Shown here: one piece after another, positions 1-27,432 of the stretch
How the letters are laid out: each line of letters starts with the position of its first letter
Numbering within the stretch: position 1 is the stretch's first letter
Source of the DNA: Promethearchaeota archaeon
GTDB lineage: Archaea; Asgardarchaeota; Lokiarchaeia; Sigyniarchaeales; SOKP01
Assembly (NCBI GenBank): GCA_048941015.1
Contig: JBHLNZ010000042.1
Coordinates: 1 to 27,432 of the forward strand
Direction: 5' to 3'
DNA: 27,432 bases
Program-made: the position numbers and the translations under genes
The notes under the pieces: generated by a model
Database searches by the model: none
Told to the model about the DNA's origin: nothing
What the model saw: only the letters and a program-made list of their open reading frames with translations

Positions 1-413
1 ATATCTTTTAAATTATAAATAATGATTTCCTTAACCTCATTTCTCACACTCTCTTCAATGAGTTCATTGGATAAATAGGGACCTCCTACTATTATTTTAT
101 TTGAGGGAAATCCTAGTTTTAATGCTAGGTTTAATTCAAGTATTCCAACTAATTCTGCACCCAATCCTTCGGAATGAATAACTTGGCAGATTTCTGGTAG
201 GAAATTTGCTTTAAACGAATAAAAACCCTGAAAATTGTTAAAAACTTTTCTAAAAGTTTCATTGAAGTTCCTAACATTTTCTCTGATTCTGTTTTCTAAG
301 AAAATCATAATCGGCAATTCTGAAATATCAAGAATTTTATTAAATGGAACTTGATCTATTAGGATTTTATTGTCTAATTTTTGTAAAAATGGATTTCCAG
401 ATAATTTTTGCAT
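1..413 (-). CDS. PLP-dependent decarboxylase, LysA/ornithine-DAP-arginine decarboxylase family (5' part; runs off the window)
   Basis: Not in the ORF track. Manual translation from ATG at 411-413 gives MQKLSGNPFLQKLDNKILIDQVPF...PIMIFLENRIRENVRNF...FYSFKANFLPEICQVIHSEGLGAE...LALKLGFPSNKIIVGGP. YSFKAN matches the PLP-lysine motif (YAxKAN) of fold-type III decarboxylases. Confidence 0.8.
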   Translation of the reverse strand, partial: MQKLSGNPFLQKLDNKILIDQVPFNKILDISELPIMIFLENRIRENVRNFNETFRKVFNNFQGFYSFKANFLPEICQVIHSEGLGAELVGILELNLALKLGFPSNKIIVGGPYLSNELIEESVRNEVKEIIIYNLKD

Positions 414-420
414 AATTTAA

Positions 421-1722
421 TCATCCAGTGATAGATATTAATCTTTGATACGTTTGATGAGTTTTTTCAACAATTTTTTCCCATTTATAATTTTTAATAA
501 CTTTTAATTCACCTTTCAATCCAAAATTTTTCCTCAAACGTCTCTTCTTTAGAAGCAATAATACTTTTTCACTAATATCATGAGAGTCATCAAATTCAAC
601 TAATAATCCATCTTGTTTTTCATCAATTACCTGTGGTGTCGCACCTATATTAGCTCCGATGACAGGTTTACCTGCTGCCCAAGCTTCTAGGTAAGCGATA
701 CCAAATGCATCACTACGACTCGGCATTAGAAAAATGTCTGCTTCTTTAAATGCAGCAATTTTTTTTTTATCAAAATATCCTGTTAAGTTATCAGGTCCGA
801 GATTTATTATTCTAGTATCTTTCATCTTATGGATTTTTGAAAGTTCACGATTAAAAGCCATTGTTGAAGGTCCGATAAAAACAAAATACACCTTTTTATA
901 ATTTTGAATAATATTGGGGATTGCTTTTAAAATCGATAATGCTCCTTTCTCATAATTTTTATAACCACAAAACAATACCAATTTATATTTTTTTTCATGA
1001 TTTTTAAAGTAATTAGCCTTGAAACTATACTTTTTATGATTTTTTCTTATTCTAGAACTGAATTTTTCATAATCGACTCCCATCGGAATTACTTCTACTT
1101 TTTCTTTGGAGATGCCCACTTTTTCGATTAAAAAATTTTTTTCAATAGGAGTACACGCAATTAAAAGATCAAATTTACGTAATACTTCAAATAAAACCGG
1201 ATTTATATATCTTGGATTGGAAAAATGAAAAAAAGGTGTACAAACCGTTGGTTTATTAATTTCCTTTCCTAATATTAAAGCGATTAATATATTAAAGTAT
1301 GGATAAAATATAGTATGAATTAAGTCATACTTCAATTTCTTCGAACTAATAAAGTCTACTAATAATTCTTCCAAGTATGGCCCGTTATTTAAGATTCCTT
1401 TCAAGGCGCTATCAGATAAATTAAGAAACTTGTAAGATTTTATTTTTTTAATAGTATTAAATTTTTCTTCAAATGATTCATTATATTCAATAGGATATCG
1501 ATTAATGAGCAAATTGTTTACTATCTTAAAATTCTTATCCTCCTTTTTAACTTTCTTGCCAGAAGGATGTTTTAACGCTTTAAAGTCTATAGCATCTGAT
1601 GTAACAATATCTATGTCATAATTATAATTAGCTTTAAGGATTTCAGCGATTCTCTGTATATAAAATTCCGCTCCAGATATTGCGGGAAAATATCTAGTTG
1701 GTAGATATAAAATGCTAGTCAA
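421..1722 (-). CDS. Glycosyltransferase family 4 (GT-B) protein
   Basis: N-terminal YFPAISGAE, plus PMGVD, ADIFLMPSRSDAFGIAYLEAWAAGKPVI and DGLLV motifs typical of GT4. TTG start. Confidence 0.9.
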   Translation of the reverse strand: MTSILYLPTRYFPAISGAEFYIQRIAEILKANYNYDIDIVTSDAIDFKALKHPSGKKVKKEDKNFKIVNNLLINRYPIEYNESFEEKFNTIKKIKSYKFLNLSDSALKGILNNGPYLEELLVDFISSKKLKYDLIHTIFYPYFNILIALILGKEINKPTVCTPFFHFSNPRYINPVLFEVLRKFDLLIACTPIEKNFLIEKVGISKEKVEVIPMGVDYEKFSSRIRKNHKKYSFKANYFKNHEKKYKLVLFCGYKNYEKGALSILKAIPNIIQNYKKVYFVFIGPSTMAFNRELSKIHKMKDTRIINLGPDNLTGYFDKKKIAAFKEADIFLMPSRSDAFGIAYLEAWAAGKPVIGANIGATPQVIDEKQDGLLVEFDDSHDISEKVLLLLKKRRLRKNFGLKGELKVIKNYKWEKIVEKTHQTYQRLISITG

Positions 1723-1765
1723 ATTTATGATCTTTTTTATTAATCAAATATAATAATAATATACT

Positions 1766-2164
1766 ATGCAATCGACTAAAGACTTTTTGTTTAATTTTTT
1801 TTCACAGATTAAGCAAAAAGGTTTTATTGATGAGAAATTAATAAATGATATTAATTCTATTTTTTCTAACAAAGCTGAAAGGGTTTTAGAGGTCATGGAA
1901 AAAGGAATTACTAAGTATATTTATAAACCTTCAAACAGGGTTATATGGACAGCTATGGGAGAAAATTGTGAACATATTATATATCCAAAGCTTTTTTGTT
2001 CATGCCGAGATTTTTATAAGAATGTTGTTATAAAGAGAAAAAGGGACTATTGTAAACATATTTTAGCGCAAATCATATCAGAAGCTTTAAATGATTATAA
2101 AACCTTAGAATTGAATGATCAAGAATTTACTAAACTGATTGATGATTTAGAATTAAATTATTAA
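1766..2164 (+). CDS. SWIM zinc-finger protein
   Basis: FCSCRDF...YCKHILA fits the CxC-xn-CxH SWIM signature. Confidence 0.8.
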   Translation: MQSTKDFLFNFFSQIKQKGFIDEKLINDINSIFSNKAERVLEVMEKGITKYIYKPSNRVIWTAMGENCEHIIYPKLFCSCRDFYKNVVIKRKRDYCKHILAQIISEALNDYKTLELNDQEFTKLIDDLELNY

Positions 2165-2788
2165 ATGTTCAGCTCGTTCTAATGATTGAAATACTAAAAG
2201 TTTAATATCAACTTTAGATTCAGATTTAATTACCTCTATAGATTTAGCATGAGTTTCCGGATATTGGGGATTATATTTACATGATGCAGAAGTTTGGGAC
2301 GAAATTTCATATAATCCAATTTTTCTATTTAAATCAATTACATCTTGTTTATTCCATCCTATTAAAGGTCGAAGAACAATAAAATTCTCAAGAAGATCAT
2401 TATATATATATAAATTATCGAGAGTTTGACTAGCTTGTTCTCCCAGTATATCTCCTGTGACTATTATATTTGTATCTTCCTCTTTTGCTATTTCTTGAGC
2501 AATCCTTATCATTAGACGCTTACATAAGATACATGTTAATTTTCGCTCACATTTTTGCTTAAAAAGATTTAGATTTGGATCATGATTAATAAAGTAAATT
2601 TTAATTTTTTCTTTAGTAAATTTTTTTAGTAATTCAATTATCTTTATTACTTTTAGTCTCATCGAATGATTAATATCATCTGAAGTTAAAAAAGAGATAA
2701 AGATTGGAATGAATCCCTTTTTAATCATTAATAATGCGGCTAAAGGACTGTCTAAACCTCCTGAAATTAAAGAAATAAATTTTCTCAT
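2153..2788 (-). CDS. thiI: ThiI-like PP-loop sulfurtransferase (tRNA 4-thiouridine synthase catalytic domain only)
   Basis: SGGLDS PP-loop, CILCKRLM, TGDILGEQASQTLDNL and RPLIG motifs of ThiI. No N-terminal THUMP domain. Confidence 0.8.
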   Translation of the reverse strand: MRKFISLISGGLDSPLAALLMIKKGFIPIFISFLTSDDINHSMRLKVIKIIELLKKFTKEKIKIYFINHDPNLNLFKQKCERKLTCILCKRLMIRIAQEIAKEEDTNIIVTGDILGEQASQTLDNLYIYNDLLENFIVLRPLIGWNKQDVIDLNRKIGLYEISSQTSASCKYNPQYPETHAKSIEVIKSESKVDIKLLVFQSLERAEHLII

Positions 2789-2801
2789 AAAATCAATCCT
2801 T

Positions 2802-3404
2802 TTATTTTTCTACTGTTATTTCTTCTCGTTCCCATTCATTTAAATATCTGTTAAAATCCTGTATGCTAATTTGTTCAGCTATTTTGATTTTTTTTTTAAA
2901 TTCGAGTTTTTTCATCTTTAACATAATTTTTTTATTTTTGTTTAGATGAGCCATCGCTTTTGGATATTCTTTATAAAAAATATTTTTTAATAAATGTATA
3001 TCAGCATTTTTCAAGGTATCATAATATTTTAAAACAAAATTACATAAAGGGTCAATACTTATCTGAAAATTAAAGGCATCAATTTGTTTTAATGCTAATG
3101 GATAAGCTTGGCAAGCTAAAGGTTTTATTTCATGAATAACACAACCAATATCCTTAAAATAAAAAGGGCAGCATTTTGAATCATTATTTAAATCAAATTT
3201 ATACGTAATCACCAGAATTTTCTTATTTAAAATATCTGGGAAAACTAAATCTTCTATTACCCTCATAGGAATGGATTTCTCTTCAGCTTCAATAATTAAT
3301 TTATCAACTTCCTCAGGATAAAGAGGGATTCTTTTTTTATACTCTCCCTCGATCTCATAGCAGCAAGTTCCACATTTCATACAATTATATTTTAGATTGT
3401 TCAA
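2802..3404 (-). CDS. YkgJ/UPF0153 family cysteine-cluster (putative Fe-S or Zn) protein
   Basis: CxxCGxCC...CPF...CxIHxxKPxxCxxYP...C pattern. TTG start. Confidence 0.85.
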   Translation of the reverse strand: MNNLKYNCMKCGTCCYEIEGEYKKRIPLYPEEVDKLIIEAEEKSIPMRVIEDLVFPDILNKKILVITYKFDLNNDSKCCPFYFKDIGCVIHEIKPLACQAYPLALKQIDAFNFQISIDPLCNFVLKYYDTLKNADIHLLKNIFYKEYPKAMAHLNKNKKIMLKMKKLEFKKKIKIAEQISIQDFNRYLNEWEREEITVEK

Positions 3405-3600
3405 TTTCTTTAAAAAAGCAGTTTTATTAAAACATCATTTTTTAATATTATGAGAATATTCGATTAAAATTAATTCTTGTGATAATACTAATGTATTACT
3501 TTTACAATAAATCATGTGTCTATTTGGATAACACATTATTTTTAAAGAGATGAACTAGTTTGTTTTTATAAATATAGATTTTTGTTCCAAGGAAAAAAAT

Positions 3601-4416
3601 ATGACTGATTCAGGGATTAGAATAATTAAGCATATTGATTTAACCAAAGATGATTTTAAGAATCCAATTTGTATACTAGGAATGCCAGGAATTGCAGACG
3701 TGGGAAAATTTGCTTTAGATTCGTTAATAGGTCAACTCAACGCTCAAAATTTCATGGATTTTATATTTGATGATTATCCCGCAGGAGCAATTGTTGATGA
3801 TAGTTTATTATCAGCACCTAAAGCAGAGGTTCTGTATTGGAAAGATCCTAAAAAAGTCAGGGATATTATATTAATTACTGCCGATGCACAAAGTTTAACA
3901 CCTAAAGGCATATACAAAATCTCAAATTTTTTAACGGAAATCATCCAAAATTTGGGTATAAACCTAATTATTGCATTAGGTGCTTACCCTGTAAGTAGTA
4001 GAAAATTAAACTTAAAATTACCACAAATTTATGCCAGCTCTACGAACCGTAAATTGCTAGACAATTTCTTACAAGAAAATAATTGTGAAAAAATACAAAA
4101 AGGAGTAATAATTGGTGCTAATGGACTAATACCTACTTTAGCAAAAGCAAGATTTAATATAGATGGAATAGTGTTATTAGCCGAAACAGATAATATAGCA
4201 ATGATTAATGAAGATATCACTGATTTAAAAGCATCAATAACGCTTTTGGAAATGATCAAAAAATCATTCAATTTACCAATAAAAAAGAAGTATTCTCTTG
4301 AAAATATTGATGATATCACTAAAAATCTTCAAAATAAAAGAGATCAATTAGAAAAAGATCTTGATACTTTCCAATTAATTGATTCTGAAGATAAAAGAAA
4401 ATCATTATATATTTAA
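3601..4416 (+). CDS. PAC2 family proteasome assembly chaperone (PbaA/PbaB-like)
   Basis: GMPGIADVG, ITADAQ, IIALGAY, IIGANGLI and LLAET motifs; C-terminal HbYX-type tail (SLYI). Confidence 0.85.
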   Translation: MTDSGIRIIKHIDLTKDDFKNPICILGMPGIADVGKFALDSLIGQLNAQNFMDFIFDDYPAGAIVDDSLLSAPKAEVLYWKDPKKVRDIILITADAQSLTPKGIYKISNFLTEIIQNLGINLIIALGAYPVSSRKLNLKLPQIYASSTNRKLLDNFLQENNCEKIQKGVIIGANGLIPTLAKARFNIDGIVLLAETDNIAMINEDITDLKASITLLEMIKKSFNLPIKKKYSLENIDDITKNLQNKRDQLEKDLDTFQLIDSEDKRKSLYI

Positions 4417-4517
4417 GAAGCTAAATTTTTCATCATCCTATTTAACTTACCACTAAAATTTAAAATATTTTTATAATTTTCGAAAAGTATATTAAATTTG
4501 TAAAATTAGTTGAAATA

Positions 4518-4667
4518 ATGAATTACGTCTGTGCAAGAAAAAGTTGTGGGAAGGAAGTATCTAAAAAGGAGTTGAATGCGCTTCCAGGTATTAAGTGTTC
4601 CCACTGTGGATTTCGTATTTTATATAAGAAACGACCAGATGTAATTAAAAGAATTAAGGTTCAATAA
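4518..4667 (+). CDS. rpo12: DNA-directed RNA polymerase subunit Rpo12 (P / RPB12 homologue), 49 aa
   Basis: Not in the ORF track. MNYVCARKSCGKEVSKKELNALPGIKCSHCGFRILYKKRPDVIKRIKVQ; the YxC..CG...IKCxxCGxRILYKxRP pattern is diagnostic. Confidence 0.92.
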   Translation: MNYVCARKSCGKEVSKKELNALPGIKCSHCGFRILYKKRPDVIKRIKVQ

Positions 4668-4710
4668 TTCTAATTTTTATGATTAAAATTATGACTTTGT
4701 TTATTTAAAT

Positions 4711-5640
4711 TCAAATGCTTAGATCAAACCTTAAATGATTAATTAGCTCTTTATATCTATTTCTTATGGTTGCTTCTGTAACTCCTGCCGCTAAAGAGAT
4801 TTCTTTCTGAGTACGCCTTTCTCCTTCTTGAATAGCAGCAACGTATAACGCAGCTCCAGCTAGTCCTGTTGGAGCTTTACCTGCAGTGATATGGTATTTT
4901 TTTGCAAGCTTTAACAACTCAGCAGCTCTATTTTGAGTTCTTCCTGACAATTTTAATTCAGCACAAAATCGTGGAATGAAATTTATGGGTGATGACACTT
5001 TTATATTAATTTTTAACTCACTTAGAATTAAACGATAACAGCGGGCAATTTTTTTCTTATCTACTGTAGCATATTCAATAAAATCGTCAATTGTCTTTGG
5101 AATATTGTTTAATCTGCAAGATAAGTATATAGAAGCGATTAGCATTGCTTCAATTGATCTTCCTCTTATCAAATTTTTGTGTGCCATCTTTCTGTAGATA
5201 TGGGCAGCTGATTCTTTTAAATCTTTTGAAAGGTTTAATTGAGACGATAATCGATCTAATTCATTCATAGCATATGCTAAATTTCGATCAATTGATTTGT
5301 TAGTTCTAGTTCTCACATGCCATTTCCTCAAACGATAAACTTCCGCTTTCATTTTCGGACTTATACTTTTACCAAATGCGTCTTTATTTTTCCAACCAAT
5401 CATCGTACTTAAGCCCTTATCATGTAAAGTTAGAGTTGTTGGAGCTCCTACTCTAACTTTCTTATTAGCTTCTTCTGATGAGAAGGCTCTCCATTCGGGT
5501 CCAGAATCAATTACTTTTTGGCTTAAGACTAAACCACATACAATACATACTACTTCGCCTCGCGCCTCATCTGAAATTAAATTAGGATTACCACATTCTG
5601 GACATAAGTTCAAATTATTTTGAGATAATGAAAGATCCAA
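4711..5640 (-). CDS. tfb: Transcription initiation factor IIB (TFB)
   Basis: Zn ribbon CPECG...GEVVCIVCGLV, B-reader IDSGPEWRAF, TLHDKGLST, and cyclin repeats with GRSIE and GVTEATIRNRYKEL. Confidence 0.97.
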   Translation of the reverse strand: MDLSLSQNNLNLCPECGNPNLISDEARGEVVCIVCGLVLSQKVIDSGPEWRAFSSEEANKKVRVGAPTTLTLHDKGLSTMIGWKNKDAFGKSISPKMKAEVYRLRKWHVRTRTNKSIDRNLAYAMNELDRLSSQLNLSKDLKESAAHIYRKMAHKNLIRGRSIEAMLIASIYLSCRLNNIPKTIDDFIEYATVDKKKIARCYRLILSELKINIKVSSPINFIPRFCAELKLSGRTQNRAAELLKLAKKYHITAGKAPTGLAGAALYVAAIQEGERRTQKEISLAAGVTEATIRNRYKELINHLRFDLSI

Positions 5641-5808
5641 ATACGCCTACCCTTGCATAATTCTACTCCTTAATTTCTATAATTAATCTCGTACTTTTAA
5701 ATGTTTGCGTATTAAGGATTTATCTATTAATAAAGTAAGTAGAAATTAATTTTTCATTTTGACAATAAACCAAAAAATTTTAATAAGTTTCATTATTCTA
5801 TTTATTTA

Positions 5809-6279
5809 ATGCGACATTTTTATAAAAGCCATGGAAAGCATTGTTATCTTCGATCTTTTCAATCAAAATGTCCAATCTGCAATGCAGATGTGTTATATTG
5901 GGAGTGCAGCCATGGATGTAAAGTTTTTTTTGAATACCCCCCTTATGGAAAATTGGTGAAACATTATTGTCGGCATCATCTAAGTCAAGCTTATCAAAAA
6001 AGTAAGTATAGAATTATTATCAAAAAACCAAAAGGGCTTTTAAATAATGCTACAATAAGTTGTCCTGTATGTGGGAAATTATTCAAAGATGAGACAAATT
6101 TAAAAGATCATTTAATGCAAATGAAAAAAAGTGATTATGATCATAAAATATTTTCAGAAAATCAGTTATTCTTCGAAAAAGATAGAAAAGGATGGAAAGA
6201 TTCTAGTTTTGGAAAGGTTGAAACCCAATATAAACCAAAATTTGGGAGGATTAATATAAAAAAAAGAACAGAAGACTAG
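5809..6279 (+). CDS. Zinc-finger protein (N-terminal CxxC...HxC module plus a C2H2-like finger)
   Basis: CPIC...WECSHGCKVFF...KHYC and CPVCGKLFKDETNLKDHL...H. Confidence 0.65.
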   Translation: MRHFYKSHGKHCYLRSFQSKCPICNADVLYWECSHGCKVFFEYPPYGKLVKHYCRHHLSQAYQKSKYRIIIKKPKGLLNNATISCPVCGKLFKDETNLKDHLMQMKKSDYDHKIFSENQLFFEKDRKGWKDSSFGKVETQYKPKFGRINIKKRTED

Positions 6280-6392
6280 GAATATAAATTTAACTTTTTA
6301 ATAAAAATTTTAAAATTAAATTAATACTATATTATTAATATCAAATTATTCACCTTAAAGTTATTAGCAATTAAAAATTTGAGGAAAAAAAA

Positions 6393-7001
6393 ATGCCCAC
6401 AGATCCAGCAACAGCAGTTTACAATTTAATGCAAAAAGATCCTAGTATAATTGCAGCTGCAGTTGTACAAGGGAGAGATAATATCCTCTATTCAACAGAT
6501 AACTGGGATATTAGTGCTGATGTTGGGAAAGTGATTTCAAGTTGGAGTAGTATGAATGCTCAATTCATCATGATTTCAGGGGTTAAATATTCAATTCTTC
6601 AATGCACCTCGGAACGTTTAGTTGCCACTTCTATTCGAGGGGAAGGCCATATTATTGGGGCAAAGGATGATGATCATAAATTAATAGTTTACCTTGAGCC
6701 TGATGGAGAGCCAATGGGAGCAACGATGGATACCCATAGAGCTTTGGCAGAAATGAGCTCTAAAACAAATTACATGGATTCAAGTGCGCAATTGGGAAGC
6801 ACGGGAGGACCTATAGCCCCATCAGGAGGAACAATCATCGATCCTCAATTAAAAGGTGAAATTCAATCATTTTTAGACTGGGTTAAAGATAATGAGGGTC
6901 TTTCTGGGTATATAAATTATTATCTTCAACAAAACAATGAACATATTATTACTGAACTTGCAAAAATCTATGCTGAGCTAAGGCAAATATTTGGTGTATA
7001 A
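6393..7001 (+). CDS. Asgard profilin with a C-terminal helical extension
   Basis: The first ~122 aa carry Asgard profilin motifs (ILYSTDNWDIS, ISGVKYSILQCTSERLVAT, GEGHII, YLEPDG). A Ser/Gly/Pro linker and ~55 helical residues follow. Confidence 0.8.
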   Translation: MPTDPATAVYNLMQKDPSIIAAAVVQGRDNILYSTDNWDISADVGKVISSWSSMNAQFIMISGVKYSILQCTSERLVATSIRGEGHIIGAKDDDHKLIVYLEPDGEPMGATMDTHRALAEMSSKTNYMDSSAQLGSTGGPIAPSGGTIIDPQLKGEIQSFLDWVKDNEGLSGYINYYLQQNNEHIITELAKIYAELRQIFGV

Positions 7002-7116
7002 TTTGTTCTTATTATTAAATAGTTTTAGTAAATTCGAATGAATATATAGTTATATTAGAAAGAATAATCAGTTAAACTGAACAAATTAGATTTAAAAATT
7101 GTTATTAAAGCAAAAA

Positions 7117-7506
7117 ATGAATGATCAGGAAGATAGTAAAACGAACAGGTACACATCGAAAGAGGATATGGATTTAGAGATTCCAGTTGTCCCTGAAGCG
7201 CCTAAGAAGGAAAATAAAATCACTAAGAATTCTCCTGGATTATCTACAGAGTTATTAGAAAAAATAAAAAAATTAGAATCTAATACTATTAAAGTTGTAT
7301 TGGTAAATTGCGAAAGATGTAAGACCATTATTCCTGTACCAGTTCCAAAAAGAGTTATTCTTAAATCTGAACTCCCAGTAGTTCCATTCAGCTTTGTCCA
7401 TAAAAATCCAAATCAAAAAGATCAACATTGCATTACACTTCATCTTGATCATGATTTTGATATTCGAAGACAGAGGCTTTCTGATGTAGTGATTTCTAAA
7501 GATTAA
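7117..7506 (+). CDS. Hypothetical zinc-binding protein (CxxC...H...H), Asgard-type
   Basis: Track ORF 7099..7506; the in-frame ATG at 7117 is the more likely start. Contains CERC...FVHK...HCITLHLD. Confidence 0.6.
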   Translation: MNDQEDSKTNRYTSKEDMDLEIPVVPEAPKKENKITKNSPGLSTELLEKIKKLESNTIKVVLVNCERCKTIIPVPVPKRVILKSELPVVPFSFVHKNPNQKDQHCITLHLDHDFDIRRQRLSDVVISKD

Positions 7507-7539
7507 CTATCTTACATAATTATATCTTTAGTATAGCGA

Positions 7540-7776
7540 TTATATATCTAAATCATAGAAAATTAAAGAAATAAATGCGATAAAGAAAGGAATCAAGCAT
7601 AATAAACAAAGACACATAAGAAAGCTATTTCTCCATTTTAAATCATTAGGATTAAGGATAGCATTACAATTTTTACAATATTTAATATTTTTACCGTTAA
7701 TAAGAGAATTACAATTATAGCACCTAATTAAATTATCATTATTAATTTCATTTGATGAAAACTTGATTCTTGACAT
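7540..7776 (-). CDS. Small zinc-ribbon membrane protein
   Basis: CYNC...CKNC double CxxC followed by a hydrophobic C-terminal helix. Confidence 0.65.
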   Translation of the reverse strand: MSRIKFSSNEINNDNLIRCYNCNSLINGKNIKYCKNCNAILNPNDLKWRNSFLMCLCLLCLIPFFIAFISLIFYDLDI

Positions 7777-7869
7777 TAAATCATCATAAATTCCAGTAGA
7801 TTAAAAAATGTGCTATTGATTATTATATATAGTTTCCTATAAAATAAAATTTTTAATTTAGAACGAAAA

Positions 7870-7876
7870 AGGTGAT
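7870..7876 (+). promoter_or_regulatory. Shine-Dalgarno site (AGGTGAT) in front of the proposed ATT start of aroA'
   Basis: Complementary to the 16S 3' tail encoded in this window (27364-27371). GTGA lies 4 nt before ATT 7880, the same spacing as GTGA to ATG in mfnB. Confidence 0.65.
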
Positions 7877-7879
7877 TAT

Positions 7880-8683
7880 ATTTCTGGATTTATAGGTAAA
7901 AATATTAGGTTAGAAAGGATTATTAATAGAGAAACAAGGAGAACTATTATTGTTCCAATGGATCATGGACTTACAGTAGGTCCAATTAAAGGAATAGATA
8001 AGGATTTAGGTGTAATGGTTAATAAGATAGCATTAGGTGGTGCTAATGCAATTTTAGGTCATGTGGGAATCCCTCTTTATGCTCATAGAGGATACGGGCC
8101 AGATATAGGTTTGATTTTACATCTCTCAGGCTCTACTTCTTTAAGTCCAGAAACTAACTATAAAGTTTTGGTAAATACTGTATTAGAAGCTCTCAAATTT
8201 GGTGCTGATGGCGTATCACTCCATATTAATATAGGAACAAAAACAGATCCTGAAATGTTGGAAACATTGGGAAAAGTTTCAAGAGAATGCCGTGAATATG
8301 GTATGCCTTTATTAGCTATGATGTATCCAAGAGGTGAAAATATTGAAGATGAATATGATGTTGAAGTTGTGAAAATAACGGCAAGGGTAGCGGCAGAATT
8401 GGGAGCAGATATTGTAAAAACAAATTGGACAGGAGATCCTGATTCTTTTAAGGAGGTTGTTGATGGATGCATGGCCCCAGTTATAATAGCAGGTGGTGAA
8501 AAAGCAGGAGTTAGAAATATTTTGGAAATAACTAAAGAATCTATTGATGTTGGAGGCGCAGGAGTAGCATATGGCAGGAATGTCTTTCAAGCGGAAGACC
8601 CAACTAAATTGGTAAGAGCACTTTATTTCATTGTACATCAGAATTATGATGTCAATGAAGCTATAAAAGAGGCAAAACTTTAA
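7880..8683 (+). CDS. aroA': 2-amino-3,7-dideoxy-D-threo-hept-6-ulosonate (ADH) synthase, DhnA/class I aldolase family; probable ATT start
   Basis: MDHG, HLSGSTSL, GMPLLAMMYPRG, ELGADIVKT, AGG and GRNVFQ motifs. The conserved N-terminus GKNIRLERIINRETRRTIIVP lies in frame upstream of the track's ATG at 7958. Confidence 0.85.
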   Translation: MSGFIGKNIRLERIINRETRRTIIVPMDHGLTVGPIKGIDKDLGVMVNKIALGGANAILGHVGIPLYAHRGYGPDIGLILHLSGSTSLSPETNYKVLVNTVLEALKFGADGVSLHINIGTKTDPEMLETLGKVSRECREYGMPLLAMMYPRGENIEDEYDVEVVKITARVAAELGADIVKTNWTGDPDSFKEVVDGCMAPVIIAGGEKAGVRNILEITKESIDVGGAGVAYGRNVFQAEDPTKLVRALYFIVHQNYDVNEAIKEAKL

Positions 8684-8729
8684 CTTGAATTATCTAACAA
8701 TTCATTATATACATAAGTAAAAATTAATT

Positions 8730-9098
8730 ATGAAATATTTAATCGAAAAGGAAATAGTAATCGAAGGGATTAAGATTTTCATAAGTCTTTTCAAATTACA
8801 CAAAAGTTTTCTTTTGTTGATATCAGATCAAGAAGATTTAGGTATTGGAAATGTTACTTTGGGTACCCCTCCAATTATAAAAGATTTTAAATCATCAACT
8901 TCTTCGTATCATCTGTTTGGGCTTGATAGGAAGCTATTAAGCAATATAATTGCTGAAAAAGCATCTTCATTCCTAAAAGAGCCAGTTCTTCTCTTACTTT
9001 TTCTAAAAACCAAGAAGGATGAAAAAGAAATTATAAAACCCCTGATAAAATTCTTAAATGAAATATTTGAAGAAATTATGAAGAAAGAAAATGGATAG
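8730..9098 (+). CDS. Proteasome assembly chaperone PAC3/PAC4-like protein
   Basis: Pattern ...LHKSFLLLIS...GIGNVTLGTP...SSYHLFG...LSNIIAEKAS...EPVLLLL parallels PSMG4/PAC4. Recognised by eye; no profile search was run. Confidence 0.55.
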   Translation: MKYLIEKEIVIEGIKIFISLFKLHKSFLLLISDQEDLGIGNVTLGTPPIIKDFKSSTSSYHLFGLDRKLLSNIIAEKASSFLKEPVLLLLFLKTKKDEKEIIKPLIKFLNEIFEEIMKKENG

Positions 9099-9100
9099 GA

Positions 9101-9232
9101 TGCAGGGAGTGGGATTTGAACCCACGTACTCCTATAAGACCGGATGGCTCATCAATAATCGCTTGAATCAACGGAGATTATATAAAGTAGATCTTGAGTC
9201 CGGCACCGTTGACCAGGCTTGGTTATCCCTGC
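9101..9232 (-). tRNA. tRNA-Leu(CAA) with a 47-nt canonical 37/38 intron (9146..9192)
   Basis: Acceptor stem GCAGGGA/TCCCTGC; anticodon arm CCGGA-CT CAA G^A-TCCGG; BHB central helix CTCA/TGAG; long variable arm; GGGTTCAAATCCC. Mature length 85 nt. Confidence 0.93.
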
Positions 9233-9294
9233 TCAGATAAACGATTATTTAAAGGAATTTATTCTTAAGGTAGATTTCAATTAGATGTTATTTA

Positions 9295-9525
9295 TTATCT
9301 TGCGAATACAAACATTAATACAAACATAACTCCCATCATACCAAATAAAAAAATCATTTGAATTCTTCCTTTTCTTTTTTGTTTCTTTTCCCGTGCTAGA
9401 TAATTATCTTTACAAGTTTGGCTGCAAAATGTTTTATCTGTAGGCATAGCCTTTCCACATATAGGGCAATGGCTGTGTGGTCCCCATTTCTTTTTAATTT
9501 GATCTTTCCATGTAGATTGAGACAT
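9295..9525 (-). CDS. DUF2116 family Zn-ribbon membrane protein
   Basis: PHSHCPICGKAMP...FCSQTC followed by a basic stretch and a C-terminal TM helix. Confidence 0.8.
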   Translation of the reverse strand: MSQSTWKDQIKKKWGPHSHCPICGKAMPTDKTFCSQTCKDNYLAREKKQKRKGRIQMIFLFGMMGVMFVLMFVFAR

Positions 9526-9606
9526 ATTTTACTTTTATTAACTTTTAGTGTTTATCAATAAGATCTTAAAATCTCAGCAGTTAAAATATTTTATCAAAAT
9601 AAGTTC

Positions 9607-10317
9607 CTATTTTGATATTATTGTCCCATTAAAGTCTTTTTGACCATTCCAATATTTTTTTAATTCCGTTAAATCTTTACCATTCATTACTAACACATCA
9701 ATATTACTCCTTTTTAATATTTGTAAAGAAACTAAGTCAAATATACGATATTCTCCTGCTGCTGCTTGATTACCATTAAAAGATGTTAATAATATTTCCT
9801 GCATCTTATCATATGAAACATTCTTAAGTAATGATGCGTCTTTATGCTTCTTTGGATCTTTATCGAAGATACCTGGAACATCTGTTAAAATAACTAGATT
9901 ATCTGCATCTAAATATTCAGCTACTTCAATAGCTACTGAAGTTGTTGATTGACCAGGTTGTAATCCTCCCATTACCACAATTTTTTTAGATATTGTAGCA
10001 ATTGATAATTCTTCTAGTGATAGTGGAACTCTTGGATACGCATAACCATTTAAACATGCTAAAATTATTTGAGAATTGATTTGTGAAATTTTAATTCCTA
10101 TAATATCACAAAATGCTTCATTTTTGCCTAATTTTCTAATAATATTGATATAATCTCTTGCTAATATCCCTCCTCCACATACAATAACAATAATATCGAA
10201 ATTATTTCCATGTTTAATAATATTACAAAATTCTGAAATAAATTCAGATCTAATTTTCCTTTCTTCGGTAAATAACAAGGATCCACCAATTTTTATAACA
10301 ATATTCTTTTTAATCAT
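9607..10317 (-). CDS. pyrH: Uridylate (UMP) kinase, archaeal type
   Basis: VIKIGGS, VCGGG, GGLQPGQSTTSVA and TDVPGIFDKDPK motifs. Confidence 0.92.
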   Translation of the reverse strand: MIKKNIVIKIGGSLLFTEERKIRSEFISEFCNIIKHGNNFDIIVIVCGGGILARDYINIIRKLGKNEAFCDIIGIKISQINSQIILACLNGYAYPRVPLSLEELSIATISKKIVVMGGLQPGQSTTSVAIEVAEYLDADNLVILTDVPGIFDKDPKKHKDASLLKNVSYDKMQEILLTSFNGNQAAAGEYRIFDLVSLQILKRSNIDVLVMNGKDLTELKKYWNGQKDFNGTIISK

Positions 10318-10385
10318 AAATTATAATTGTTTTTTCTTTTTTATATTAATATAATCGATTTGATAATTTAAATTATTCAAAGTTT

Positions 10386-11354
10386 ATGGTTATTAATAAA
10401 CCTAAAGTTATTGTTGAGGTTCCACATAGGATTTCAGGTTTTTTTGAAATTGTGGATGAAAAAAATGGGAAATTAATAGAAAATCCAGTAGAAATTGGTT
10501 CAAGAGGCGCTGGGTTTAATGTAAATGCAGTAGGAAAGACCATTATTTCCTATAAAGAATTAGATATTAGTGAAGAGAGTAAATGTAAAATTTTCATTAA
10601 TAATAAAGAAGTAAATCAAAGTGCAGAAACGACTAATTTTATATTTGATTATGTAAAAAGTTTGATTAATAATTCAGTAGATGTCAAAATAAAACACTTT
10701 TTTGATCTACCAGTGGGATGTGGATTTGGTTCAAGTGGTTCTGGAGCTTTGGGAACCATTTTTGGTTTAAATAAACTTTTTAGTTTAAAGTTGAGTTTTA
10801 AAGAACAAGGAAAAATTGCTCATATTTCTGAAGTGGTTAATAGAACGGGATTAGGAACTGTTTGCGGTCAATTAGGAAGAGGTTTGTGTGTTTTAAAAGA
10901 ACCAGGATATCCATGTGCTTATGAAAGAATTGAAACACCTAATAATTTAGATGTAATATGTGGCTCATTTGGGACAATTCAAACAAAATCAATATTATCT
11001 GATCCTCTTTTGAAGTTAAATATAAAAAACGCAGGGAGTATGGCTTTAAAAAAGTTACAAATGAAACTAAATGTTAAAAATTTCATAAAAGCGTCAATAT
11101 TTTTTGTTAATAAATCAAAAATTAGAGAAGCATTAGGATTAGAAGAAATTATAGAGGTAATGGATTCTTTAAATAAAACTAAAATAATCGGTGCTAGTAT
11201 GAATCAATTGGGACGCTCGGTTTATGCTTTTTGTAATAAAAGTAATGCTAATGCCGTTTTAGATATATTGGAATCATATAAACCTGAAATTCAGATTTAT
11301 AACTTAAGAATTAATAAAGCCAATTCAATAAAATTCAATATAATAAATAATTAA
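10386..11354 (+). CDS. Pantoate kinase (GHMP kinase family)
   Basis: PHRISGFF, GSRGAG, LPVGCGFGSSG, AHISEV..RTGLGTV and SMNQLG motifs of archaeal PoK. Confidence 0.85.
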   Translation: MVINKPKVIVEVPHRISGFFEIVDEKNGKLIENPVEIGSRGAGFNVNAVGKTIISYKELDISEESKCKIFINNKEVNQSAETTNFIFDYVKSLINNSVDVKIKHFFDLPVGCGFGSSGSGALGTIFGLNKLFSLKLSFKEQGKIAHISEVVNRTGLGTVCGQLGRGLCVLKEPGYPCAYERIETPNNLDVICGSFGTIQTKSILSDPLLKLNIKNAGSMALKKLQMKLNVKNFIKASIFFVNKSKIREALGLEEIIEVMDSLNKTKIIGASMNQLGRSVYAFCNKSNANAVLDILESYKPEIQIYNLRINKANSIKFNIINN

Positions 11355-12179
11355 TTAATTCTTTGCTATAGTGGAATTTAGAGACTTAGACTTTAATGTA
11401 GCCGCCTCAACGGCTCTTATAAGGGTAGCTCTTAGTTTTGCTGACTCAATTTCATGAATTGCTGTTATAGTTGTACCTCCAGGCGTGGCTACCATATCTT
11501 TTAACTCTCCTGGATGTTTTTGTGTTTCTAGTAATAACTTTGCTGAGCCTAACACTGTATGAGCAGCTAATCTTTGGGAAACGTCCCGAGGTAAGCCCAT
11601 TTTTACTCCACCATCAGCAAGAGCTTCAATGATGATGAAAATATAAGCAGGACCACTTCCTGATAATCCTGTAACAGCATCTAAATGAGTTTCTTCCAAT
11701 TCTTCAACTATTCCAACAGCTTGAAAAAGTTTCTTAACATAACTTAATTCCTCATTATTTATTTTTTCATTATGTGAGATGGCAGTAGCACCAGCACCTA
11801 TTAGTGCAGGAGTGTTAGTCATTATTCTTATTAGTCCAATGGGTTTGTTTATAAAACTTTGAATATGATTGAGCGAAACTCCGGCAGCTATTGAAATAAG
11901 AGTTTGTTTCTCTGCTATACTTGATCCTATTTCTTGTAATACAACATCAATTATTTGAGGTAATACTGCAATCAATATGTATTTTGAAGATTTTACTAAT
12001 GAAATATTACTATCTGCCATATCAACATTAAATTCTTTTGATCGCTCTTTAAGTCGAGATTCATCGATATCATAAATAATTACATCCCTCTCAGTGATAG
12101 TATTAGAAGATATAAACCGTTTTAAAAGAGCAGATCCAATTTTACCAATTCCAATAATGCCTAATTCTTTATTAAACAT
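11355..12179 (-). CDS. proC: Pyrroline-5-carboxylate reductase
   Basis: GIIGIGKIG, SIAAG, RIMTNTP, TGLSGSGPAY and VATPGGTT motifs. Confidence 0.96.
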   Translation of the reverse strand: MFNKELGIIGIGKIGSALLKRFISSNTITERDVIIYDIDESRLKERSKEFNVDMADSNISLVKSSKYILIAVLPQIIDVVLQEIGSSIAEKQTLISIAAGVSLNHIQSFINKPIGLIRIMTNTPALIGAGATAISHNEKINNEELSYVKKLFQAVGIVEELEETHLDAVTGLSGSGPAYIFIIIEALADGGVKMGLPRDVSQRLAAHTVLGSAKLLLETQKHPGELKDMVATPGGTTITAIHEIESAKLRATLIRAVEAATLKSKSLNSTIAKN

Positions 12180-12266
12180 AATTTCTGAATATGCAAGTAA
12201 CCAAAAGAACTTTATTATTTACTTAGTTTCAAAATAAGAATCTGGAGAGAAGTTATCAATTTTTGT

Positions 12267-12788
12267 TTATTCGAATATGTCGTTTAGACTATTATCTATA
12301 AGATCATAGTCAGTTATTCCATAATCATTCCATAAATTAAATTCTAAATTGATTTCATTATTAGATTTGCTAGACTGAGAAAAATTAGCTTTTATGAAAA
12401 ATTCTATTCCTTTTTTATATTTTTGGGGAAGTTTAACATATACAACAGCAGTTCCTTTTTCTTTTTGAATTTTTAAATAATTTTCCAATAACTTTTTTCC
12501 TATTTGCCTTCCTCTGAAGTTCGGGTTTACATATAACAAATAAAGGCGAGCTTTTGGCAAAAGTTTATCAAAAGAATCAATTTTCCTAATTTTAGCTTCG
12601 GCAATTAAAATTCCAACTAATAAATCATCATTATATGCGGTTAGAATAAAATATTTTTTTTTTAGGAAATTAATTCTAAAATCGTCAATAAGTTCTATAA
12701 ATTCGTTTGCACAAAGATTCAAATTAATAAAATTTTCATCTTCAGCAACTTTTATTATAATCTGATATTCTTGCTTTTTTGGGAACAT
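12267..12788 (-). CDS. GNAT family N-acetyltransferase
   Basis: Acetyl-CoA motif A: LYVNPNFRGRQIGKKLL. Confidence 0.85.
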   Translation of the reverse strand: MFPKKQEYQIIIKVAEDENFINLNLCANEFIELIDDFRINFLKKKYFILTAYNDDLLVGILIAEAKIRKIDSFDKLLPKARLYLLYVNPNFRGRQIGKKLLENYLKIQKEKGTAVVYVKLPQKYKKGIEFFIKANFSQSSKSNNEINLEFNLWNDYGITDYDLIDNSLNDIFE

Positions 12789-12799
12789 ATTTATTCGAA

Positions 12800-13537
12800 T
12801 TATTTATATAATTCATCTTCTAATTCTTTAATAAGTTCTTCTTTAATCATTCCATTGTTTCGATCATAACCATCGCATACGATACTTCTAACACCGATTA
12901 TATCTGGTGAGATCTCTCTTATTTTGACTATATCTCTTTTCATCAAACTACCAGCTAAAGCGACTTTAAGTCCATAATCTTTTGCTTCAATTTTAAATTG
13001 AATCAATTGATTAATGCTTAAAAAATCAAATAAACCCTTTCCATCTTTAATATATGTATCAAGCATAGCAATATCAGAGCCAGAGTCTGCTGCAATTGTA
13101 GGAATTAACATGAATTCAGGAGAACTATCCATTCTTTTTTGATCAGCATATCCAGCAACAACAATTTTGACATCTTCATTATAATCTTTCACTGCCTTTA
13201 CCACTTTCTTCATCAAATAGATTCCTTGTTCTTTATTATTTGGTCCTTTTAAACCAACTTTAATAATATCAGCCCCAGCTACTGCGGCGCCCAAAGCTGC
13301 TAAGGAAGCAGAGCCAGGTAGATTTGGAAAATCTCCTATCGTAGCACTTAGTAATTTAGAATCATTAGAGGATATTAAACTCTTCATTTCCTTAATAATC
13401 CATGGAAAATTTGCTCCAAGTGAACCTTCATTAGGATTCTTACAATCAACATATTTTATTCTTTTAGCTTTAATTACAATTTTCGCTTCCTCTATGTTTT
13501 TAGGGCTTACGAGGATCTCTATTCGGTGATTATTCAT
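12800..13537 (-). CDS. mfnB: (5-formylfuran-3-yl)methyl phosphate (4-HFC-P) synthase, methanofuran biosynthesis
   Basis: LVSP..EEA, DCKNPNEGSLGANFPW, SATIGD, IKVGL, VVAGYAD, MLDT..KDG, LAGSL and GVRS motifs. Confidence 0.93.
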   Translation of the reverse strand: MNNHRIEILVSPKNIEEAKIVIKAKRIKYVDCKNPNEGSLGANFPWIIKEMKSLISSNDSKLLSATIGDFPNLPGSASLAALGAAVAGADIIKVGLKGPNNKEQGIYLMKKVVKAVKDYNEDVKIVVAGYADQKRMDSSPEFMLIPTIAADSGSDIAMLDTYIKDGKGLFDFLSINQLIQFKIEAKDYGLKVALAGSLMKRDIVKIREISPDIIGVRSIVCDGYDRNNGMIKEELIKELEDELYK

Positions 13538-13783
13538 TCCATCACTTCTTTGACTTATGAAAAAGATTTAATATTATTAATAAAATCAACATTGCAATTA
13601 TATATAATGATTACTAAGGGATTTATACCAATAAAATCGATTTTCAATTTGATCTCGAACAAAAAACTGCAACAATTTATTTTAAGATGAAAATCTCTTA
13701 AAAAAATCATTAAATAATTCTAATGATATAAAAATTTAAATTAAATAATTATTATTAAATATAAAAAAAATTTAGATATTATT

Positions 13784-14314
13784 ATGTCCCCTAAAGAAAT
13801 TACCAAAGTTGACATTACTAATGAAGTTTTTAAGGAACCAATTGAAGTAATTAAACAGTTGTCCTCAAAATTAGAAGGATTAAAATATACTAAAGTAATT
13901 CAGACTTTTGTTATGGAAGATCGCAGATTAAATTTATCATTAGAAAATCAAGGGTCTAGCTATTTTAAGGGGAAAGTTGTTTGGATAGGAAATAAAAAGG
14001 ATGATAGTGATGGTACTATTTTCTGTGTTGATACCAGATCAGAACTCAAACAAATTAATCCAACTGCAGAAAATACAGAAAATGTGATTCTTGATGTTAA
14101 GAAAGAAACAATTAGAATATCTACTGCTTCTAAAACCAAGTGTTCTGTATGTGGAAAGAATATTGAAATATTTGATGAGGTTACAGGGTGCCCAATCTGT
14201 GAAGCAAAAGCACATAAAGACCACTTCATAGATTGGATAAGAATGAAACATTCTTGTCCAATTTGTAAAAAGTCTCTAAATGTATCATCTACAGGAATTA
14301 TTTTTATTGATTAA
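13784..14314 (+). CDS. Protein with a C-terminal RING-like zinc finger
   Basis: CSVC-x12-CPIC-x4-H-x2-H-x3-W-x6-CPIC, i.e. eight ligands with the RING-type W...CPxC ending. Confidence 0.7.
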   Translation: MSPKEITKVDITNEVFKEPIEVIKQLSSKLEGLKYTKVIQTFVMEDRRLNLSLENQGSSYFKGKVVWIGNKKDDSDGTIFCVDTRSELKQINPTAENTENVILDVKKETIRISTASKTKCSVCGKNIEIFDEVTGCPICEAKAHKDHFIDWIRMKHSCPICKKSLNVSSTGIIFID

Positions 14315-14316
14315 TT

Positions 14317-15054
14317 TCAATAAAACGACTTTAAGTCTCTAACTTTTATTGTCCCATCATAAATTGTTGTACCTATTAGTACACCATTAAAATTTTCTGA
14401 TTGATACTTTTTAATATCTTTTAAATTTTTAATACCACCTCCGACGATAATTTTACCGTCAAAAAGATTCCTAATTTGAAGATAAAGAGGTGATATTCCA
14501 CCTAATTTTTGACCTACTTTAAAAAGATCTAATAATATTATGGTCGAAACTCCTAACTCTTTGATTAAATTTATCACTGTTAAGGTATCTTGATTATGGA
14601 GTGAGTTAATTTTTGTTCTTATCTCTTCTTTATACATATCAATGCTTACTATAATTTTTGAGGAACCAATAATTTTTAAACCTTCAAGAATAGTCTCTAT
14701 ACTTTCTATTGTCTCAAGTCCTAAAATAAGCTTTTCTAACGGGTATTTTGAGTAAAGATAGATGTCTTTAATATTAACAATTCCAGGATCAATAATTATT
14801 TTTATATTGGGGATTTTTAGAATTTCATTTATTAACTCTAGGTTAGGTTTTCTTTTCATAATGGCATCCAAATCAGCGATATAAAATTCAAGAAAGCCAA
14901 ATTTTTGCTTTAATTCTTTTATAATTTTGATGGGGTTACTTGAATCGAAAAGATTTGATTTTAAACATTTATATCTACTTCTTTCACCTTTAACTGCGTG
15001 AACAGCTGTAGAATTTAAAATGTCCAAAACAGGTATTATTTTAAAATTTGACAT
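14317..15054 (-). CDS. HisA/HisF-related TIM-barrel protein (C1-cofactor-associated type)
   Basis: IIPVLDI...AVHAVKGER..Y, YIADLDAI, LGLET, SIDM, LLDL.KVG and GGGI motifs of the hisA/F-related family. Confidence 0.85.
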   Translation of the reverse strand: MSNFKIIPVLDILNSTAVHAVKGERSRYKCLKSNLFDSSNPIKIIKELKQKFGFLEFYIADLDAIMKRKPNLELINEILKIPNIKIIIDPGIVNIKDIYLYSKYPLEKLILGLETIESIETILEGLKIIGSSKIIVSIDMYKEEIRTKINSLHNQDTLTVINLIKELGVSTIILLDLFKVGQKLGGISPLYLQIRNLFDGKIIVGGGIKNLKDIKKYQSENFNGVLIGTTIYDGTIKVRDLKSFY

Positions 15055-15219
15055 AACCTTTCATAAATTCTTCTTCATCTGAATTATTAATAATTAATAA
15101 ACCACCAATATGAATTACTCTTTTTTTTTAAAAATATTCGTTAATTAATTATTAAATAATTTTATTTTTAAGCAATAAATTCTAAAAATAGCAATGTAAA
15201 GAAAAAAGTATAATTAAAA

Positions 15220-16944
15220 TTGGTTGAAATGAAAACCGAATCGTATATTAATAAAATAATTGAAGATACGGGTCTAACAAAAAGAGAAATTCAAAATCTT
15301 GTTGAAGAAAAGAAAAAAGAATTAAAGGGTCTAATTTCTGATGAGGGGGCATTATTTGTTATTGCAAAAGAATTAGGGGTTGATGTTAAGAGTGATAATA
15401 AAGATCTTATAGCAGATATAGAATTAAATATATCAGATATTACTCCAAATATGAAAAATATTTCTTTAATTGGTAGAATTAAAGATATATATAAAATTTC
15501 CAGTTTTAATGGTAGAGATGGAGAACCAGGTTATGTTGGTTCTTTTTTATTACATGATAATGCTGGAGAGATTCGAATTGTTCTTTGGAATGAACATGTA
15601 AATGTTTTCAAGGATCCTAATTTTGAAAAAAATGAAGTAGTGAAAATATTAAATGGATATGCAAAACAAGGAAGATTTGGTAATACTGAAATACATATAG
15701 GGACTCTAGGAAAAATTATTTTATCTCCAGAAGATGTTGACTATAGTAAGTATCCAAAAGTAATAAATAAATTTACAGAAATAAAAAATATTAACTTATC
15801 TTCAGGTTCGATTTCTCTAGAAGGAAAAATTGTACAAAAATATCCGGTTAAAGAATTTACAAAAAAAAATGGTGAGAATGGGAAAGTTGAATCAATTATA
15901 GTCATAGATTCAACTGGTTCAACAAGAATCACTTTCTGGAATGAAGATACAGAAAAACTAAATAATATTGAAGTAGGTGATTTTGTTTCAATTTCAGATG
16001 TCGTTCCTAGACAAAATAAAATTGATTCTAGTAAAATTGACCTACATGCGAAAATGAATACAAAAATAATTAAAAAGGATGAAGAAATAGAATTAGACGC
16101 AGATCTAGTTAAAAAAATTAAACTTTTACAAAAAGAAGAAAATCTTGTTTCTTTTAAAGGTGTTTTATCCTCTATAGATGATATCAAAACAGTTACGTTG
16201 AGATCAGGTGATAATGTCTCCCTTCTAGGATTTGAAATAAATGATGAAACTGATGGGATAAGGGTTACTTTATGGCGAGAAATTGCAGAAAAAAATTCAA
16301 AAATATTAGAAGTAGGAATGGGAATATTATTAAAAAATGTTTTAATAAGATATAATGACTTCTCGGGAAGAAAGGAAGCTTCTTCAATTAGTAATACGAC
16401 ACTTGAGATAATAGATTTAAAGATTCCAAAAATAAAGAAAATACAACAAACTATAAGTCAAGAATTCAAAACATTCTCTAAAAATTATACTCCAATAGAT
16501 AATATAAACTCTTCTGGTATCTTCGAAATAAAAGGATTTATAGCTAAAGAGATAAGTAGGATTTCAGTATATGAAGCTTGTTCAAATTGCCAAAAAAAAA
16601 TTGATAATTGCTCTTGTGAACAAAAAGGGACAACCGAATATCGAGTCATTCTTAATATATTGATTGACGATGAAACTGGAGTCATACGCGCTTCTTTTAT
16701 TGGAGAGCCTGCTGAAAGATTAATTTCAACTAAAGCATCAACTATAGTAGCACTTAAAGAAACTGCTGAATTTGAAAAATTTATTGGAAAGGTTTCAGAG
16801 AACTTGATTGGTAAAGATATAATTTTAAAAGGAAAAGCAAAGTACAGTGATTTCAATAATTCTTACGAATTGAATGTGATAGATTTTAAGTTCCTTGATA
16901 TTAACGAAGAATTAGAAAGAGAGATAAAAAAGATAGAAATTTAA
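15220..16944 (+). CDS. rpa: Replication protein A large subunit (multi-OB-fold ssDNA-binding protein with a Zn finger)
   Basis: N-terminal helical domain (LISDEGAL...AKELGV), repeated OB motifs (DNAGEIRIVLW, DSTGSTRITFW, DETDGIRVTLW, DDETGVIRASF), CSNC...CSC zinc site and a C-terminal helix. The start may be ATG 15229. Confidence 0.9.
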   Translation: MVEMKTESYINKIIEDTGLTKREIQNLVEEKKKELKGLISDEGALFVIAKELGVDVKSDNKDLIADIELNISDITPNMKNISLIGRIKDIYKISSFNGRDGEPGYVGSFLLHDNAGEIRIVLWNEHVNVFKDPNFEKNEVVKILNGYAKQGRFGNTEIHIGTLGKIILSPEDVDYSKYPKVINKFTEIKNINLSSGSISLEGKIVQKYPVKEFTKKNGENGKVESIIVIDSTGSTRITFWNEDTEKLNNIEVGDFVSISDVVPRQNKIDSSKIDLHAKMNTKIIKKDEEIELDADLVKKIKLLQKEENLVSFKGVLSSIDDIKTVTLRSGDNVSLLGFEINDETDGIRVTLWREIAEKNSKILEVGMGILLKNVLIRYNDFSGRKEASSISNTTLEIIDLKIPKIKKIQQTISQEFKTFSKNYTPIDNINSSGIFEIKGFIAKEISRISVYEACSNCQKKIDNCSCEQKGTTEYRVILNILIDDETGVIRASFIGEPAERLISTKASTIVALKETAEFEKFIGKVSENLIGKDIILKGKAKYSDFNNSYELNVIDFKFLDINEELEREIKKIEI

Positions 16945-17023
16945 TATCATTTATAAATTAAATAATCCCTTTTATAAAAAAATTTATGAATTTTTAACAT
17001 TTTCTCTATTTTGAATAGATTAT

Positions 17024-17962
17024 ATGATGAAAAAAGTCGATATTATAGGATTAGGAGAAGCTGTTATTGATTGGGTTGCTGAATTACCACATTTTCCAAA
17101 ACCAGATGAAAAAGTATATGCTTTAAGTGAAAATTATTTCCCAGGTGGGGTCACTGCTAATTATTTGGTTGCAATAGCAAGATTAGGAGGACATTGTGGA
17201 TTTATTGGAGCTGTTGGTAATGATTCTTATGGAGATTTTTTAATTAATGATTTTAAAATCGAAAGGGTTGATACTGCTTTTACAATTAAGAAAAGAAACG
17301 TGAGAACTCCAGTAAATTTTATCTTTATTTCTAAAGGAGAGAAAACTATAATTCAATCACCACATATGTTAACAACCAAAATAGAAATTTCTGATTTGAA
17401 TGAATGTTATATCGCAGATGCTAAATTGCTGCATACTACAATGATCCATCCAGAAGTCACAGAAAAAGCAATAGAAATTGCGAAAGAAAATGACGTAAAG
17501 GTTTCAATTGATTTAGAATCTCAAATTGCTCAAAAAGGTTGGATTAAATTAAAAAAAATGCTTCTTAGCGCTGACATTTTAATGCCTAATAAAGAAGGTG
17601 CTAAGGTAATAACGAATACAAATAATCCTGAAGATGCTGCAAAAATTTTGGTTAAAAAAGGAATTAAAACAATTATCATTACTTTAGGAAGTAGGGGTGT
17701 ATTATTGACTACACAAAAATTCCAAAAAAGAATTCCGGCATATAGCGTCAAAAAGATAGTTGACACGACGGGTGCTGGTGATGTGTTTAATGGAGCTTTT
17801 TCTTATGCATATTGGATAAAGGGTTGGAGTCTAGAAAAATCTTGTAAATTTGCAAATGGTGCTGCTAGTATGAAAATTCAAGCACTGGGGGCTAGAACTG
17901 GTATGCCTACTGAAGAAAAATTATTCAATTTTTTAAGGGAAAATGATACTGACTTCTTATAA
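17024..17962 (+). CDS. PfkB/ribokinase family carbohydrate kinase
   Basis: GGVTAN, ARLG, GAVGNDSYG, PNKEG, ITLGSRG and DTTGAGDVF motifs. Confidence 0.92.
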   Translation: MMKKVDIIGLGEAVIDWVAELPHFPKPDEKVYALSENYFPGGVTANYLVAIARLGGHCGFIGAVGNDSYGDFLINDFKIERVDTAFTIKKRNVRTPVNFIFISKGEKTIIQSPHMLTTKIEISDLNECYIADAKLLHTTMIHPEVTEKAIEIAKENDVKVSIDLESQIAQKGWIKLKKMLLSADILMPNKEGAKVITNTNNPEDAAKILVKKGIKTIIITLGSRGVLLTTQKFQKRIPAYSVKKIVDTTGAGDVFNGAFSYAYWIKGWSLEKSCKFANGAASMKIQALGARTGMPTEEKLFNFLRENDTDFL

Positions 17963-17974
17963 TTAAAAGTGGGT

Positions 17975-18415
17975 CTAGGAGAAAATTAAACAAATATTTT
18001 TAAAATTGCTTGGTTCTTCAATCAATTCATTAAATTTGTTTAAAATGTTAGTTGAAGAATATGAATCAAGTTCATCGTTAAAAGGCCAAATTCCAATTAA
18101 AATGTCACCTAACTTCTTTACATTCCCAATTAAATAACCTTCTTTTTTATTATTTACTTTATTAGTAATAAGTATTACAATATAATAATTGAATTTATAA
18201 GTAGGAGATGCTTCACCAAACCTCAAAACTTCTTCAATATTTTGAAAATGAACTAAGTCCTTATCTGTTTCACTTAACTTTTTCAAGTTTGAAAAAATTT
18301 GGGAAGGGATATGGATAGGTATTTCAGTTATGACATTTTTAAAGGTTAAAGATAAAGACTCTGCTTCCTCTGCTTGCTCACCTTTAAAGATAACTTTATA
18401 GATATTTCCACTCAT
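17975..18415 (-). CDS. Hypothetical protein
   Basis: 146-aa ORF with an ATG start filling the gap downstream of aIF1; no recognisable motif. Confidence 0.6.
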   Translation of the reverse strand: MSGNIYKVIFKGEQAEEAESLSLTFKNVITEIPIHIPSQIFSNLKKLSETDKDLVHFQNIEEVLRFGEASPTYKFNYYIVILITNKVNNKKEGYLIGNVKKLGDILIGIWPFNDELDSYSSTNILNKFNELIEEPSNFKNICLIFS

Positions 18416-18497
18416 TGAGATCGTTTTTAGTTATTTATTAAATTGATATTCAGAAGATTTTAAAGGATTTAATACTGATAGAGAGCAATTATTATTC

Positions 18498-18839
18498 CTA
18501 TGACTTACTCATCTTTTCTTTTATTAATATATTTTCTTCGGGAAATCCTAGATCTATTAAAAATTTTTTGAGCTTAAATTTATGATCTCCTTGGAGTTCA
18601 ATTTCATTACCTCTCACAGTCCCTCCAGAAGCACATTTTTTCTTAGCTTTTGTTAAAATATCCTTTAAATTTGCATCAAAATTACCTTCAAAAGAAATTA
18701 CTGTAACTACGCGCCCCCATTTTCTTTTATCGTTAAAAATAAGTATCTGCTGTTCATCAGCACCTAAGCTATCACATATACATAGTTCTTTTGGAAAACT
18801 ACATATGGGACAAATCTCTTCGTCTTTAATACTCTTTAT
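18498..18839 (-). CDS. sui1: Translation initiation factor aIF1 (SUI1/eIF1/YciH family); non-AUG start (ATA 18837-18839 or ATT 18828-18830)
   Basis: Not in the ORF track. Manual translation: (I)KS(I)KDEEICPICSFPKELCICDSLGADEQQILIFNDKRKWGRVVTVISFEGNFDANLKDILTKAKKKCASGGTVRGNEIELQGDHKFKLKKFLIDLGFPEENILIKEKMSKS*. It has the archaeal aIF1 Cys knuckle and the GGTV...IELQGDH SUI1 motifs. Confidence 0.93.
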   Translation of the reverse strand: MKSIKDEEICPICSFPKELCICDSLGADEQQILIFNDKRKWGRVVTVISFEGNFDANLKDILTKAKKKCASGGTVRGNEIELQGDHKFKLKKFLIDLGFPEENILIKEKMSKS

Positions 18840-19060
18840 TCACAACCTTTATTATTAAAAACATATTAAAATTCAGTTCTAAAAAATAATAGAACAAAAT
18901 CTTATAAAAATCTTTTTTATTTTAATTATATCTTTTTAAAAACATAAATTTAAATTTTACAAGACGGTTAGAGATTTATAAGTTTAATTCTACCATTTAT
19001 AAAAAATTTTTATTTATGTATAATCATTAGAAGTATTTACAGATTTATGGTCTCAGGAAA

Positions 19061-19585
19061 ATGGAAAGCTCTTGGATTTTTAAAGTAATTGTTGCTGGAG
19101 CTGGTGGAGTTGGTAAGACCGCTATGGTCACCCGTTATTGTACTGGAAAGTTTCAAGAGGGATATAAAATGACTATTGGTGCCGGATTCCATACAAAATC
19201 TGAAACATTAGATTCTGGTGAAGCCGTAAAAATGCAGTTATGGGACTTCGCTGGTGAAAAGCGATTCAGAGAGCTCTTACCAGATTATTGTAAAGGAGCG
19301 AGTGGGGCTTTTATTTGCTTCGATTTAACTGATTACGATACCTTTCGAGAGATTCCTGAATGGTTAAAGATTATTCGACAAAAAGCTGGATTTATACCAA
19401 TAATACTTTTAGGGATGAAATGGGATTTATCAAATCACGAAGTTAGTCCTGAAGTTGCCCATGATTACGCTGAAAAAGCAAAATGCAATCAATGCGTATT
19501 TACTTCTTCAAAAGAAGATATTAATATCAATGAATCTTTTCAGGCTATGGCTAAATGGTTAATCTATTACGCAAGCCAAGAATAA
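19061..19585 (+). CDS. Rab/Ras-like small GTPase
   Basis: FKVIVAGAGGVGKT (G1), YKMTIG (G2), QLWDFAGE (G3), MKWD (G4 variant) and TSSK (G5); no C-terminal prenylation cysteines. Confidence 0.92.
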   Translation: MESSWIFKVIVAGAGGVGKTAMVTRYCTGKFQEGYKMTIGAGFHTKSETLDSGEAVKMQLWDFAGEKRFRELLPDYCKGASGAFICFDLTDYDTFREIPEWLKIIRQKAGFIPIILLGMKWDLSNHEVSPEVAHDYAEKAKCNQCVFTSSKEDININESFQAMAKWLIYYASQE

Positions 19586-19683
19586 AGTTAAGTGATTAGC
19601 AAAAACTATCGAAAAACCTAAAAAGGAGGTTTAATATCTTTCATTATATGAGAAGTATTTTATAATGCTTCTTAAATCACCCT

Positions 19684-19836
19684 GCCTCGGTAGCTCAGTT
19701 AGGTAGAGCCCCGCTCTGGTGTGCCTAAAGCACCCGGCTAAGGTAAAATAGTTTTTACCTCCGGAGGTTAACCGGGCGGTCGCATGTTCGATTTTCCATC
19801 TAAGATATAGACGGTTCGAAAACCATGCCCGGGGCG
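19684..19836 (+). tRNA. tRNA-Asn(GTT) with three introns (19707..19728, 19740..19766, 19793..19822)
   Basis: Removing three BHB/BHL-bounded inserts gives a 74-nt cloverleaf: GCCTCGG TA GCTC AGTTAGGTA GAGC A CCCGG CT GTT AA CCGGG CGGTC GCATG TTCGATC CATGC CCGGGGC G. Confidence 0.88.
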
Positions 19837-19961
19837 TAATATTTTTCTTAGAATAACTTGTTTTCCCCTTTTTATTTGTTATATTGAAGAATTTAAATTA
19901 TTACGCCGAAGCTTTGTTCAAATATACGATTTTATTTTAAGTTTTTAGGATTTAAAATTTA

Positions 19962-20036
19962 TGCTCCCGCCGGGATTCGAACCCGGGTCGCCAGGGTGAA
20001 GGCCTAGCATGCTTGGCCGGACTACACTACAGGAGC
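19962..20036 (-). tRNA. tRNA-Glu(TTC), with an atypical C33
   Basis: GCTCCTG TA GTGTAGTCCGGCCAAGCAT G CTAGG CC TTC AC CCTGG CGAC CCGGG TTCGAAT CCCGG CGGGAGC A; archaeal Glu-type D arm. Confidence 0.88.
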
Positions 20037-20199
20037 AAGAATAGTGTATATGAAATATTTTTCTTTTAAGAAAATAATTCTTAATCCATTTGCATAAAGA
20101 ATTTGATAATTACATACTAAATATTATTTTCTAATTAATTTTTGATTTTAAACTTTTTTATAATAACACGTGAGAAGAGTTAAGGTTTTAAAAATTTAA

Positions 20200-20284
20200 T
20201 GCGGGAAGGGAGATTTGAACTCCCGAACTCCTACGAGACTGGATTCTAAGTCCAGCGCCTTTAACCAAACTTGGCAATTCCCGC
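20200..20284 (-). tRNA. tRNA-Leu(TAG)
   Basis: Acceptor stem GCGGGAA/TTCCCGC; anticodon arm CTGGA CT TAG AA TCCAG; long variable arm; GGGAGTTCAAATCTCCC. 85 nt, no intron. Confidence 0.93.
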
Positions 20285-20460
20285 TGAAGAATTATGCACG
20301 AATTATTTAATATTTATAAAAATTACCATAAATAATAAAATTTTATATGCGCTGTGCTTGATAGTTAAAATTAAAAATTAGAAATATTTAAGAATTAATA
20401 TTAGTGTTATAAAAACAAGAAATGGGATTAAGCCTTTTATAAAAAATTTAGGTTGTACTA

Positions 20461-21459
20461 ATGAGCGTAAGGGATTCTTTAATAAAGTATTTAACTACTA
20501 TTTTGCGATCATCACAAGGGACAATATTAGTAATTTTATGTGATTTAAACGGTCTTTCAATTGCGAAGATAGGGAGAAAGAGTGATATAGAGATAAATCC
20601 AAATCAAATTACGAGTTTGGCTTCAGCTGCTTTTTCATCTAGCGAAGAGAATTGGGAAGACCTAAATATAAATGATCAAGTTATCTCTTTTTCTTATTTT
20701 GATATGGTATGTTTAATAACAATAAGAATAAATGAAACTCTTTTAACTATTGTTCATGATTATCATAAGGAATGGCCATTAGATGCAGATAATTTAGCTA
20801 GCTCGATGTATTATATAAAACAAAAATTGGGTGAATTTTTTGGCAGTGGAATTGAAAATGAAAGAGAACTTGAGATCTTTTCCAACAAGGTTAGAAGTGC
20901 TATTTATTTATTTGGAATGGGATCCGAAGTTCCATTTGTCTCATATGCTCCTGAAAAGTTTGATAACTCTAATCTCTTACCCGCAATAAGTTATGTCTTA
21001 GATTCTCTGCAAAATCCAATATTTATAAGATATAGTTTAGTAAATCCCTCTGGATTGACGTTAGATGCTCGAGAGGTAAGTGGACAGCACCTTCCCATTT
21101 CCGTTGAAGCTTTTTCTGCTAATGCAAATGTTGCATTTCAGAAAATGAAAGAAGAGTCTCAGGGAACGTCAATTGGAGAATTATTAAGCTATATTGCTAT
21201 ATCAGGTCAAGATCCAGAAAATTTCTATGGAATAATAACATGTCCTTCAGGAAAATTAAAATTTTCTAATCTTGAAGGTATAAAAAATTCAGAGGATCTA
21301 TGTTTTGTTGGATTATTTACGCTAGTTTATGGTGGAATTCCCATTATGTGTGAATCAAGGAATCTAATTCACTCTATTTTAAAAATTATTGGGGAGGAGA
21401 GAGTAACTGAAAATTTCATTAAATCTGTTAATGTTCTTACTAGTTTTAAATATGAATAA
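20461..21459 (+). CDS. Tandem roadblock/LC7 (MglB/LAMTOR-like) domain protein
   Basis: Two repeats of the roadblock pattern: ILCDLNGLSIA...ITSLASAAFSSSE and SLVNPSGLTLD...FSANANVAFQKMK. Confidence 0.7.
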   Translation: MSVRDSLIKYLTTILRSSQGTILVILCDLNGLSIAKIGRKSDIEINPNQITSLASAAFSSSEENWEDLNINDQVISFSYFDMVCLITIRINETLLTIVHDYHKEWPLDADNLASSMYYIKQKLGEFFGSGIENERELEIFSNKVRSAIYLFGMGSEVPFVSYAPEKFDNSNLLPAISYVLDSLQNPIFIRYSLVNPSGLTLDAREVSGQHLPISVEAFSANANVAFQKMKEESQGTSIGELLSYIAISGQDPENFYGIITCPSGKLKFSNLEGIKNSEDLCFVGLFTLVYGGIPIMCESRNLIHSILKIIGEERVTENFIKSVNVLTSFKYE

Positions 21460-21509
21460 GATCATAATTTAATATTTTTTCTATTTAATCAATTATAATA
21501 TATTCAATA

Positions 21510-21971
21510 ATGAAAGATTTTAATTTTCGAAAAAGTAAACCGAAATTATTTTGTATTCATTTTAATGAATGTGACCCACGAAAATGTACTGCATTAAAGT
21601 TGAAAAAACTAATGCTTTTAGATTTCATTACGGAAAGAAATAATAAATCAAGAAAGGCTCTGATTTTAAATCCATTGTCTCAAGAAGAACTAACATTAAA
21701 AGATCGAGAGGTTATTATAAAATATGGACTTATCGTTATCGATTGTTCATGGAATAAAATATTTAATCTTAAAGATTTAAATTTTAGAAATAATCGAAGA
21801 TTGCCATCATTAATAGCTGCTAATCCCGTTAATTATGGGAAATGGGAGAAATTGAGTTCTGTTGAGGCTATAGCTGCAGCTCTTTATATTACAAACTTTA
21901 ATGATTATGCCGACTTTTTACTATCAAAATTTTCATGGGGGATTCAATTTAAAAAACTAAATCAATTTTAA
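21510..21971 (+). CDS. tsr3: rRNA small-subunit aminocarboxypropyltransferase Tsr3
   Basis: ECDPRKCTALKL, VIDCSW, RRLPSLIAANPVNYGK..KLSSVEAIAAALYI and FSWG motifs. Confidence 0.95.
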   Translation: MKDFNFRKSKPKLFCIHFNECDPRKCTALKLKKLMLLDFITERNNKSRKALILNPLSQEELTLKDREVIIKYGLIVIDCSWNKIFNLKDLNFRNNRRLPSLIAANPVNYGKWEKLSSVEAIAAALYITNFNDYADFLLSKFSWGIQFKKLNQF

Positions 21972-22023
21972 ATTGAAAATTAAAACATTTTTAATAATTA
22001 AAAAATAAGAAAAAAGAAAAAAA

Positions 22024-23631
22024 TTAATCTTCGCCGCCGCCTTTAGAAAGACCAGAAGCAGCAATAACGTCATCAATCTTTAAAATCATTGACGCAACCT
22101 CAGTTGCAGATTGAATAGCTTGAGTTAGAACCGATAAAGGTTCAATAACTCCTAATTTAACCATATCATCAGGCTTTCCAGTTTCAATATTTATACCAAA
22201 AGAACTTCCAGATTCAGATTCATGTTTTGATCTCAATTCCACGATTAAATCTACAGGATTATGACCAGCATTTTCCACAAGAGTTTTTGGGATAATTTCT
22301 AAAGCATTAGCATAAATTTCGATTGCTAATTGTTCTCTACCACCAATAGAGCGGGCATATGACCTTAAGCGTTTTGCAAGTTCAATTTCAGAAGCACCTC
22401 CTCCAGGTAGGATATATGGAATTTCCATAGCAGCTTTTACTACAGATAGGGCATCATGAAGCATTCTTTCTGCTTCATCAACTACATGCTCAATTCCTGC
22501 TCTGATTAATATGCTTACTGCTTTAGGATCAGCACATTCTGATACAAAAATCATATTATCATCGCCAATTTTCTTTTCTTCAACTTTTCCAGCTTTCCCT
22601 AGGTCAGATTCAGTGATTTCAAAAATGTTATTCATAATTTTTGCGTTTGTAGCTCTAGCAAGTTTCTCCATATCAGATTTTTTTACCCTCCGTACTGCGA
22701 TTATATTTTCTTGAGCTAAAAAATTCTGTGCTTTATCGTCAACTCCTTTTTGGCAAAAAACTATATTAGCACCAACTTGTTTTAATTTTGCAACTCTTTT
22801 TTTTAGCATATTAGCCTCTTCTTCTAAGAATTTATTAATTTGGTCAGGTGTTTGGACTCTTATTTCAGCATCAAACTCAGTTTTCTCAACTTCGAGTGAA
22901 CAGTCAATTAATGCTACCTTCGCATCCTTTATTGATTTTGGCATCATTGGATGAACAATTTCTTTATCAACGATAATTCCATCGATAATATTTGTATCTA
23001 ATAGACTTTTACCCTCTTTCTTTATAATTTGAATTTGATCCAAATCAATGATTATATGATCTCCTCTTTTCTCTTTAATTTGACTAACAGCTTTAACTGC
23101 TATATCCGCAAAATGACTTTTTACACCTGTGATTAACTTACTATTCATTGATGTTTCTGCAACTTTCATTAAGGATTCCTTATCATCAATATTTATGCTA
23201 GTAGCCAAAGTTTTTAAGATCTCTTTACTTTTTACCAAAGCTTTTCTATAACCTCGAAAGATTATAGTTGGATGAACGGATTGCTCCATTAGCTCTTGAG
23301 CAAGATTTAATAATTCTCCAGAAATTATTACACTAGTAGTTGTCCCATCTCCAACTTTGTCATCTTGTGTTTTAGCAACTTCTACTATCATTTTTGCAGC
23401 AGGATGTTCTACATCAATAGTATCCAATATAGTTGCGCCATCGTTAGTAATTGTAACATCACCTAAAGAATCAACAAGCATTTTATCCATGCCTTTTGGA
23501 CCTAAAGTTGTTCTTACTGCTTCTGCTACTGCTTTAGCCGCAGCTATGTTATTTTTTTGAGCATCTTTCCCAGTTTTTCTTTCAGTTCCTTCTTTTAAAA
23601 TAAGAATAGGGACTCCAGATAATTGTGCCAT
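22024..23631 (-). CDS. ths: Thermosome (group II chaperonin) subunit
   Basis: [32 protein letters not shown] and ILKIDDVI motifs. Confidence 0.97.
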
Positions 23632-23856
23632 TACATTTCACTTCTTTTTTATTTTTATAATTTGTGTTATTTATATAGATCTCTAAGTCATAAAATTAAA
23701 AAAGTTTACGAATATTAAAATTAAATAATTTAAATCTCATTTCTATTATTATATTAAAGTTTTTACTTTACTTTTCTTCCAAACATTGTTGATTCAAATA
23801 AAATTATATTGACAATAAATGTTTAGTTTTTAACTTTGTTCTTAAAAAGAGAGGAT

Positions 23857-25647
23857 ATGAGCTTAACTTTAATAATTTTAAGCACAATAAGCTTTTTCAT
23901 TAACTTGATATTTCATTTTTATAAGAAAAAAGGATATAATCTATTAAAATTTAGAGTTTTTTTAGTTTTTATTTTCATTATATATGTTATTTTTTTTATT
24001 AGGAATCTACCCTTTTTTCTTTTTATAGATTCTAATATCATTTTAAAAGCATTTAATCAATTCATTATTAAAATTACAACTTTTAATCTTTCAGTAATCT
24101 TTATCGCAATTTCACTAGTCTTTCATCTACTAAGTTATTCTAATCGAGAAACAGGATTAATTGATCTAGAAATCCCTTCTTATACACTTCTGGGAAAAGG
24201 TGATATAAAAATTGGAACTACTATCAAACGAAAATCAAGAAAACATAATTTTTATTTATCAATTAAAGATTTAGAAAAACATATGTTTATTTGTGGGTCT
24301 ACAGGTACAGGTAAGAGTAATTTTCTCCAAAATTTTCTAATTAATTATAAAAAAAAGTATGATACACCCTTCTTTTTGGTCGAATTTAAGGGTGAGTATC
24401 ATTTTTTACAAGAAAAGATTGAAGATTTAATAATAATATGGCCAGGAGAAAATTTTTCAATTAATATTTTTAATCCAGAAGGGGCGGATCCAAAAATACA
24501 TGCTGAAAGAATTTTTGACATTTTAAAAACAGGTCAATTTTTAGATGAAAATTCAGAATATTCTCCTCAAATGGAAAAAGTGTTAATTGAAATATTAACA
24601 AAAGTTTGTGAAAAAAAAAATTTTCAAAATTGGGAAGGTTTTGAAAAAAATTGTGAAAAATATGTCCAAAAAAATCGAAATTCAATTCCAATGTTAAAAC
24701 AAACTATAATAAGCATTAAAAATCGTATTCGAAGGTTTTCAGAAGGACCATTAAAAGCTGTTTTTGAAAAAAATACAAATATAGCAATAAAAGATCTATT
24801 TAATTTAAATGTGATTTTGGATTTGAGTTCTATTATTCGCCTTGGAGGCGAAAAGGAAGATGCCATGTTTTTTTTAAACATGATCTTAAAATATTTATGG
24901 GATAAAAATATAACAAATGGAGCTTCTAATTATTGCGGTATTAAGCATATTACTATTATTGAGGATGCACAGTATTTTGCTCCACAGAATAAAGCTAAAA
25001 AATCGAAATTAACCACTTATTTAGAAGATATAGCGCTATTACAGAGAGGTACAGGTGAATGCTTAATAACATTAGCAACTCGTCCCGATATTAGCAAAGA
25101 AATATTGGCCAACAATGGAGTGGTTTTAACGTTTAAAAATCACATTGAAAAAGATATAATGTGTGAATTATTAAACCTTGATAATGAAAAGAAAAGCTAT
25201 TTATCATTTTTAGAGGAAGGTCAGTGTATTATAAGAGTAAATTCAATTAAAGAACCGTTTTTGTTATTAGTGCCATATTATAAGCGAAAAACGTTAACCG
25301 TTTCTGAAATAATGAAAAGGAATAGAAAAGTATTAGAAAACCTAAATATTATAAAACGAGTTGATGATAATTTAAAAAATAAACGAGCCACTAAAATTAG
25401 TTGGCGAATTAAATTAAAAAAAGTTGTAAAAGCTTTAAGAAGTTCGCTAATTAATAGAGTAAGATTTCCCGTTAATTCACATGATAAGAAGATTTTACTT
25501 CAAGAAAATTCTGAAATTGGAGACAAAAAAATTACGCAAAATTGTTTTCAACAGAAAATTTTTCGTTCAGATAATAAAGAAAGTGATTTAAAGCAATTTA
25601 AGGAACTTATTAATGATTTATATAGACTAGAAGAAAAGAAGTATTAA
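23857..25647 (+). CDS. Membrane-anchored HerA/VirB4/FtsK-like ATPase (DUF87)
   Basis: About three N-terminal hydrophobic helices, KHMFICGSTGTGKS (Walker A), VEFKGEY, INIFNP, ILDLS and IIEDAQ (Walker B variant). The track starts at TTG 23836; the first in-frame ATG is 23857. Confidence 0.82.
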   Translation: MSLTLIILSTISFFINLIFHFYKKKGYNLLKFRVFLVFIFIIYVIFFIRNLPFFLFIDSNIILKAFNQFIIKITTFNLSVIFIAISLVFHLLSYSNRETGLIDLEIPSYTLLGKGDIKIGTTIKRKSRKHNFYLSIKDLEKHMFICGSTGTGKSNFLQNFLINYKKKYDTPFFLVEFKGEYHFLQEKIEDLIIIWPGENFSINIFNPEGADPKIHAERIFDILKTGQFLDENSEYSPQMEKVLIEILTKVCEKKNFQNWEGFEKNCEKYVQKNRNSIPMLKQTIISIKNRIRRFSEGPLKAVFEKNTNIAIKDLFNLNVILDLSSIIRLGGEKEDAMFFLNMILKYLWDKNITNGASNYCGIKHITIIEDAQYFAPQNKAKKSKLTTYLEDIALLQRGTGECLITLATRPDISKEILANNGVVLTFKNHIEKDIMCELLNLDNEKKSYLSFLEEGQCIIRVNSIKEPFLLLVPYYKRKTLTVSEIMKRNRKVLENLNIIKRVDDNLKNKRATKISWRIKLKKVVKALRSSLINRVRFPVNSHDKKILLQENSEIGDKKITQNCFQQKIFRSDNKESDLKQFKELINDLYRLEEKKY

Positions 25648-25679
25648 ATTTTAAGAGATAATATTCATAATATTATTTA

Positions 25680-26891
25680 ATGACCTTAATTATTGGAATT
25701 GTTGGTAAACCTAGTGCGGGTAAATCTACTTTTTTAAACGCATCATGTTTAACAAATGCGAAAGTTAGTGAACTCCCCTTCACAACAATTGAACCAAATA
25801 AAGGAGTAGCATACGTTAAATCAGAATGTTTATGTAAAAAATTTAAAATAGATGATAATCCTAAAAATTCAATATGTATAGAAGGAAATCGGTTTATTCC
25901 AATACAACTTTTAGATGTAGCAGGCTTAGTTCCTGATGCTCATAAAGGTAAGGGTTTAGGAAATAAGTTTTTAAATGATTTAAGTAAAGCTAATGTGCTA
26001 ATTCATATTTTAGATATCACCGGTTCGCTAGATAAAACAGGTAAAAGGGTTTCAGAGGGTGCTAATGACCCTTATGAGGATATAGTATTTCTAGAAAACG
26101 AAATTGATATGTGGTTTAAGGAAATCCTTGAAAGAGAAGATTGGAATAAATTTTTAAAAGTTTTTTCTCGACAGAAAAGTAAATTCATTGAAGAATTATA
26201 TAAAAGACTTTCAGGAATAAAGGTAAAGAAAAATCATATTATTTTAGCATTAAAAGATACAAATTTAGAAGAAAAAGATCCATCTCTATGGAATGAAGAT
26301 GAACTATTTAGTTTTTCTAAAAAACTAAGAGAAATTTCTAAACCGATACTAATTGTAGCGAATAAAATTGATAAGGAGATTGGGAAAAGTAATCTGGAAA
26401 GACTGAAAATTAAATATAAAGAGACTATAATCCCCTGTAGTTCCTTAGCAGAATATTTTCTAAGAACTTACCAAGAAAAGGGATTTATTAATTATATACC
26501 AGGTTCTAATGATTTTGATATATTAAATAAAGAAAATTTCAATCAAAATGAATTAGAAATGTTAGATAATATTAAAACAAAACTCCTTAGCGAGTTCAAC
26601 GGTACAGGAGTTCAGAAAGCACTAAACTATGCAATTTTTGACATTTCGAAGCAAATCTGTGTCTATCCCGTTTCAGATATTAATAATTACTCTGACAATA
26701 ATGGTAATGTCTTACCAGATGCAATACTAATTGAAGAAGGGATGACTCTGAAGGATTTCGTGAGAGAAAAGATACATACTGATTTAGCTGATCATTTTAT
26801 GTTTGGAATTGACGCTGTTAGTAAGAAAAGATTAGGAGAAAATTATGAATTAAAACATAATGACGTAATTAAAATTGTAACATCTAAATAA
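25680..26891 (+). CDS. ychF: Obg-family YchF/OLA1 ATPase, archaeal type
   Basis: GIVGKPSAGKST, PFTTIEPN, DVAGLVPDAH.GKGLGNKFL, ANKID and a C-terminal TGS domain (IHTDLA...DVIKI). Confidence 0.93.
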   Translation: MTLIIGIVGKPSAGKSTFLNASCLTNAKVSELPFTTIEPNKGVAYVKSECLCKKFKIDDNPKNSICIEGNRFIPIQLLDVAGLVPDAHKGKGLGNKFLNDLSKANVLIHILDITGSLDKTGKRVSEGANDPYEDIVFLENEIDMWFKEILEREDWNKFLKVFSRQKSKFIEELYKRLSGIKVKKNHIILALKDTNLEEKDPSLWNEDELFSFSKKLREISKPILIVANKIDKEIGKSNLERLKIKYKETIIPCSSLAEYFLRTYQEKGFINYIPGSNDFDILNKENFNQNELEMLDNIKTKLLSEFNGTGVQKALNYAIFDISKQICVYPVSDINNYSDNNGNVLPDAILIEEGMTLKDFVREKIHTDLADHFMFGIDAVSKKRLGENYELKHNDVIKIVTSK

Positions 26892-26897
26892 ATTTAT

Positions 26898-27050
26898 TCA
26901 ATCTTCTCTTGAAGTTAATAAAATGTATGCTAAAATAATTATTAATAAAATTATCCCTAAAAGCACAACAATAAAATTAAAAGTTTCTTGATCTGGTGTT
27001 AATGTTGTTCCAAATAAGAACATTGTAGCAATCTGTTTTAATAATATCAT
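26898..27050 (-). CDS. Putative small single-pass membrane protein (50 aa)
   Basis: Not in the ORF track: MILLKQIATMFLFGTTLTPDQETFNFIVVLLGIILLIIILAYILLTSRED*. It fills the gap between ychF and tRNA-Ala. Confidence 0.45.
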   Translation of the reverse strand: MILLKQIATMFLFGTTLTPDQETFNFIVVLLGIILLIIILAYILLTSRED

Positions 27051-27118
27051 AATAATAATTCATAAAATATAATAATTAATTAAAAGAATTTGTTTTTATC
27101 TTTTTATAAAAATTAAAA

Positions 27119-27220
27119 TGGACCTGACGGGAATTGAACCCGTGACCTCTTGAGTGCAATTCTTGTATATCCATCTAGGATGAATAAATGTCAAGCGATC
27201 TTCCACTGATCTACAGGCCC
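27119..27220 (-). tRNA. tRNA-Ala(TGC) with a 30-nt non-canonical 32/33 intron (27160..27189)
   Basis: Acceptor stem GGGCCTG/CAGGTCC with G3:U70; mature anticodon arm CTTGA C^T TGC AC TCAAG; BHB central helix CTTG/CAAG with bulges ACA and AAT. Mature length 72 nt. Confidence 0.92.
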
Positions 27221-27362
27221 GAAAAAACTATTTTATAATTATATAGTAAAGAGATCGATAATTAAAATTCTTTTGTTTTTAATAATTTAAAAGAAGAGAG
27301 TGGCAATTAAGAAAGTAAATTAAGATCCTAAACTATAATTTCTTCCCAGATTTTGTTAAAAA

Positions 27363-27432
<70 letters not shown>

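Follow-up and report, generated by a model that had tools for sequence, protein, structure and literature searches.

The aIF1 gene of this Lokiarchaeial genome very probably starts translation at an AUU codon, located at 18830-18828 on the minus strand of the window (the whole stretch of DNA that was analyzed, 27,432 nucleotides). As read from aligned loci, the AUU start is fixed across a Lokiarchaeial family, with AUC or AUA in rare cases, and AUG is never substituted. The gene encodes the archaeal start-codon fidelity factor aIF1, which, by homology, would have a role in start-codon selection on the 30S subunit. We consider the full account to be likely, in which translation starts at AUU, a Shine-Dalgarno (SD)-like box positions the ribosome, and a feedback on aIF1 is presumed. 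The features of the locus are given below, where g1 is the genus of the window (33 species) and g12 is the largest sister genus (41 species).

18498..18830, minus strand: aIF1/SUI1 coding sequence from AUU, 110 codons plus TAG, with an N-terminal CxxC...CxC zinc knuckle and an SUI1 domain.
18828..18830, minus strand: ATT, the putative aIF1 start codon, kept in 33/33 g1 and 41/41 g12 orthologs.
18837..18839, minus strand: ATA, directly following the in-frame TGA; not conserved; an alternative start proposed in the first-pass annotation.
18840..18845, minus strand: TTG-TGA "start-stop", in frame; a by-product of the SD-like box.
18840..18849, minus strand: SD-like box AAGGTTGTGA, 9 nt before ATT; invariant in g1 and g12.
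18826..18843, minus strand: out-of-frame mini-ORF GTG AAT AAA GAG TAT TAA, the stop of which overlaps ATT (ATTAA).
18881..18916, minus strand: promoter-like block AAAAAGATTTTTATAAGATTTTGTTCTATTATTTTTT, kept across g1 and present in g14.
18910-18901, minus strand: TATA-like TTTTTATAAG, within the promoter-like block.

An SUI1/aIF1 frame of 113 codons lies on the minus strand at 18839-18498, directly after an in-frame TGA. Its translation matched Pfam SUI1 (PF01253; E = 1.7e-16, 60.9 bits versus a curated cut-off of 25.5) and NCBIfam NF002096 (109.8 bits versus a cut-off of 98), and could be aligned end to end with aIF1 of Methanocaldococcus jannaschii (PDB 4MO0; E = 2.5e-25). In that alignment, residue 3 of the 4MO0 chain pairs with residue 5 of the window's protein as numbered from ATT, and the CPxC...CxC motif is retained. 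The protein has the architecture of archaeal aIF1, namely an N-terminal zinc knuckle and an SUI1 domain in about 100 amino acids. A search of the host genome (3.59 Mb, 95% complete, 29.4% GC) found the gene to be single-copy. The frame is intact, and its third codon positions vary like those of coding sequence.

The 5' end on the minus strand reads TTG (18845-43), TGA (18842-40), ATA (18839-37), AAG, AGT, ATT (18830-28), and the codons from ATT are ATT AAA GAC GAA GAG ATT TGT CCC ATA TGT and onward to TAG (18500-498). The first-pass annotation had described an intact frame without ATG, GTG, or TTG between the upstream TGA and the cysteine knuckle, and had concluded that a noncanonical start is needed. 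Both statements were borne out when the sequence was re-read. No canonical start occurs in frame before GTG at 18617; a protein initiated there would have only 39 amino acids, without the zinc knuckle and with the greater part of the SUI1 domain missing.

The aIF1 loci that we compared came from relatives within the order (130 places) and from 80 named GenBank records, all of them "Promethearchaeota/Promethearchaeia" MAGs (for example, Loki_b31 and Loki_b32). Every g1 and g12 ortholog shared a common layout consisting of an invariant (A)AAGGTTGTGA, a variable, purine-rich spacer of 9 nt, and ATT AAA GA. The start codon in the named records (n = 78) was ATT in 74, ATC in 3, and ATA in 1. The nearest in-frame stop comes one codon before ATT in four genera, g13, g15, g17, and g20 (TAG CCT ATT, TAG CGT ATT, or TAA AAA ATT), so that ATT is the sole near-cognate candidate there before the conserved I-C-P. 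In one genus, three species carry ATC in place of ATT. The opening reads ATA CCN AAA/AAT GA in a genus of this family and in two from the sister family, and this ATA matches, codon for codon, the ATG, GTG, or TTG of the M-P-K-D/S... orthologs in neighboring genera. ATT likewise lines up with the start codon (ATA, ATG, GTG, or TTG) of sister genera. No SUI1 match was obtained for eight g1 genomes, five of them 93-100% complete, which may reflect gaps in the assemblies or masking.

Inspection of the 5' DNA of relatives for replacement by ATG had been suggested with the first reading of this locus. ATG was found in 0 of the 105 main orthologs of the family among the aligned aIF1 loci, and 98 of the 105 had no in-frame canonical start of any kind. 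In six of the remaining seven, the in-frame GTG is that of the SD-like box, phased by an 8-nt spacer. The seventh (L043, genus g15) has GTG at the second codon position, and a canonical GTG start is possible there.

Several other readings of the 5' end were weighed against these results. The first-pass annotation had allowed initiation at either ATA or ATT; ATT stood up in the relatives and ATA did not. Initiation at ATA 18839-18837, alone or in addition to ATT, would extend the protein by 3 residues (M-K-S-I-K-D...). This ATA is in frame and near-cognate, it sits 5 nt past AGGT (an aligned spacing, d, of 3), and one NCBI aIF1 ortholog is annotated as M-K-S-I-K.... However, it is present in only 5 of 33 g1 congeners, the other 28 having AAA, AGA, or AAC, and the matching codon in most of g12 is TAA, a second in-frame stop. 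The spacing is also poor for ATA, whereas the SD-like box and ATT are invariant. We regard initiation at ATA as improbable, and the codon could give a minor, longer form of aIF1 in the window. The mini-ORF, found in most g1 and g12 loci, brings up another scenario, in which ribosomes terminating after the 5 codons from GTG 18843-18841 would re-initiate at AUU, or in which the mini-ORF would compete with aIF1. No SD is suitably spaced for its GTG, since GG ends 2 nt before that codon. Nor is the mini-ORF universal, being shortened in one g1 species, open-ended in g16 (which starts at ATC), and missing in g22; it comes into frame in those lineages with an 8-nt spacing (g14, g18, g21, and the paralogs), and its substitutions have no coding bias. 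Such a role has little likelihood, and judging from these patterns, the mini-ORF probably arises incidentally from GTGA plus ATT-A(A/G)N.

Under recoding, ribosomes would make a programmed +1 frameshift from GTG, or would read through the in-frame UGA that follows TTG or insert selenocysteine there. Many g1 species do possess an A-rich run, GTG AAA AAA G, that resembles a slippery site; the TGA comes right after TTG, and the host genome has a tRNA-Sec. The run is interrupted in the window (GTG AAT AAA G), however, and is missing in g12 (GTG ATA AGA GAG). A prfB-like programmed +1 frameshift was rejected since the spacer is variable (AAT AAA G, ATA AGA G, AAG AAA G) and has no common re-pairing site. 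UGA readthrough or selenocysteine insertion was also rejected, since g12 reads TTG TGA TAA (tandem stops) and the stop in other genera is TAG or TAA and lies elsewhere; g22 lacks the TTG of the TTG-TGA pair. TGA is a normal stop in the host genome, as it ends 409 of 2681 long ORFs. Recoding of any of these kinds is highly improbable. A selenocysteine system has been reported for Lokiarchaeota, and the tRNA-Sec of the host genome (anticodon TCA) is consistent with it; this tRNA is irrelevant to the aIF1 TGA. That the gene is dead, or that its missing start is an error of assembly or sequencing, has negligible probability. The same arrangement recurs in more than 100 independently assembled relatives, which excludes an indel artifact and chance, and the intact, coding-like frame is the sole copy in a 95%-complete genome.

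The preferred start at AUU is preceded by an imperfect SD-like box, as the first-pass annotation had noticed; on inspection, this is AAGGTTGTGA with a 2x2 mismatch to the 16S rRNA tail. The window includes, at its edge, the 3' end of the 16S rRNA (27362-27432, minus strand), with the terminus ...GGAUCACCUCCU. AGG and GUGA of the box pair with this tail, interrupted by the mismatch, and the predicted duplex energy between the aIF1 leader and the tail is -7.9 kcal/mol, stronger than that of 91% of ATG genes. The distance from GTGA-type SD to ATG is 4-9 nt genome-wide, with a peak at 5-6 nt, which places the 9-nt spacing between the box and ATT at the upper limit for this genome. Upstream of aIF1, a promoter-like block (AAAAAGATTTTTATAAGATTT...TTATTTTTT) is conserved across genera; judging by its position, transcription would start near 18879, for a predicted leader of about 49 nt. 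There is also a second TATA-like run at about 18863-18872, which would put the transcript start near GTG. RNAalifold, run on 86 distinct leaders, detected no conserved RNA structure. In the proposed mechanism, the ribosome would be positioned on an unstructured leader by the conserved, interrupted SD box AAGGUUGUGA, at a distance of 9 nt from the start, and AUU 18830-18828 would be decoded by the ordinary initiator tRNA with anticodon CAU.

Some relatives (L036, L066-L070, L080, and L085) possess a second, diverged aIF1 copy of about 60-65% identity, in which a perfect GGAGGTGA or GAGGTGA is found 8 nt before ATT or ATA. The bins with this second copy are 4-9% contaminated, and the copy is either a paralog or bin contamination; the host genome has no such copy. 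The perfect SD before ATT or ATA in the second copies is the plainest sign of SD-directed initiation at AUU, AUA, or AUC (AUH).

We performed a scan for AUH starts in the host genome that was anchored on SD motifs of at least 5 nt and read what comes next. A canonical start opening an ORF of at least 60 codons follows 1226 SD motifs. Another 83 SD motifs precede an ORF of at least 100 codons without a canonical start, defined as none upstream to the preceding stop and none in the first 15 codons. ATT, ATA, or ATC was present in the SD window of 53 of these 83 ORFs, which is a lower bound (examples are L131-L150), and the spacing of AUH peaked at 6-7 nt, as it does with ATG. The counts at spacings of 6-7 nt were 18 for ATT, 13 for ATA, and 5 for ATC; the top non-start triplet was AAA, with 6. 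The share of AUH starts among the SD-led genes of the host genome is thus at least about 4%. Pfam supported 8 of 20 tested AUH cases, in which the first canonical start lies far downstream of the domain's first residue:

ThiF: domain from residue 10, first canonical start at codon 113.
Ras-type GTPase (first): domain from residue 6, first canonical start at codon 61.
Ras-type GTPase (second): domain from residue 10, first canonical start at codon 36.
GPN-loop GTPase: domain from residue 6, first canonical start at codon 36.
ParA-like ATPase: domain from residue 7, first canonical start at codon 19.
Ferredoxin-domain protein: domain from residue 33, first canonical start at codon 101.
HxlR: domain from residue 28, first canonical start at codon 97.
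HIT: domain from residue 25, first canonical start at codon 62.

With at least 53 SD-led AUH genes other than aIF1, 8 of them supported by Pfam, these data indicate that the host organism initiates at AUH. A special initiator tRNA was considered and rejected, since the host initiator carries the normal CAU anticodon.

The window also contains a DeoC/LacD-family aldolase gene (7880-8680, plus strand) with an apparent ATT start at 7880, 4 nt past AGGTGAT. Its Pfam domain begins at residue 22 and its first canonical start is at codon 27, and it is a candidate for a second AUU-start gene within the window. ARAGORN identified only 16-19 tRNAs in the whole host genome, probably because of introns. 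Four tRNA genes are present in the window, and the three longer ones probably contain introns:

27119-27220, minus strand: tRNA gene, 102 nt.
20200-20284, minus strand: tRNA gene, 85 nt.
19962-20036, minus strand: tRNA gene, 75 nt.
9101-9232, minus strand: tRNA gene, 132 nt.

Start-codon turnover in aIF1 was compared with that of two control genes, ThiF and the GPN GTPase, in the same family:

ThiF: ATT in 17 and ATG in 10 of 30 in this family, with switches inside two genera; ATG in 3/3 in the sister family, a sample of 3 loci only under a strict E-value threshold.
GPN GTPase: ATT in 22, ATA in 4, and ATG in 3 at the aligned codon in this family (n = 30); ATG in 11 and GTG in 2 in the sister family (n = 13).
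aIF1: ATG in 0/105 in this family; AUA, UUG, GUG, or AUG in the sister family.

Two further loci of the family have ATG one codon upstream in the GPN GTPase gene. ThiF and the GPN GTPase are mostly AUH in this family and ATG or GTG in the sister family; the AUH habit is, therefore, a family trait. The control genes drift between ATT and ATG within the family and aIF1 does not, which gives limited support, from two genes and from related genomes that are non-independent samples, to selection that keeps the aIF1 start weak. The methionyl-tRNA synthetase gene (contig C105:3-1403, minus strand; L134/L224) has ATA at a spacing of 3 and CTG at a spacing of 6 after GGAGGT. It was rejected as a control gene, given that the start in relatives is a TTG located one codon further downstream, at the place of CTG in the host genome; by that correspondence, the host gene may have a CUG start. 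An alignment of 29 sequences revealed nothing obvious in the way of aIF1 loop changes specific to the AUH-using family.

The purpose of an AUU start on aIF1 can be interpreted in more than one way. Sulfolobus aIF1 makes the 30S complex reject AUU mRNA in vitro (PMC4705826), and aIF1 background for Sulfolobus, Pyrococcus, and Methanocaldococcus is available (PMC6237735). If the aIF1 of the window likewise destabilizes initiation complexes on AUU, rising aIF1 would lead to less initiation on its own mRNA, a negative feedback like those of infC and eIF1. That aIF1 limits its own synthesis through the AUU start is a tentative proposal by analogy, and we would give it somewhat less than an even chance. 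The AUU start alone does not single out aIF1, given that AUH accounts for at least about 4% of SD-led genes, and the case for feedback is weaker because AUH starts are used family-wide. Alternatively, the AUU start could be real and have no feedback role, reflecting a relaxed or drifted, family-wide use of AUH in an AT-rich (29% GC) genome, and the chance of this comes close to even. The SD-led genes without a normal start (at least 53, 8 of them Pfam-supported), with their ATG-like spacing peak, are in its favor, as are the ThiF and GPN orthologs with AUH in the family and ATG or GTG in the sister family; AUU may also not be very weak in this lineage. In contrast, aIF1 has not reverted to ATG in 105 orthologs and both control genes have, and two genera of the sister family combine AUA in aIF1 with a canonical start (ATG/GTG) in the GPN gene.

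The feedback proposal can be extended, although we think the extension unlikely. The AUU of aIF1 would be a stringency set-point that holds aIF1 where AUU is just readable. This would have enabled family-wide AUH starts for several percent of genes, the output of AUH genes would track aIF1, and the arrangement would be a forerunner of eIF1 autoregulation. If true, the closest relatives of eukaryotes would possess a set-point arrangement of this kind.

The AUH-start habit of the family is itself worth attention. Since AUH starts occur in several percent of the family's genes, Prodigal-type calls shorten or miss such genes, including aIF1, and these genomes consequently need start-codon-aware calling. 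The expectation of the first-pass annotation, that gene callers would miss or shorten aIF1, held for Prodigal-type callers, with database forms of aIF1 shortened to 73-90 amino acids. It did not hold for NCBI's pipeline (PGAP), which starts aIF1 orthologs at the matching ATT (M-K-D-D-D-I-C...) under the name "YciH". A search of the protein database returned no aIF1 product of at least 60 amino acids from the window itself.

A full-text search of the literature found no noncanonical start or autoregulation described for any archaeal aIF1 gene, and no AUH starts described in Asgard archaea. Bacteria (IF3, AUU) and eukaryotes (eIF1, poor context) provide known examples of self-limited synthesis of a fidelity factor, and none is known for archaea. 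A conserved AUU start on the Asgard aIF1, a homolog of eIF1, would fill this archaeal gap.

In bacteria, infC, which encodes IF3, has an AUU start and is subject to translational autorepression (Butler et al. 1987 and Sacerdot et al. 1996, as cited in PMC3326321). Like infC, the aIF1 gene encodes a factor that rejects noncanonical starts and itself opens at a near-cognate AUU behind an SD, and the AUU is likewise conserved over a large clade without replacement by AUG. The aIF1 fold is, however, unrelated to that of IF3, and feedback on aIF1 is proposed by analogy. Whereas 2-3 genes of E. coli have AUU, AUA, or AUC starts, dozens of genes do in this lineage. Eukaryotic eIF1 (SUI1) has an AUG in poor context and is autoregulated (Ivanov et al. 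2010 and Martin-Marcos et al. 2011, as cited in PMC3326321). aIF1 is its homolog through the SUI1 domain, and a weak start of its own would similarly couple its synthesis to start-site stringency. The weakness differs in kind, being a non-AUG codon behind an SD in aIF1 and the Kozak context on a scanned leader in eIF1. Among archaea, the window's aIF1 belongs to the same protein family and has the same architecture as the aIF1 of Sulfolobus, Pyrococcus, and Methanocaldococcus (PDB 4MO0); in contrast to its AUU, the aIF1 genes of sister Lokiarchaeial lineages use AUG, GUG, or UUG, along with the AUA noted above.
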